Source: Desulfuromonadales bacterium
GTDB lineage: Bacteria; Desulfobacterota; Desulfuromonadia; Desulfuromonadales; SZUA-540
DNA length: 54,710 nucleotides
Direction of reading: 5' to 3'
NCBI GenBank assembly: GCA_033549025.1
Contig: JAWSUS010000023.1
Coordinates: 1 to 54,710 of the forward strand
The translations under genes and the position numbers were made by a program. Positions within the stretch are counted from its first letter, which is position 1. Every line of letters starts with the position of its first letter. The notes below the pieces were generated by a model, which saw nothing but the letters and a program-made list of their open reading frames with translations, had not been told where the DNA came from and searched no databases. Positions 1-54,710 of the stretch are shown piece by piece.

Positions 1-77
1 CATACTGGAAGAAATTCATCAGGCGGCAAGGGGCTGCCTGACCATAACATGGTGTCCACTATTGCGGACCGACCTCA
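1..77 (+). mobile_element. Right end of an IS3-family insertion sequence (transposase C-terminus plus IRR)
   Basis: GTGTCCACTATTGCGGACCGACCTCA (52-77) resembles the E. coli IS3 terminal IR (GTGTCCACTATTGCTGGGTAAGATCA) and ends in CA. Frame 3 reads YWKKFIRRQGAA* (3-41), like an OrfB C-terminus. Confidence 0.72.
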
Positions 78-986
78 ACCAGGTACTCGATCGCCAATGA
101 ATTCGGCGGGCTATACCAATCGGTCGCAGTGGGGAACCTGAATTCAAATCTGGACAGCAGGATGGATGTTGTCGTCGGCTCAAGCGAGGGCGTGGGCATC
201 TTCTATCAGAACCTGGCCGGAGGGCTCGATGCAATGGTTCCTGTACCTGCAACGGGCTGTTCTCTTGTCCGGGTCGGTGATGTGACCGGTGACTCACTTG
301 CGGATATCGTCTGTTTGGATGGTTTTGGAAGCAATCTTACCATTATTCCGCAGACCGGTGTGGGTGGGTTGGGAACTCCGCAGGCTTATCCCGTTGACCT
401 CGGAGGATGGAACGATCTGGAGATTGGCGATGTCAACGGTGACAGCCTCACCGACGTCATTGCTATGAGCGGACAGGGCTACCTTTACGGCAATATCGCC
501 ATCCTTCTCCAGAACGGATCCGGCGGTTTGGAGTCGCCAGTTTATTACGATCTCGGTGGTGACGAACTCACGGACGCTGTGGGCGTCGGCGATGTGAACA
601 ACGACGGGCTGGAAGACGTCGTTGTGACTGTTTCGGGAAACTACAGGATATTCTACCAAAACGGTTCGGGTACACTGGATTCGGCTGTAAGCCTGAGTGG
701 TTACGGGCACGCCGGCCCTGTCGATGTAGCTGATATCGATGGTGACGGGCTTGAGGACATTGTCAGTATCCAGAGTGGTTGGGAGCACCTGGAGATCATC
801 AGACAGCAGGACGAGGGATTCGGATTCAATGAACTTTACCTCGCCCCCTTTTACAACGGGAACAGTCCCCATAGCCTGGCAGTGGGGGACATTGACAACA
901 ATGGAAAAAAAGATGTTGTGAGGGCTGAACCCATGTACGGTCTTGTGGTTATTTACGACTCGGTGTTCAACGGGTCTGAGAATTAG
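78..986 (+). pseudogene. 3' part of an FG-GAP/VCBS-repeat (beta-propeller) protein gene, N-terminus cut by the IS
   Basis: Repeated GDVxGDxLxDIV/V motifs. The frame is open from the IS end (TRYSIANEFGGLYQSVAVGNLN...) with no proper start, RBS or signal peptide. Confidence 0.7.
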
Positions 987-1171
987 CCAAACCGTCTTAA
1001 CCGGGGCCGTACCCCGTGGCAGAGAGGTCCATTTTTAAAGCCCAGTGGCTACGGCCTTGAATTCTACCCCGTTCGGAATAATAACGTGCGACAAAGTCTG
1101 TTTGAATTTGCAGCAGAAAGATTTGACAGACACAACGAAGCGGCTTGCCTCGCCCTTATGGCGATCTAAAG

Positions 1172-1558
1172 ATGCCTACCTTCGTCGTCCAGGAACATCA
1201 CGCCTCTCACCTTCACTGGGACTTTCGCCTGGAACACGATGGCGTTCTCAAATCTTGGGCCATTCCCAAGGGTCCTTCGATGAATCCGGCCGATAAACGG
1301 TTGGCCATTCAAGTGGACGATCACCCTCTGGAATATGCGGAATTTGAAGGAACGATCCCCGAAGGTCATTATGGCGCCGGCCGCGTGACTATCTGGGACA
1401 GCGGCGTCTATGATCCCCTCCAGGGTATGGAGGAGGGGCTGAAAAAAGGGGCCCTATCCTTCGTCCTTTCCGGAAAACGACTGCAGGGGGAGTTTTCTTT
1501 GGTGCGTTTTAAAAAGGGAGATGAGCCCAAAAACTGGCTTTTGATCAAGCGCCCTTGA
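1172..1558 (+). CDS. Stand-alone DNA ligase D 3'-phosphoesterase (PE) domain protein
   Basis: [41 protein letters not shown] and YGAG.V.IWDSG motifs of LigD PE. Confidence 0.9.
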
Positions 1559-1595
1559 AATGCACGCCAGGGCATAGTTGCTGAGAGAAAAGTGA

Positions 1596-1973
1596 ATGAT
1601 TCCTTGCCCCTTCTGCCAAATCGACACCTCTCGAATCCTCCTGGCCAACGAGCAGGCCGTGGCCATCGGCGATGGCTATCCTGTCAGCCCCGGTCACAGT
1701 CTGATCATTCCCAAGCGGCATATCGCCTCGATCTTTGAGGCGACGGCGGTGGAGCAGGCGGCCCTGTGGGAGCTGGTCGTGAAGACGCGGGAACTTCTGC
1801 AGGTCGAGCGACAGCCGGACGGGTTCAACATCGGCATCAACGACGGGGAGGCGGCGGGGCCGACGGTGATGCACCTGCACATCCATCTGATCCCCCGTTA
1901 TGCCGGCGACATAACGGACCCGCGCGGCGGGGTACGGTGGGTCAGGCCGGAGAAGGCGCCCTACTGGAAGTGA
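1596..1973 (+). CDS. HIT-family nucleotide hydrolase
   Basis: N-terminal CPFC, PGHSLIIPKRH and histidine triad HLHIH. Confidence 0.9.
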   Translation: MIPCPFCQIDTSRILLANEQAVAIGDGYPVSPGHSLIIPKRHIASIFEATAVEQAALWELVVKTRELLQVERQPDGFNIGINDGEAAGPTVMHLHIHLIPRYAGDITDPRGGVRWVRPEKAPYWK

Positions 1974-1996
1974 GGGGCGCGATAAATCGCGCCCCT
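1973..1996. repeat. REP-like palindrome / bidirectional hairpin
   Basis: AGGGGCGCGAT-AA-ATCGCGCCCCT perfect inverted repeat between convergent genes. Confidence 0.55.
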
Positions 1997-2003
1997 ATGG
2001 TTA

Positions 2004-3248
2004 TCATTTCTTGCTGCCGCTACGTTCGAGAATCCGCACATCGATGTAGGTCAGGTTGTTGATGAAATCGATGGCCGCCTCGGCGCCGACGGTGGGGTTG
2101 TTCTCTTCTTCCGCAATCACGATCTCACCCTCTGTGGTCTCTTCTTCCACGGGGAGCAGGATACGGGTGCCCGGATCATCGCCGCTGGGGGCCTCAAAGA
2201 GAGTATTGAGGTAGACGGTCCCCCCGCTGGCGTCGGTGCCGCAGGTTTCGTCCAGGCTGAAGGTGATGCGATAATCGCCGGCGGCCTCGCCGTCGTTGAC
2301 CACCGCGTCATTGAGGCTGCGCACGTTCCAGGTGTAGCCGAAGATGACCTTGCCCTTGACGTTGATTTCCGCCGAGTAGTAGCCGGGCCCGTCACCGCCC
2401 TCATAGGCGGGCTTGTTGAAAATAGGCGGATTGACCAGGCTTTCTCCCTCGTTCTCCCCTTCCCACTGCATTGTCGTATCGTTCCAGCTCAGATAGGTCA
2501 GCTCGGGATTGGGCTGTCCGGGGTAGTCCGGATCGTCCCGGCTGACGAGCAGCTTCTGGATAGTCAGGCGGGCGCAGGGGGAATAGATGGTGGCCTGGCT
2601 GCCGGGGCCTTCCAGCGCCGACGATCCTTGTACGGCCAGACCATGCACCTCGTCAATGCCCCAGCCGTCGACGTGACGCATCTGATACTCCTGCATCGGC
2701 GTTGCCAGATCCCGGTAGAGCACCACTTCGGTCCGCACCTGCGACCGAGTGTACCAGTCCACCGATTCGAGGTTGTCGCCCCAGTCGATCCAGTCCACCA
2801 CCACCTCAGCGCCAAGACCATCGGCTGTGGCCGCCTGCCAGACGTTGTTCACATCCTTCTGCACATAAGCCCGCACGCTCCCTTCCCCGGGCAGGCCGCC
2901 GGAGGCCTGGTTGGGAATGCGGTCGTCGCAGAAACCGGTGTCATCGGGGTCGGGCAGGCAGCTTAAGGGCACATCGTCCCCGGTCGTGCCCCACCAGTAC
3001 CACCAGGTGCCGTTGGTGACCGGAGTCATGCCGGGCGTTCCCGTCAGGGTTTTGCTGACGCCTTCGGCCCAGATCACCGGAAAACTCAGGTTGTTGCTGG
3101 CCGTCTCTTCGCCATCCCCCGGTTTGCCGGGAGTGCCTCCTTTGGCGGCCAGGGCCAGACACGGCCACACCAGCAGAAGAGCGGCCGTTATGGCCATCAG
3201 GGTGCCAATCCGCGGTCTGCCACTGGTCCATGTGCCCGGTTTGTTCAT
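2004..3248 (-). CDS. Secreted acidic hypothetical protein (about 414 aa)
   Basis: AAGGAGG RBS before ATG 3248; signal peptide (..LLLVWPCLALA-AKGG); long ORF with coding-like composition. Confidence 0.8.
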   Translation of the reverse strand: MNKPGTWTSGRPRIGTLMAITAALLLVWPCLALAAKGGTPGKPGDGEETASNNLSFPVIWAEGVSKTLTGTPGMTPVTNGTWWYWWGTTGDDVPLSCLPDPDDTGFCDDRIPNQASGGLPGEGSVRAYVQKDVNNVWQAATADGLGAEVVVDWIDWGDNLESVDWYTRSQVRTEVVLYRDLATPMQEYQMRHVDGWGIDEVHGLAVQGSSALEGPGSQATIYSPCARLTIQKLLVSRDDPDYPGQPNPELTYLSWNDTTMQWEGENEGESLVNPPIFNKPAYEGGDGPGYYSAEINVKGKVIFGYTWNVRSLNDAVVNDGEAAGDYRITFSLDETCGTDASGGTVYLNTLFEAPSGDDPGTRILLPVEEETTEGEIVIAEEENNPTVGAEAAIDFINNLTYIDVRILERSGSKK

Positions 3249-3390
3249 CGCTGCCTCCTTTCGGTTGGAGGAGAGTCTCATCGGCCTCTCCCTGGATAGT
3301 CGGGTAAATTGGTAGTGATTAATATTATTATTTCAGAGCCGCGGGGGGGCGCAATGATGCAAAGGGAGCTCAATGAGCAACGAAGGGATC

Positions 3391-3427
3391 GATACGAAAG
3401 TCAGGAAAGGATAGACGAAAGGCTAGG
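3391..3427 (-). promoter_or_regulatory. Candidate LuxR/NarL-type operator (direct repeats)
   Basis: ACGAAAG at 3394 and 3415 (21-bp period) between the LuxR stop codon and the secreted-protein gene. Confidence 0.4.
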
Positions 3428-4028
3428 TGGCCTGCTCGCCGGTCCAGCCGTTTTCGGCGGCCAGAGCCACCAGGCCGGAGCGGTTATGGATCTTGAGGGT
3501 TTTGTAGATGCGGCTGAGGTGGGCTTTGATGGTCGGTTCGCTCAGGCAGAGAAGATCGGCAATCTCCCGGTTTTTCCTGCCGGCGGCGACGAACCTGACG
3601 ATTTTGCGGTCCTGTTCGCTCAGTTCCCGCAACTGCTCGCGGACGGAGGGAGAGCTCCCTTCGCCGAAGACGGCTTTGAGATGCGTCTGCTCGACCCAGA
3701 GCTGCCCTGCATGCACCACCTGCAGTGCCTTGCGGAACATGTCTACATCCAGCGAGGGAGAAATGATGCCGTGAATCCCCTGGCAGTAAAGGAGCCAGGC
3801 CAGATCCGTATCTTTCAGGCCGACATCGATGCACAGAAAACGGGCGCGGGTATATTGCTGTTTGAGAAGATCAATGCGCTCGCGTGAATCGAACAGGACA
3901 ATGTCGGGCCAGCCGCCAGGGCGGTCGGAGAAACATTTGTCGACCGCCGCACCCGGTACGTGGTCCAGAATGATTCGCTGCAGTCCTTCGGCCAAAACCC
4001 GGTTGTTGATGCAGACCAGAATATTCAT
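3423..4028 (-). CDS. LuxR/NarL-family transcriptional regulator with atypical receiver domain
   Basis: C-terminal LSEQDRKIV...KNREIADLLCLSEPTIKAHLSRIYKTL HTH; receiver-like N-terminus lacking the acidic DD pair. Confidence 0.88.
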   Translation of the reverse strand: MNILVCINNRVLAEGLQRIILDHVPGAAVDKCFSDRPGGWPDIVLFDSRERIDLLKQQYTRARFLCIDVGLKDTDLAWLLYCQGIHGIISPSLDVDMFRKALQVVHAGQLWVEQTHLKAVFGEGSSPSVREQLRELSEQDRKIVRFVAAGRKNREIADLLCLSEPTIKAHLSRIYKTLKIHNRSGLVALAAENGWTGEQAT

Positions 4029-4207
4029 CTTTCGTCCTGAATGAGGGGGTGTTTCCCTGAGCCATGTGCATGGGCATCCACTATGAGTTTAAGATCAATA
4101 AGATAAAGATCAACCGTGCCGAAGGGATTATTGTTGCGGGCCGATGGACGAAACCGGCGCTGATCTGCTAAACTTCTGACAGTTCTGCGCTTGCAAAGGG
4201 GACTCAA

Positions 4208-5116
4208 ATGAATAATGGAAACAAGGACAGGGATCGCCATAGCGAGACGATGATTTTCAGGCCGGGGGAGCTTTCGGCCCAGGCGCACCAGAAGCAGGCG
4301 GTGCTTACCGTGATACGGGGCAACCGGGCCGATCTGGGGCATAACAAGCCCATCGGCCAGGAGATCCTGGTCGGCCGCGCCCGGGAGTGCGGTTTGGTGC
4401 TGGCAGACATGAGGGTGTCATCGCGCCATGCCCGCATCACGCGGCGGCCGGAGGGCAGCTATGTGCTGGAAGATCTCGGCTCGACCAACGGCACCCGCGT
4501 CAACGGCCAGCCGCTGGCCGGGGCCAGGGAACTGGCAGAGGGGGACAAGATCTACCTGGGCCAGGCGGTGCTGCGCTTTTCCATGGTGGACGCCATGGAC
4601 CTCGGCTATCACGATGAGCTGTCGCAGCTGGCGCGTCTCGATCCGCTGACGGGGCTCGACAGCAAGCGCTGCTTCGACGATGCCCTCGCCATCGCCCTGC
4701 AGCAGGCTCTGCAGCAGGGGCAGCCTCTGTCGGTGCTGATGATGGATATGGACGGGATCAAACCTATCAACGACACCCATGGACACCTGTTCGGAGAGCA
4801 CGCCATCGCCCAGACCGGTCGCCTGATCGCCCGGGTGCTGGGGGAGCAGGGGCGGGCCTGCCGTTTCGGCGGCGACGAGTTTACCGCCATGCTGCCTGGT
4901 TTCGACAAGGCCGCCGCCGTGCGGGTGGCCGAGGATATCCGCCGGTTGCTGCAGGAAGCCGGTCTGGAAAAAAACGGCATCCCCCTGCAGCCGACCATCT
5001 CCATCGGCGTCGCCAGCTGCCCCGAGGACGGCGACACCTTGCTGGCGCTGGTGGACGCGGCGGACCAGGCCCTCTACCGCTCCAAGCGGGCGGGCAAGAA
5101 CCGGGTGAGCGTTTGA
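4208..5116 (+). CDS. FHA-domain diguanylate cyclase-family protein
   Basis: FHA motifs (VGR, VSSRHA, DLGSTNGT) plus GGDEF domain (RFGGDEF). Confidence 0.9.
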   Translation: MNNGNKDRDRHSETMIFRPGELSAQAHQKQAVLTVIRGNRADLGHNKPIGQEILVGRARECGLVLADMRVSSRHARITRRPEGSYVLEDLGSTNGTRVNGQPLAGARELAEGDKIYLGQAVLRFSMVDAMDLGYHDELSQLARLDPLTGLDSKRCFDDALAIALQQALQQGQPLSVLMMDMDGIKPINDTHGHLFGEHAIAQTGRLIARVLGEQGRACRFGGDEFTAMLPGFDKAAAVRVAEDIRRLLQEAGLEKNGIPLQPTISIGVASCPEDGDTLLALVDAADQALYRSKRAGKNRVSV

Positions 5117-5155
5117 GACGGATTCGGCTCGCGCCTGTGTGAAAAGGGAACGGAC

Positions 5156-6247
5156 ATGCCCGCTGCCCAGCGTCTGCCCTTTCGTTATCTCGAACCGGCT
5201 TTTTTCGCCGGTCTGCTCGACGATCCCCTGCTGTGGGTGCGTATCCGTCCGCTGGGGCGGGCGCTGCTCTTCGACTGCGGTCAGCTCGCCCACCTGGCCA
5301 AGCGAGTGGTCAAGCCCATCGATACAGTCTTCGTCAGCCACGCCCACATGGACCACCTCATGGGGCTGCCAACCCTGGTGCGCCACCATCACGCCTCTCC
5401 CAAAGCCCTCGACCTCTACGGCCCGGCCGGGATGGCCGAGCGGGTCTGCCACCAGCTCAGCGGCTACGACTGGAATCTGTGCGAACCGAGGTGGTGTACC
5501 CTGCGCGTGCACGAGGTTCACCCGAGCGAAATCCATCATTATCGTTTCAGCGGCCCGCAGGGCTTCCGCCGTCACGTCGAGGGGGTCTCGCCCCGCAAAA
5601 ATTCGGTGATCTGGTCCTGCCGTTACGCCTGGGTGAGCGCCGAAATTCTCGACCATCGCCTGCCGGTACTCGCCTTTCGTCTCGATGAAAGACCGCCTTT
5701 TGCCCTTGATCGGGATAGGCTGGAGGAACAGGGGCTGGTGCCGGGGCCGTGGATCAGGGAGCTCAAGAACCGCGTCTGGCAGGGGGGGGGCGAAGGGTCG
5801 CTGCCGGTGTGGCAGCGCCAGGGGGAAGCTGTCGTGAGCGCCTCGCGTGAAGCACAGCCCTTGTACGAATCGATCCGCCTGGAGCTGCGTACGGAAGCTG
5901 TCGGCTATCTCACCGATGTCGGCTGGACACCGGCGAACCGTGCGCGCATCCTGGCTTTTTTCAACGACCTCACCCTGCTCTGTGCGGACTGCGCCTTTCT
6001 GGCCGAGGATGTCGCCAAGGCCCGGCAATCCTATCACCTGTCTACCCGCGACCTGAACGAGTTGGCCCAGCGTCTGGTCCCGCGCTTTCTGCTGCCCATG
6101 CACCTTTCCAAGAGCTATCTGCGCCGCTGGGAGGAACTCTACCGGGAACTGCAGCCCCCCGCGGCCACGACGGTTCTGCCGCTCCCCCCGCATGTGGTGC
6201 CGCCCCCCCTGCTGGTTGAGGAGGGAAGGCGCTGGCTGCGACCATGA
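5156..6247 (+). CDS. RNase Z-like metallo-beta-lactamase-fold hydrolase
   Basis: LFDCG, SHAHMDH (HxHxDH), YLTD, YHL and MHLS motifs. Confidence 0.8.
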   Translation: MPAAQRLPFRYLEPAFFAGLLDDPLLWVRIRPLGRALLFDCGQLAHLAKRVVKPIDTVFVSHAHMDHLMGLPTLVRHHHASPKALDLYGPAGMAERVCHQLSGYDWNLCEPRWCTLRVHEVHPSEIHHYRFSGPQGFRRHVEGVSPRKNSVIWSCRYAWVSAEILDHRLPVLAFRLDERPPFALDRDRLEEQGLVPGPWIRELKNRVWQGGGEGSLPVWQRQGEAVVSASREAQPLYESIRLELRTEAVGYLTDVGWTPANRARILAFFNDLTLLCADCAFLAEDVAKARQSYHLSTRDLNELAQRLVPRFLLPMHLSKSYLRRWEELYRELQPPAATTVLPLPPHVVPPPLLVEEGRRWLRP

Positions 6248-6353
6248 GCGGACGGCGAGGCGGCCGATTGGCAAGGGGATTTTGCCTGCTATGCTTTCAG
6301 GGCGTCCACCTCTTCAGGGTCGGACGCCAGACTTAGGGCAGGAGGAGGTTTTT

Positions 6354-6866
6354 ATGAAAAAAATGCTGGTTTTTCTGGGAGTGCTGATTTTGGGCGGCGC
6401 GGCAATGGCAGGGGCAGGTGAAAAGCTGGCGCCGGCGCCCAACGGCATCGCGGTGCCGGAAGGTTATCGGGATTGGCGGGTTATCGCTGTTTCGCACCGT
6501 ACGGACAACAATTCGCTGCGGGTGATTCTGGGCAATGACGTGGCCATTGCGGCGGCGCAGGCAGGGCAGACCAATCCCTGGCCGGATGGCGCCATGCTGG
6601 GCAAGATCGTGTGGAAGGATGCGACCGATGCCCTGTGGCCGGCCGCCCAGGTCCCCGGCGAGCTGCTGCATACCGAGTTCATGATCAAGGACAGCGAGCG
6701 CTTTGCCGCCACCCAGGGCTGGGGCTTTGCCCGCTGGCGCGGCCTGGAGCAGGTGCCCTACGGCCAGGATGCCTCCTTCGTGCAGGAATGCCTCGGCTGC
6801 CACACCCCGGCCAAGGACAACGACTACGTCTTTACCCACCCGGCCCGGTGGCCCAAGCTCCCCTGA
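6354..6866 (+). CDS. Cytochrome P460-family protein
   Basis: GGAGG RBS, signal peptide, PEGYRDW, PDGAMLGK, MIKDS..FAATQGWGF, C-terminal CLGCH and DYVFT. Confidence 0.88.
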   Translation: MKKMLVFLGVLILGGAAMAGAGEKLAPAPNGIAVPEGYRDWRVIAVSHRTDNNSLRVILGNDVAIAAAQAGQTNPWPDGAMLGKIVWKDATDALWPAAQVPGELLHTEFMIKDSERFAATQGWGFARWRGLEQVPYGQDASFVQECLGCHTPAKDNDYVFTHPARWPKLP

Positions 6867-6926
6867 GGCGTGGGAGGCCACATTGCTCTTGCCTTACGGA
6901 GGACGATGGCCTAGTGTCAGGTTTCT

Positions 6927-8141
6927 ATGACACCCGCTGTTTCCCCTTCCTATCCATCGTCGCGTCTGGTGACGGTCCTGGTGCTTTTCAGCGTGCTCGC
7001 CACGGGCATCGGCCAGTCGATGACCTTTGCCCTGCTGGCGCCCCTCGGTCGCGAGGTCGGTCTCAAGGAAATCCAGATCGGCCTGATCATCACCAGTTCT
7101 TCCCTGGTTTTTACCCTGGCCAGTCCCTTCTGGGGGCGCACCTGCGACCGCTGGGGGCGTAAGCCGGTTTTGCTTGTCGGCCAGTTCGGCTACGTCCTCG
7201 GCTCCCTGCTTTTCGCGACCGTCTTCCTTTTCGGGCTGAAGGGCGCCTTGAGCGGCCTGCTGCTCTATGTGCTGGCCATCTCTTCCCGGGTTCTCATGGC
7301 CTCCCTCATCTCGGCGGCGCCCAGCGCGGCATCGGCCTATGTGGCGGATACCACCACCGACCGGCAGCGGGTGGTGGGAATGGGGCGGCTGGGGGCGGCC
7401 CGCACCCTGGGGACAATCCTGGGGCCGGGTATGGGGGGCGCTTTTGCCGCCATCGGTCTGCTGGCACCGCTGTATGTCGCCGCCGCCGGCGCGCTGGTCA
7501 GTTCCGTACTGCTTGCGCTGGTGATGAAGGAACCGCCCCGCAGTGCCCAGCGGTCGGGGAAACAGCCTCGCCTGCGGCTCTTTGACCGGCGCTATTTCCC
7601 TTTTATCGTTGTCGGTGTCGGCACCTTTCTTTCCTTTTCCATGGTCAGCCAGACCATCGGCTTCTATTTCCAGGATCGTTTCGTTCTGGACGGCCAGGCC
7701 ACGGCGCAGGCTGTCGGCATGGGCATGATGGTGTCGGCCTCCATGTCGCTGTTTGCCCAATTCTTTCTGGTGCGACGTGCGGGCATGACCCCTCACCGCC
7801 TGATCAAGGTGGGGTTGCCCATCCTGTTGATCGGCTATCCTACGCTGCTGCTGGCGGGCAGCGTGCCGGTGCTGGTGGGATTGATGGGATTTCTCGGCCT
7901 GGGGCTGGGGCTGGTTGCTCCGGGGTTCACGGCCGGGGCCTCCTTGTCCGTGGGGCCGAAAGAGCAGGGGGCCATCGGCGGTCTGATCTCCGCCTGCCCG
8001 GCGGCGGGGTTTGTGGCCGGTCCGCTGGTCGGCACCAGTCTCTACCAGTGGGGACCTGCCTATCCCTATCTGTGTGCCTGTCTCCTGCTGGTTCCTCTGA
8101 CTCTCTATGCCTGGCGCCTGGACCGACCTCAGGGGAAATGA
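6927..8141 (+). CDS. MFS transporter (TetA/DHA1-like)
   Basis: About 12 TM segments; motif A (WGRTCDRWGRKP). Confidence 0.88.
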   Translation: MTPAVSPSYPSSRLVTVLVLFSVLATGIGQSMTFALLAPLGREVGLKEIQIGLIITSSSLVFTLASPFWGRTCDRWGRKPVLLVGQFGYVLGSLLFATVFLFGLKGALSGLLLYVLAISSRVLMASLISAAPSAASAYVADTTTDRQRVVGMGRLGAARTLGTILGPGMGGAFAAIGLLAPLYVAAAGALVSSVLLALVMKEPPRSAQRSGKQPRLRLFDRRYFPFIVVGVGTFLSFSMVSQTIGFYFQDRFVLDGQATAQAVGMGMMVSASMSLFAQFFLVRRAGMTPHRLIKVGLPILLIGYPTLLLAGSVPVLVGLMGFLGLGLGLVAPGFTAGASLSVGPKEQGAIGGLISACPAAGFVAGPLVGTSLYQWGPAYPYLCACLLLVPLTLYAWRLDRPQGK

Positions 8142-8339
8142 CTCTTCGGTTCGCCTTCGCGTTTTTTCCCTTTTTTGTTTTCAAGCAGTCGTCCTTCCGC
8201 TAGAATGCCCCCTTTTTTTGTCGGCCCGACAGCCGCGACCACCGCTGGCGACAGGCTGGACATGGCCCGGTCTGACGTTATACTTGAGGCGTTGTGCGTG
8301 GTTTGTTCGTGTTCCTGACTTTCGCGGCGGAGGGGTTTA

Positions 8340-8795
8340 ATGCGGTTTGAACAGACTCGGGATGTGCTGAATCATATCGGGGCCTTCCATAAGCAGGCCG
8401 GTGCGCTCTATGCGGAGCTGAAGGCGCACTGCAGCAGCTCGCGGGTTCGCCTGCTGCTGGACTACATCGCCCGCCACGAGCTGAATCTGGAAAAGAACAT
8501 CGCCTCCTATCGGGATAATCTTTCCGAAAGCCTGCTCTCCAGCTGGTTCAAATATACCCACGATCAGGACATCTTCGCTGCGCTCAAAGAGGTGGACCGC
8601 GAAAAGGACATGTCTTTTGACGATGTGCTGGATCTGGCGCTCGAGCTGGACGGACAGCTGGTCGAACTCTATCAGGAGATGATGGAGCGCAGTACGTCCG
8701 CCGAAGTGAAGGATATTTTTAACAGCCTGCTGCTGCAGGAGATGAAGGAAAAGCAGACCCTGGTACGCAACGCCCTGGGTCTGATGGATATTTGA
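8340..8795 (+). CDS. Ferritin/rubrerythrin-like four-helix hypothetical protein
   Basis: GGAGGGG RBS; helical pattern (LLLDYIARHE; LYQEMMER; IFNSLLLQEMKEK). Confidence 0.65.
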   Translation: MRFEQTRDVLNHIGAFHKQAGALYAELKAHCSSSRVRLLLDYIARHELNLEKNIASYRDNLSESLLSSWFKYTHDQDIFAALKEVDREKDMSFDDVLDLALELDGQLVELYQEMMERSTSAEVKDIFNSLLLQEMKEKQTLVRNALGLMDI

Positions 8796-8841
8796 CGAGA
8801 CTGTACCTGATTCACTCCATGCCCCTGGTGAAATTCTGCCT

Positions 8842-10188
8842 ATGAAAACCATTCGTATACGCCGCGGCCTTGATATCCCTCTGGCCGGGGTTCCTGAACA
8901 GCGCCTGGATAACGGTGCCCCGGTTAAGCGCGTGGCCGTGCTCGGCCCTGACTATGCCGGGCTCAAACCGACCATGGCCGTGTCCGAGGGGGACCGGGTG
9001 CGCGCCGGCCAGACTCTCTTCACCGACAAGCGTTGTCCGGAGGTGTGTTTTACCGCGCCGGGCGCCGGTCGGGTGACGGCGATCCACCGTGGCCCCAAGC
9101 GGGTGCTGCTGGCCGTGGAGATCGCCCTGGAGGGTGACGCGGCGGAAACCTTCCCGAACTACCCGGAAGATCGCCTGTCGCAGCTCTCGCGCCAGCAGGT
9201 CGTCGACAACCTGCTGCAGTCGGGCCTGTGGACGGCTCTGCGCCGCCGTCCCTTCGACCGTGTGCCCGACCCGGCGGAAGTGCCCGCGGCCCTCTTTGTC
9301 ACCGCTATGGCCAGCGATCCCCTGGCCGCCGATCCGGCGGTGGTTCTCGGCGAGCAGCGCGACAATTTCAGCCACGGGCTGCGCGTACTCGGCCATTTGT
9401 GCGAGGGCCCACGCTACCTTTGCCATGCTCCGGGGATGGAGCTGCCGGAGGTAGGCCCTTTCGAGGCGGTCTCCTTTGCCGGACCCCATCCGGCCGGGCT
9501 GGTCGGCACGCACATCCACCACCTGCACCCGGTGACCGTCGATCGCCCCGTCTGGCACATCGGCTATCAGGATGTCATCGCCATCGGCCATCTCTTCGTT
9601 CGCGGTCAGCTGCGGCTGGAGCGGGTTATTGCCCTGGGGGGAGAAGGCGTGCGCAAGCCACGGCTGCTGCGTACCCGCCTGGGCGCTCATCTGGGCGACC
9701 TGCTGCGGGACGAGCTGGCCGAAGGGGCACAGCGGCTGCTGTCCGGATCGCCCCTGAGCGGGCAGAGGGCCCAGGGGCCCCTCGCTTTTCTCGGGCGTTA
9801 TCACCTGCAGGCCTGCGCTCTGCCCGAGGCGGTGGACACGACGGTGTCGCTGAGCTGGCTGCGGCCGGGGTTCGGTTCCTGGTCGGTACGCAAGCTCTTC
9901 GCCGGGGCGCTGGCCCGCCGCCGGCCGCACAGTTTCACTACGGCCCGGGGGGGCTATGCGCGGGCGATTTACCCCATCGGCACCTACGAGCAGGTTCTGC
10001 CCCTGGACGTTTCCGCCACCTATTTGCTGCGCGCGCTGGCGGCGGGGGACAGCGAAGACGCCCGGGCCCTGGGCTGCCTCGACCTGGCCGAGGAGGATCT
10101 GGCCCTGTGCAGCTTTGTCTGTCCGGGGAAAAACGATTTCGGGCCGCTGCTGCGGAACGTTCTTGACGACATCGAGAAGGAGGGATGA
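8842..10188 (+). CDS. nqrA: Na+-translocating NADH:quinone reductase subunit A
   Basis: RRGLDIP, GLKPTMAV, GPHPAGLVGTHIH, GCLDLAEEDLALCSFVCPGK. Confidence 0.95.
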   Translation: MKTIRIRRGLDIPLAGVPEQRLDNGAPVKRVAVLGPDYAGLKPTMAVSEGDRVRAGQTLFTDKRCPEVCFTAPGAGRVTAIHRGPKRVLLAVEIALEGDAAETFPNYPEDRLSQLSRQQVVDNLLQSGLWTALRRRPFDRVPDPAEVPAALFVTAMASDPLAADPAVVLGEQRDNFSHGLRVLGHLCEGPRYLCHAPGMELPEVGPFEAVSFAGPHPAGLVGTHIHHLHPVTVDRPVWHIGYQDVIAIGHLFVRGQLRLERVIALGGEGVRKPRLLRTRLGAHLGDLLRDELAEGAQRLLSGSPLSGQRAQGPLAFLGRYHLQACALPEAVDTTVSLSWLRPGFGSWSVRKLFAGALARRRPHSFTTARGGYARAIYPIGTYEQVLPLDVSATYLLRALAAGDSEDARALGCLDLAEEDLALCSFVCPGKNDFGPLLRNVLDDIEKEG

Positions 10189-11345
10189 TGGCCGCGGATC
10201 GGCTTGCTCCCATCAAGCGCGCCCTGGCTGGCGTCTGGCGCACCAACCCAGGAACGACGGCGGCCGCGCCCCATGTGCGCGACGCCCTGAACCTTAAGCG
10301 CATTCTGCTGGCGGTGGTCATCGCTCTGCTGCCCTGCGCCTTCTTTGGCATGTGGAACAGCGGCTATCAGATGCACCGGGCCATGCAGGCCGAAGGTCTC
10401 GCCCGTCTGGAAGGCTGGCGGCAGGGGGTCTTTTCCCTCTTCGGCATCGGCCACGATGCCGCCTACCTGGGGGACAACTTGCTGCTGGGGGCCCTCTACT
10501 TTCTGCCGCTGCTGCTGGTCTGCTGGTTGGCGGCCTTTTTCTGGGAGGCGCTCTTCGCCTCGGTGCGCGATCTGGAGATCAGCGAGGGCTGGGGTGTCAC
10601 CGGGCTGCTGCTGGCCTTGATCCTGCCGCCCGCAATTCCTCTGTGGCAGGCCGCTCTAGGGGTGAGCTTCGGCATCGTGCTGGGCAAGGAAATCTTTGGC
10701 GGCACGGGTCGCAATTTTATGAATCCGGCCCTGACGGCCTACGCGTTTCTCTACTTTGCCTATCCGGGCCAGTTTTCCGGCAACAACTCCTACGTGCCCG
10801 TCGACGGAGTGACGGCGGCCACGCCCCTGGCCATGGCCGCCGAAGGTGGTCTGGCCGAAGTGCAGCAGGGCTGGAGCTGGCTGCAGGCCTTTATCGGCAC
10901 CATCCCGGGGGCTCCTGGCGAGACCTCGGCCCTGGCCTGTCTGGTTGGCGCCGCCATTCTGCTTTTTGCCGGCGTCGCTTCCTGGCGCACCATGCTGGCG
11001 GTGCTGGTGGGGGCCGTCGGTCTTTCGTCGCTCCTCTACGCCGTCGGCAGCGAAGGCAATCTGCTCTTTTCCGTGCCGCCTCACTGGCATCTGGTGCTGG
11101 GTAGCCTGGCCTTCGGTCTGGTCTTCATGGCCACTGACCCGGTCTCTTCGGCAATGACCGATACCGGCAAGTGGTGTTACGGCCTGCTGGTCGGCGGTAT
11201 GCTCATCCTCATTCGTGTACTTAACCCGGCTTTTCCGGAAGGAACCATGCTCGCAATTCTGTTCGGCAACGTGCTTGCCCCGCTGATCGACCGCTTCGTG
11301 CTCAAGGCCCAGATGCGGCGCCGGAGGGAACGCTATGGCCAATGA
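10185..11345 (+). CDS. nqrB: Na+-NQR subunit B
   Basis: HVRDALNLKR, KEIFGGTGRNFMNPAL, FMN site TAATPL, FMATDPVS. Confidence 0.95.
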   Translation: MMAADRLAPIKRALAGVWRTNPGTTAAAPHVRDALNLKRILLAVVIALLPCAFFGMWNSGYQMHRAMQAEGLARLEGWRQGVFSLFGIGHDAAYLGDNLLLGALYFLPLLLVCWLAAFFWEALFASVRDLEISEGWGVTGLLLALILPPAIPLWQAALGVSFGIVLGKEIFGGTGRNFMNPALTAYAFLYFAYPGQFSGNNSYVPVDGVTAATPLAMAAEGGLAEVQQGWSWLQAFIGTIPGAPGETSALACLVGAAILLFAGVASWRTMLAVLVGAVGLSSLLYAVGSEGNLLFSVPPHWHLVLGSLAFGLVFMATDPVSSAMTDTGKWCYGLLVGGMLILIRVLNPAFPEGTMLAILFGNVLAPLIDRFVLKAQMRRRRERYGQ

Positions 11346-12114
11346 TACCGTCGGCCGCACCTTTCTGGTCGCTTTTCTCGTCTGTTTCGTCTGCTCTCTG
11401 CTGGTCTCCGGCACCACCGCCGGGCTGCGGGCCAAGAAGGAGCGGGACGCCCTCGTCCGGCATTATCGCGATGTCCTCGCCGTTACCGGCCTGCTGGCTT
11501 CGACGGACGATGTCTATGCTTTCTGGAAGGACAACGTGGTGCCGCGCCTGGTCGAACTGGAGACGGGGAGCTACAGCGCCGCCTTCGAGCCGGAAGCCTT
11601 CAACCAGCAGCGGGCGGCGGGTGATCCGTCCCTGAACCGGACCATCCCGTCAGACCTGGACATTGCCGGCCTGCGCACCCGTTCGCGCTTCGCCCCGGTC
11701 TACCTGATCCGGCAGGAAGGCGAGATCCGCCAGGTGGTGCTGCCGGTGCACGGCAAGGGGCTGTGGTCGACCCTGTACGGCTATCTGGCGCTAAAACCCG
11801 ACCTGCGTACCGTCGCCGGCTTCGGGTTCTACGAGCATGGCGAGACCCCCGGCCTGGGCGGCGAAGTGGATAATCCCCAATGGCTGGCCCAGTGGCCCGG
11901 CAAGGAGGTCTTCAATGACCAAGGGGAGGTGGCCATCGAGGTGCTGCGGGGGCAGGTGGATGAGGATTCCGCCAAGGCCCGCTATCAGGTCGATGGCATC
12001 TCCGGGGCCACCATGACGATCAGGGGGGTTACCAACCTGCTGCGCTACTGGCTGGGTGCCGACGGTTTCGGCCCCTATCTTGAACGTTTGCGTCAGGAGG
12101 GTTTCAATGACTAA
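11335..12114 (+). CDS. nqrC: Na+-NQR subunit C
   Basis: [19 protein letters not shown] site VDGISGAT. Confidence 0.95.
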
Positions 12115-12727
12115 GGTGGTCAAGACCCTGTTCGGGCCGATTTTCGACAACAATCCCATCGCCCTGCAGATTCTCGGCATCTGTTCGGCCCTGGCGGTGA
12201 CGACCCGTCTGGAGACGGCCCTGGTCATGTCCCTGGCGGTCACCGCCGTTGTCGCCTTCTCCAGCGCCTCCGTCAGCCTCATCCGCCGGCAGATTCCCGA
12301 TAGCATTCGCCTTATCGTGCAGATGACCATCATCGCTTCGCTGGTTATCGTGGTCGATCAGGTGCTGCAGGCCTTTCTCCCCGACATCAGCAAGCAGCTC
12401 TCGGTCTTTGTCGGCCTCATCATCACCAACTGCATCGTGCTGGGCCGCGCCGAGGCTTTTGCCATGAAGAACTCCGTCGGCATGAGTTTCCTTGATGGTA
12501 TCGGCAACGGTCTGGGCTACAGCCTGGTCCTGCTGCTGGTGGCCTTTCTCCGTGAACTCTTCGGCTCGGGTTCTCTGTTCGGGGTGCAGGTCTTCGGATT
12601 GGCCCAGTCGGGCGGCTGGTACGTGACGAACGGGCTGATGCTGCTGCCGCCGAGCGCCTTCTTTATCATCGGCCTGCTCATCTGGGCGCTGCGCACCTGG
12701 AAGAAAGATCAGGTGGAGGAAGAGTGA
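12107..12727 (+). CDS. nqrD: Na+-NQR subunit D
   Basis: [35 protein letters not shown]. Confidence 0.95.
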
Positions 12728-13335
12728 TGGAGCACTATCTCAACATATTCATCCGGGCGGTCTTCATTGAGAACATGGCCCTGGCCTTCTTTCTCGGCAT
12801 GTGCACCTTTCTGGCCGTCTCCAAGAAGGTCGACACCGCCCTGGGGTTGGGCCTGGCCGTGGTCGTGGTGCAGACCCTGACCGTACCCATCAACAACCTC
12901 ATCTACCGCTACCTCCTGCGGGAAGGAGGGCTGTCCTGGGCCGGCCTCGATAACGTCGACCTGACCTTTCTCGGGCTGATCTGCTACATCGGCGTCATCG
13001 CCGCCATCGTGCAGATTCTGGAGATGGTGCTAGACAAATACGTACCGCGACTCTACGCCGCCCTGGGCATCTTTCTGCCGCTGATTACCGTTAACTGCAT
13101 GATTCTCGGCGGCTCCCTTTTCATGGTCGAGCGCAGCTACAGCTTCAGTGAAAGCATCGTCTTCGGTCTGGGCAGCGGCACGGGCTGGGCCCTGGCCATC
13201 ACCGCCCTGGCCGGCATCCGCACGCGGCTGAACTACAGCAACATCCCGGCCGGCCTGCGCGGCCTCGGCATCACCTTTATCGTGGTCGGACTCATGTCCC
13301 TGGCCTTCATGGCCTTTTCGGGGATCCAATTATAA
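12727..13335 (+). CDS. nqrE: Na+-NQR subunit E
   Basis: [49 protein letters not shown]. Confidence 0.95.
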
Positions 13336-13349
13336 CAACGGATTTTTCC

Positions 13350-14576
13350 ATGCTTGAAGTCGTACTCGGCGTCTCTCTTTTTACCGGCATCATCCTGCTT
13401 CTCGTCGCTCTGATCGTGACGGCGCGCTATTTTCTCGTGCCGCGCGGCAAGGTCAAAATCGTCATCAACGAGGATGAGGAGAAGTCTCTCAAGGTCAGCC
13501 CCGGCGGCAAGCTGCTGCAGACCCTCGGCTCGCAGGGGATTTACATCCCTTCGGCCTGCGGGGGCGGCGGCTCCTGCGGTCAGTGTCTGGTCCGGGTGGA
13601 GGAGGGCGGCGGCGCCATTCTGCCCACGGAGACGGGGCACATCAACCGCCGCGAGGCCCGGGAGGGGATGCGGCTGGCCTGCCAGGTCAGCGTCAAGCAG
13701 GATCTGAAAATCGAACTGCCGCCGGAAATCTTCTCCATTCGCAAATGGCAGTGCACGGTGCGCTCCAACCGCAACGTGGCCAGCTTCATCAAGGAGCTGG
13801 TGCTCAAACTGCCGGAAGGCGAAGCGGTCGATTTTCGGGCCGGCGGCTACATTCAGATCGAGGCGCCGCCCCACGAAGTCCATTACAGGGATTTCGACAT
13901 CGAGGAGCGTTTTCGCGGCGACTGGGATCGCTTCGACCTCTGGCAGTACAAGTCGGTGGTGAAGGAGCCGGTGGAGCGGGCCTACTCCATGGCCAACTAT
14001 CCCGGAGAGCCGGGGATCATCATGCTCAACGTGCGCGTGGCGACGCCGCCCCCGCGCCACCCCGACGTGCCGCCCGGCAAGATGTCCTCGTACATTTTCA
14101 ATCTCAAGCCGGGCGATCAGGTGACGATCAGCGGCCCCTACGGCGATTTCTACGCCCGCGACACCGAGGCGGAGATGATCTTCCTCGGCGGCGGCGCCGG
14201 CATGGCTCCGTTGCGCTCCATCATTTTCGACCAGCTGCTGCGGGTGAAGAGCAAGCGCAAGATCTCCTTCTGGTACGGGGCGCGCAGCCTCAAGGAGCTC
14301 TTTTACGACGAGGACTTCAAGAAACTGGCGGCCGAGTATGACAACTTCAGCTGGCATGTCGCTCTGTCCGACCCCCAGCCCGAGGACAACTGGGAGGGCC
14401 CAACGGGCTTTATCCACGAGGTGCTTTACGAGCGCTACCTCAAGGACCACCCGGCCCCGGAAGACTGCGAATACTATCTGTGCGGGCCCCCCATGCTGCT
14501 GGTGGCCGCCCGGGAGATGATGGAAAACCTCGGCGTCGAGCCGGAAAGCGTCTTTTACGACGACTTCGGGATGTAG
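13350..14576 (+). CDS. nqrF: Na+-NQR subunit F
   Basis: 2Fe-2S motif [10 protein letters not shown]...[33 protein letters not shown] end. Confidence 0.96.
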
Positions 14577-14579
14577 GCC

Positions 14580-14777
14580 ATGACGACGTTTCTGACGGTT
14601 CTAGTGGCCTTCCTGTTCACCTTTGCCTGCCTCGGGATCGGTCTCCTCTTTCGGCGGCCGCCGCTGCGCCGCCGCTGCGGCGAGCCGTTGGACTGCCACT
14701 GTGCCGCCGAAGGGCGTCCGCCGGAAGAGTACTGCAATGGTGGGGACGGAGGCGGGCAGGATCGCTGTTCTCATTGA
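14580..14777 (+). CDS. nqrM: Na+-NQR maturation factor NqrM-like protein
   Basis: Single N-terminal TM helix followed by a Cys-rich tail (RCGEPLDCHC...C), directly after nqrF. Confidence 0.7.
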   Translation: MTTFLTVLVAFLFTFACLGIGLLFRRPPLRRRCGEPLDCHCAAEGRPPEEYCNGGDGGGQDRCSH

Positions 14778-14802
14778 CAGAGACACATCAGGAATTAGCA
14801 CG

Positions 14803-14835
14803 AAAAAAGGCGACCCCCACCGGGGCCGCCTTTCC
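14803..14835. terminator. Bidirectional terminator between the nqr operon and rhlE
   Basis: AAAAAAGGCG..CCC..GGG.CGCCTTT hairpin. Confidence 0.6.
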
Positions 14836-14854
14836 TATCTTCTTTATTTAAGCG

Positions 14855-16135
14855 TCAGCGGGTGACCGCCTTCACGCTTCCGGTGCTTTTCTGGCCACCC
14901 GGGCGACGGGGACGACCGTGGCCGTTGCCCTGTTTGCCGGCCGGGGCGGCCTTGGCTTTTTGCCGCTGGGGGCGGGGTGCCCGCGGGGCCTGGGGCTGTT
15001 TGGGCGGCGCTGGTTGGTCGTAGTCGAAGCCGGCGACTTTACGCCGTTCGACGGCGTTGCCGAGTACCTTCTCGATGGCGCGCACCATGGCCGTATCTTC
15101 GCCGGTCACCAGGGTGAAGGCGTCGCCGCTGCGGGCGGCACGACCGGTACGGCCGATACGGTGGATGTAGGTCTCGGGGGTGTCGGGGATGTCGTAGTTG
15201 ACCACATGGGAGACCTGGGAGACGTCGATGCCGCGGGCGGCGATATCCGTCGCCACCAGGATCTGGAAGCTGCCGTCCCGAAAGCCGTCGAGGGCGGCCT
15301 GGCGCCGGTTCTGCGACAGGTTCCCCTGCAGGGAGGCGGCTTTGTAGCCGGCCTTCTCCAGTTGCAGACCCAGCCTTTTGGCGCGGTGCTTGGTGCGGGT
15401 GAAGACCAGTACCGAGCCCGTGTCGGTATGCTGCAGTAGCTGCAGCAGCAGGTCGGTTTTAAGGTGCTGGGCCACCGGGTAGAGGGCGTGGCTGACGGTG
15501 GTTGCCGGCGACACCCGATCGACCTGCACGGTCAGCGGGTCGCGCAGCACTTCACTGGAGAGCTTGCGGATCTCCGCCGGCATGGTGGCCGAAAAGAGCA
15601 GGGTCTGCCGCTTTGCCGGGAGATGGGCGAGGATGCGGCGGATGTCGGGAAAAAAGCCCATGTCGAACATCTGGTCGGCTTCATCCAGCACGAGGACTTC
15701 GAGCCGCGAGAGGTCGATGGTGCCCTGCCGGATATGGTCAAGCAGGCGGCCAGGGCAGGCGACGACGATTTCGGCCCCGCGCTTGAGCTTCTGTATCTGC
15801 GGGTTGATGTTGACGCCGCCGTAGACGGTCAGGCTGCGCAGCCGGGTCTGTTCTCCCAGGTTGGTGATGGCGCCGTGAATCTGCTCGGCCAGCTCCCGGG
15901 TCGGGGCGATGATCAGGGCCCGCACCTGGCCGCGCGGACCGTCCATGAGCCGATTCAGAATCGGCAGGGCGAAGGCGGCGGTCTTGCCGGTGCCGGTCTG
16001 GGCCAGGCCCATGACGTCGCGGCCGGCCATGACGGGGGGAATCGCCTGCGTCTGGATGGGGGTCGGGGTGCTGTAGCCAGCGGCGCTTACGCCGGCGGCG
16101 ACCTGCGGGTGTAATTGAAACGAGTGAAACGACAT
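14855..16135 (-). CDS. rhlE: DEAD-box ATP-dependent RNA helicase (RhlE-like)
   Basis: AQTGTGKT, PTRELA, DEAD, SAT, HRIGRTGR; basic C-terminal tail. Confidence 0.92.
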   Translation of the reverse strand: MSFHSFQLHPQVAAGVSAAGYSTPTPIQTQAIPPVMAGRDVMGLAQTGTGKTAAFALPILNRLMDGPRGQVRALIIAPTRELAEQIHGAITNLGEQTRLRSLTVYGGVNINPQIQKLKRGAEIVVACPGRLLDHIRQGTIDLSRLEVLVLDEADQMFDMGFFPDIRRILAHLPAKRQTLLFSATMPAEIRKLSSEVLRDPLTVQVDRVSPATTVSHALYPVAQHLKTDLLLQLLQHTDTGSVLVFTRTKHRAKRLGLQLEKAGYKAASLQGNLSQNRRQAALDGFRDGSFQILVATDIAARGIDVSQVSHVVNYDIPDTPETYIHRIGRTGRAARSGDAFTLVTGEDTAMVRAIEKVLGNAVERRKVAGFDYDQPAPPKQPQAPRAPRPQRQKAKAAPAGKQGNGHGRPRRPGGQKSTGSVKAVTR

Positions 16136-16160
16136 GCTCTTCTTCTTTCCGCGTTCCTAC

Positions 16161-16189
16161 AAAAAAAGCCCCGGAGGGATTCCGGGGCT
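16161..16189 (-). terminator. Intrinsic terminator in the rhlE 5' leader
   Basis: Minus strand AGCCCCGGA-ATCCC-TCCGGGGC-TTTTTTT, about 25 nt upstream of the ATG. Confidence 0.7.
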
Positions 16190-16245
16190 CACGATGACTT
16201 TATTGTGACTTCGTATGTTTCCTGGAACGACTATCTAGTTTCGTG

Positions 16246-16275
16246 ACCCTAACAGCATCGGGGGAGCGCTGTCAA
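16246..16275 (-). promoter_or_regulatory. Sigma70-type promoter for rhlE
   Basis: TTGACA-N18-TAGGGT with extended TGn. Confidence 0.5.
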
Positions 16276-16353
16276 GGGAAATCCCGGTTGCCTTTCGGCG
16301 CCGCGGCAGGTATGGTGGCCCCTGCTCTGCTCCCCCCTTCGCAAGGACGAATC

Positions 16354-17058
16354 ATGGCGCAACCCTGGAAGACTTTGGAATGTATCGAAACCGACGAGGG
16401 CGTGCTCGAACTGCGCCAGCGCGGCGACAAGGATTTTCTCATCCTCGTCGGCGGCCTGGTGCTCATGAACAGCCTCTCCAACCGCTCCGAGATTGTCCTG
16501 GGGCAACTCGGCTGCCGTCACCTCAAGGACCATGCCGCCCCGCGGGTGCTGGTCGGCGGCCTCGGCATGGGCTACACGCTCAGGGCCGTGCTGGACTGCC
16601 TGCCCGCCACGGCGCAGGTGGTGGTGGCCGAACTCAATCCCATCGTCGTGCAATGGTGTCGGGGCCCCCTGGCTTGTCTTACCGACAACGCGGTGAACGA
16701 TCCCCGCGTCACCATCGAAATCGGCGATGTGGCCGAGTATGTGCGCCGCACGGCCCGGGACGCCGACGGTAACCGCTTCGATGCGGTCGTCTTTGACCTC
16801 TACAAGGGGCCGCATCCCAAGACCGACCGCACCCACGACCCACTCTACGGCAGCCGGGCCATCGCCAATGTCCATGCCATCCTGCAGCCGCAAGGGCTCT
16901 TTACCGTCTGGGGAGAGAACTACGACGAAGGCTTCGACAGGCGCCTGCAGGCCGCCGGCTTTGCCACCAGCAGCCAGCGCCCGGGACGCGGCGGTTACCG
17001 CCACGTCGTTTTCGTCGCCAGGAAAAAGGTACGCCGGGCGACGGCGGCGAAGAGGTAG
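16354..17058 (+). CDS. Spermidine-synthase-like SAM-dependent methyltransferase-fold protein
   Basis: VLVGGLGMG, VVVAEL, IGDV, FDAVVFD. Confidence 0.8.
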   Translation: MAQPWKTLECIETDEGVLELRQRGDKDFLILVGGLVLMNSLSNRSEIVLGQLGCRHLKDHAAPRVLVGGLGMGYTLRAVLDCLPATAQVVVAELNPIVVQWCRGPLACLTDNAVNDPRVTIEIGDVAEYVRRTARDADGNRFDAVVFDLYKGPHPKTDRTHDPLYGSRAIANVHAILQPQGLFTVWGENYDEGFDRRLQAAGFATSSQRPGRGGYRHVVFVARKKVRRATAAKR

Positions 17059-17064
17059 AAAAGC

Positions 17065-17568
17065 ATGCTGTTACACTGCACACGCAAGCTGGCGGCTAAA
17101 ATGCCGGCGATTTCCTCCGCACCTCTGGTCGAAAAGAGCCCTCTCGGCAGCTGGCACGCCAACCTCGTGCAGGTCAAGCGTCGACAGTGTGTCCTTTTCT
17201 GCCATGACGTGACGCGTTACATGCTCTTTGTGCCCGGTCTGAAGAAACCCCATTTCGAGGATCTTGGCCGGGTATTCAGGGATGTTTTTCTCATGAGCCT
17301 GGTCTCCCATGGCGTGACCGATGCGAAGATCATGCGGGTGAGTCTGGCGCTGGGGCCGCCGGCCTTCGATGGCAACACCAACCGCTCGGTTCTGGGGGCG
17401 ATGAATATCGCCATGCAGGATCTGGAAGGTTATCTGGTCACCTGCCAGGACCTGCTGGAGATCGACCTGGCCGGCGCCGCCCTTTATCTCAACGAACGGC
17501 CCACTTCGGTGCAGGGAAACTGGATCTGGCCCACGCAGGAGATGCTGGACCGGGTGGCCGCTCTTTAA
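17065..17568 (+). CDS. Hypothetical protein (DUF6933-like)
   Basis: MLLHCTRKL, PLGSWHAN, TNRSVLGAMN, LNERP motifs. Confidence 0.65.
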   Translation: MLLHCTRKLAAKMPAISSAPLVEKSPLGSWHANLVQVKRRQCVLFCHDVTRYMLFVPGLKKPHFEDLGRVFRDVFLMSLVSHGVTDAKIMRVSLALGPPAFDGNTNRSVLGAMNIAMQDLEGYLVTCQDLLEIDLAGAALYLNERPTSVQGNWIWPTQEMLDRVAAL

Positions 17569-17595
17569 CCCTATCTTTATGGAAGAGGGATAACC

Positions 17596-18414
17596 ATGAA
17601 GCTGGTCTCTTTCAACGTCAACGGGCTGCGCTCGCGTCTGCATCAGCTTGAAGCGCTGGTCAAGAAGCACGATCCCGATATCATCGGCCTGCAGGAAACC
17701 AAGGTGCAGGATGGGGATTTTCCGCTGGCGGCCATCGAGGCGCTCGGTTACCAGGCCGCATTTCACGGCCAGAAGACCCACTACGGTGTGGCCCTGCTGT
17801 CAAAGATCGCGCCCATCAAGGTGCAGCTCGGTTTTCCGGAGGATGGCGACGAGGCGCAGAAACGCTTTATCAGCGGCTGGTTCGCCCGGCCGGATGGGCA
17901 GACCCTGCAGGTCATCAACGGCTACTTTCCGCAGGGAGAGAGCCGCGACCACCCGGTGAAGTTTCCGGCCAAAGAGCGCTTTTACGCCGACCTGCAACAG
18001 TATCTGCAGTCGGCCTGCGACCCGGCGGCGCCGCTGGCCGTCATGGGGGATTTCAATATCGCCCCCGTCGATTTCGATATCGGCATCGGCGAAGACAACG
18101 CCAAGCGCTGGCTGCGCACCGGCAAGACCAGCTTTCTGCCGGAAGAGCGGGCCTGGTTTAAACGCCTGCAGGACTGGGGGCTGTACGACAGTTTCCGTGA
18201 GCAGCATGTCGATACCGCCGATCGCTTCAGCTGGTTCGACTACCGCAGCCGCGGCTTCGAGGCGGAGCCGAAGCGCGGCCTGCGCATCGACCATATCCTG
18301 CTGACGGCGCCGCTGATGGAGCGCTGTCGGCACAGCGGCATCGACTACGAGATCCGGGGTATGGAAAAACCCTCGGATCATTGCCCGGTGTGGGTCGAAT
18401 GCGCGCTCGGCTGA
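17596..18414 (+). CDS. xthA: Exodeoxyribonuclease III
   Basis: [40 protein letters not shown]. Confidence 0.95.
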
Positions 18415-19253
18415 GGAGGGGCGGGCTCGCTCTGCTGGCGGCGCTGCTGCTATCCCTGCTGCCGCTGACCGCCGGTGCCGGCACAGAATTCATGCAGGCG
18501 CAGGTCGACAGCGGGCAGGTCGATGTGAGCGGCTGGCTGATGAGTGAAAAGCTCGACGGCGTGCGGGCCCACTGGGATGGCCAGACCCTGTGCTCCAAAA
18601 ACGGCTATCGCCTGACGCCACCCGCCGACTTTCTGCTCGGCTGGCCTCCCTTTGCCCTGGAGGGGGAACTCTGGGGCGGCCGAGGCTCCTTTGTCGAGAC
18701 GGCAGCGACAGTTCAGAGGGCGCAGGATGACGCCGGCTGGCGGCAGCTGCGCTTCGCCATTTTCGATGTTCCCGACGGCGGTGGCTCCTTTGTCGAGCGC
18801 CTGCAGCGGGCCCAGCAGTGGTTTGCGAAGCATCCGGCGCCCCACGCCTTTGTCATCCCCCAAGTTCCCGTGCGGGACCGCGAGCACTTGCGCCAGGAAC
18901 TGGCCCGGGTGGAAGCGGCCGGTGGCGAGGGTCTGATGGTGCGCCGCCCCGAAGCGCCTTACACCAGCGGACGCAGTGCCGACCTTCTCAAGGTGAAGAG
19001 CTGGCAGGATGCCGAAGCCGTGGTCGTCGCCCATCTGCCGGGCAAGGGCCGCCACCGTGGCCGGCTGGGGGCGCTGCTGGTCGAAAGGCCGGACGGCATC
19101 CGCTTTCGCCTCGGCACAGGCTTTACCGACGCCGAACGCGAGGAGCCCCCGCCGCTCGGCTCGTTGATAACCTATAAATTTCAGGGATTCTTTCCATCAG
19201 GCCTCCCGCGTTTCCCCTCCTACCTGCGCCTGCGCCAGGATGGGAATCTGTAG
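18399..19253 (+). CDS. Minimal ATP-dependent DNA ligase with signal peptide (LigE type)
   Basis: Signal peptide [27 protein letters not shown]; motif I SEKLDG; LEGELW; GEGLMVR; LLKVK; GTGFTD; PRFP. Confidence 0.9.
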
Positions 19254-19277
19254 GCGGGACTTTCTCGTGAGGTGACC

Positions 19278-19460
19278 ATGAACAAAGGACTTAAAGTGTT
19301 GATCTTCGCCGGTGTCGGCACGCTGGCCGGCGCCCTCCTCGGCTATCTGGGGCAATGCGTCGGCAATACCTGAGGCGCTTTGGCCGGCCCCTGGTCAGGG
19401 GCCCTGTTCGGTGTGATTGTGGGGACGGTGCTGGGTCTGCTCCCCGAAGAGAAAAAGTAA
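19278..19460 (+). CDS. Putative 60-aa membrane selenoprotein (DUF6132-like; UGA = Sec at codon 32)
   Basis: GAGGTG RBS; MNKGLKVLIFAGVGTLAGALLGYLGQCVGNT-UGA-GALAGPWSGALFGVIVGTVLGLLPEEKK*; SECIS-like hairpin downstream of the UGA. Confidence 0.8.
19386..19403 (+). promoter_or_regulatory. Bacterial SECIS-like hairpin
   Basis: GGCCCCT-GGTC-AGGGGCC; stem starts 12 nt after the UGA (19371-19373) and the loop begins with G. Confidence 0.7.
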
Positions 19461-19491
19461 GCCGGGGCAGAATGTCTGCCTGAAGGGGCTT

Positions 19492-19537
19492 AATCCCCCG
19501 TCACGGTCTCATCGTACCGTGGCGGGGGATTTTTTTT
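19492..19537. terminator. Intrinsic terminator (probably shared with the thi operon)
   Basis: AATCCCCCGTCACGGT...ACCGTGGCGGGGGATTTTTTT. Confidence 0.75.
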
Positions 19538-20192
19538 AGCTCTGATTGGCCGGTTGAGGAGCCAGTGCCGTCAGAAAAGAACGGGCGGCTTCGGCCGGGT
19601 CGGCGGCCGCCAGGATGGCGCCGATACAGGCGGCGCGGGTGCAGCCGGCTTCCTGCAGTTCCAGTATGCGCGCGGGGGTGACACCGCCGAGGGCGAAGAC
19701 GGCGAGGGGGGCGGTGGCGCAGGCCTGGCGCAGGTCGCCCGGACCGACGGGGTCGCCGTAAGGGAGTTTGGAGGGGGTGGCGTAGACGGGACCGAAGGTG
19801 ACGAAGTCGGCGCCCTGCTCGGCGGCCCTGAGGATCTCGTCGGCCCGGTGGGTGGAGACGCCGAGGAGCCGGCTGGGACCGAGCAAACGCCGGGCCACGG
19901 CGACGGGGAGGGAGTCGCCCCCCAGGTGGACGCCGTCGGCATCCACGGCCAAGGCAACATCAATGCGGTCGTTGATGAGCAGGTGCGCACCGGCCTCGCG
20001 GGTGATGCCGCGCAACTGTCTGGCCAGCGTGTAGAGGGCGGCGGCGGGCAGGTCCTTCTCCCGCAGCTGTACGGCTCGCACGCCGCCGGCCAGAGCCTGG
20101 CGCACCGTTTCGACCAGGTCGCGCCCGTCCGTCAGAACATGGCGGTCGCTGATGAGATAGAGACTGAAATCGACGGCATCCGGTTTTGGCAT
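19536..20192 (-). CDS. thiE: Thiamine-phosphate synthase
   Basis: VQLREKD, INDRIDVA, GVHLG, GVSTH, TPSK, ALGG. Confidence 0.93.
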   Translation of the reverse strand: MPKPDAVDFSLYLISDRHVLTDGRDLVETVRQALAGGVRAVQLREKDLPAAALYTLARQLRGITREAGAHLLINDRIDVALAVDADGVHLGGDSLPVAVARRLLGPSRLLGVSTHRADEILRAAEQGADFVTFGPVYATPSKLPYGDPVGPGDLRQACATAPLAVFALGGVTPARILELQEAGCTRAACIGAILAAADPAEAARSFLTALAPQPANQS

Positions 20193-20195
20193 GGC

Positions 20196-21326
20196 TCAGC
20201 GGCTGCCGATGGCTTTGTCGAGAAAGGCGCTGTCCCAGTCTTTCCACACCGTCTCGTAGCCCTTGGCGCGGATCATGCGGCAGACCTCCTCGACGCTGCG
20301 GTCGTCGTCGATGGCGAACTGCTCGGTGCTCTTCTCCTTGTTCAGGTAGCCGCCGGGGGCGGTGCTGGAGCCGGCGCTCATCTGGGTGATGCCCAAAGGA
20401 AGCAGATGGTCGCGCAGGCTGGCGCTCTCGCGGGTGGAGAGCACCAGGCCGGCGTCGGGCAGCAGCAGGCGCAGGGCGCAGATCAGCTGGACGAAGGCGC
20501 GGTCCGACACCGGGTGCAGGGGCTGGAAGCCACCGTCGGCGGGGCGGATGCGGGGAAAGGAGACGCTGACCTGGGTGCGCCAGTGATGCCGGGACAGGTG
20601 CAGGGCGTGCAGACCGACGAAGAAGGCTTCGGCGCGAAAGTGGCCGAGGCCGAGCAAGGCACCGAGGCCGATGCGGCGCAGGCCGGCGGCCCCGCCGCGC
20701 TCGGGGGTGAGCAGGCGCCAGTCGTAGTCGCTCTTGCGGCCGAAGGGGTGCATCTCGGCGTAGAGGCTGCGGTCGTAGGTCTCCTGGTAGATGGTGAGGC
20801 CGTCGACCCCGGCACCGACCATCTGCCGGTAGCCGTCGGTGTCCATGGGGTAGACCTCGATGCTGATCGAGCTGAACAGCGGCGCGAGGCGGCGCACCGC
20901 CTGGGCCAGAAAATCGTTGTCCACCGCCGTGGGGGCTTCCCCCGTCACCAGCAGGATGTGCTCAAAACCTTTGGCCCGCAGGGCGCGGGCTTCCTCTTCG
21001 GCTTCGTCCAGGCTGAGGGTCTGCCGGCCGACCTTGTTGGTGGCGTTGAAGCCGCAGTAGCGGCAGCCGTTGCTGCAGACGTTGGAGAGGTAGAGGGGGG
21101 CGTAGAGCAGAATATTGCGGCCAAAGCGCTGGAGGGTCTGGCGATGGGCCTTCTGGGCCATGGGTTCGAGATAGGCGGCGGCCGCCGGTGACAGCAGGGC
21201 CTTGAAGTCCTCGGGTCGCAGGCGCTCGGCTGCCAGCGCCCGTTCTACCTCGGCGGCCGTTTTGCCTTCGATATCCGCCAGCAGTTGCTGGTAGTCGTAT
21301 TCTTGGATGACGTCGAGGAAACTCAT
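20196..21326 (-). CDS. thiH: 2-iminoacetate synthase (radical SAM)
   Basis: LYAPLYLSNVCSNGCRYCGF, YQETY, SAGSSTAPGGY, WKDWD. Confidence 0.95.
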   Translation of the reverse strand: MSFLDVIQEYDYQQLLADIEGKTAAEVERALAAERLRPEDFKALLSPAAAAYLEPMAQKAHRQTLQRFGRNILLYAPLYLSNVCSNGCRYCGFNATNKVGRQTLSLDEAEEEARALRAKGFEHILLVTGEAPTAVDNDFLAQAVRRLAPLFSSISIEVYPMDTDGYRQMVGAGVDGLTIYQETYDRSLYAEMHPFGRKSDYDWRLLTPERGGAAGLRRIGLGALLGLGHFRAEAFFVGLHALHLSRHHWRTQVSVSFPRIRPADGGFQPLHPVSDRAFVQLICALRLLLPDAGLVLSTRESASLRDHLLPLGITQMSAGSSTAPGGYLNKEKSTEQFAIDDDRSVEEVCRMIRAKGYETVWKDWDSAFLDKAIGSR

Positions 21327-21328
21327 GT

Positions 21329-22099
21329 TCAATTCCCCAGAAAGCCCGTCAGCGGGCTGGAGGCCTCGGCCTGCTGACGCTGTTCGCCCAACCCGGCCAG
21401 AAAGGCCTCGCGACCGGCTTCCACCCCCTTCTTGAAGGCGGCGCCCATGGCCCCGGGATTGCCGCTGACGGCGAGAGCCGTGTTGACCAGGACGGCGTCG
21501 GCCCCCATTTCCATGGCTTCGGCGGCGTGGGAAGGCGCGCCGAGGCCGGCGTCGACCACCACCGGCACGATGGCCTGCTCGATGATGATGGCGATGTGGT
21601 CGCGGGTGCGCAGCCCCTTGTTGGTGCCGATGGGGGCGCCCAGGGGCATGACGGTGGCGGTGCCAACTTCCTGCAGGTGCTTGGCCAGCACGGGGTCGGC
21701 GTTGATGTAGGGCAGCACGATGAACCCTTCCTTGACCAGGATTTCGGCCGCCTTGAGGGTTTCGATGGGGTCGGGCAAGAGGTAGTAGGGATCGGGGGTC
21801 ACCTCAAGCTTGACCCAGGGTTCGCAGCCGGCGGCGCGGGCCAGGCGGGCCAGGCGCACGGCCTCGTCGGCATCGCGGGCGCCGCTGGTGTTGGGCAGCA
21901 GCAGATACCTGTCGCGGTCGATCGCGCCCAGCATGCTGTCCTGGGGGTTGTCGATATCGACCCGGCGCAGAGCGACAGTGACGATTTCGCAGCCCGAATT
22001 CTCCATGGCCGCCACCATGGCGTCGTTGGAGGCGAATTTACCGGTACCGACCAGCAGCCGGGAGTTGAAGGCGCGTCCTGCGATAATCAGCTGATCCAT
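21329..22099 (-). CDS. thiG: Thiazole synthase
   Basis: [34 protein letters not shown]. Confidence 0.95.
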
Positions 22100-22146
22100 A
22101 TGCATTCCTTTAAGGTGAAGGTTAGGTAAGGGGGTGACGTCGGGAC

Positions 22147-22347
22147 TCAGCCGCCGCCGACAAAGTGGACGATCTCGATCTGGTCGCCATCCTGCAGGTG
22201 GGTGGTGTCAAAGGCCTGCCTGGACACGATGGCCCGGTTGAGCTCCACAGCGACCCGGTCGGCGGCCAGTTGCAGCTGTTCGATAAGTTCGGCCACCGTC
22301 AGTGCGGCTTCCAGGGTCTTTTCCCGCCCATTGAGAAGAATCGTCAT
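22147..22347 (-). CDS. thiS: Sulfur carrier protein
   Basis: Ubiquitin-like fold, C-terminal FVGGG. Confidence 0.93.
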
Positions 22348-22358
22348 AAAGAATCCCT

Positions 22359-23168
22359 TTATTGTTCCGGTGCTTCACCCAGTAGCAGACGAAGCACGGC
22401 GTTGGCCTGATGGTGAGCGGCGATGCCGACGCGGGGTGCCATGAGACCCTGGCCCGGCCGGGCTTCGCTGTCGCCGTCGCCGACCAGGTAGAGGCGGCTG
22501 GCGGCCCGGCGGGTGATGATGGTGTTGGACGGCCCGGCTCCGGCCACACCGGAAGCCGCCACGATGGGGGCCGCTGAATTCGCCTGCAGAAAGGACTGGA
22601 CGAGCATGGCCTTCTGGTCGGGCGCATCGAAAGCTTCCACCAGCACATCGACGCCGGCAAAGACCTCCGCGATATTCGAGGGAGTGAGACGGCCGTTGAA
22701 GAGGCGGAGGTTGACGCAGGGGTTGATGCGGCACAAGTTGTCCCGTAGGGCCTCGACCTTGGGCTGGCCGATCTGGTCGATAAAGAACTGCTGGCGGTTG
22801 AGGTTGGAGGGCTCGACGACATCGAAGTCGGCCAGAATGAGGCAGCCGATGCCGGAGCGCGCGAGGGCGACAGCCACGGCCGAGCCGAGGCCGCCGGCGC
22901 CGGCGATGCCAACCGTGCTCTGCTTGAGCTTGGCCTGTACCCCGGGGGTGTGACGGGCGCAGATCAGGGCTTCGAGCTCCTCGGGCGAGGGCTGTTCGCC
23001 CCGGCGGATGAGGACGACGCGGTCTCCCTCGGCTAGGGGGCGGTCGTCAGAGAGGGCGAAGCCGTTGACGATGAGCACGTCGGCGCCAGGCTTGAAGCGG
23101 TCGCGCAGCTGGTAGAGGGTCAGCCCCTCCCCGGTGTCGAGCGGATTTTCGTTGAGATAGATGGTCAT
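22359..23168 (-). CDS. thiF: ThiS adenylyltransferase with N-terminal ThiS-like domain
   Basis: GAGGLGS, DFDVVEPSNLNRQ, GLMAPRV; about 60-aa ubiquitin-like N-terminal extension. Confidence 0.92.
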   Translation of the reverse strand: MTIYLNENPLDTGEGLTLYQLRDRFKPGADVLIVNGFALSDDRPLAEGDRVVLIRRGEQPSPEELEALICARHTPGVQAKLKQSTVGIAGAGGLGSAVAVALARSGIGCLILADFDVVEPSNLNRQQFFIDQIGQPKVEALRDNLCRINPCVNLRLFNGRLTPSNIAEVFAGVDVLVEAFDAPDQKAMLVQSFLQANSAAPIVAASGVAGAGPSNTIITRRAASRLYLVGDGDSEARPGQGLMAPRVGIAAHHQANAVLRLLLGEAPEQ

Positions 23169-23169
23169 A

Positions 23170-23200
23170 AAAAGAAAAGGCCGCAGAAAGCGGCCTTTTT
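23170..23200 (-). terminator. Riboswitch expression-platform terminator
   Basis: Minus strand AAAAAGGCCGC-TTTCT-GCGGCCTTTTCTTTTT directly before the thiF ATG. Confidence 0.75.
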
Positions 23201-23231
23201 CGGCTGGATAGATCCAGTGCTCCGAATCGTG

Positions 23232-23320
23232 CGCCGCTTCCCTACGCCGGTATCACCCGGATCAGGTTCAAAGGGTCGCCTCGCCGTGGCCAGGCTCTCA
23301 GTAAAAAACTCCCCTAGGGC
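23232..23320 (-). ncRNA. TPP riboswitch
   Basis: Minus strand CTAGGGGAG...CTGAGA...ACCCTTTGAACCTGATCCGGGTGATACCGGCGTAGGGAAG upstream of the thi operon. Confidence 0.96.
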
Positions 23321-23493
23321 ATTTCCAATTGTGGTGAGTCGGTACGTTAGCAACAGCGCCGCAGGTCCGTCAACTTTTTTCTCCCTTTGCCGTTGTTTTT
23401 CCCCGTCGATTTGATTACTATGAGGCCCTTCCGAAAACCTGCGAAAACCCCGCTGTGGCTGGTTGCCGACAGGGTGGAAGAGGAGGAGAAGCC

Positions 23494-23805
23494 ATGACAA
23501 TTTCAGATCGCTATCGGGACCTGGTGAACGAGGCTGCACAACTGGTGCAGAAGCTGGATGGGGCGGCGGATGACAAGGCTGTCCAAGGTGTGCGCCAGGG
23601 GCTGGCCGGGCTGGAAGAACTCAAGGAACAGGTAGGGGAGATCCCCCGCATCCGCCTGGAATCCGAACTGACGCCGGTACTGCTGGCCGCCCATACCCGG
23701 CTGGATCGGGCCCGGCTGCTGCTCGAAGAGGCCGGCGCCGAGGACCTGGGCGCGGCCGTCTGGGAAGTCGAGCAGAAGATCTACCGTCTCCTCAACGAGC
23801 TGTAA
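23494..23805 (+). CDS. Small helical hypothetical protein
   Basis: GGAGGAG RBS, 103-aa ORF with native-looking codon usage. Confidence 0.7.
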   Translation: MTISDRYRDLVNEAAQLVQKLDGAADDKAVQGVRQGLAGLEELKEQVGEIPRIRLESELTPVLLAAHTRLDRARLLLEEAGAEDLGAAVWEVEQKIYRLLNEL

Positions 23806-23848
23806 TTCCCCTCTCCGCTGGCCGGGGCTTTTCCTGTAGCCCTTGTTG

Positions 23849-25327
23849 TCAGGCTTTCGCCACGGCCTGCCGCCAGTCGCGAATCAATTCTTCCCGGCGC
23901 TTTTCAGCCATTTCGGGGGCAAAGCGTCGTTCTTCCCGCCAACTCTGCCGCAGTTCATCGAGATTCCCCCAGAACCCTACCGCCAGGCCCGCCAGCATGG
24001 AGGCGCCCAGGGCCGTGGTTTCCACGGTCTGCGGGCGGACGACCGGCAGCTGCAGCAGGTCGGCCTGCAGCTGCATGAGCAGGTTGTTCTGTGCGGCGCC
24101 GCCATCCACCTTGAGGTGTCGCAGCGTGGCGCCCCGGTCTTCGGTCATGGCGGCCACCAGGTCGTGAATCTGCAGCGCCATGCCCTCCAGCGTGGCCCGG
24201 GCCAGGTGGGCGGCGGTCGTGCCGCGGGTGATGCCGCTGATCAGCCCGCGGGCGCCGCTATTCCAGTGGGGGGCACCCAGTCCGGTGAGGGCGGGGACAA
24301 AGACGACGCCACCGCTATCCGGGACGGAAGCGGCCAGGTGCTCGATATCCGCCGAAGCGGGGAAGAGACCGAGACCGTCCCGCAGCCATTGCACGGCCGC
24401 GCCGGCGATGAAGGCGCTTCCTTCCAGCGCGTAGCTGGTGCGGCCGTCGAGCTGCCAGGCGACAGTGGTCAGCAGGCCGTGGCCGCTCTCCACCGGTTCT
24501 TCTCCCGTGTTCTGCAGCAAAAAGGCGCCGGTGCCGTAGGTGCACTTGGCTTCGCCGGCCTCGAAGCAGGCCTGTCCGAAGAGGGCCGCCTGCTGGTCGC
24601 CGGCCATGCCGGCCACCGGTATGCCGTCGGGGAGAAGATCCAGCCCGCGGGTCTGGCCGTATACGGCCGAGGAGGGGACGATGTCGGGAAGGACGTCCGC
24701 CGGAACCTCGAAGAGGTCGAGGAGCTCCTTGTCCCAATCGAGGCGGCGCAGCTCCATGAGCAGGGTGCGCGAAGCGTTGGAGACGTCGGAAACGTGGCTG
24801 CGCCCGCCGGTGAGGCGCCAGACCAGAAAGGTGTCGATGGTGCCAAAGGCCAGGTCGCCGGCCTCGGCCCGCCGGCGCAGCCCCGGCTGGTGGCGCAGCA
24901 GCCAGGTCAGTTTGGTGGCGGAGAAATAGGGGTCGAGTACCAGGCCGGTCTTGCGGCGAACCAGGGGTTCGGCTCCCCGCTCCTTGAGTTCGTCACAGAT
25001 GTCGGCGCTGCGGCGACACTGCCAGACGATGGCGGGGGCGGCGGGCCGGCCCGTGCGGCGATCCCACAGCAGGGTGGTCTCGCGCTGGTTGGTCAGGCCG
25101 ATGGCGGCGATCTCGCGCGGATTGACGCCGGTGCCGTCCAGAACGCGGCGAATGGCCTGGATCACCGAGAACCAGATTTCTTCCCCATCGTGCTCGACCC
25201 AGCCCGGTTTGGGGAAATGCTGGGGAAAGTCGACGGTGACCTTGGCGGCGATGCGCAGGTCCCGTTCGATGAGCAGAGCCGTGGTTCCGGTGGTTCCCTG
25301 GTCGATGGCGAGGATGTATCTGGACAT
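23849..25327 (-). CDS. glpK: Glycerol kinase
   Basis: [47 protein letters not shown]. Confidence 0.95.
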
Positions 25328-25403
25328 GGCAACCCTCCGGGGCAGGAGATGTTCATGACTCTTGAGGGGCGGATGATCCGGAGGCGGCGGGATGGGGCGG
25401 TCC

Positions 25404-26357
25404 TCAGGCCGAGGCGATGTGCTCCGGCGACGACGGGCAGTCCCCATGCAAAGAAACGCGGTTGCGGCCCGTTCGCTTGGCGCGGTATAGGGCGTAGTCG
25501 GCCTCGCGGATCAGATCGTCAAGAGTGTGGATGTCGGGGTGGGGAAAGGCAGCCACCCCCAGACTGATGGTCAACTTCAGGGCGGACAGTTCGTCAGGAA
25601 AGGCCAGCTCGCTGCAGGCCAGGCGCAGGCGTTCGGCCGCCTCGAATCCTTGCTCCGGGCTGGTTTCCGGCAGCACCAGGGCGAACTCCTCACCACCGAA
25701 GCGGGCCGCCAGGTCGTATTCGCGCATCCCGGACAGGAGAAGGTCGGCCACCCGTTTAAGAATAAGATCGCCCCGCTGGTGTCCGTAGGTGTCGTTGACT
25801 TTTTTGAAGTGATCGATATCCAGCATGACCAGGGTCACCGGGGTGTTGTTGCGGGTGCTGCGGTTCATTTCCCGCTCCAGGGCATCGGTGAGATAGCGGC
25901 GGTTGTAGAGCTGGGTCAGTGGATCGGTGTTGGAGAGTTTGAGAAGCATCTCGTTGCTCTTCTTCAGGCTGTCCTGAAGAGACTTGATCTTGACCTGGAC
26001 CTTGACGCGGGCGATGAGTTCGGCGGGATCGAAGGGCTTGGTGACATAGTCGCTGGCTCCCTGCTCCAGCGCCCGCACCTTGGCCTCCTGGCTTTCGCGG
26101 CCGGTGAGCATGATGACGGGAATGTCCTGCAGCTCTTCACGGGTGCCCATCATGGTCAGGAATTTGAACCCGTCCATGCCCGGCATCTCCAGATCGCAGA
26201 GAATGATGTCCACGGCTTTATTCAGGGCCATCTTGAACCCCTCAATGCCGTCACCCGCCTCGTAATAGAATTTGAACAGGGAGGTCTGGCGCAGGATATG
26301 GATGATCTCCTGGCGGAGGGTAGGGGAGTCATCTACGATAAGGATGGATGAGTTCAT
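25404..26357 (-). CDS. Response-regulator diguanylate cyclase (REC-GGEEF, WspR-like)
   Basis: [22 protein letters not shown], RxxD I-site (REYD), GGEEF. Confidence 0.92.
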
Positions 26358-26489
26358 GAGCGGCCTCTCAGGTTTTGCCCATTATAGGAATTCCGCCGAC
26401 TTTGTAAAGATATAAGGGAGTCTTCGTCCTGACAATCTTTTTTCCTCGACTATAATGAAATGAAACAGTTGCGTAAACAGGAGGAAGAT

Positions 26490-26681
26490 ATGTCTTTGGT
26501 TAAAACCTGGTATTCGCCGGAATCGGCGGCCGACAAGTTCGGGGTGGGCAAAGCCGCGGTGCTCGAGTGGGTGGATGAAGGACTGGTGCGCTGCGAGCGC
26601 GAAGGCGGCAAGGTCTCTTTCGTCAATATCGACGATGTGAGGCTGCAGGTGGAAGCGATGGTGCGCCAGCAGGAAAAATGA
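26490..26681 (+). CDS. Small MerR/excisionase-like HTH protein
   Basis: GGAGG RBS; WYSPESAADKFGVGKAAVLEWVDEGLVR winged-HTH pattern; upstream CTGACA-N16-TATAAT. Confidence 0.7.
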   Translation: MSLVKTWYSPESAADKFGVGKAAVLEWVDEGLVRCEREGGKVSFVNIDDVRLQVEAMVRQQEK

Positions 26682-26739
26682 ATCCGGCCGGCCTGGGGGG
26701 GCCGAAAATGCCGCCCTCAGGCCGGAGTCGGAGTGGCTG

Positions 26740-27804
26740 TCACGGGGTGCGGCGGCCTCCGCAGGCTTGCAGCCGCGCGGCGGCCTGGCGCAGCATCCGC
26801 TCGGTAGTGGCCCAATCCACGCACTTGTCGGTGATGGAGACGCCGTAGCGCAGGTCGGTCAGGGGGGCGATGGGCTGATTGCCCGCTTCGAGGCAGCTTT
26901 CGATCATCAGGGCGAAGATCGACTGGTTGCCCTGGGCGATCTGCTCCATGACGTCCTGCAGGACGTTCTCCTGACGCTCGTGGTCTTTCTGTGAGTTGGC
27001 GTGGCTGCAATCGACCATGATCGCCTTGTTGAGGCCGACTTTTTCCAGCATCTGCTCCGTGCGGGCGATGTCTGCCGCATGGTAGTTGGGCTTGTCGTTG
27101 CCGCCGCGCAGCACGATATGCACGTCGGGGTTGCCGACGGTCTTGACGATGGCGTTGTGCCCTTCGTTGTTGATCCCCAGAAAGCTGTGGGGATGGCGGG
27201 CGGCGCCCATGGCGTCGATGGCGATTTGCAGACTGCCGTCGGTGCCGTTCTTGAAGCCGACAGGGAAGGAGAGCCCGCTGGCCATCTCGCGGTGTGTCTG
27301 CGATTCGGTGGTGCGGGCGCCGATGGCCCCCCAGCTGATGAGGTCGGAGAGGTAGTTGGGGGTGATCGGGTCGAGCATCTCGCAGGCAATGGGCAGGCCC
27401 AGTTCCGTGATGTTGCAGAGCAGGCCGCGGGCCACGCCCAGTCCCTTGGATATCTGGTGGGTGCCGTTGAGGTCGGGGTCGTTGATAAGCCCTTTCCAGC
27501 CGATGGTCGTGCGCGGCTTTTCAAAATAGACCCGCATGACCAGCAGAAGCTGATCCCGCAGCTCGCGGGCGAGCACGGCCAGCTTTTGGGCGTACTCCAG
27601 GGCGGCGCGGGGATCGTGAATGGAGCAGGGGCCGACGACCACCATCAGGCGGTTGTCGCGCTGGTTGAGGATGTCGGTGAGCTGCTCCCGGGAAGAGCTG
27701 ACAAACTCGGCCATTTTCTCGGAAAGAGGGAAGACCTGCTTCAGGTCCGCGGGAGAAATAATGGGGGTCAGGCCACGGATGCGGAGATTGTTGGTGCGTT
27801 TCAT
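26740..27804 (-). CDS. Class I-alpha DAHP synthase (AroF/G/H type)
   Basis: GPCSIHD, RVYFEKPRTTIGWKG, IGARTTESQTHRE, DCSHANS, SITDKC. Confidence 0.95.
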   Translation of the reverse strand: MKRTNNLRIRGLTPIISPADLKQVFPLSEKMAEFVSSSREQLTDILNQRDNRLMVVVGPCSIHDPRAALEYAQKLAVLARELRDQLLLVMRVYFEKPRTTIGWKGLINDPDLNGTHQISKGLGVARGLLCNITELGLPIACEMLDPITPNYLSDLISWGAIGARTTESQTHREMASGLSFPVGFKNGTDGSLQIAIDAMGAARHPHSFLGINNEGHNAIVKTVGNPDVHIVLRGGNDKPNYHAADIARTEQMLEKVGLNKAIMVDCSHANSQKDHERQENVLQDVMEQIAQGNQSIFALMIESCLEAGNQPIAPLTDLRYGVSITDKCVDWATTERMLRQAAARLQACGGRRTP

Positions 27805-27877
27805 GGGCTTTCCTGTCAACGGGGTTAAGACGAACCGAAAGGAGGGGGGCAGGGGGAGAGTCTTTCGGTGCTGCCAG

Positions 27878-27930
27878 ACTGTGCGCAACTTTAGTCCTTT
27901 TTTTAAAAAAAGTCAAAAGTTGCGCACAGT
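27878..27930. repeat. 53-bp imperfect palindrome in a divergent promoter region
   Basis: ACTGTGCGCAACTTT...T7|A7...AAAGTTGCGCACAGT with perfect 15-bp outer arms. Confidence 0.8.
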
Positions 27931-28003
27931 TCTGTCGATATCGAAAAATCGTTCAGGGCGGCAAAACGTCGGTTCGAGCGCCCGGTCGGCGAGGGGAAAG
28001 CGT

Positions 28004-28032
28004 TTGACAGGGGGAACGGGATTCTGTATAAA
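28004..28032 (+). promoter_or_regulatory. Sigma70 promoter for the yggT-divIVA operon
   Basis: TTGACA-N17-TATAAA. Confidence 0.7.
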
Positions 28033-28086
28033 CGAGTCTGTTCTGATTTTTTATCGTGAAAACCGCAGTTTAGAGAGGTGTGCTTG

Positions 28087-28380
28087 ATGATTCTCCGCGA
28101 AATTGTCCTGGCGGTCGCCCAGGTGGTCGATCTGGCCTTCAGCATCTACATATTCATCGTCATCGCCCGGGCGCTTGTTTCCTGGGTGAATCCCGACCCC
28201 TACAATCCCATCGTCCGCTTTCTCCACAATGCCACCGACCCCGTACTGTCCAGGATGCAGCGGGTGTTGCCCCTGAACTTCGGTGGTATCGATTTTACGC
28301 CGATTGTGCTTCTGGTCGGGCTTTCCTTTGTCCAGCGTATTTTGAAGGCCCTCCTGGTCCAACTGGCTTACAGCTTCTGA
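28087..28380 (+). CDS. yggT: YggT-family membrane protein
   Basis: SWVNPDPYNPIVRFL, GGIDFTPI. Confidence 0.9.
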   Translation: MILREIVLAVAQVVDLAFSIYIFIVIARALVSWVNPDPYNPIVRFLHNATDPVLSRMQRVLPLNFGGIDFTPIVLLVGLSFVQRILKALLVQLAYSF

Positions 28381-28392
28381 CGGGAAGACACT

Positions 28393-28920
28393 ATGCGCAT
28401 CACTCCCATGGAAATCCACCAGCAGCAGTTCAAGACCCGCCTTCTTGGCTATGATACCGCCGGGGTTGACCAGTTTCTCGAGCAGGTGGCCGACGAGCTG
28501 GAGCGGATTCACAAGCAGAACCATGAACTGAAGGAAGAGCTGGCCCGCACTCGCTCCGCCCTCAACGAAATGCGGCAGCGCGAGGCCATGCTCAAGGAAA
28601 CCCTGCTGACGACGCAGCGCATGACGGATGATATCAAAGCCAATGCCCGCAAGGAGGCGGAAGTCACGCTGGCCGATGCCGAGATCAAGGCCGAGGCCAT
28701 TCTGCGCTCCGCCGAAGACCGCCGCGTCCAGCTGATCAACGAGATTCAGGAAATCAAGCGGCAGAAGATTTCCTTCGAGAGCAGCCTGCGGACCCTGGTG
28801 GAGAGCCACATGCGCCTGCTCGACCTGGAGGTGGTGCAGGTGCGGCATGAAGCCCGGGAAGATCGTCTCCTGCAGGAGAATCTGCCGCTGGAGAAAAACG
28901 TTTCCGATCCAGAGCGCTAG
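28393..28920 (+). CDS. divIVA: DivIVA-domain protein
   Basis: MRITPMEIHQQQFKTRLLGYD...VDQFLE plus coiled coil. Confidence 0.9.
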   Translation: MRITPMEIHQQQFKTRLLGYDTAGVDQFLEQVADELERIHKQNHELKEELARTRSALNEMRQREAMLKETLLTTQRMTDDIKANARKEAEVTLADAEIKAEAILRSAEDRRVQLINEIQEIKRQKISFESSLRTLVESHMRLLDLEVVQVRHEAREDRLLQENLPLEKNVSDPER

Positions 28921-28921
28921 G

Positions 28922-29218
28922 ATGTTCGCCTTTCTGCACGATGTCCCCGGCGGCGTGACGATCGACCTCTGGGTGCAGCCTCGCGCCAGCCGCAATGAAA
29001 TCGTCGGTCCGCAGGGCGATGAGCTGAAGGTCAAGCTGACCTCGCCCCCCGTGGATGGGGCCGCCAACAAGCTGTGCTGCGAATTCTTCGCCAAAACCGT
29101 CGGGGTGGGCAAAGGTTTGGTGCGGCTGGTCGGCGGCGAGAAGTCCCGCCACAAGCGCCTGCTGATCGAAGGGGTCGAGCTGGCCGATATGGAAGAGCTC
29201 CTCCGCAAGCTGCTCTAG
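28922..29218 (+). CDS. yggU: DUF167/YggU-family protein
   Basis: VQPRASRN, SPPVDGAAN, GEKSRHK. Confidence 0.9.
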   Translation: MFAFLHDVPGGVTIDLWVQPRASRNEIVGPQGDELKVKLTSPPVDGAANKLCCEFFAKTVGVGKGLVRLVGGEKSRHKRLLIEGVELADMEELLRKLL

Positions 29219-29323
29219 CGCCCCAGGATGTTTTGCCTGCCGTCCTGCTGTCGCCCCTGCCTTGACAAAATTCCCCAAAGTTATTAAATTGCCACCGAAT
29301 TGATTTCTGGGAGGAAAATCGCT

Positions 29324-29578
29324 ATGCCCATGTACGAATATGCCTGTGAGAAATGTGGTCAGACTTTTGAAGTCATGCAGAAATTTTCCGATGCGCCTCT
29401 GACGGAGTGCCGCTCCTGCGGCGGGCCGGTGAAGAAGCTCATTTCGCAGACGGCCTTTGCTCTTAAGGGGGGCGGCTGGTATGAGCAGGGCTATTCGGGA
29501 GGCGCCGCGGCCCCAGCCTGCAGCAGTGCCGGCAGCGGTGGCGGCTGCGCCGGCTGTCCCAAGGCAGCCAACGAATAA
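29324..29578 (+). CDS. FmdB-family zinc-ribbon protein
   Basis: MPMYEYACEKCG...CRSCGG...KGGGWY; C-terminal CAGC. Confidence 0.88.
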   Translation: MPMYEYACEKCGQTFEVMQKFSDAPLTECRSCGGPVKKLISQTAFALKGGGWYEQGYSGGAAAPACSSAGSGGGCAGCPKAANE

Positions 29579-29618
29579 AAAAATCCCCGGACCTCGCTTG
29601 TGTCCGGGGATTTTTTTT
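29578..29618. terminator. Bidirectional terminator
   Basis: AAAAAATCCCCGGAC...GTCCGGGGATTTTTTTT. Confidence 0.8.
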
Positions 29619-29634
29619 GGATCAGAGCGGCCTG

Positions 29635-30612
29635 TCACACCCGCTGGGTCGCCGGGAGGGCAAGAGGGTCCGGCCAGTCTTCTTCCTCTGGGTGGAGCAG
29701 GTCGTGAACTTCGGTGCGGTTGCGGCCGTGACGCTTGGCCCGGTATAGCGCTTCGTCGGCTTCGGCCAGCACCTGGGTGGCATCGCTGATGTCTCCCGCC
29801 GGGACGGGGCGGATGCCGATGCTCACCGTCAGGGGATGTTCCGGAAATTCGGGAAGCCGCAGGCGGGCGATCTTCCGGCGTAACCTCTCGGCCACGCTGA
29901 AAGCGTTCTCCCCATGGGTTCCCGGCATGATGAGGGCAAACTCTTCGCCCCCGAAGCGGCAGGCCGTATCCGAAAGACGGATGCTGCCCTCGATGGCTTC
30001 TGCGATCGTTTTTAAGGCGGCGTCGCCCGCCAGATGTCCGAAGAGGTCGTTGATCTGTTTGAAGTGGTCGACATCGGCCAAAAGCAGCGAGAAAGATTGA
30101 TTTAAACGGGTGCTGCGGGCGACCTCGGCCTCCAGGGCCCTCTGAAAGAAACGACGGTTGAACAGTCCGGTCAATCCATCCGTGGTCGCCTGCTTCTCCA
30201 GGTCTTCCTTGGCGCGGCGCAAGAGGGTGAGCTGCTGTTTTTTTTCAAGGTGGGTCCGGATGCGGGCGGCCAGTTCCTTGGCCGAGGTGTCAAAGCTGAG
30301 AAAATCGCAGGCACCGGCTTCGAGCCCGCGAATTTTTTCGTCTTCACCCCCCGCCCGTGCAAAGAGAAAGACCGGAACGTCGCATCCTTCCTGGTCGCCA
30401 TAGAGCCGGTGAATCCAGTCGTAGGTCTCGCCGGCGGGATCGGTGACCCCATAAAAGATGAAGTCGACCGGGCGCTTCCTGACGCTGCTGATGGCCCGGT
30501 TGACGTCATTTTCATTCCAGATATGACTGAAGGCCGCAGTTCCCCTGATTTTGTCCAGCAGGGTGCGGTTGTCTTGTGGTGAAGATCCTATCACGAGGCT
30601 TGTGGCGGTCAT
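29635..30612 (-). CDS. Diguanylate cyclase with degenerate receiver domain
   Basis: DVDHFK, GHLAGD, RLSD I-site, GGEEF; REC-like N-terminus lacking the phospho-Asp. Confidence 0.88.
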   Translation of the reverse strand: MTATSLVIGSSPQDNRTLLDKIRGTAAFSHIWNENDVNRAISSVRKRPVDFIFYGVTDPAGETYDWIHRLYGDQEGCDVPVFLFARAGGEDEKIRGLEAGACDFLSFDTSAKELAARIRTHLEKKQQLTLLRRAKEDLEKQATTDGLTGLFNRRFFQRALEAEVARSTRLNQSFSLLLADVDHFKQINDLFGHLAGDAALKTIAEAIEGSIRLSDTACRFGGEEFALIMPGTHGENAFSVAERLRRKIARLRLPEFPEHPLTVSIGIRPVPAGDISDATQVLAEADEALYRAKRHGRNRTEVHDLLHPEEEDWPDPLALPATQRV

Positions 30613-30675
30613 CGAGGGCCTTCCTTTAAAAAACTCTATCCCCTTGAAATGTCACCGGGTGTCGCCGATTGAAAT

Positions 30676-30691
30676 GGCAAAAAACGATCCA
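30676..30691 (-). promoter_or_regulatory. Candidate sigma54 (-24/-12) promoter
   Basis: Minus strand TGGATCGTTTTTTGC = GG-N10-GC, about 65 nt upstream of the DGC start. Confidence 0.4.
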
Positions 30692-30886
30692 AGCTTAACT
30701 GGGCAGCCGCCCGGACCCGGGCGCCGTTGTGGCCGTTGTGTTCTTGGTGGCCTGGGTCGGTATTTTGACTTTGGGGTTATTTTGAGCGGATACTAACCTT
30801 TTTGGAGGGATTTGTCGAGATTTTGACTTGAAGGGGGGCGGTTTTTTCTGTCTGACCGGGGGTAAAAAGTATACATCGTCTCATTC

Positions 30887-30915
30887 TTTACAATCGATAT
30901 CCTGTTGCGTATAGT
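30887..30915 (+). promoter_or_regulatory. Sigma70 promoter for the folD operon
   Basis: TTTACA-N17-TATAGT, followed by an AGGAGG RBS. Confidence 0.6.
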
Positions 30916-30943
30916 TAATTCCATTTGAAGGAGGTTACGACAC

Positions 30944-31798
30944 GTGGACAAAATTATTGATGGAAAAGCGATAGCGGCCAGTCTGCGCAAGGCCATTGCC
31001 GCCGATACGGCCCAACTTACCGCTCAGGGGACGACGCCGGGGCTCGCTGTGGTGCTGGTCGGCGAGGACCCTGCCAGCCGGGTTTATGTCAGCATGAAGG
31101 AGAAGGCCTGCGCCGACGCCGGCATCTATTCGGACGAACACAAGCTGCCGGCGGAGACGACCGAAGCCCAGCTGCTGGCTCTGATCGAGGAACTGAACCG
31201 GGACGAGCGCATCGACGGCATTCTCGTGCAGCTGCCCCTGCCGGCCCACATCGACGAGAGCAAGGTGCTCGAAGCCATCTCGCCGGCCAAGGATGTCGAT
31301 GGCTTTCATCCCTACAACGTCGGTCGGCTGGTGACGGGCAATCCCCTCTTCCGCCCCTGCACCCCCTACGGGGTCATGAAGATGCTGGAAGCGACCGGCG
31401 TCGAACTGGCCGGCAAAGAGGTGGTCGTGGTGGGGCGCTCCAATATCGTCGGCAAGCCCGTGGCCCTCATGTGTCTGGCCGAACATGCCACCGTAACCAT
31501 CTGCCATTCGCGCACCCGCGACCTGGCTGACAAGGTGCGGGCCGCCGACGTGGTCATTGCGGCCGTCGGCCGGCCGGAGATGGTCAAGGGGGACTGGATC
31601 AAGGAGGGCGCCGTGGTCATCGATGTCGGCGTCAACCGGGTCGGCGAAAAGAAGCTGGTCGGCGACGTCGATTTCGCCGCCGCCCGCGAGCGGGCCAGCG
31701 CCATCACGCCGGTGCCGGGCGGGGTGGGGCCCATGACCATCACCATGCTGCTGTACAACACGGTGGAAAGCGCCAAGCGGCGCGCCGCCGGCAAATAG
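30944..31798 (+). CDS. folD: Methylene-THF dehydrogenase/cyclohydrolase
   Basis: [43 protein letters not shown]. Confidence 0.96.
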
Positions 31799-31868
31799 AC
31801 AACCCTTAAGGCGTTCAGGACACGGTGTTCCTGGGCGCCTTTTGTTTTCCGCCGTCGGTGGGGCCGCC

Positions 31869-32513
31869 ATGATCATCAGTCAGCAGAAAAATCGCGAAGA
31901 GCTGCTGCAAAACCTCGAGGGGAAGAAGCGCCTCTTTCTCGTCGGCTGTGGCGCCTGCGCCACCGCCTGCAAATCGGGCGGCGAAGAGGAGGTCTTTCAG
32001 CTGCAGGAGTGGCTCGCCTCCGTGGGGCGCGAGGTGACCGGCAGCGTGATCATCGCCGAGGCCTGCCATATCATGCGGGCGGCCCGCGACCTGCGGCATC
32101 ATCGCGACGCCGTGGACGAGGCCGACGCTCTGGTGGTGCTGGCCTGCGGCGCCGGCGTGCAGTCCATCTCGACCAACACCGACAAACGGGTCATCGCCGG
32201 TCTCGATTCGCTCTTTCTTGGCAATATCCGGCGGCTGGGGCAGTATGAAGAAAAGTGCTCCCTCTGCGGCGAGTGCATCCTCAACGAAACGGCGGGCATC
32301 TGCCCGGTGACCACCTGCGCCAAGGGGCTGCTCAACGGTCCCTGCGGCGGCATGGAGGAGGGTCGCTGTGAGGCGGACCGGGAGGTGGATTGCGCCTGGC
32401 ACAGCATCTACGAGCGCCTGAAGAAGCAGGGGCGCCAAGGGGTCTTTGCCCGTCCCGTGCCGCCCAAAAATTGGGGAAAACTGCGCAAGCCCGGGCGGCT
32501 GAAGCTGGGGTGA
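31869..32513 (+). CDS. metV: Methylene-THF reductase small Cys-rich subunit (MetV-like)
   Basis: GCGACATACKSGG; CSLCGEC...GICPVTTCAKGLLNGPCGG...CAW; adjacent to metF. Confidence 0.85.
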   Translation: MIISQQKNREELLQNLEGKKRLFLVGCGACATACKSGGEEEVFQLQEWLASVGREVTGSVIIAEACHIMRAARDLRHHRDAVDEADALVVLACGAGVQSISTNTDKRVIAGLDSLFLGNIRRLGQYEEKCSLCGECILNETAGICPVTTCAKGLLNGPCGGMEEGRCEADREVDCAWHSIYERLKKQGRQGVFARPVPPKNWGKLRKPGRLKLG

Positions 32514-32523
32514 GGGGGCCGGG

Positions 32524-33378
32524 ATGTCGCAGCTGCAAAGAGAGTTGAGCCAACACCGTTTTGTGGTGACCACGGAGATTGCGCCCCCCAAGGGGGTGGA
32601 CCTGTCGGCAGCGCTGGCCAAGGCCCGCTCGCTGCAAGGCATTACGGCGGTGAATGTAACGGATAACCAGGGCGCCAATATGCGCCTGTCCCCTCTGGTG
32701 CTGGCCGCCCGCCTGCTGGAGACGGGTCTTGAGCCTATTCTGCAGCTGACCTGCCGCGACCGCAACCGTCTGGCCCTGCAATCAGATCTGCTCGGCGCGG
32801 CGGCCCTGGGGGTCGAGAATGTCCTGCTGCTCTCCGGGGACCACATGCGCTTCGGGGATCATCCGCAAGCGAAGGCCGTGTTCGACCTCGACTCGGTGCA
32901 GCTGCTGCAGGCCGTGTCTCATCTCAACCTGGGGCGGGATATGGCGGACCGGAAGCTGCAGGGAGCTCCCCGTTTTTTTGCCGGGGCGGCGGTATCCCCG
33001 GGGGCCGAGCCCTTCGAGCTGATGTTTCAGAAATATCGAAAGAAGGTTGAGTGCGGGGCCCGTTTCTTTCAGACCCAGGCGATTTTTGCGGAAGACAAGC
33101 TGCGGCGCTTCATGGACGCCGCCCGCCCTCTGGGCGTTCCCGTGCTGCTGGGGGTGCTGCTGTTGAAAAACGCCGCGACGGCCCGTTTTCTTAACGCCAA
33201 CATACCCGGGGTGCAGGTGCCGCCGGAACTGGTGGAGCGCTTGGAACAGGCGGTGGATCCTTTGGCTGAAGGGGTGGCCATCGCCCGTCAGCAGATTGCC
33301 CTGGCGCGGGAGATCTGCCAGGGAGTGCATATCATGAGTCTGGGACAGGAAGAACTGATCCCGGCCATGCTGGCCTGA
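32524..33378 (+). CDS. metF: Methylene-THF reductase
   Basis: EIAPPKG, NVTDNQ, TCRDRNRLALQSDLLGA, SGDH, FFQTQ. Confidence 0.92.
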   Translation: MSQLQRELSQHRFVVTTEIAPPKGVDLSAALAKARSLQGITAVNVTDNQGANMRLSPLVLAARLLETGLEPILQLTCRDRNRLALQSDLLGAAALGVENVLLLSGDHMRFGDHPQAKAVFDLDSVQLLQAVSHLNLGRDMADRKLQGAPRFFAGAAVSPGAEPFELMFQKYRKKVECGARFFQTQAIFAEDKLRRFMDAARPLGVPVLLGVLLLKNAATARFLNANIPGVQVPPELVERLEQAVDPLAEGVAIARQQIALAREICQGVHIMSLGQEELIPAMLA

Positions 33379-33396
33379 AGCAAAAGGAGGGACCGC

Positions 33397-34488
33397 ATGA
33401 AAAAGACGCCGCTCAATGCCGTACACAAGGAGATGGGCGCCCGCATGGTCGATTTCGGGGGCTGGGAGATGCCGGTGCAGTACCGCGGGGTCATCGACGA
33501 GCACTTGGCCGTCCGCCATGCCGCCGGTCTCTTCGATGTCTCCCACATGGGGGAGATCGCCGTCAAGGGAAACGGGGCGCTCGATTTTATCCAGCAGCTG
33601 ACGATCAATGACGCCAGCCGCCTGGTCAACGGCCAGGTCCAGTACAGCGCCCTGTGCTACCCGCACGGCGGCACGGTGGATGATGTGACCCTCTACCGCT
33701 TCGATCACGACCATTACCTCTTCTGTGTCAACGCCTCCAACATCGACAAGGATTTCGCCTGGATGCAGGAAGTGCTGGAAGAGGGGGATTTTCGCGACGT
33801 CCAGCTCCACAACGTCAGCGACGATTTCGCCCAGCTGGCCCTGCAGGGCCCCGGCGCCCAGGCCATCCTCTCCCGCCTCACCGACACCCGCCTCGATCAG
33901 ATCGCCACCTACCACTTTTATGAGGGGCTGGTGGCCGGCGAACCGGCCATCATCTCCCGCACCGGCTATACGGGCGAGGACGGCTTCGAACTCTATTTCG
34001 ATCCCGCGGCCGCCGTGGCCATCTGGCGGGCCTTGCTGGAGGCCGGTGCTTCCGACGGACTAGAGCCCATCGGCCTGGGGGCCCGCGACACCCTGCGCCT
34101 GGAGATGAAATACGCCCTCTACGGCCATGAGCTGTCGCCGGAGATTTCACCCCTGGAGGCCGGGCTGGGCTGGATCACCGCCTTCGACAAGCCTGCCTTC
34201 ATCGGCCGCGAGGCCCTGCTCCGGCTCAAGGAAGAGGGGCTGCCGCGCCGCCTGGTCGGCTTTTCCATGGTCGAGGCCGGTATTCCCCGCGCCGACTATC
34301 CGCTCTTTGTCGGTGACGAGGAGGTCGGCCTGGTTACCAGCGGCACCCTGTCCCCCTCGCTGCGGGTCGGCATCGGCCTGGCTCTGGTCAAGCCGATCCA
34401 TGCCGCCGTCGGTACCACGCTGCAGGTCGGTATCCGTCAGCGCCGCGTGGCGGCCCGCATCGTCAAGACACCCTTTGTGAAGAAATAA
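33397..34488 (+). CDS. gcvT: Glycine cleavage aminomethyltransferase T
   Basis: FGGWEMPVQY, FDVSHMGE, SRTGYTGEDGFE, GLGARDTLRLE. Confidence 0.96.
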   Translation: MKKTPLNAVHKEMGARMVDFGGWEMPVQYRGVIDEHLAVRHAAGLFDVSHMGEIAVKGNGALDFIQQLTINDASRLVNGQVQYSALCYPHGGTVDDVTLYRFDHDHYLFCVNASNIDKDFAWMQEVLEEGDFRDVQLHNVSDDFAQLALQGPGAQAILSRLTDTRLDQIATYHFYEGLVAGEPAIISRTGYTGEDGFELYFDPAAAVAIWRALLEAGASDGLEPIGLGARDTLRLEMKYALYGHELSPEISPLEAGLGWITAFDKPAFIGREALLRLKEEGLPRRLVGFSMVEAGIPRADYPLFVGDEEVGLVTSGTLSPSLRVGIGLALVKPIHAAVGTTLQVGIRQRRVAARIVKTPFVKK

Positions 34489-34533
34489 CCGCAACCGATA
34501 TTGACCGCTTCATCCAAAAAAGGAGGACGAACG

Positions 34534-34920
34534 ATGGAATTTCCCGAGGAGCTCAAGTACACCGAGGAACACGAGTGGGTCTTGGTCGAGGACACGATCA
34601 TCACCATCGGCATCACCGATTTTGCCCAGGACAGCCTGGGGGATGTGGTCTTCGTCGAACTGCCGGAGGTTGGCGCCGAGGTGGTGGCCGGCAAATCCTT
34701 CGGCGTGGTCGAGTCGGTCAAGGCTGTTTCCGACATCTATGCCCCTGTCTCCGGGGAAGTGGTGGAGATCAACGAAGAACTGCCCGATACCCCGGAGCTG
34801 ATCAACACCTCGCCCTACGAGGACGGCTGGATGATCAAGGTGCGCATCAACGATCCGGCTGACCTGGCTGACCTGATGGACGCCGACGCCTACCAGGCCT
34901 TTGTCGAGGAGGAAGAATAG
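34534..34920 (+). CDS. gcvH: Glycine cleavage protein H
   Basis: HEWV, GITDFAQ, lipoyl-Lys VESVKA. Confidence 0.96.
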   Translation: MEFPEELKYTEEHEWVLVEDTIITIGITDFAQDSLGDVVFVELPEVGAEVVAGKSFGVVESVKAVSDIYAPVSGEVVEINEELPDTPELINTSPYEDGWMIKVRINDPADLADLMDADAYQAFVEEEE

Positions 34921-34949
34921 ACGCCCAGCAGAACACGGAGAGAGCGGAC

Positions 34950-36302
34950 ATGAGCCATCCTTATATTCCCCACACCGAAGAGGACGTCCGGCAGATGCTG
35001 AACACTGTTGGCGTCCCGACGGTGGATGCCCTGTTTGAAGGCCTTCCCGACGAGGTCCGGCTGACGCGACCCCTTGAGCTGCCCGGTCCGCTGGCCGAAA
35101 GCGATCTGCTGCGGGACTTAAAGCGTTTGGCCGACCAGAACGCCACGGTGGAGAGCCATGTAAGTTTCCTCGGCGGCGGCGCCTACAATCACTTTATCCC
35201 CGCCGCGGTCGACTATCTGGTCTCCCGCAGCGAGTTCACCACGGCCTATACCCCGTACCAGCCGGAAATCAGCCAGGGCACCCTGCAGGCCATTTTCGAA
35301 TTTCAGACGATGATCTGTCAGCTGACGGGGATGGACGTGGCCAACGCCTCCATGTACGACGGCGCTTCTGCCTGCGCCGAGGCGGTGCTGATGGCCGTGC
35401 GGGCCACCCGGCGCCGGCGGGTGCTTTTATCCGGAGCCCTGCACCCCCACTACCGGGAGACGGTGCGCACCTACTGCCAGTGTCTCGAGGTGGATCTGGT
35501 GGAGGTGCCCTGGGATGAGGCGGGAAAGACGTCGCCTCAGGCAATCCGGGAGCTGCTCGATGGCGAGACGGCAGCGCTGGTGACCGGCTATCCCAACTTC
35601 TTCGGCGTGATCGAAGAAGTGGTGGATCTGGCGGAAGCCGTCCATGCCGCGAGCGCCCGTCTGGTCGTCGCCGTGCCGGAGCCGGTCGCTCTCGGTCTGC
35701 TCAAGGCGCCCGGCGAGCTGGGGGCTGACATTGTCGTCGGGGAGGGGCAGAGTTTCGGCATTCCCCTCTCCTTCGGCGGCCCGTCTCTCGGCTTTTTCGC
35801 CTGCCGCCAGCAGGATCTGCGCTCCATGCCCGGCCGTCTGGTCGGCGAGACGGTGGACGCGCAGGGGCGGCGCGGCTATGTGCTCACCCTGTCCACCCGC
35901 GAGCAGCACATCCGCCGGGAAAAGGCGACTTCCAACATCTGCTCCAACCAGGGCCTGTGTGCGCTGACGGCCACCATCTGGCTCGCCCTGCTCGGCAAGA
36001 AGGGGATTCGCGAACTGGCTCGGCACAATCTGTCCAAGGCCGCCTACGCCCGTCGGCAGATCGCGGCCCTGCCGGGTTTCTCCCTCCCCTTTACCGGGCC
36101 GGTCTTCAATGAATTTGTGGTGAAATGTCCGCAAGAGGCCGCCGCGCTCCTCGACCGCCTGGCGATGCAGGGCATCCTGGGGGGCATCGCTCTAACGCCC
36201 TGGTACGAAGGGATGGCTGATTGCCTGCTGGTCTGCGTGACCGAACAGAACAGCCGTGCGCAGATCGACGCGCTGGTTGCCGCCCTGGCAGGAGGTGCCT
36301 GA
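34950..36302 (+). CDS. gcvPA: Glycine dehydrogenase subunit 1
   Basis: TAYTPYQPEISQG, NASMYDG, REQHIRREKATSNIC. Confidence 0.96.
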   Translation: MSHPYIPHTEEDVRQMLNTVGVPTVDALFEGLPDEVRLTRPLELPGPLAESDLLRDLKRLADQNATVESHVSFLGGGAYNHFIPAAVDYLVSRSEFTTAYTPYQPEISQGTLQAIFEFQTMICQLTGMDVANASMYDGASACAEAVLMAVRATRRRRVLLSGALHPHYRETVRTYCQCLEVDLVEVPWDEAGKTSPQAIRELLDGETAALVTGYPNFFGVIEEVVDLAEAVHAASARLVVAVPEPVALGLLKAPGELGADIVVGEGQSFGIPLSFGGPSLGFFACRQQDLRSMPGRLVGETVDAQGRRGYVLTLSTREQHIRREKATSNICSNQGLCALTATIWLALLGKKGIRELARHNLSKAAYARRQIAALPGFSLPFTGPVFNEFVVKCPQEAAALLDRLAMQGILGGIALTPWYEGMADCLLVCVTEQNSRAQIDALVAALAGGA

Positions 36303-37765
36303 TGGAGAGTCTGGGAACGACGGGGCTTGTTCTCAACGAAAAGCTGCTTTTTGAACATTCCGATCCGGGTCGTCAGGGCTATTCCCTGCCGCCGCTGGAC
36401 GTGGAGGAGGCGACCCTGCCGGCGGGCCTGACCCGCGACGAGGTCGGCGGCCTCCCCGAGCTGTCGGAAGTGGACGTGGTGCGCCACTTCACCCGACTCT
36501 CCACCTGGAACTACGGGGTCGACTCGGGCTTTTATCCCCTCGGCAGCTGCACCATGAAGTACAATCCCAAAGTCAACGAGGTGGCCGCGCGTCTGCCGGG
36601 TTTTGCCGCTGTCCATCCGCAGACGCCGGCCGCGCTCTGCCAGGGGACGCTCGAACTGATGCACGATCTGCAGCAGGCGTTGGCGGAAATTTCCGGTTTT
36701 CCAGCCCTGTCCCTGCAACCGGCGGCGGGCGCCCAGGGGGAGTTCGCCGGCATGCTGGTCATCCGCGCCTGGCACGAATCCCGGGGGGAGCAGCGTCACC
36801 GGGTGCTGATCCCCGATACGGCCCACGGTACCAACCCCGCCTCGGCCGCCTTGTGCGGCTATGAGGTCAGTCCCGTTGCCTCCGGTGACGACGGCCGCCT
36901 CAGCGCCGCCGCCGTGGCGGCGCTGATGACCGAAGACGTCGCCGCCCTCATGGTGACCAATCCGAACACCCTGGGTCTTTTCGAGTCGGATATCGCCGAA
37001 ATCTGCCGCATCGTGCATGCCAAGGGGGGACTGGTCTACTGCGACGGCGCCAACCTCAATGCCCTGCTCGGCATGGCCCGCCCGGGGGACATGGGCATCG
37101 ATGTCATGCACTTCAATCTGCACAAGACTTTTGCCACTCCGCATGGCGGCGGTGGCCCCGGCGCCGGCCCGGTGGGGGTCTGCGCCAAGCTCGCCCCCTT
37201 TCTGCCCGCCCCGGTCGTCGAGAAGAACGCCGAGGGCTATCGGTTCACGTGCCCCGACCGCTCCGTCGGCCGGGTGAAGGCCTTTCACGGCCACTTCGGC
37301 GTCCTCGTCAAGGCCTATGCCTATATTCGCAGCATGGGCGCCGACGGGCTCAAGCGGGTGGCGCACATGGCCGTACTCAACGCCAATTATGTGCGGGCCC
37401 GCCTGCAGGAGGTCTATCATCTCCCCTACCGCGGGCGGTCTCTGCACGAGGTGGTCTTCTCCGATAAAAATTTGGAGGGCGGCTGCCATACCCTCGATCT
37501 GGCCAAGCGTCTCATCGACTACGGCTACCATCCGCCCACCATCTACTTCCCGCTCGTGGTCAAGGGCGCCATCATGATTGAGCCGACGGAGACGGAGAGC
37601 CTCGAAACCCTCGACGAATTCTGCGAGGCGATGCTGGCCATCGCCCGCGAGTCCCGGCAGAGTCCCGAATTGCTCCTCAGGGCTCCTGGTCGCACGCGCA
37701 TCGGTCGACTGGATGAAACGGCGGCGGCACGGCGACCCAAGCTGAAGTGGGAAAAGTCAGACTGA
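36302..37765 (+). CDS. gcvPB: Glycine dehydrogenase subunit 2
   Basis: PLGSCTMKYN, AHGTNPAS, NLHKTF (PLP Lys), PHGGGGPG, MIEPTETES. Confidence 0.96.
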   Translation: MESLGTTGLVLNEKLLFEHSDPGRQGYSLPPLDVEEATLPAGLTRDEVGGLPELSEVDVVRHFTRLSTWNYGVDSGFYPLGSCTMKYNPKVNEVAARLPGFAAVHPQTPAALCQGTLELMHDLQQALAEISGFPALSLQPAAGAQGEFAGMLVIRAWHESRGEQRHRVLIPDTAHGTNPASAALCGYEVSPVASGDDGRLSAAAVAALMTEDVAALMVTNPNTLGLFESDIAEICRIVHAKGGLVYCDGANLNALLGMARPGDMGIDVMHFNLHKTFATPHGGGGPGAGPVGVCAKLAPFLPAPVVEKNAEGYRFTCPDRSVGRVKAFHGHFGVLVKAYAYIRSMGADGLKRVAHMAVLNANYVRARLQEVYHLPYRGRSLHEVVFSDKNLEGGCHTLDLAKRLIDYGYHPPTIYFPLVVKGAIMIEPTETESLETLDEFCEAMLAIARESRQSPELLLRAPGRTRIGRLDETAAARRPKLKWEKSD

Positions 37766-37766
37766 A

Positions 37767-37792
37767 GGAGGGGGCCCGCAAGGGCCCTTTTC
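37767..37792 (+). terminator. Intrinsic terminator
   Basis: GGGGGCCC-GCAA-GGGCCCTTTT. Confidence 0.7.
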
Positions 37793-38718
37793 TATAGGAT
37801 GTCGCCGGGCCGAGAGGAAAAGCTGGTCAGGTGATATTGGAAGAAGACGAAGATGGTCAGGGTCTCTTTCTCGTAGTAGCGGGAAAGAGCGCCGTAAGGG
37901 GCGCCTTTGCGTACGGCGTCGATCGCTTCCTGATCAAGCAGCGGGTAGCCGGAGCTCTCCTTGAGTTCCACGTCCCGCAGAGTGCCGTCCTTGTTGACGG
38001 TGACCTGTAGCAGGCAGCGTCCCTGTTCGCCCCGTTCGGCGGCGCGGGCCGGATAGCTCCACACCCCGTAGATGTTGTCCCGGAAGCGGCGGAAGAAAGA
38101 ATTCAGCAGGTCGTTTTCCATGTCCAGCCAGACCGCCTGGCTTTCTTCCACATCCTCCCGATACTTGCGCCGCCATTCCTGCAGATACTGGTTGGCGCTT
38201 TTGGCCGCGGCCTGATTGAGGGCCGCCATCAGGGCTTTTTTGTCAGGGAGTTCCGTTGCCTGTTCCGGCACCGTTTTGGGTGGCCCGGAGGTGCCGGGTC
38301 GGGCCTCGATGCCTGTTTTGGCCGAGGGCTGCTCGGCGGGCGGTTCGGGGGCCGGGGGAGTCGGGGAAGGGGGTTGCTGCGGGCGCGGTGGTGCCGGAGG
38401 AGCGCTGGGGGTTCGATCCTCGATGAAATCACCCTTGGGGGCCGTCTCTCTTTCCACCTGCTGGTCGGCGGGGCCGAGACGTTTGGCGGGGGTCTGGCGC
38501 GGCTGTTCCGGCGGGGTGACGACCGGTGCGTCGAGTTCGCGCTCCCGGGCCGGGCGTCTGGGCTCGGGCGGGCGCATCTCCACGACCATGGGCGTGTCGG
38601 CCTCGGGTTCGGGGAAAAGGGAGCGCTGCGGCACCAAGAGGAGCAGCAGGAGATGCACCAGCAGGGACAGAATGATGAAGACCAGGATCATCGGATCCTG
38701 GTTGCGGCTGAATTGCAT
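37792..38718 (-). CDS. TonB-family energy transducer
   Basis: TM anchor SLLVH, Pro-rich linker, C-terminal YPARAAERGEQG...SSGYPLLDQEA. Confidence 0.88.
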   Translation of the reverse strand: MQFSRNQDPMILVFIILSLLVHLLLLLLVPQRSLFPEPEADTPMVVEMRPPEPRRPARERELDAPVVTPPEQPRQTPAKRLGPADQQVERETAPKGDFIEDRTPSAPPAPPRPQQPPSPTPPAPEPPAEQPSAKTGIEARPGTSGPPKTVPEQATELPDKKALMAALNQAAAKSANQYLQEWRRKYREDVEESQAVWLDMENDLLNSFFRRFRDNIYGVWSYPARAAERGEQGRCLLQVTVNKDGTLRDVELKESSGYPLLDQEAIDAVRKGAPYGALSRYYEKETLTIFVFFQYHLTSFSSRPGDIL

Positions 38719-38902
38719 AAGGTAACGATGTCGTTAATAGGTAAAGGTTTCCGAACAGTATACATGAATACCGCCGAGGGAGGCCAGCGATCATTCCACC
38801 AGAGGAAGCGGCCCGGTCCGGGGAAAATGGTTGACCTTGCCGGGGAATTTCAGGTATAAAATGAGGCTTTAATAAAACCCTGTTTTGAAGGAGGAACCTC
38901 TT

Positions 38903-39904
38903 ATGCATTTGGTCGATCAGATTAAAGCGAAAGCCCGGCAGAATATGCAGACCGTTGTTTTGCCGGAAGGGTACGACGACCGCATGATTCAGGCTGCCGG
39001 CCAGATTGTTCGGGACGGCCTGGCCAAGGTTGTGCTACTGGGCCAGCCCGATACGCTCACGGCCAAGGCTCGTGAACTCAATGCTTCCCTGGAAGGCGTC
39101 ACCTGCCTCGATCCCAAAACGGCCCCGCAGTTAGAAGCCTACGTGGATGAACTGGTCGAACTGCGCAAGAAAAAGGGGCTGAGCCGCGAGGAGGCCAAGA
39201 CCCTGTTGACCGCCGAAGACAACCTCTACTTCGGCGCCATGATGGTGCGCAAGGGGGATGCCGGCGGTGCCGTAGCCGGGGCTTTTAATACCACGGGCGA
39301 TGTGTTGCGCGCCGCATTTCAGGTCATCGGCACTTCGCCGGGGATGAAGACCGTCTCCTCTGTCTTCCTCATGGTGACCAAAAATGCAGCCTTCGGTGAA
39401 AACGGGGTTCTGCTCTTCGCCGACTGCGCCGTTAACCCCAATCCCGATGCCGAAGCCCTGGCCGAAATCGCCGTGGCCACGGCCCGAAGCTGCAAGAGCT
39501 TCCTTGGTGTCGATGCCCGCGTCGGCATGCTGTCCTTCTCCACCAAGGGCAGTGCCAGCCACCAGGATGTCGACAAGGTGCTCAAGGCGCTCGAATTGGC
39601 CAAAAAACTCGAGCCCTCGCTGCAGATCGACGGCGAACTGCAGGCCGACGCGGCGCTGTTGCCCAAGGTTGGCGAGAAGAAGGCCCCCGGTTCTCCGGTG
39701 GCGGGCAAGGCCAACACCCTCATCTTCCCCGATCTCGATGCCGGCAATATCGGCTATAAACTGGTGGAGAGGATTGCCGGTGCCGAGGCAGTCGGTCCTA
39801 TCATTCAGGGGCTGGCCAAACCGGTGAACGATCTTTCCCGCGGCTGCTCCGTGGAAGACATCATCAGCGTCGCCGCCATCACGGCGGTGCAGGCCCAGGG
39901 CTGA
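38903..39904 (+). CDS. pta: Phosphate acetyltransferase
   Basis: [50 protein letters not shown]. Confidence 0.96.
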
Positions 39905-39930
39905 TACGCAAACCCGGTAGTCAGCTGTCA

Positions 39931-39974
39931 ACGCAAAAAGGCCGGCGGATTGACATCCGCCGGCCTTTTTGCGT
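39931..39974. terminator. Bidirectional terminator between convergent pta and ackA
   Basis: ACGCAAAAAGGCCGGCGGAT...ATCCGCCGGCCTTTTTGCGT. Confidence 0.85.
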
Positions 39975-39999
39975 GAAAATCGCTAGTGCCTGACTCGGG

Positions 40000-41265
40000 C
40001 TACTTGCGCTGAAAGTCGCTGCTGGCAAAGGAGTAGGAGAACTGCATGTGGTCGGTGTAGGTGTCTTCGAGAATGCCGACAACGTCTTCGGTAAAGACGA
40101 GTTCTTCATCCGTGGGGATGACGAACACCTTGATCTTCGAGTCGGGTTTGGTGATGACCGTCTCCCGTTTGCGCGTCATGGTGTTGCGGTTTTTCTCCTT
40201 GTCGAGGAGGATCCCCATAAATTCGAGACCTTCCAGGGCCTTTTCCCGAATGAGCCAGGCCATCTCCCCGACGCCGGCTGTGAAAACAACGGCGTCGATA
40301 CCGCCGATGGCCGCGGCATAGGTGCCGATATATTTTTTGAGGCGGTAAGCTTCGATCTCGAGCGCCAGTTGGCAGCGTTCATCGCCTTTTTCTGCTCCCT
40401 CAATAACGTCGCGACGGTCGGTGAACTGACCGGTGATACCGTAGATGCCGCTCTTCTTGTTGAGGATGGAGTCGATCTCGCGAGGGTTAAAGCCCTCCTG
40501 GTCCATGATAAAGGCCGGGATGGCGGGGTCGATGTCGCCGCAGCGTGTCCCCATGACGGCCCCTTCGAGCGGGGTCAGGCCCATGGTGGTGTCGACGGAG
40601 ACGCCCCCCTTGATGGCGCAATGAGACACGCCGTTGCCGATGTGCATGGTGATGATGTTGCAGTCCTTCGGGGCTTTGTCGAGCAGAACCGCCGCCCGCT
40701 TGGAAACATAAAGATGGCTGGTGCCGTGAAAACCGTAGCGGCGCACGCCGTACTTTTCGTACCACTCGTAGGGCAGGGGGTAGATGTAGGCATGCTGGGG
40801 CATGGTCTGGTGAAAAGCGGTGTCGAAAATAGCCACGTGTGGAACGTTGGGCAGCACAGCCTGGGCGGCTTCGATGCCGGCGATGTTGGGAGGATTGTGC
40901 AATGGGGCCAGGTGCTGGACGTCTTTGATGGCGTTTAGGACTTCGTCATCGATGCGAACGGAACGGGTGAACTTTTCACCGCCGTGGACGACCCGATGGC
41001 CAACAGCTGAGATCTTGTTCAGATCGCTGACCACCCCATGGGTTTTGTCGGTCAAGGTTTTGATAATAAGGTGCATGGCCACCTTATGGTCAGGGCATTC
41101 GTACTCTTCCCGGTACGTCTCCCGTCCGGGAACTTCGTGAACGATAAAAGAGTCCCCAATAGTGACACGCTCAACCATGCCCTTGGCGATGACTTCCTTC
41201 CGTTCCCAGTCAAAGAGCTGGTATTTGAGTGATGAGCTGCCGCAGTTCAGAGCGAGTATATCCAT
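40000..41265 (-). CDS. ackA: Acetate kinase
   Basis: LNCGSSSLK, GHRVVHGG, APLHNP, FDTAFH, RYGFHGTSH, TPLEG, PTDEE. Confidence 0.97.
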   Translation of the reverse strand: MDILALNCGSSSLKYQLFDWERKEVIAKGMVERVTIGDSFIVHEVPGRETYREEYECPDHKVAMHLIIKTLTDKTHGVVSDLNKISAVGHRVVHGGEKFTRSVRIDDEVLNAIKDVQHLAPLHNPPNIAGIEAAQAVLPNVPHVAIFDTAFHQTMPQHAYIYPLPYEWYEKYGVRRYGFHGTSHLYVSKRAAVLLDKAPKDCNIITMHIGNGVSHCAIKGGVSVDTTMGLTPLEGAVMGTRCGDIDPAIPAFIMDQEGFNPREIDSILNKKSGIYGITGQFTDRRDVIEGAEKGDERCQLALEIEAYRLKKYIGTYAAAIGGIDAVVFTAGVGEMAWLIREKALEGLEFMGILLDKEKNRNTMTRKRETVITKPDSKIKVFVIPTDEELVFTEDVVGILEDTYTDHMQFSYSFASSDFQRK

Positions 41266-41551
41266 GAAGCGAATGTCCTCCTCGGATTAGGTAGATAAAA
41301 GAGACTGATATTTCAAAATATTGTTTTATATGGCTGAAAAAATTTGTTGAAAATAAAAAATGTCCGCAATAAATTCAGCCTGTTGGGCCACTGTATAGCG
41401 GATAAAAATGTTCTAGAAGACTATAGCAACGCTGTTCGGATTGCAAGAACTTTGTTTCATTTTCAGGGTTCTTTGGGGGTGGACACGGGGTGGCAACTGG
41501 TGTATATATGCCCGATAAGAAGACAATAAACAGGAAAAGGAGGTGATTCCT

Positions 41552-41722
41552 TTGGCTCACACTATTACTGAAGAGTGTATCAACTGCGGTGCTTGCGAAC
41601 CCGTCTGCCCCGTTGACGCCATCAGCGAGCAGGGTGACGTTCGCGTCATCGACGCAGCTACCTGCACTGATTGCGGCGCCTGTGTCGACACCTGCCCCGT
41701 CGACGCGATCAACGCTCCCTGA
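41552..41722 (+). CDS. 2[4Fe-4S] ferredoxin (56 aa, absent from the ORF track)
   Basis: AGGAGGT RBS plus TTG; MAHTITEECINCGACEPVCPVDAIS...CTDCGACVDTCPVDAINAP with two CxxCxxCxxxCP motifs. Confidence 0.95.
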   Translation: MAHTITEECINCGACEPVCPVDAISEQGDVRVIDAATCTDCGACVDTCPVDAINAP

Positions 41723-41735
41723 TCGACCCGTACCA

Positions 41736-41768
41736 AGGGGCGGCTCTCGGGCCGCCCCTGATTTTTTT
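41736..41768 (+). terminator. Terminator after the ferredoxin
   Basis: AGGGGCGGC...GCCGCCCCT followed by a T-run. Confidence 0.65.
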
Positions 41769-41812
41769 CTGCCATCCCCTGAAATTTGTCCCTCGGTAAA
41801 CGGGAGGTTCGC

Positions 41813-42004
41813 ATGTTCGGATTGGGCACCACGGAGCTCGTCATCATTTTGGTGCTGGTGCTGGTGATCTTTGGCGCCGGCAAGTTGCCCGAAATCGGCG
41901 GGGCCCTTGGCAAGGGCATCCGCAACTTCAAGAAATCCACCCAGGAACCCGATGAAATAGATATCAGTCCTGATCGCAAGGATGAAGACGAGGAGCCGAA
42001 GTAG
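41813..42004 (+). CDS. tatA: Twin-arginine translocase TatA/E subunit
   Basis: MFGLGTTEL...[23 protein letters not shown]. Confidence 0.95.
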
Positions 42005-42024
42005 GCATCCTCAGGCCAGAAGTT

Positions 42025-42065
42025 CCAACTAAAAAAGCCGCACAATGTGCGGCTTTTTTAGTTGG
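42025..42065. terminator. Bidirectional terminator
   Basis: CCAACTAAAAAAGCCGCACA-A-TGTGCGGCTTTTTTAGTTGG. Confidence 0.85.
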
Positions 42066-42078
42066 TGAAGCAGAGAAA

Positions 42079-43629
42079 TTACTGCTTGGAGCCAGGCTTG
42101 GAATCGGCCATTTCGACCGTGAACTCGCTCAGGTCGCGCGGCAGGTTCTTGAAGACGATGGTGAAGGGAATGCGGGCGCCGGGAGCGACGTTAAGATTGG
42201 AGAGGGAGTCGCCGAACTGATTGTTCATGGCTTCTTCGATCTTGGTAAAAGGCCATTCCTGCAGTTCCGTTGCCGTGAGGCGGTTGCCGCAGAAGACGGT
42301 CTGTTGCAGCAGGGCTTTGCCGTTCGGGTTGTAGAGAACGCCCTTGACGGCAATGGCCGAACGAACCTCTTTGAACTGGTTGACCGCCTGGCCCTGAATG
42401 ACAAAGAGCTCACCAGCCTCGCGGTTGTTGACAAAGGTACTGGAGAGATCCGTGATCTGGATCTGTCCGGCCGGTTGCGCCGGGGACGCCTGGCCGGTCA
42501 ACTGGGCGATGATGGCGGCGACGTCGAGATTTCCCTGTTTGTAAAAGAAGTACCCGCCAGCGGCGCTCAGACCGAGGAGAAGCACAAGGATAAAAAGAAT
42601 GAGACCGCGCAAGGGGCTCTTGCGGGGTTTGCTCCCTGGCTTTTTCTTGGACTTGGCCGTTTTTTTTGAACCTTTGTCGGTAGGCTCTTTGGCGGCTTCC
42701 TTCTGGGGCGGAATCGCGGCGGCAGCGGCCGACGTTTCCTCTTCCTCCTCCGGTTCGCCAAACAGAAAGTTCGTTTCGGCTGCGTTCTTGTCTACAAGAT
42801 CCTCATCCTCGAAAGGCTGGTTCAAGGAGGGGGTGGAAGCGGACTCCTCAAATTCAAAATCGCCGGCGCCGCTTTCAGGAGATGTTTCCTCCCAGGAAAA
42901 GTCATCGTCGCTGGTTCCGGCAAAGCTGTCATCAAACGGAGAGGCTGTCTCTTCGGATGTTTCGTCCGTCTCGGTGGCAAAGAAATCTTCCGTATCCGAC
43001 GGTGACTCGTCCGTGAAGCCGAAATCGTCCTCTGTCGTCTCGCTGCCAAAGTCGAAGTCTTCAGTCGAGTCTTCACCGGGCAGAGCGGTTTCCTCCGTCA
43101 GCCCGCCAAAGAAGTCGTCGTCCTGCTCGCCGCTCTCGGCCGAAACTTCAGCAGGGCTATCCTGGTCGCCGGCCTCCAAAGAGGTTTCTGCCGTATCCCC
43201 GAAGGAAAAAGGCAGCTCTTCCTTGTCTTCCTCTGTCCCCTCGCCGAAAGAGAATTCATCGAAGGCTGGAGAATCGAAGGATGAAGACGATGTCTCCGTG
43301 GCTGTTTCTTCCGTCTCTTTTTCGAACAGGCCATTGGCTACGTCTTCGTCGTCGCTGGTTTCAAAGGCGCTGAAGTCGAGATCGAGTTTAGGGCCGGCCG
43401 GTTGCTCCGGTTCGGGGGAGGGTGCGGTAAAGGATTCCTCCGTTTCTTCCGAAGGCGATGAAGCGGTTGCCACATCGGTCTCGACGGGTATGGAAGTCTC
43501 TTCGGGCTCAGGAGGGTGAACGGTAAAAATATGCCGGCATTTTGAACAGCGCACTTTCGTGCCTTCGGGTTTGATTTTTTCATCCGCGAGTTTAAAACGG
43601 GCCTGGCACTCGGAGCATTGGATGATCAT
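42079..43629 (-). CDS. MJ0042-type zinc-ribbon / acidic linker / TM / DUF3426 protein
   Basis: MIIQCSECQARF...VRCSKCRHIF; long D/E/F-rich linker; single TM; C-terminal Ig-like domain. Confidence 0.85.
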   Translation of the reverse strand: MIIQCSECQARFKLADEKIKPEGTKVRCSKCRHIFTVHPPEPEETSIPVETDVATASSPSEETEESFTAPSPEPEQPAGPKLDLDFSAFETSDDEDVANGLFEKETEETATETSSSSFDSPAFDEFSFGEGTEEDKEELPFSFGDTAETSLEAGDQDSPAEVSAESGEQDDDFFGGLTEETALPGEDSTEDFDFGSETTEDDFGFTDESPSDTEDFFATETDETSEETASPFDDSFAGTSDDDFSWEETSPESGAGDFEFEESASTPSLNQPFEDEDLVDKNAAETNFLFGEPEEEEETSAAAAAIPPQKEAAKEPTDKGSKKTAKSKKKPGSKPRKSPLRGLILFILVLLLGLSAAGGYFFYKQGNLDVAAIIAQLTGQASPAQPAGQIQITDLSSTFVNNREAGELFVIQGQAVNQFKEVRSAIAVKGVLYNPNGKALLQQTVFCGNRLTATELQEWPFTKIEEAMNNQFGDSLSNLNVAPGARIPFTIVFKNLPRDLSEFTVEMADSKPGSKQ

Positions 43630-43652
43630 GTGTTTCTCTCCTATAAGGCTTG

Positions 43653-44180
43653 TCAGACGCCTTCCACCAGATAGATGTCTGGAAGATTGCGGTATTTTTC
43701 ATCGAAATCGAGGCCATAGCCGACAATGAAGCCATCTTCCATGGTGATGCCGGTGTAATCCGCTTCGATATCCACCTCACGGCGCGCTTTTTTGTCGATG
43801 AGAGTACATATTTTGAGAGACTTGGGGTCGCGCAGGAGCAGACGATTGAACAGCGACTGCAGGGTGAAGCCGCTGTCGACAATGTCTTCGACGATAATGA
43901 CATTTCGCCCTTTTATGGGCTCTTCCAGATCTTTGCGCATTTCGACGATGCCGGAAGACTGGGTGTCGGACCCATAGCTTGCCAGTCGCACAAAGTCGAC
44001 CACGACCTGGGAGGTGATTTCTCTGACCAGATCGGCGAAAAAGAGGAAGGATCCTTTGAGCACACCGACCAGCAGAACCTCTTCCTGGCCATAGTCACGA
44101 CTGATTTCCTCGCCGAGACGTTTGACCTGTTCGGTGATATAGTCCTTCGAATAGAGCACTGTCAGGGTGGATTTTTCCAT
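43653..44180 (-). CDS. hpt: Hypoxanthine phosphoribosyltransferase
   Basis: GVLKGS, IIVEDIVDSGFT, VGYGLDFDEKYRNLP. Confidence 0.95.
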   Translation of the reverse strand: MEKSTLTVLYSKDYITEQVKRLGEEISRDYGQEEVLLVGVLKGSFLFFADLVREITSQVVVDFVRLASYGSDTQSSGIVEMRKDLEEPIKGRNVIIVEDIVDSGFTLQSLFNRLLLRDPKSLKICTLIDKKARREVDIEADYTGITMEDGFIVGYGLDFDEKYRNLPDIYLVEGV

Positions 44181-44361
44181 GCGATTTCCTGAAAAAGGGG
44201 ATGGTGAATCAAAGCTGTATTCTATAGCAAGATAACGGATTTGTGTCAATTTATTCGGTATATTTCAATGGGTTTACAGGTGGCTTTGATGAATGTGGTA
44301 AAATAAAAAGGTTGTTTTTTCCCGCAAGCGGGATTTTTTCCAATTCAAAGGAGGTTGCAGG

Positions 44362-45057
44362 ATGCAGATAAAAGGGGTGTGGGCCGGATTTCTGCTGGTG
44401 GTTCTTTTTTCCGGCTTGGCTTTGGCGCAAGAGCCACGACTGCGGGCGGAAACGACCAATTTTCGTTTTGGTGAAATATACCAGGGGCAGCAGCTGGAGC
44501 ATGCCTTTCGCCTCGAAAATACCGGCAATGCGCCACTGCTCATCGAGAGGATTCGGAGCTCCTGTGGCTGTACGGCAGCCCTGCTGTCCGAATACCAGAT
44601 TGAACCAGGGCAGTCAGCCCAACTGCGGGTGACCTTCGATTCGACCCGCTTCCGTGGTCCGGTCGTCAAAACGGTCTACGTCTACACCAATGATCCGCTT
44701 CACCGGGTCGCCCAATTCTATCTGCGCGGCCAGGTGACACCTGAGCTCGTACTGGAGCCTGCCAGGGCCGATCTGGGGGCGCTGGAGGCCGGCGCCGTCG
44801 GCGAAGCGGCTATAGTGATCGGCAATGTTGGCCCGCAGAACATTGCGATTCAGGATATCCAGACCGACCTGCAGGATGTTCGGGCCACTCTTTCCAGCGA
44901 AATGCTGCAGGCAGGTGGATCCGTGACCCTCCACATCACCGTGGCGGCGGGGGAGGGGGCGGTCAAACGTAAAGGATATGTCGTCATATCCACCGACAGC
45001 CCCTATTCGCCCGTGGTAAAGGTTCCCGTCAGCTTTTCCGTGCTACGTGGGGAGTAG
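44362..45057 (+). CDS. Exported DUF1573-domain (Ig-like) protein
   Basis: Signal peptide; NTGNAPL.IERIRSSCGCT; VYTNDP. Confidence 0.82.
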   Translation: MQIKGVWAGFLLVVLFSGLALAQEPRLRAETTNFRFGEIYQGQQLEHAFRLENTGNAPLLIERIRSSCGCTAALLSEYQIEPGQSAQLRVTFDSTRFRGPVVKTVYVYTNDPLHRVAQFYLRGQVTPELVLEPARADLGALEAGAVGEAAIVIGNVGPQNIAIQDIQTDLQDVRATLSSEMLQAGGSVTLHITVAAGEGAVKRKGYVVISTDSPYSPVVKVPVSFSVLRGE

Positions 45058-45125
45058 GTGTGAAAATGCTCTGGGCCGAAAAGGATCGCCCGCCTGCCGG
45101 CATCGAGTTAAGTCAGGGAGAGTCT

Positions 45126-45566
45126 ATGGAAAACCAGCCCGTTTCTTCCGCTCAGCGAAGATTTTTTCTCACCGTGGTGCTGGCCGCTATCGGCGCCGCT
45201 CTGGCGTTTCTGGCCGGTTGGCCCTTGTTGCGCTTTCTCGCGCCTCTGCAGAAGGATGGGGACAATGGGCGCGTCGCCATTGAGCGGAATCGCCTCGAGG
45301 TCGGCGGTGTCCTGTTTTTCAGCTATCGTGGCGGCACCGCCGTGGTCATGCAGATGACGCCCGGCGAATTCACGGCGTTTTCTGCCATCTGTACCCACCT
45401 CGGTTGCGTCGTACAGTGGAAGCCTCAGCAGCAGGAATTCGTGTGCCCCTGTCATGCCGGCCGTTTTTCCCCAACCGGTGCCGTTCTGGGCGGGCCCCCG
45501 CCAAAGCCTCTGGAGCCCTTGCCTGTGACCCTCTCGGGGGAACAGCTTCTCATCGGAGAGGAGTGA
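45126..45566 (+). CDS. Rieske 2Fe-2S subunit (CbcV-like)
   Basis: Tat motif QRRFFL; CTHLGC and CPCHAG boxes; GPPPKPL. Confidence 0.93.
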   Translation: MENQPVSSAQRRFFLTVVLAAIGAALAFLAGWPLLRFLAPLQKDGDNGRVAIERNRLEVGGVLFFSYRGGTAVVMQMTPGEFTAFSAICTHLGCVVQWKPQQQEFVCPCHAGRFSPTGAVLGGPPPKPLEPLPVTLSGEQLLIGEE

Positions 45567-45569
45567 ACC

Positions 45570-46670
45570 ATGCGTCTCCTTGCGGGGATGGTCGAATTTC
45601 TGGATGCCCGGCTGGGTATCCGCGAGCTCGTCAAAACCAACCTGACTGGTTACCTGGTGCCAAGGCAAATCAATGTCTGGTACGCCCTGGGGTCTGTGCT
45701 GCTGACGCTCTTTGCCGTCCAGGTGGTTAGCGGCATGCTGCTGCTGATTTATTACGTGGCGCATGCCGCCATGGCCTATGACAGTGTCCACCGGATTATG
45801 AACGAGGTGCCCTTCGGCTGGCTGTTCCGCTATCTGCACGTCGTCGGTTCCAATGTGATCGTCATCGTCCTGCTGCTGCATATGCTCTCCGTTCTCTTCA
45901 TGGGCAGCTACAAGAAACCGCGGGAGCTCAACTGGCTCTCCGGATTCATCCTTCTCAACCTGACCTTCGGTCTGTGTCTGACCGGCTATCTGCTGCCCTG
46001 GAGCCAGTTGTCCTTCTGGGCGACCACGGTCGCCACCGATGTGGCGGGTGCTGTACCCTTTGCGGGGGAGGCGCTGGTGAGAATGCTGCGGGGCGGCACC
46101 ATGGTTTCAGAGGCCACGCTAGGACGATTCTTTGTCCTGCATGTCATCGGCCTGCCTCTGCTTCTGGCTCTTTTGATCGGATTTCATCTCTTCTGCGTCC
46201 GGCGGGTCGGTATTTCGACCCCTCCATTCGCATCAGGCAGCCAGGGAGCACCGACAGACAACCCTCCGTCACCCGCTGCTGTAGCAAACGACATCCCCTT
46301 CTTTCCCAACGTCATCACCAAGGACCTGGCCGTCAACGCCTTTGTCTTCGCCGTTTTTATGGCTCTGACTTTTTTTGCGCCCCACCTGTTTATTCCGCCG
46401 GCTGCCTTTGTGCCAGCCGACCCCTTTGTGACGCCGCCCGGCATCAAGCCCGAGTGGTATTTCCTCTGGGCCTATCAGACCATGAAGATTTTCCCCAATG
46501 AATTCCTGGGGCTTGCCGCCCAGGGTGCCGCCATGACCTTTATTGCGCTGCTGCCTTTCATCGACCGCGGGCCAGAACGCCGTCCGGCTAAGAGGCCGCT
46601 CTTTGTCACCTGTTTTGTCCTCGGCCTGCTCCTGTTTGTCGCCATTTCCCTGTGGGGGCACCACTCATGA
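45570..46670 (+). CDS. Cytochrome b/b6 fused with subunit IV (CbcW-like)
   Basis: GYLLPWSQLSFW, heme His residues, PEWY motif. Confidence 0.93.
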   Translation: MRLLAGMVEFLDARLGIRELVKTNLTGYLVPRQINVWYALGSVLLTLFAVQVVSGMLLLIYYVAHAAMAYDSVHRIMNEVPFGWLFRYLHVVGSNVIVIVLLLHMLSVLFMGSYKKPRELNWLSGFILLNLTFGLCLTGYLLPWSQLSFWATTVATDVAGAVPFAGEALVRMLRGGTMVSEATLGRFFVLHVIGLPLLLALLIGFHLFCVRRVGISTPPFASGSQGAPTDNPPSPAAVANDIPFFPNVITKDLAVNAFVFAVFMALTFFAPHLFIPPAAFVPADPFVTPPGIKPEWYFLWAYQTMKIFPNEFLGLAAQGAAMTFIALLPFIDRGPERRPAKRPLFVTCFVLGLLLFVAISLWGHHS

Positions 46671-47476
46671 GAATCGCTGTCTGTCTATTGATGGGTTTGG
46701 TGACCTTTCTGTTGGTGTCGATATCAGCCGCGGCCGTAACGAAACCAGAGGAAGCGACTGTCTGCTTGCAGTGCCACGGCGCTCAGGATGGTCGGCTCGG
46801 TCAGCCTGTGCCCCAGTGGCGCCAGAGTATCCACGCCGAGCAGGGCATCTCCTGCCACCATTGTCACGGCGGCGACCCCACGGATGCCCCAATGGCGATG
46901 AGTCCCGAAAGGGGCTTTGTCGGGGTGCCGGCCCCTGCGCAGGTGGCCGACTTCTGTGGCCGCTGCCATATCGGCGTACTCGAAGACTATCTCGCCAGCG
47001 CGCATGGCAAAGCCCCCGGCGGTGCCGGCCCCCAGTGTGTAACCTGCCATGCGGCCCACCCCGTCAAAAAAGCCAGCCTTGATCTGATCAATCCCCAAGC
47101 CTGCGGGCAATGCCATGGCTATGAGCGCGCAGACGAAATTCGCAGCGCCCTGGCCGCTACCGACCATGAAATCGCCGAACTGGAGAAAGAGTTGGATCTG
47201 CTGCAGGGCCAGGGAGTAGCCATTGACACCCTGCAGAAGTCACTGTTCTCGCTACGCAACGAATACCACCGACTCTTTCACAGCGTCGATTTGCTGAAAA
47301 TAAAAGCCGAAACAGAAAAATTCAGGGAATCCCTGCGCGAAATGCGGCAGCAGGTCGATGCCATTCTCGACGAGCTGGCCGGACGCAAGGTCTATGGCGC
47401 CATCGTTGTCGGCTTTTTTGTTCTGGCCGGTTTCGTGCTGCTGTTGATTCGCAAGACCTACGAAGAGGAAGAGTAA
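46667..47476 (+). CDS. Pentaheme cytochrome c with C-terminal membrane anchor (CbcX-like)
   Basis: Five CxxCH motifs (CLQCH, CHHCH, CGRCH, CVTCH, CGQCH), coiled coil, C-terminal TM. Confidence 0.92.
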   Translation: MRIAVCLLMGLVTFLLVSISAAAVTKPEEATVCLQCHGAQDGRLGQPVPQWRQSIHAEQGISCHHCHGGDPTDAPMAMSPERGFVGVPAPAQVADFCGRCHIGVLEDYLASAHGKAPGGAGPQCVTCHAAHPVKKASLDLINPQACGQCHGYERADEIRSALAATDHEIAELEKELDLLQGQGVAIDTLQKSLFSLRNEYHRLFHSVDLLKIKAETEKFRESLREMRQQVDAILDELAGRKVYGAIVVGFFVLAGFVLLLIRKTYEEEE

Positions 47477-47552
47477 GGTGCCGCCCTGAACAGCCCCGGC
47501 GCAAGAATGCGGTTGCAATTCGGCAGGAGATGGTTTATATAGAACAGCCCAT

Positions 47553-47629
<77 letters not shown>

Positions 47630-47636
47630 ATAAAAA

Positions 47637-47670
47637 CAAAGGGTTACGGTTTTCGCCGTAGCCCTTTTTT
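47637..47670 (+). terminator. Terminator after the tRNA
   Basis: AAAGGGTTACGG-TTTTCG-CCGTAGCCCTTTTTT. Confidence 0.75.
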
Positions 47671-47675
47671 GCGTC

Positions 47676-47704
47676 TGTGCCCAAGTTGTGCCCATCCTGT
47701 GCCC
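47676..47704 (+). repeat. Three TGTGCCC direct repeats with 11-bp period (integrase arm-type-like sites)
   Basis: TGTGCCC at 47676, 47687 and 47698, just 3' of the tRNA. Confidence 0.7.
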
Positions 47705-48106
47705 GCCCTTTCTTGATTTTGACCCTTGGCTTGGGTTTTTGGAGGTTTTCCGCTGGCCAAAGGTCAGTGAAAAAATGACCTTTGGCCAATTCCTGTTTGA
47801 ATGGATAAAGAAATCAGGAATTTATCAAATAAAAAAGCATGCCAAGAAAATTTTCCTTTTGATTTACTCTTTGGATCTCCCAGGAGGACCTTTGGTCAGA
47901 AATTTCTTGTTCTGATGAAATCCGTTAGGTGCTTTTGCCTAAAACTTTCACCCTGTTATTAGTCAAAACCATCCATTAGTTTTCACGGGTGCTGGCTACC
48001 CTGGTTGGGGGGGTTCGTAATTCAGGGGATCTAAGAATTAATGATATCCGGAACCTCCTCCTGCCAAATCGTCAATTCGGGACTATTTCCGAGGTAGTCG
48101 AGAAAC

Positions 48107-48245
48107 TTGACCATGCAATGCGCCTGGGGTAAGTTGGGAACATCTCATTTCTGTGAATTTCCTGGAGGACAGATCGATTTTATATATCCCCAAAAAAAAC
48201 AGAGAACCGCTGCTGGCCTTTAATGCTGGTCAGCGGTTTTGTTTT
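48107..48245 (+). ncRNA. Candidate short transcript or leader unit 1 (promoter + about 100 nt + terminator)
   Basis: TTGACC-N17-TAAGTT; terminator AACCGCTGCTG...CAGCGGTTTTGTTTT. Confidence 0.45.
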
Positions 48246-48294
48246 GCCTCCCTCAATCTATCTGCATGAAGGGCGCTTTACTGGAGAATTTTTT

Positions 48295-48798
48295 ATGGAT
48301 CTAGCTTATAACTTAATAAGAAGCTCGGACAAGTTATCTCCTCACGTGGTAATTGAGAATTGTACTTTGGGGGGGAATATTTGCAAAATAAATTTGCGTG
48401 CTTTCGATGAAGAAACAAGAACTCTATGGACGGAATGCACACAATTTATTGCAGATAGGTTGTCTTCTGAGATGCGCAATGTCGACAACAATAAGGCCCT
48501 TCAGAGCTGCGAAGAAGTTATTGCTTTCTCTTCAATTCTGTTACAATGCAATGTTAATCCAGTTTTGAAGATTGCATTATTTTCTGAACTAAATGTCTTC
48601 GGATACATGTTTGATCGTAGTTCCAATAACTATATGAAATGTGCTAGGGAGCTCAACGACTTTCTCAACCTGGTTGACGAATTTAAAAGAAGCCTTTCCA
48701 AGCCAGACTTGGATATTTGGAACAATTCAACATATGGTGGAGCCGAACAAGTCCCTTTTTTTCGAGGTTATTTGCAAGGGATTATGGCGGGCAATTGA
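48295..48798 (+). CDS. AT-rich hypothetical protein (possible gene cassette)
   Basis: GGAG RBS before ATG 48295; 167-aa ORF followed by an attC-like site. Confidence 0.6.
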   Translation: MDLAYNLIRSSDKLSPHVVIENCTLGGNICKINLRAFDEETRTLWTECTQFIADRLSSEMRNVDNNKALQSCEEVIAFSSILLQCNVNPVLKIALFSELNVFGYMFDRSSNNYMKCARELNDFLNLVDEFKRSLSKPDLDIWNNSTYGGAEQVPFFRGYLQGIMAGN

Positions 48799-48810
48799 AA
48801 GATCCGTACC

Positions 48811-48873
48811 TACTAACAATTGGACCGAGCGCGACATATGCTTTTCAGGCGCGGCTCACCCTTCACCTTAGAC
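48811..48873 (+). other. Degenerate integron attC-like site
   Basis: R''-like TACTAAC ... GAGCGCG/CGCGGCTC (bulged G) ... R'-like CTTAGAC (GTT mutated), between two ORFs. Confidence 0.45.
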
Positions 48874-48883
48874 ATGAACTCGG

Positions 48884-49552
48884 ATGACAGATCAAAAACC
48901 CCGGCCGTATAAGGGTCTGTTTTCATTCGCCGAAGTCGCAGCGGGCATGAATGCGGCAAGCCGCAATGTAAAACGCCTTGCGGACAACGCGTGCATTTTA
49001 CTCGACAAGGGGCGGATTCTCAATGCTGCCTCACTTGCAGCACTAGCGATTGAGGAAGCCGGCGAGGTCACTATCTTGAGGCAAATCGCACTGGTTACCA
49101 CCCAGAAGAATGCGCCCAAAGCATGGAAGCCGTATCGACGCCATACAGACAAAACAACATGTGGCTCTTTCCGCAGCTGGTCGCCGACGGAGCCGGTCAA
49201 CTGGAAGGTTTTCGGTCTTTAGTCGCCCCGGATGCTGAGCCCCCGCAGTTACTCGACCTGCTTAAGCAACTCGGCTTTTACACAGACACGTACAAACGCG
49301 GCCACTGATTCTGTCCTGAGGAAGGGATTGATCGGAATCTAGCTGACTCCCTGGTGCAGACCGCAGAACTACTTGCATCAGATAAGGTGGTTACGGCAGG
49401 GGAGATTGACCGCTGGGCTAAACAACTCGGCAAGCTATGAATGGATGCAAAAGGCTCTGGTGAACTGGTATTCGGTGATGCAGCAGTGTGGGCTGGCACC
49501 GGCAGCGGCGAACAAAATGCAAGCTTTCGTGAGCGGGAAGGCGGGCCTGTAG
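48884..49552 (+). pseudogene. AbiV-family (HEPN-like) abortive-infection gene, frameshifted with internal stops
   Basis: GMNAASRNVKRL, LAIEEAG, YRRHTDK; frameshift near 49150 into NNMWLFP...LKQLGFYTD; stops at 49306 and 49438; C-terminus continues in another frame. Confidence 0.7.
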
Positions 49553-49772
49553 GAAAAGACCAAGTCAAGCAAATCACGAGATTCAGGACACTCAGAAGCC
49601 CAGCCTGAAATCACCAGGTTGGGCTGTCTTGTATTTTATCCTCCATCAGAGTCTTGCTTTACCTGGAACTCGTAAGTTGCACCGCTGAAGCTATAGGTGG
49701 CCGGGTTTCATGTGTAGCGGCTGGATGGGCTTGGCTAATCATGGATGGGTGTTTTTGCTTGAGAATTCGAAT

Positions 49773-49904
49773 ATGGAGCCAAACTGTCCTAAGTGTGGTA
49801 AGCCCCTGGTTAAGAGAATGGCGAAGAAGGGTCCACATGCAGGGAGGGAATTTTGGGGTTGTTCTGGATTCCCCGCATGTCGGTATACTGCAGCCATAAA
49901 GTAA
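49773..49904 (+). CDS. Isolated topoisomerase-type C4 zinc finger (probable gene fragment)
   Basis: [11 protein letters not shown]...[12 protein letters not shown]. Confidence 0.6.
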
Positions 49905-49928
49905 AAAGCAGAACCTTTCCCACCCCTG

Positions 49929-50423
49929 CTACAGCAAGCCCTTCAGAAAGCCCGCAAACAGAACTTCAATCTCCCCTAGTTTTTCGGTAAGAGTGTGTCC
50001 GGCGTCGAAGACATGGAGGTCTGCCCGAGCCTTTTGGGCAAATTGCAGCACATTCGCGACCGGCACCACGTCATCCTGCCAGCCCTGGACGATAACAGTC
50101 TTTTCGGCATAGGGATGAATGTCCTGCCGGGCATAACCCGGCATGCCGGGCGCGGGGGCCATCAAAAACAATCCCACAGGACGAAGTACCTCGGAGGCGG
50201 CGGTGGCGACATAGCCGCCCATGCTCGAGCCGACCAGAATGTCCGGTGGCTGTTGATCCTCAAAGAGGGACAATAGCTTGGCCAGGCGGACTTCCGGGTC
50301 AAAGGAGTCGGTAAAGTCCGGGGCCAGGGTTTCATGGCCAAGAGCCGCAGCCACCTGCGACAGTCTGGTGATTTTTCGACCCTGTGGGCCGGATTCTTTG
50401 CCATGAATAAAACAAATGCGCAT
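49929..50423 (-). CDS. Small alpha/beta hydrolase (YqiA/YcfP-like)
   Basis: AGGAGG RBS; FIHGKES, GSSMGG nucleophile elbow, DDVV, GH. Confidence 0.85.
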   Translation of the reverse strand: MRICFIHGKESGPQGRKITRLSQVAAALGHETLAPDFTDSFDPEVRLAKLLSLFEDQQPPDILVGSSMGGYVATAASEVLRPVGLFLMAPAPGMPGYARQDIHPYAEKTVIVQGWQDDVVPVANVLQFAQKARADLHVFDAGHTLTEKLGEIEVLFAGFLKGLL

Positions 50424-50612
50424 TGAGTCCTCCTGATAATTCCGAGAGCAGGTGAAGACAGCTGTTAACTAACGTTGGTTGATGCCGGCCCCCGTTTTGT
50501 GCAGGAGGAGCCGTTAAAATGCTAGAGGTGCTCGCCCGCCTTTTGAAGTCGTGGCATAACTCTTCACACCAACTCAAGCGACCAGAAGTCCAGGCTTAGA
50601 AAGGGGAATGTC

Positions 50613-50711
50613 ATGTATGACGTATTTTTTGACAAACCACCCAATGCTCCAAGTACCACCGGAAAAACCTCTGGTTATGGCCGCGGAAACAATCCCCCTA
50701 AGAGCACATAA
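50613..50711 (+). CDS. Candidate 32-aa micropeptide MYDVFFDKPPNAPSTTGKTSGYGRGNNPPKST
   Basis: AAAGGGGA RBS 5 nt before the ATG; distinctive PSTTG..SG.GRGNNPP segment. Confidence 0.45.
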   Translation: MYDVFFDKPPNAPSTTGKTSGYGRGNNPPKST

Positions 50712-50817
50712 TAGGAGGGTATCGTATAATGGGACCTATGATCCAAAAATTTGAAGCAGTTTTTGAAATAGTGAAAACTGTATTTATGCGAGAGAGAATG
50801 TTAAGCCTGGGTTAACC

Positions 50818-50951
50818 TTGACTCGAAATGCTGACTGGGATAGATTGACACGGTCTGATGTTGAGAGGGGTAATGACTGATTGTCTAAAACTATCCATAA
50901 ACTCACAATAACCGCTGCTGCCAAGTAGTTCTGGCCAGCGGTTTTTTATTT
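50818..50951 (+). ncRNA. Candidate short transcript or leader unit 2 (paralogous to unit 1)
   Basis: TTGACT-N17-TAGATT; terminator AACCGCTGCTG...CAGCGGTTTTTTATTT. Confidence 0.45.
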
Positions 50952-51019
50952 GAGCAAACTGCGGCACTCTGCTTTTTCGCGACAGCCATCGGCAAGTCTT
51001 CTCACATAGGGTTTTTTGT

Positions 51020-54000
51020 TTGAATGAACAACCATCTCCTCAAACAGAACCAGTGCATCCGATGATTGATCAAAGCGGAACATCCCCACACCGTTTCTCC
51101 CGCCCGCTTGTTGCAGCGGCCATCGTGTTTCTCCTTGTCACACTTTTAGCGGCAATGCTTGTCTGGCGACTCGATCACCTCCGCCTTCAGAAAGACCGTA
51201 CGCGTGTCGCCAGCCTTACCGGGGATTATGCAAACGCTCTTCAACGCAACATCGAACGGGCCTTGTCAGCTACTTATGCCCTTGCCGCCATGGTTCGCCA
51301 GGGCAATGGCCATTTTCCCAACTTTGACGAAATAGCCCTCCAGATGCTTCCACTCTACCCGGGGGCTGACTCGCTGCAACTGGCACCTGGTGGCGTTACA
51401 CGGCAGATTGTCCCCCTTGCCGGCAACGAAAAGGGGATTGGCCGTAACCTGCTGACCGACCCGTTACGCAACAAAGAAGCCCTTCTTGCACGGGAGAGTG
51501 GAAAACTGACTCTTGCCGGTCCGTTTGACCTCATCCAGGGGGGAACCGGAGTGGTCGGGCGCTTTCCTGTTTTCCTCGATAATGAAGCTGGCCATAAGTT
51601 TTTCTGGGGGTTCACCTCCATTGTTCTGCGCTTCCCCGATATCCTTGACACGGCCGGCTTGCCTCGCTTGACCGATCAAGGGTTTGCTTACGAACTCTGG
51701 CGCGTCCACCCGGACAGCGGGGAGAGACAGATCATCACTGCGTCCGCCGCGGTCCCACTAAACGAGCCTGTAGAACAAGTCCTGGAACTGCCAAACGGCA
51801 TCTGGACCCTAAGCGTGGTGCCGGTCAAGGGCTGGGGTAGTCCCCTCGGACTTTCAGCCATGGCTTCGCTGGGCTTGATGTTCAGCTTACTTCTGTCCTA
51901 TCTCACGAAACTTTTGGTTGAGTCAAAAAACCACGAAGCTCGGCTGGAGGGGCTGGTCGTCGAGCGCACGGCCAAAATCCGTGAGGGCGAGGAACGCCTG
52001 CGACTGCTGGAGGACAATCTGCCCGACAGTTATGTCTTCCAGTATCTTCACGAAGAGGATGGGACCCCACGGTTCCTCTATTTAAGTGCCGGAGTGGAAA
52101 AGTTGCACGGCCTGAGCCGGCAGGTGGTTCAGGGCGACGCCGGCGCCTTGTACAGGCAAATCGATCTAGAGCAGACGTCTGACCTAAAAGAGGCGATAGG
52201 TGTCAGCGCAAAAAATTTGACCGACTTTCAAATGGATCTTCATGCGTGTCGGGCCGATGGAGAGTGTCGCTGGTTGAAGGTACGTGCTCGACCGCAACGA
52301 AGGGCGGACAGACGAGTTGTGTGGGACGGTGTGGTTTCGGATGTTACCGTGCATAAACAGACTGAAGATGAGGTCAGAAAGAGCGCGGCCCGCTATCGGG
52401 AACTGTTCGAAGTCAACCCACATCCTATGTGGGTCTATGATCTGGAGAGCCTGGCATTTCTGGCAGTGAACGATGCGGCAATATCCCACTACGGATACAG
52501 CCAGGACGAGTTTCTCGCCATGACCATCCGAGACATTCGACCTCCGGAGGATGTGCCGAAACTTCTTGAAAATATTTCTAAAGTGAGCCATGGCGTAGAT
52601 GAAGCTGGCGCTTGGTGGCACTGTAAAAAAGATGGCAGCCTGATCCTGGTCGAAATTACCTCCCACACACTCAGCTTTGATGGTCATCCGGCCGAATTGG
52701 TTTTAGCGCACGACATCACGGAAAGATATCGAGCGGAGTCGGCACTGCGCGAGAGTGAAGAACGGCTGAACCTGTTTATCGAACATGCCCCGGCGGCGCT
52801 GGCCATGTTTGATCGCGAGATGCGGTATCTGGCCGTCAGCCAGCGCTGGTTGGTTGACTATGGCCTAAGAGAGAAGGACATTATTGGCCATTCCCACTAT
52901 GAGATTTTTCCAGAGATCGAGGAGAAATGGAAAACTGCGCATTGTCGTGGCTTGGCCGGTGAGGTCCTTTGTGCCGACGAGGATCGTTTCAAGCGAGCCG
53001 ACGGCACTTTTCAATGGGTGCGCTGGGAAATACGCCCATGGCATGCGGCCGATGGCAGCGTTGGAGGCATTGTCATCTTTTCCGAAGACATTACCGAGCG
53101 CAAGATCTATGAAGAAAAACTGATGCATTTGGCTACCCATGATGAGTTGACCGGCCTGGCAAACCGTCCGCTCTTGCTGGATCGCCTGGAGCAGTCGCTC
53201 CATTATGCCCGCCGGTCAGGATGCCTGGTGGGGGTGCTGTTGTTTGATCTGGATCGTTTCAAGGTCATCAACGACAGCCTCGGTCATGCTTTCGGAGACA
53301 AGTTGTTATGCTCTTTGGCGAAGCGATTGATGCAGCTCGTGCGCGAGGCCGACACGGTCGCCCGGTTGGGTGGAGACGAGTTCGTCATTTTGCTGGCGGA
53401 GGTGGCTGAACCAGAGGATGTTGGCCTGGTCGCCTCAAAAATTCTGCAGCACTTGGCAAAGCCTTTCTGGGTTGATAATCGAGAGATTCTCGTGACCGCC
53501 AGTCTGGGAATCAGTCTCTACCCCAAAGACAGCGACGAGGGTGCTACCCTGATCCGCAACGCCGATATGGCCATGTACCGTGCAAAGAAGAATAAACGTA
53601 ACAGTTTTGCCTTTTATTCACCGGAAATGAATCAGCGTATCCTTGAGACCCTTGAGCTTGAAGGGGGTTTGCGTCAGGCCCTTGAACGCAAGGAGTTTTG
53701 TCTGCACTACCAGCCGCAGGTTGATTTGGGCAGTGGCCATATTGTCGGCTGCGAGGCCCTGGTCCGCTGGCAACATCCTCAGCGGGGGATGGTGCCGCCG
53801 GACAATTTCATTCCCCTGGCCGAAGAAACCGGACTGATTGTCCCGCTCGGCACCTGGGTCTTGCGGGAATCCTGCCGTCAAGCCAGGGAATGGCAGGAAC
53901 AGGGGCTGTCAGGGTTGAGTGTGGCCGTCAACATCTCCGGTCGACAGTTTCGAGAGCCAGACTTTGTCGCCACCGTGGAGCGCGTTCTTCAGGAAAGCGG

Positions 54001-54424
54001 ACTGGAGCCTCAATTTCTGGAATTGGAGATCACCGAAAGTGTCATGATGGAAAATGTTGAATCAGCCATCATGACTTGGGCCGATCTCAAGCTTCTGGGG
54101 GTCTCCCTCGCTATCGACGATTTTGGCACCGGCTATTCATCCCTGAGCTATCTCAAGCAGTTTCCCATACACAGCCTCAAGATCGACCGGTCTTTTGTTT
54201 GTGATATTGTAACAGACTCAAACGATGCGGCCATCGCCTCTTCTGTTATTGCTCTGGCGCACACCATGGGCTTGAAGGTTGTTGGTGAAGGCATTGAGAC
54301 GGAGGAACAACTCCAGTTTCTGAAAGAGAAGGGCTGTAATATGGGGCAAGGATACCTGTTCAGTCGGCCGCTGCCCGCCGAGGAAATTGTTTTGGCGATA
54401 AAAAGTAAGGGCGAGAGAAAATAG
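51020..54424 (+). CDS. Membrane CHASE-PAS(x3)-GGDEF-EAL c-di-GMP signalling protein (start could be ATG 51062)
   Basis: Two TMs flanking CHASE (LAGPFDLIQGG); PAS/PAC repeats; READ I-site plus GGDEF; EALVRW; DDFGTGYSSL. Confidence 0.93.
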   Translation: MNEQPSPQTEPVHPMIDQSGTSPHRFSRPLVAAAIVFLLVTLLAAMLVWRLDHLRLQKDRTRVASLTGDYANALQRNIERALSATYALAAMVRQGNGHFPNFDEIALQMLPLYPGADSLQLAPGGVTRQIVPLAGNEKGIGRNLLTDPLRNKEALLARESGKLTLAGPFDLIQGGTGVVGRFPVFLDNEAGHKFFWGFTSIVLRFPDILDTAGLPRLTDQGFAYELWRVHPDSGERQIITASAAVPLNEPVEQVLELPNGIWTLSVVPVKGWGSPLGLSAMASLGLMFSLLLSYLTKLLVESKNHEARLEGLVVERTAKIREGEERLRLLEDNLPDSYVFQYLHEEDGTPRFLYLSAGVEKLHGLSRQVVQGDAGALYRQIDLEQTSDLKEAIGVSAKNLTDFQMDLHACRADGECRWLKVRARPQRRADRRVVWDGVVSDVTVHKQTEDEVRKSAARYRELFEVNPHPMWVYDLESLAFLAVNDAAISHYGYSQDEFLAMTIRDIRPPEDVPKLLENISKVSHGVDEAGAWWHCKKDGSLILVEITSHTLSFDGHPAELVLAHDITERYRAESALRESEERLNLFIEHAPAALAMFDREMRYLAVSQRWLVDYGLREKDIIGHSHYEIFPEIEEKWKTAHCRGLAGEVLCADEDRFKRADGTFQWVRWEIRPWHAADGSVGGIVIFSEDITERKIYEEKLMHLATHDELTGLANRPLLLDRLEQSLHYARRSGCLVGVLLFDLDRFKVINDSLGHAFGDKLLCSLAKRLMQLVREADTVARLGGDEFVILLAEVAEPEDVGLVASKILQHLAKPFWVDNREILVTASLGISLYPKDSDEGATLIRNADMAMYRAKKNKRNSFAFYSPEMNQRILETLELEGGLRQALERKEFCLHYQPQVDLGSGHIVGCEALVRWQHPQRGMVPPDNFIPLAEETGLIVPLGTWVLRESCRQAREWQEQGLSGLSVAVNISGRQFREPDFVATVERVLQESGLEPQFLELEITESVMMENVESAIMTWADLKLLGVSLAIDDFGTGYSSLSYLKQFPIHSLKIDRSFVCDIVTDSNDAAIASSVIALAHTMGLKVVGEGIETEEQLQFLKEKGCNMGQGYLFSRPLPAEEIVLAIKSKGERK

Positions 54425-54483
54425 GCCAGGATTGGCTCTCCTCGGATCTTGGTTGGTCAGTGCAAACAGCCGGGTATTTACCC

Positions 54484-54512
54484 AGAAAAGCCCGGACTCC
54501 CGGGCTTTTCTG
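54484..54512. terminator. Intrinsic terminator
   Basis: CAGAAAAGCCCGG-ACTC-CCGGGCTTTTCTG. Confidence 0.75.
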
Positions 54513-54710
54513 TTTGTGGGCACCTCAACCTCTGCCCCTTTTCCTCAAAACTCCTCTGGATATAAAACCATTCATTGGCGCCTTTTGTGACCAGGCCTCA
54601 ATCATAGCCAATGCGACTGTAAGATCCGTTTATAGAGCCGGCTCCAGAAATTTGAACAGCGGTATAAGTGGATAAGCCTTCCTACTTCAGGCATAGTGAT
54701 GCCAGAAAAG

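Follow-up and report, generated by a model that had tools for sequence, protein, structure and literature searches.

One example of a membrane cysteine pair that is fed by cytoplasmic thioredoxin is DsbD/CcdA, which is built from six to eight helices. A smaller arrangement is found in the YgaP transmembrane domain (PF11127, formerly DUF2892), a two-helix module tied to rhodanese that is dimeric in E. coli (according to the consulted part of PMC4730233). Selenocysteine (Sec) within the membrane is known from catalogued selenoproteins such as YeeE/YedE with its GUxSG motif, SaoP and the mercuric transport protein, which combine a UGA codon with an adjacent SECIS hairpin (excerpts of PMC13188914). 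Closest to the gene described here are the Cys forms of the Pfam family DUF6132 (PF19628), including thioredoxin and rhodanese fusions, in which two glycine-zipper helices surround a CxxxxC loop.

The present gene shares that layout, but where the second Cys would be it has a UGA with a SECIS hairpin. It is a stand-alone gene with no redox genes beside it and belongs to a set in which the residue after the site is Gly in 39/44 Sec forms, whereas it is Pro in 139/153 DUF6132 database relatives. The likeness to DsbD/CcdA is one of analogy only: the cysteine pair is shared, there are two helices here rather than six or more, no match of this protein to the DsbD/CcdA family was found, and a CcdA-like neighbour occurs at 1/60 Cys loci. 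YgaP-TM is a frequent neighbour of Cys-form DUF6132, and kinship between the two was considered and rejected, as hhalign gave a probability of 0.6% and no profile similarity. The catalogued membrane selenoproteins differ in family and motif. Table 1 of that 2026 survey (PMC13188914), with 119 selenoprotein families, has no PF19628 or CxxxxU row, and the deep-Sep report (PMC12013277) does not include a Sec-DUF6132 among its new families. No description of a DUF6132 function, or of a CxxxxU or UxxxC Sec form, was found in the open-licence full-text literature, where the single paper retrieved by the family name is, to judge from its title, on an unrelated subject. Very likely the gene encodes a genuine Sec variant, absent from the selenoprotein lists compared here, of an already known family of small membrane proteins, DUF6132.

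In the window, i.e., the whole stretch of 54,710 nucleotides that was analysed, the frame opens with ATG, meets an in-frame TGA at codon 32 and closes with TAA at 19458-19460 (Table 1). When the TGA is read through, two glycine-rich hydrophobic stretches flank a polar loop that holds Cys27 and the UGA. The first-pass annotation had described a 61-codon frame with a good ribosome-binding site that the ORF track had missed; both the frame and the site were seen again, and the table-11 list of ORFs of ≥50 aa does not contain the full 60-aa frame. No difference is listed at the UGA codon in contigs of the three public runs that cover it.

Table 1. Features of the small selenoprotein gene and its immediate surroundings (window positions).
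Feature	Position	Strand	Basis
CDS, 60 aa plus stop, DUF6132 family, Sec form (CxxxxU)	19278..19460	+	PF19628 score with U read as C
Shine-Dalgarno-like putative ribosome-binding site	19269..19275	+	sequence; function inferred
Predicted membrane helix 1, residues 7-25, glycine zipper G14/G18/G22	19296..19352	+	hydropathy; conservation; model helix 3-28
Cys27, predicted partner of Sec32	19356..19358	+	conservation in close homologues and database relatives
In-frame UGA, predicted selenocysteine 32	19371..19373	+	TGA in 44/44; Cys in 149/153 relatives
Predicted bacterial SECIS hairpin, 7 perfect bp, 4-nt loop at 19393-19396	19386..19403	+	folding; conservation; model constraints
Predicted membrane helix 2, residues 38-55, glycine zipper G41/G45/G49	19389..19442	+	conservation; model; hydropathy
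Intrinsic terminator-like hairpin, 16 pairs, with T run	19492..19538	+	between small gene and convergent thiE; folding z -5.2

Upstream lies an ATP-dependent DNA ligase gene, whose stop is 24 nt from the ATG of the small gene. This short gap, and a terminator only 3' of the small gene, make it plausible from the sequence that xthA, the ligase gene and the small gene are transcribed together. The strong hairpin with its T run may terminate transcription in both directions, i.e., of the small gene and of thiE. Parts of the stretch occur in six public RNA runs, but only in contigs that are low and even and cross genes on either strand. The xthA-ligase neighbourhood recurs only at L023 and L024, both from same-genus relatives, in a count over 74 searched loci that includes some duplicates and many loci with only 1.5 kb on each side. 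Because this context is limited to the genus, it is probably uninformative on function, and a functional link to xthA and the ligase was rejected. More generally, the nearest long upstream frame lies on the same strand and within 60 nt in 5/35 loci. A DUF6933 gene is located upstream of xthA (17065-17568 of the window), and a homologue of it also adjoins the selenoprotein gene in genome G021. Separately, the Desulfuromusa-type loci (L089, L093, L097-L107) carry a conserved gene of ~166 aa about 100 nt downstream of the selenoprotein gene and on the same strand.

Membership of DUF6132, with Sec replacing the second Cys, had been suggested on the basis of layout. Against PF19628 (cut-off 23.2 bits), the protein with Cys substituted for U reaches 32.2 bits and the DNA with the stop read through 26.8 bits; the two Gly-rich hydrophobic helices surround a loop with two Cys-equivalent residues, and relatives carry Cys at the codon-32 site, all of which bears the suggestion out. 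A protein search with the single sequence gave no match, and it was an alignment search that found the relatives: 33 proteins, mostly stubs of 31-32 aa that end just before the UGA, together with full-length Cys forms. In RefSeq only the 31-32 aa stubs were found (e.g., WP_291317761.1 and WP_394708351.1), some of them titled "DUF6132 family protein". The plasmid collection gave no match to a Cys form, and no NCBIfam 20.0 model, for a selenoprotein or otherwise, reaches its cut-off for this protein. None of the database proteins retrieved for the relatives contains U, in a search whose exact look-up would miss U-bearing records.

One line of evidence on the reading of the interrupting codon is its conservation. 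Across 61 related genomes, 27 gave a match at E 0.1, and the 20 true ones (own genome included) all have TGA at the aligned codon; 14 weak matches (E 0.004 or worse, none with TGA) were set aside as unrelated glycine-rich helices. A scan of all species, in which one of the two patterns could match Cys codons only, returned 25 loci, 24 of them with TGA and the 25th, L109 (Caproicibacter), a non-member. Once duplicates are removed, TGA occupies the site in all 44 distinct close homologues, and TAA, TAG or a frameshift never does. Cys27 is present in fixed register in 42 of these 44, the other two being spaced CxxU and Cx5U, and it is kept in 152 of 153 database relatives, where the codon-32 site itself is Cys in 149 and Trp in 4.

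The machinery for Sec insertion is also in place, as the first reading of the DNA had asked to be checked: selA, selB, selD and tRNA-Sec all score above cut-off in the host genome. There, selA, selB and selD lie adjacent on one strand (G000:C5:148101-152131), and selD has its own in-frame TGA. Among TGA-bearing genomes selA was detected in 24/25 and 29/30, the two misses being 78-79% complete. Since selA is also found in 29/31 comparison genomes without a confirmed copy of the gene, its presence is necessary rather than telling and counts as weak evidence. Taken with the Cys of the relatives and with the hairpin considered below, these observations agree with the original proposal, and the UGA at codon 32 is very likely read as selenocysteine, as far as sequence comparison can tell.

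Several variants of the Sec form were observed. A divergent copy with CxxU spacing sits on a long branch (L041:1471-1635, genome G003); its genome is 78% complete and yielded no selA. Two loci, L060 and L214, have one extra loop residue (Cx5U) and retain the same SECIS hairpin. Two Sec-form paralogues per genome occur in G245 (L055 and L064) and G215 (L057 and L063); in the second paralogue type, Gly is replaced by Trp in the hairpin codons, together with a two-sided change by which the stem would be preserved.

The candidate SECIS element begins 12 nt after the UGA, and its loop, with G as first nucleotide, lies 19 nt after it. The bSECIS model calls for a loop of 3-9 nt, a stem of 4-16 bp, a G in the first two loop positions, a distance of 16-37 nt from the UGA and an energy of at most -7.5 kcal/mol (as given in excerpts of PMC13188914). 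A custom script that accepts perfect stems only, and is not bSECISearch, found every value within these limits (loop of 4 nt, 7 bp, G first, 19 nt, -13.4 kcal/mol). Taken alone, the hairpin is weak evidence, because its folding z is -0.35 against shuffles and equally stable hairpins arise at other TGA triplets of the genome (0.53% of 3000 sampled; ~550 of 104,470 sites); what exceeds chance is the conservation of the TGA and of the frame that follows it. Codons +6, +8 and +9 within the hairpin use a single synonymous codon in 39/44, 32/36 and 38/42 sequences, compared with a single-codon share of 0.29-0.58 at other conserved Gly codons, and the Thr codon directly before the UGA is one codon in 89%. 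Correspondingly, pS is 0.42 in the hairpin codons vs 0.69 and 0.70 on either side. Across 20 sequences, 92.9% of stem cells are paired, with two-sided change at 2/7 pairs, while three of the seven pairs never vary and carry no covariation information. A strict hairpin is found in 32/44 Sec forms, at 5.4% of genome TGAs and in 2/59 Cys-coding controls, although the lower GC of these controls (0.51 vs 0.60) explains part of the gap. Position, fit to the model and conservation thus concur with the first-pass annotation, which had singled out a perfect GGCCCCT-type hairpin 12 nt after the UGA as the SECIS.

The predicted protein is a helix-loop-helix in the AlphaFold model (pLDDT 77.7; 19 alignment rows). 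A natural fusion to thioredoxin, modelled from 45 rows, likewise has two helices of ~20 residues joined by a 12-residue loop (pLDDT 92.6). Foldseek against the PDB returned nothing at E 0.001 or better, and a PDB sequence search with a 70-row profile gave 0 matches. In 48 Sec sequences, divided into rough fixed segments, the mean number of K+R is 2.56 at the N-terminus, 0.23 in the loop and 1.31 at the C-terminus. From this distribution it is rather likely that both termini are cytoplasmic and that the loop points toward the periplasm. In the thioredoxin fusions the corresponding values are 0.84/1.70/1.05; this bias is ambiguous, and an outward orientation of the loop may therefore not hold for every member.

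Evidence on function comes from relatives. A profile search found 286 representatives; in 55 of the 150 listed, the two-helix hairpin is followed by a thioredoxin domain whose CxxC is intact in most cases (WCGPC in 26/55), one has a peroxiredoxin, and one has both thioredoxin and peroxiredoxin. Three Atlas clusters consist of DUF6132-rhodanese fusions (58-71 members). A rhodanese fusion (L112:1135-1650, G509) also occurs in a Bacillota genome that has selA, yet it is a Cys form; another Bacillota copy follows trxA. Thiol or sulfur genes, counted as thioredoxin, thioredoxin reductase, rhodanese, YgaP-TM, CoA-disulfide reductase and CcdA, lie within 1.6 kb of 27/60 non-redundant metagenome Cys loci (from 78 of 80 fetched) vs 15/990 windows of this genome, a contrast that is overstated, since the neighbour queries were drawn from the same loci and the background is one unrelated genome. 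In the own clade, 0/40 wider loci have thioredoxin, thioredoxin reductase, rhodanese or similar genes, and neighbours vary from genus to genus; the redox link is therefore borrowed from relatives that are 25-45% identical.

On this borrowed footing, it seems probable that the protein carries a membrane redox loop, formed by Cys27 and Sec32, that is recharged by thioredoxin. Binding of SelB to the hairpin would allow Sec insertion at the UGA and yield a 60-residue two-helix hairpin in the inner membrane, whose loop would cycle between a selenenyl-sulfide and the reduced thiol/selenol. Sec32 would be the attacking residue and Cys27 the resolving one, an assignment that follows the Sec chemistry described in the available part of PMC13188914. 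NADPH, passing electrons through TrxB to TrxA, is the likely source; five thioredoxin-family matches above cut-off exist elsewhere in the genome. How electrons would pass from cytoplasmic thioredoxin to an outward loop is a guess, with a glycine-zipper oligomer or a mobile hairpin as possible routes. The substrate can be named only tentatively: compounds at the membrane that contain a disulfide or sulfane sulfur (persulfide, polysulfide) are candidates. Elemental sulfur serves Desulfuromonas-type bacteria in respiration, a task for which a related genus employs a Sec enzyme (excerpts of PMC13510729); this makes polysulfide a sensible candidate.

The same loop could instead bind a soft metal or metalloid (As, Hg or Cu) at the membrane for efflux or methylation, with thioredoxin only keeping it reduced. 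Several membrane selenoproteins are tied to metal resistance (excerpts of PMC13188914), and the neighbours of Cys forms include RND and outer-membrane efflux genes (5 each), arsenite-methyltransferase-like genes beside 7/60 loci, and a methyltransferase domain in 9/123 neighbour proteins, one of them nearest to arsenite methyltransferase although below the cut-off. However, such neighbours occur at 0/40 own-clade loci, the motif spacing varies (CxxU, CxxxxU, Cx5U, UxxxC), and 72 long relatives lack any metal-binding fusion, the fused domains being thioredoxin, peroxiredoxin and rhodanese. Metal binding by the selenoprotein is therefore unlikely. The first reading had named thiol/selenol redox chemistry or metal binding side by side; the fusions and neighbours of the relatives favour the former and disfavour the latter. 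At L163, L164, L169, L172, L179 and L186, a Cys-form DUF6132 gene lies directly upstream of an arsenite-methyltransferase-like gene, mostly followed by a radical SAM gene.

Another possibility is that the loop is cytoplasmic or half buried and that the selenoprotein is a direct thioredoxin substrate. It would then act as an anchor at the membrane or carry sulfur, and nothing would be transferred to the other side. This reading would suit the fused thioredoxins, which are of the classic cytoplasmic type (P0044 scores above the TIGR01068 cut-off, and 26/55 have WCGPC), and the 1.7 K+R of the fusion loops; the fusion model, with a pTM of 0.74, offers a weak hint of domain contact that is not evidence of docking. 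Against it, the own clade has a strongly basic N-terminus and a loop that is not basic, and if both helices cross the membrane, a domain fused at the C-terminus lies on the side of the N-terminus, opposite the loop. A cytoplasmic or buried loop is accordingly quite unlikely, and the thioredoxin-recharged loop facing the periplasm is retained as the preferred reading.

Two further explanations deny selenocysteine altogether. If the UGA were a real stop, the gene would encode a 31-residue peptide or be a pseudogene, as the 31-32 aa database entries would have it, and some termination is in any case expected at Sec UGA codons. Yet the downstream half is open in 42/42 fixed-register homologues, with no stop in the 21 codons after the TGA, which is the opposite of homologues ending at the site, the outcome that the first-pass annotation had held would count against the Sec reading. 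Furthermore, pN/pS is 0.19/0.69 before the hairpin codons and 0.36/0.70 after them, so that the downstream half appears to be under coding conservation; the break is always TGA at one site, and the stub alone scores 18.2 bits, under the Pfam cut-off of 23.2. A true stop is thus very improbable.

Decoding of the UGA as Trp or Cys is just as improbable. In its favour, the four Trp relatives leave the proposed check of the aligned residue short of unanimous, and in a quick tree three of the four cluster with Sec-type loci. Against it, the contigs behind these four proteins are 504-1480 bases long, and each of the 12 genome matches to one of the proteins has TGA inside, in keeping with a gene caller that applied a different code. 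In addition, an in-frame TGA interrupts selD itself, and TGA ends 423/858 long frames of the genome, the commonest stop there and hence an ordinary one that has not been reassigned. In the four proteins concerned (P0038, P0093, P0100 and P0162), UGA was probably read as Trp by gene callers on short contigs.

With Sec at codon 32 as the retained reading, a second Sec clade in other Desulfobacterota families can be compared with the present locus. A broader profile matched 39/401 phylum genomes, with TGA in 40/41 matches. Among 22 new loci examined, 19 lack the first Cys and have a new Cys four residues after the UGA (UxxxC); the clade comprises L215-L234 (G575, G097, G598, G246, G071 and others). 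These loci form one branch with support 96 in the quick tree, which covers 92 of 270 rows, leaves 57 of 89 branches open and cannot count Sec origins. They resemble the present gene in having the UGA at the same site, the two-helix layout and selA-positive genomes, and differ in the loss and gain of Cys, in adjacent thioredoxin genes (trxA or trxB within ~1.5 kb in 11/19) and in the RNA element, which is canonical and adjacent in the CxxxxU form. Three UxxxC proteins tested all fall below the Pfam DUF6132 cut-off.

The canonical SECIS test is passed by 5/19 UxxxC loci, whereas 14 of the 19 carry, ~63 nt after the UGA, a hairpin that spans the stop codon and hardly varies. In the alignment of this distal hairpin, from which five loci were left out (the near-copies of L220, and the longer or more distant L222, L225, L228 and L231), 95.6% of cells are paired, with two-sided change at 3/13 pairs. 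A proximal hairpin for this clade was rejected, as it has 73.7% of cells paired vs 95.6% for the distal one. An additional helix in these loci would shorten the gap between UGA and hairpin and may bring the hairpin close. Every clade retains Sec or Cys at site 32, whereas the UxxxC clade has given up Cys27; this constancy of site 32 while the partner Cys moves points to residue 32 as the active one.

A more far-reaching interpretation is that DUF6132 is the smallest trans-membrane redox relay, a two-helix and probably oligomeric device. Thioredoxin or rhodanese on the cytoplasmic side and a Cys/Sec loop facing the periplasm would exchange electrons or sulfane sulfur through it, and sulfur-cycling Desulfobacterota would have upgraded it to Sec in two designs or more, among them CxxxxU, whose SECIS is adjacent, and UxxxC, whose SECIS is distant. 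In this full form the proposal is speculative and more doubtful than not. If it held, the two designs would offer a natural pair for testing the reach of SelB, and the surprise would be much higher if a protein of two helices proved able to pass redox equivalents across the membrane. Since reports of new bacterial selenoprotein families appear regularly, the surprise of the finding as it stands is moderate. Even so, it adds to the bacterial selenoproteome a family that current annotation misses, as the half-length RefSeq stubs illustrate. Its 60-residue size would make tagging and assay easy, the thioredoxin and rhodanese fusions supply the first testable hypothesis for DUF6132, and the presence of Sec singles out residue 32 as the family's likely active site.
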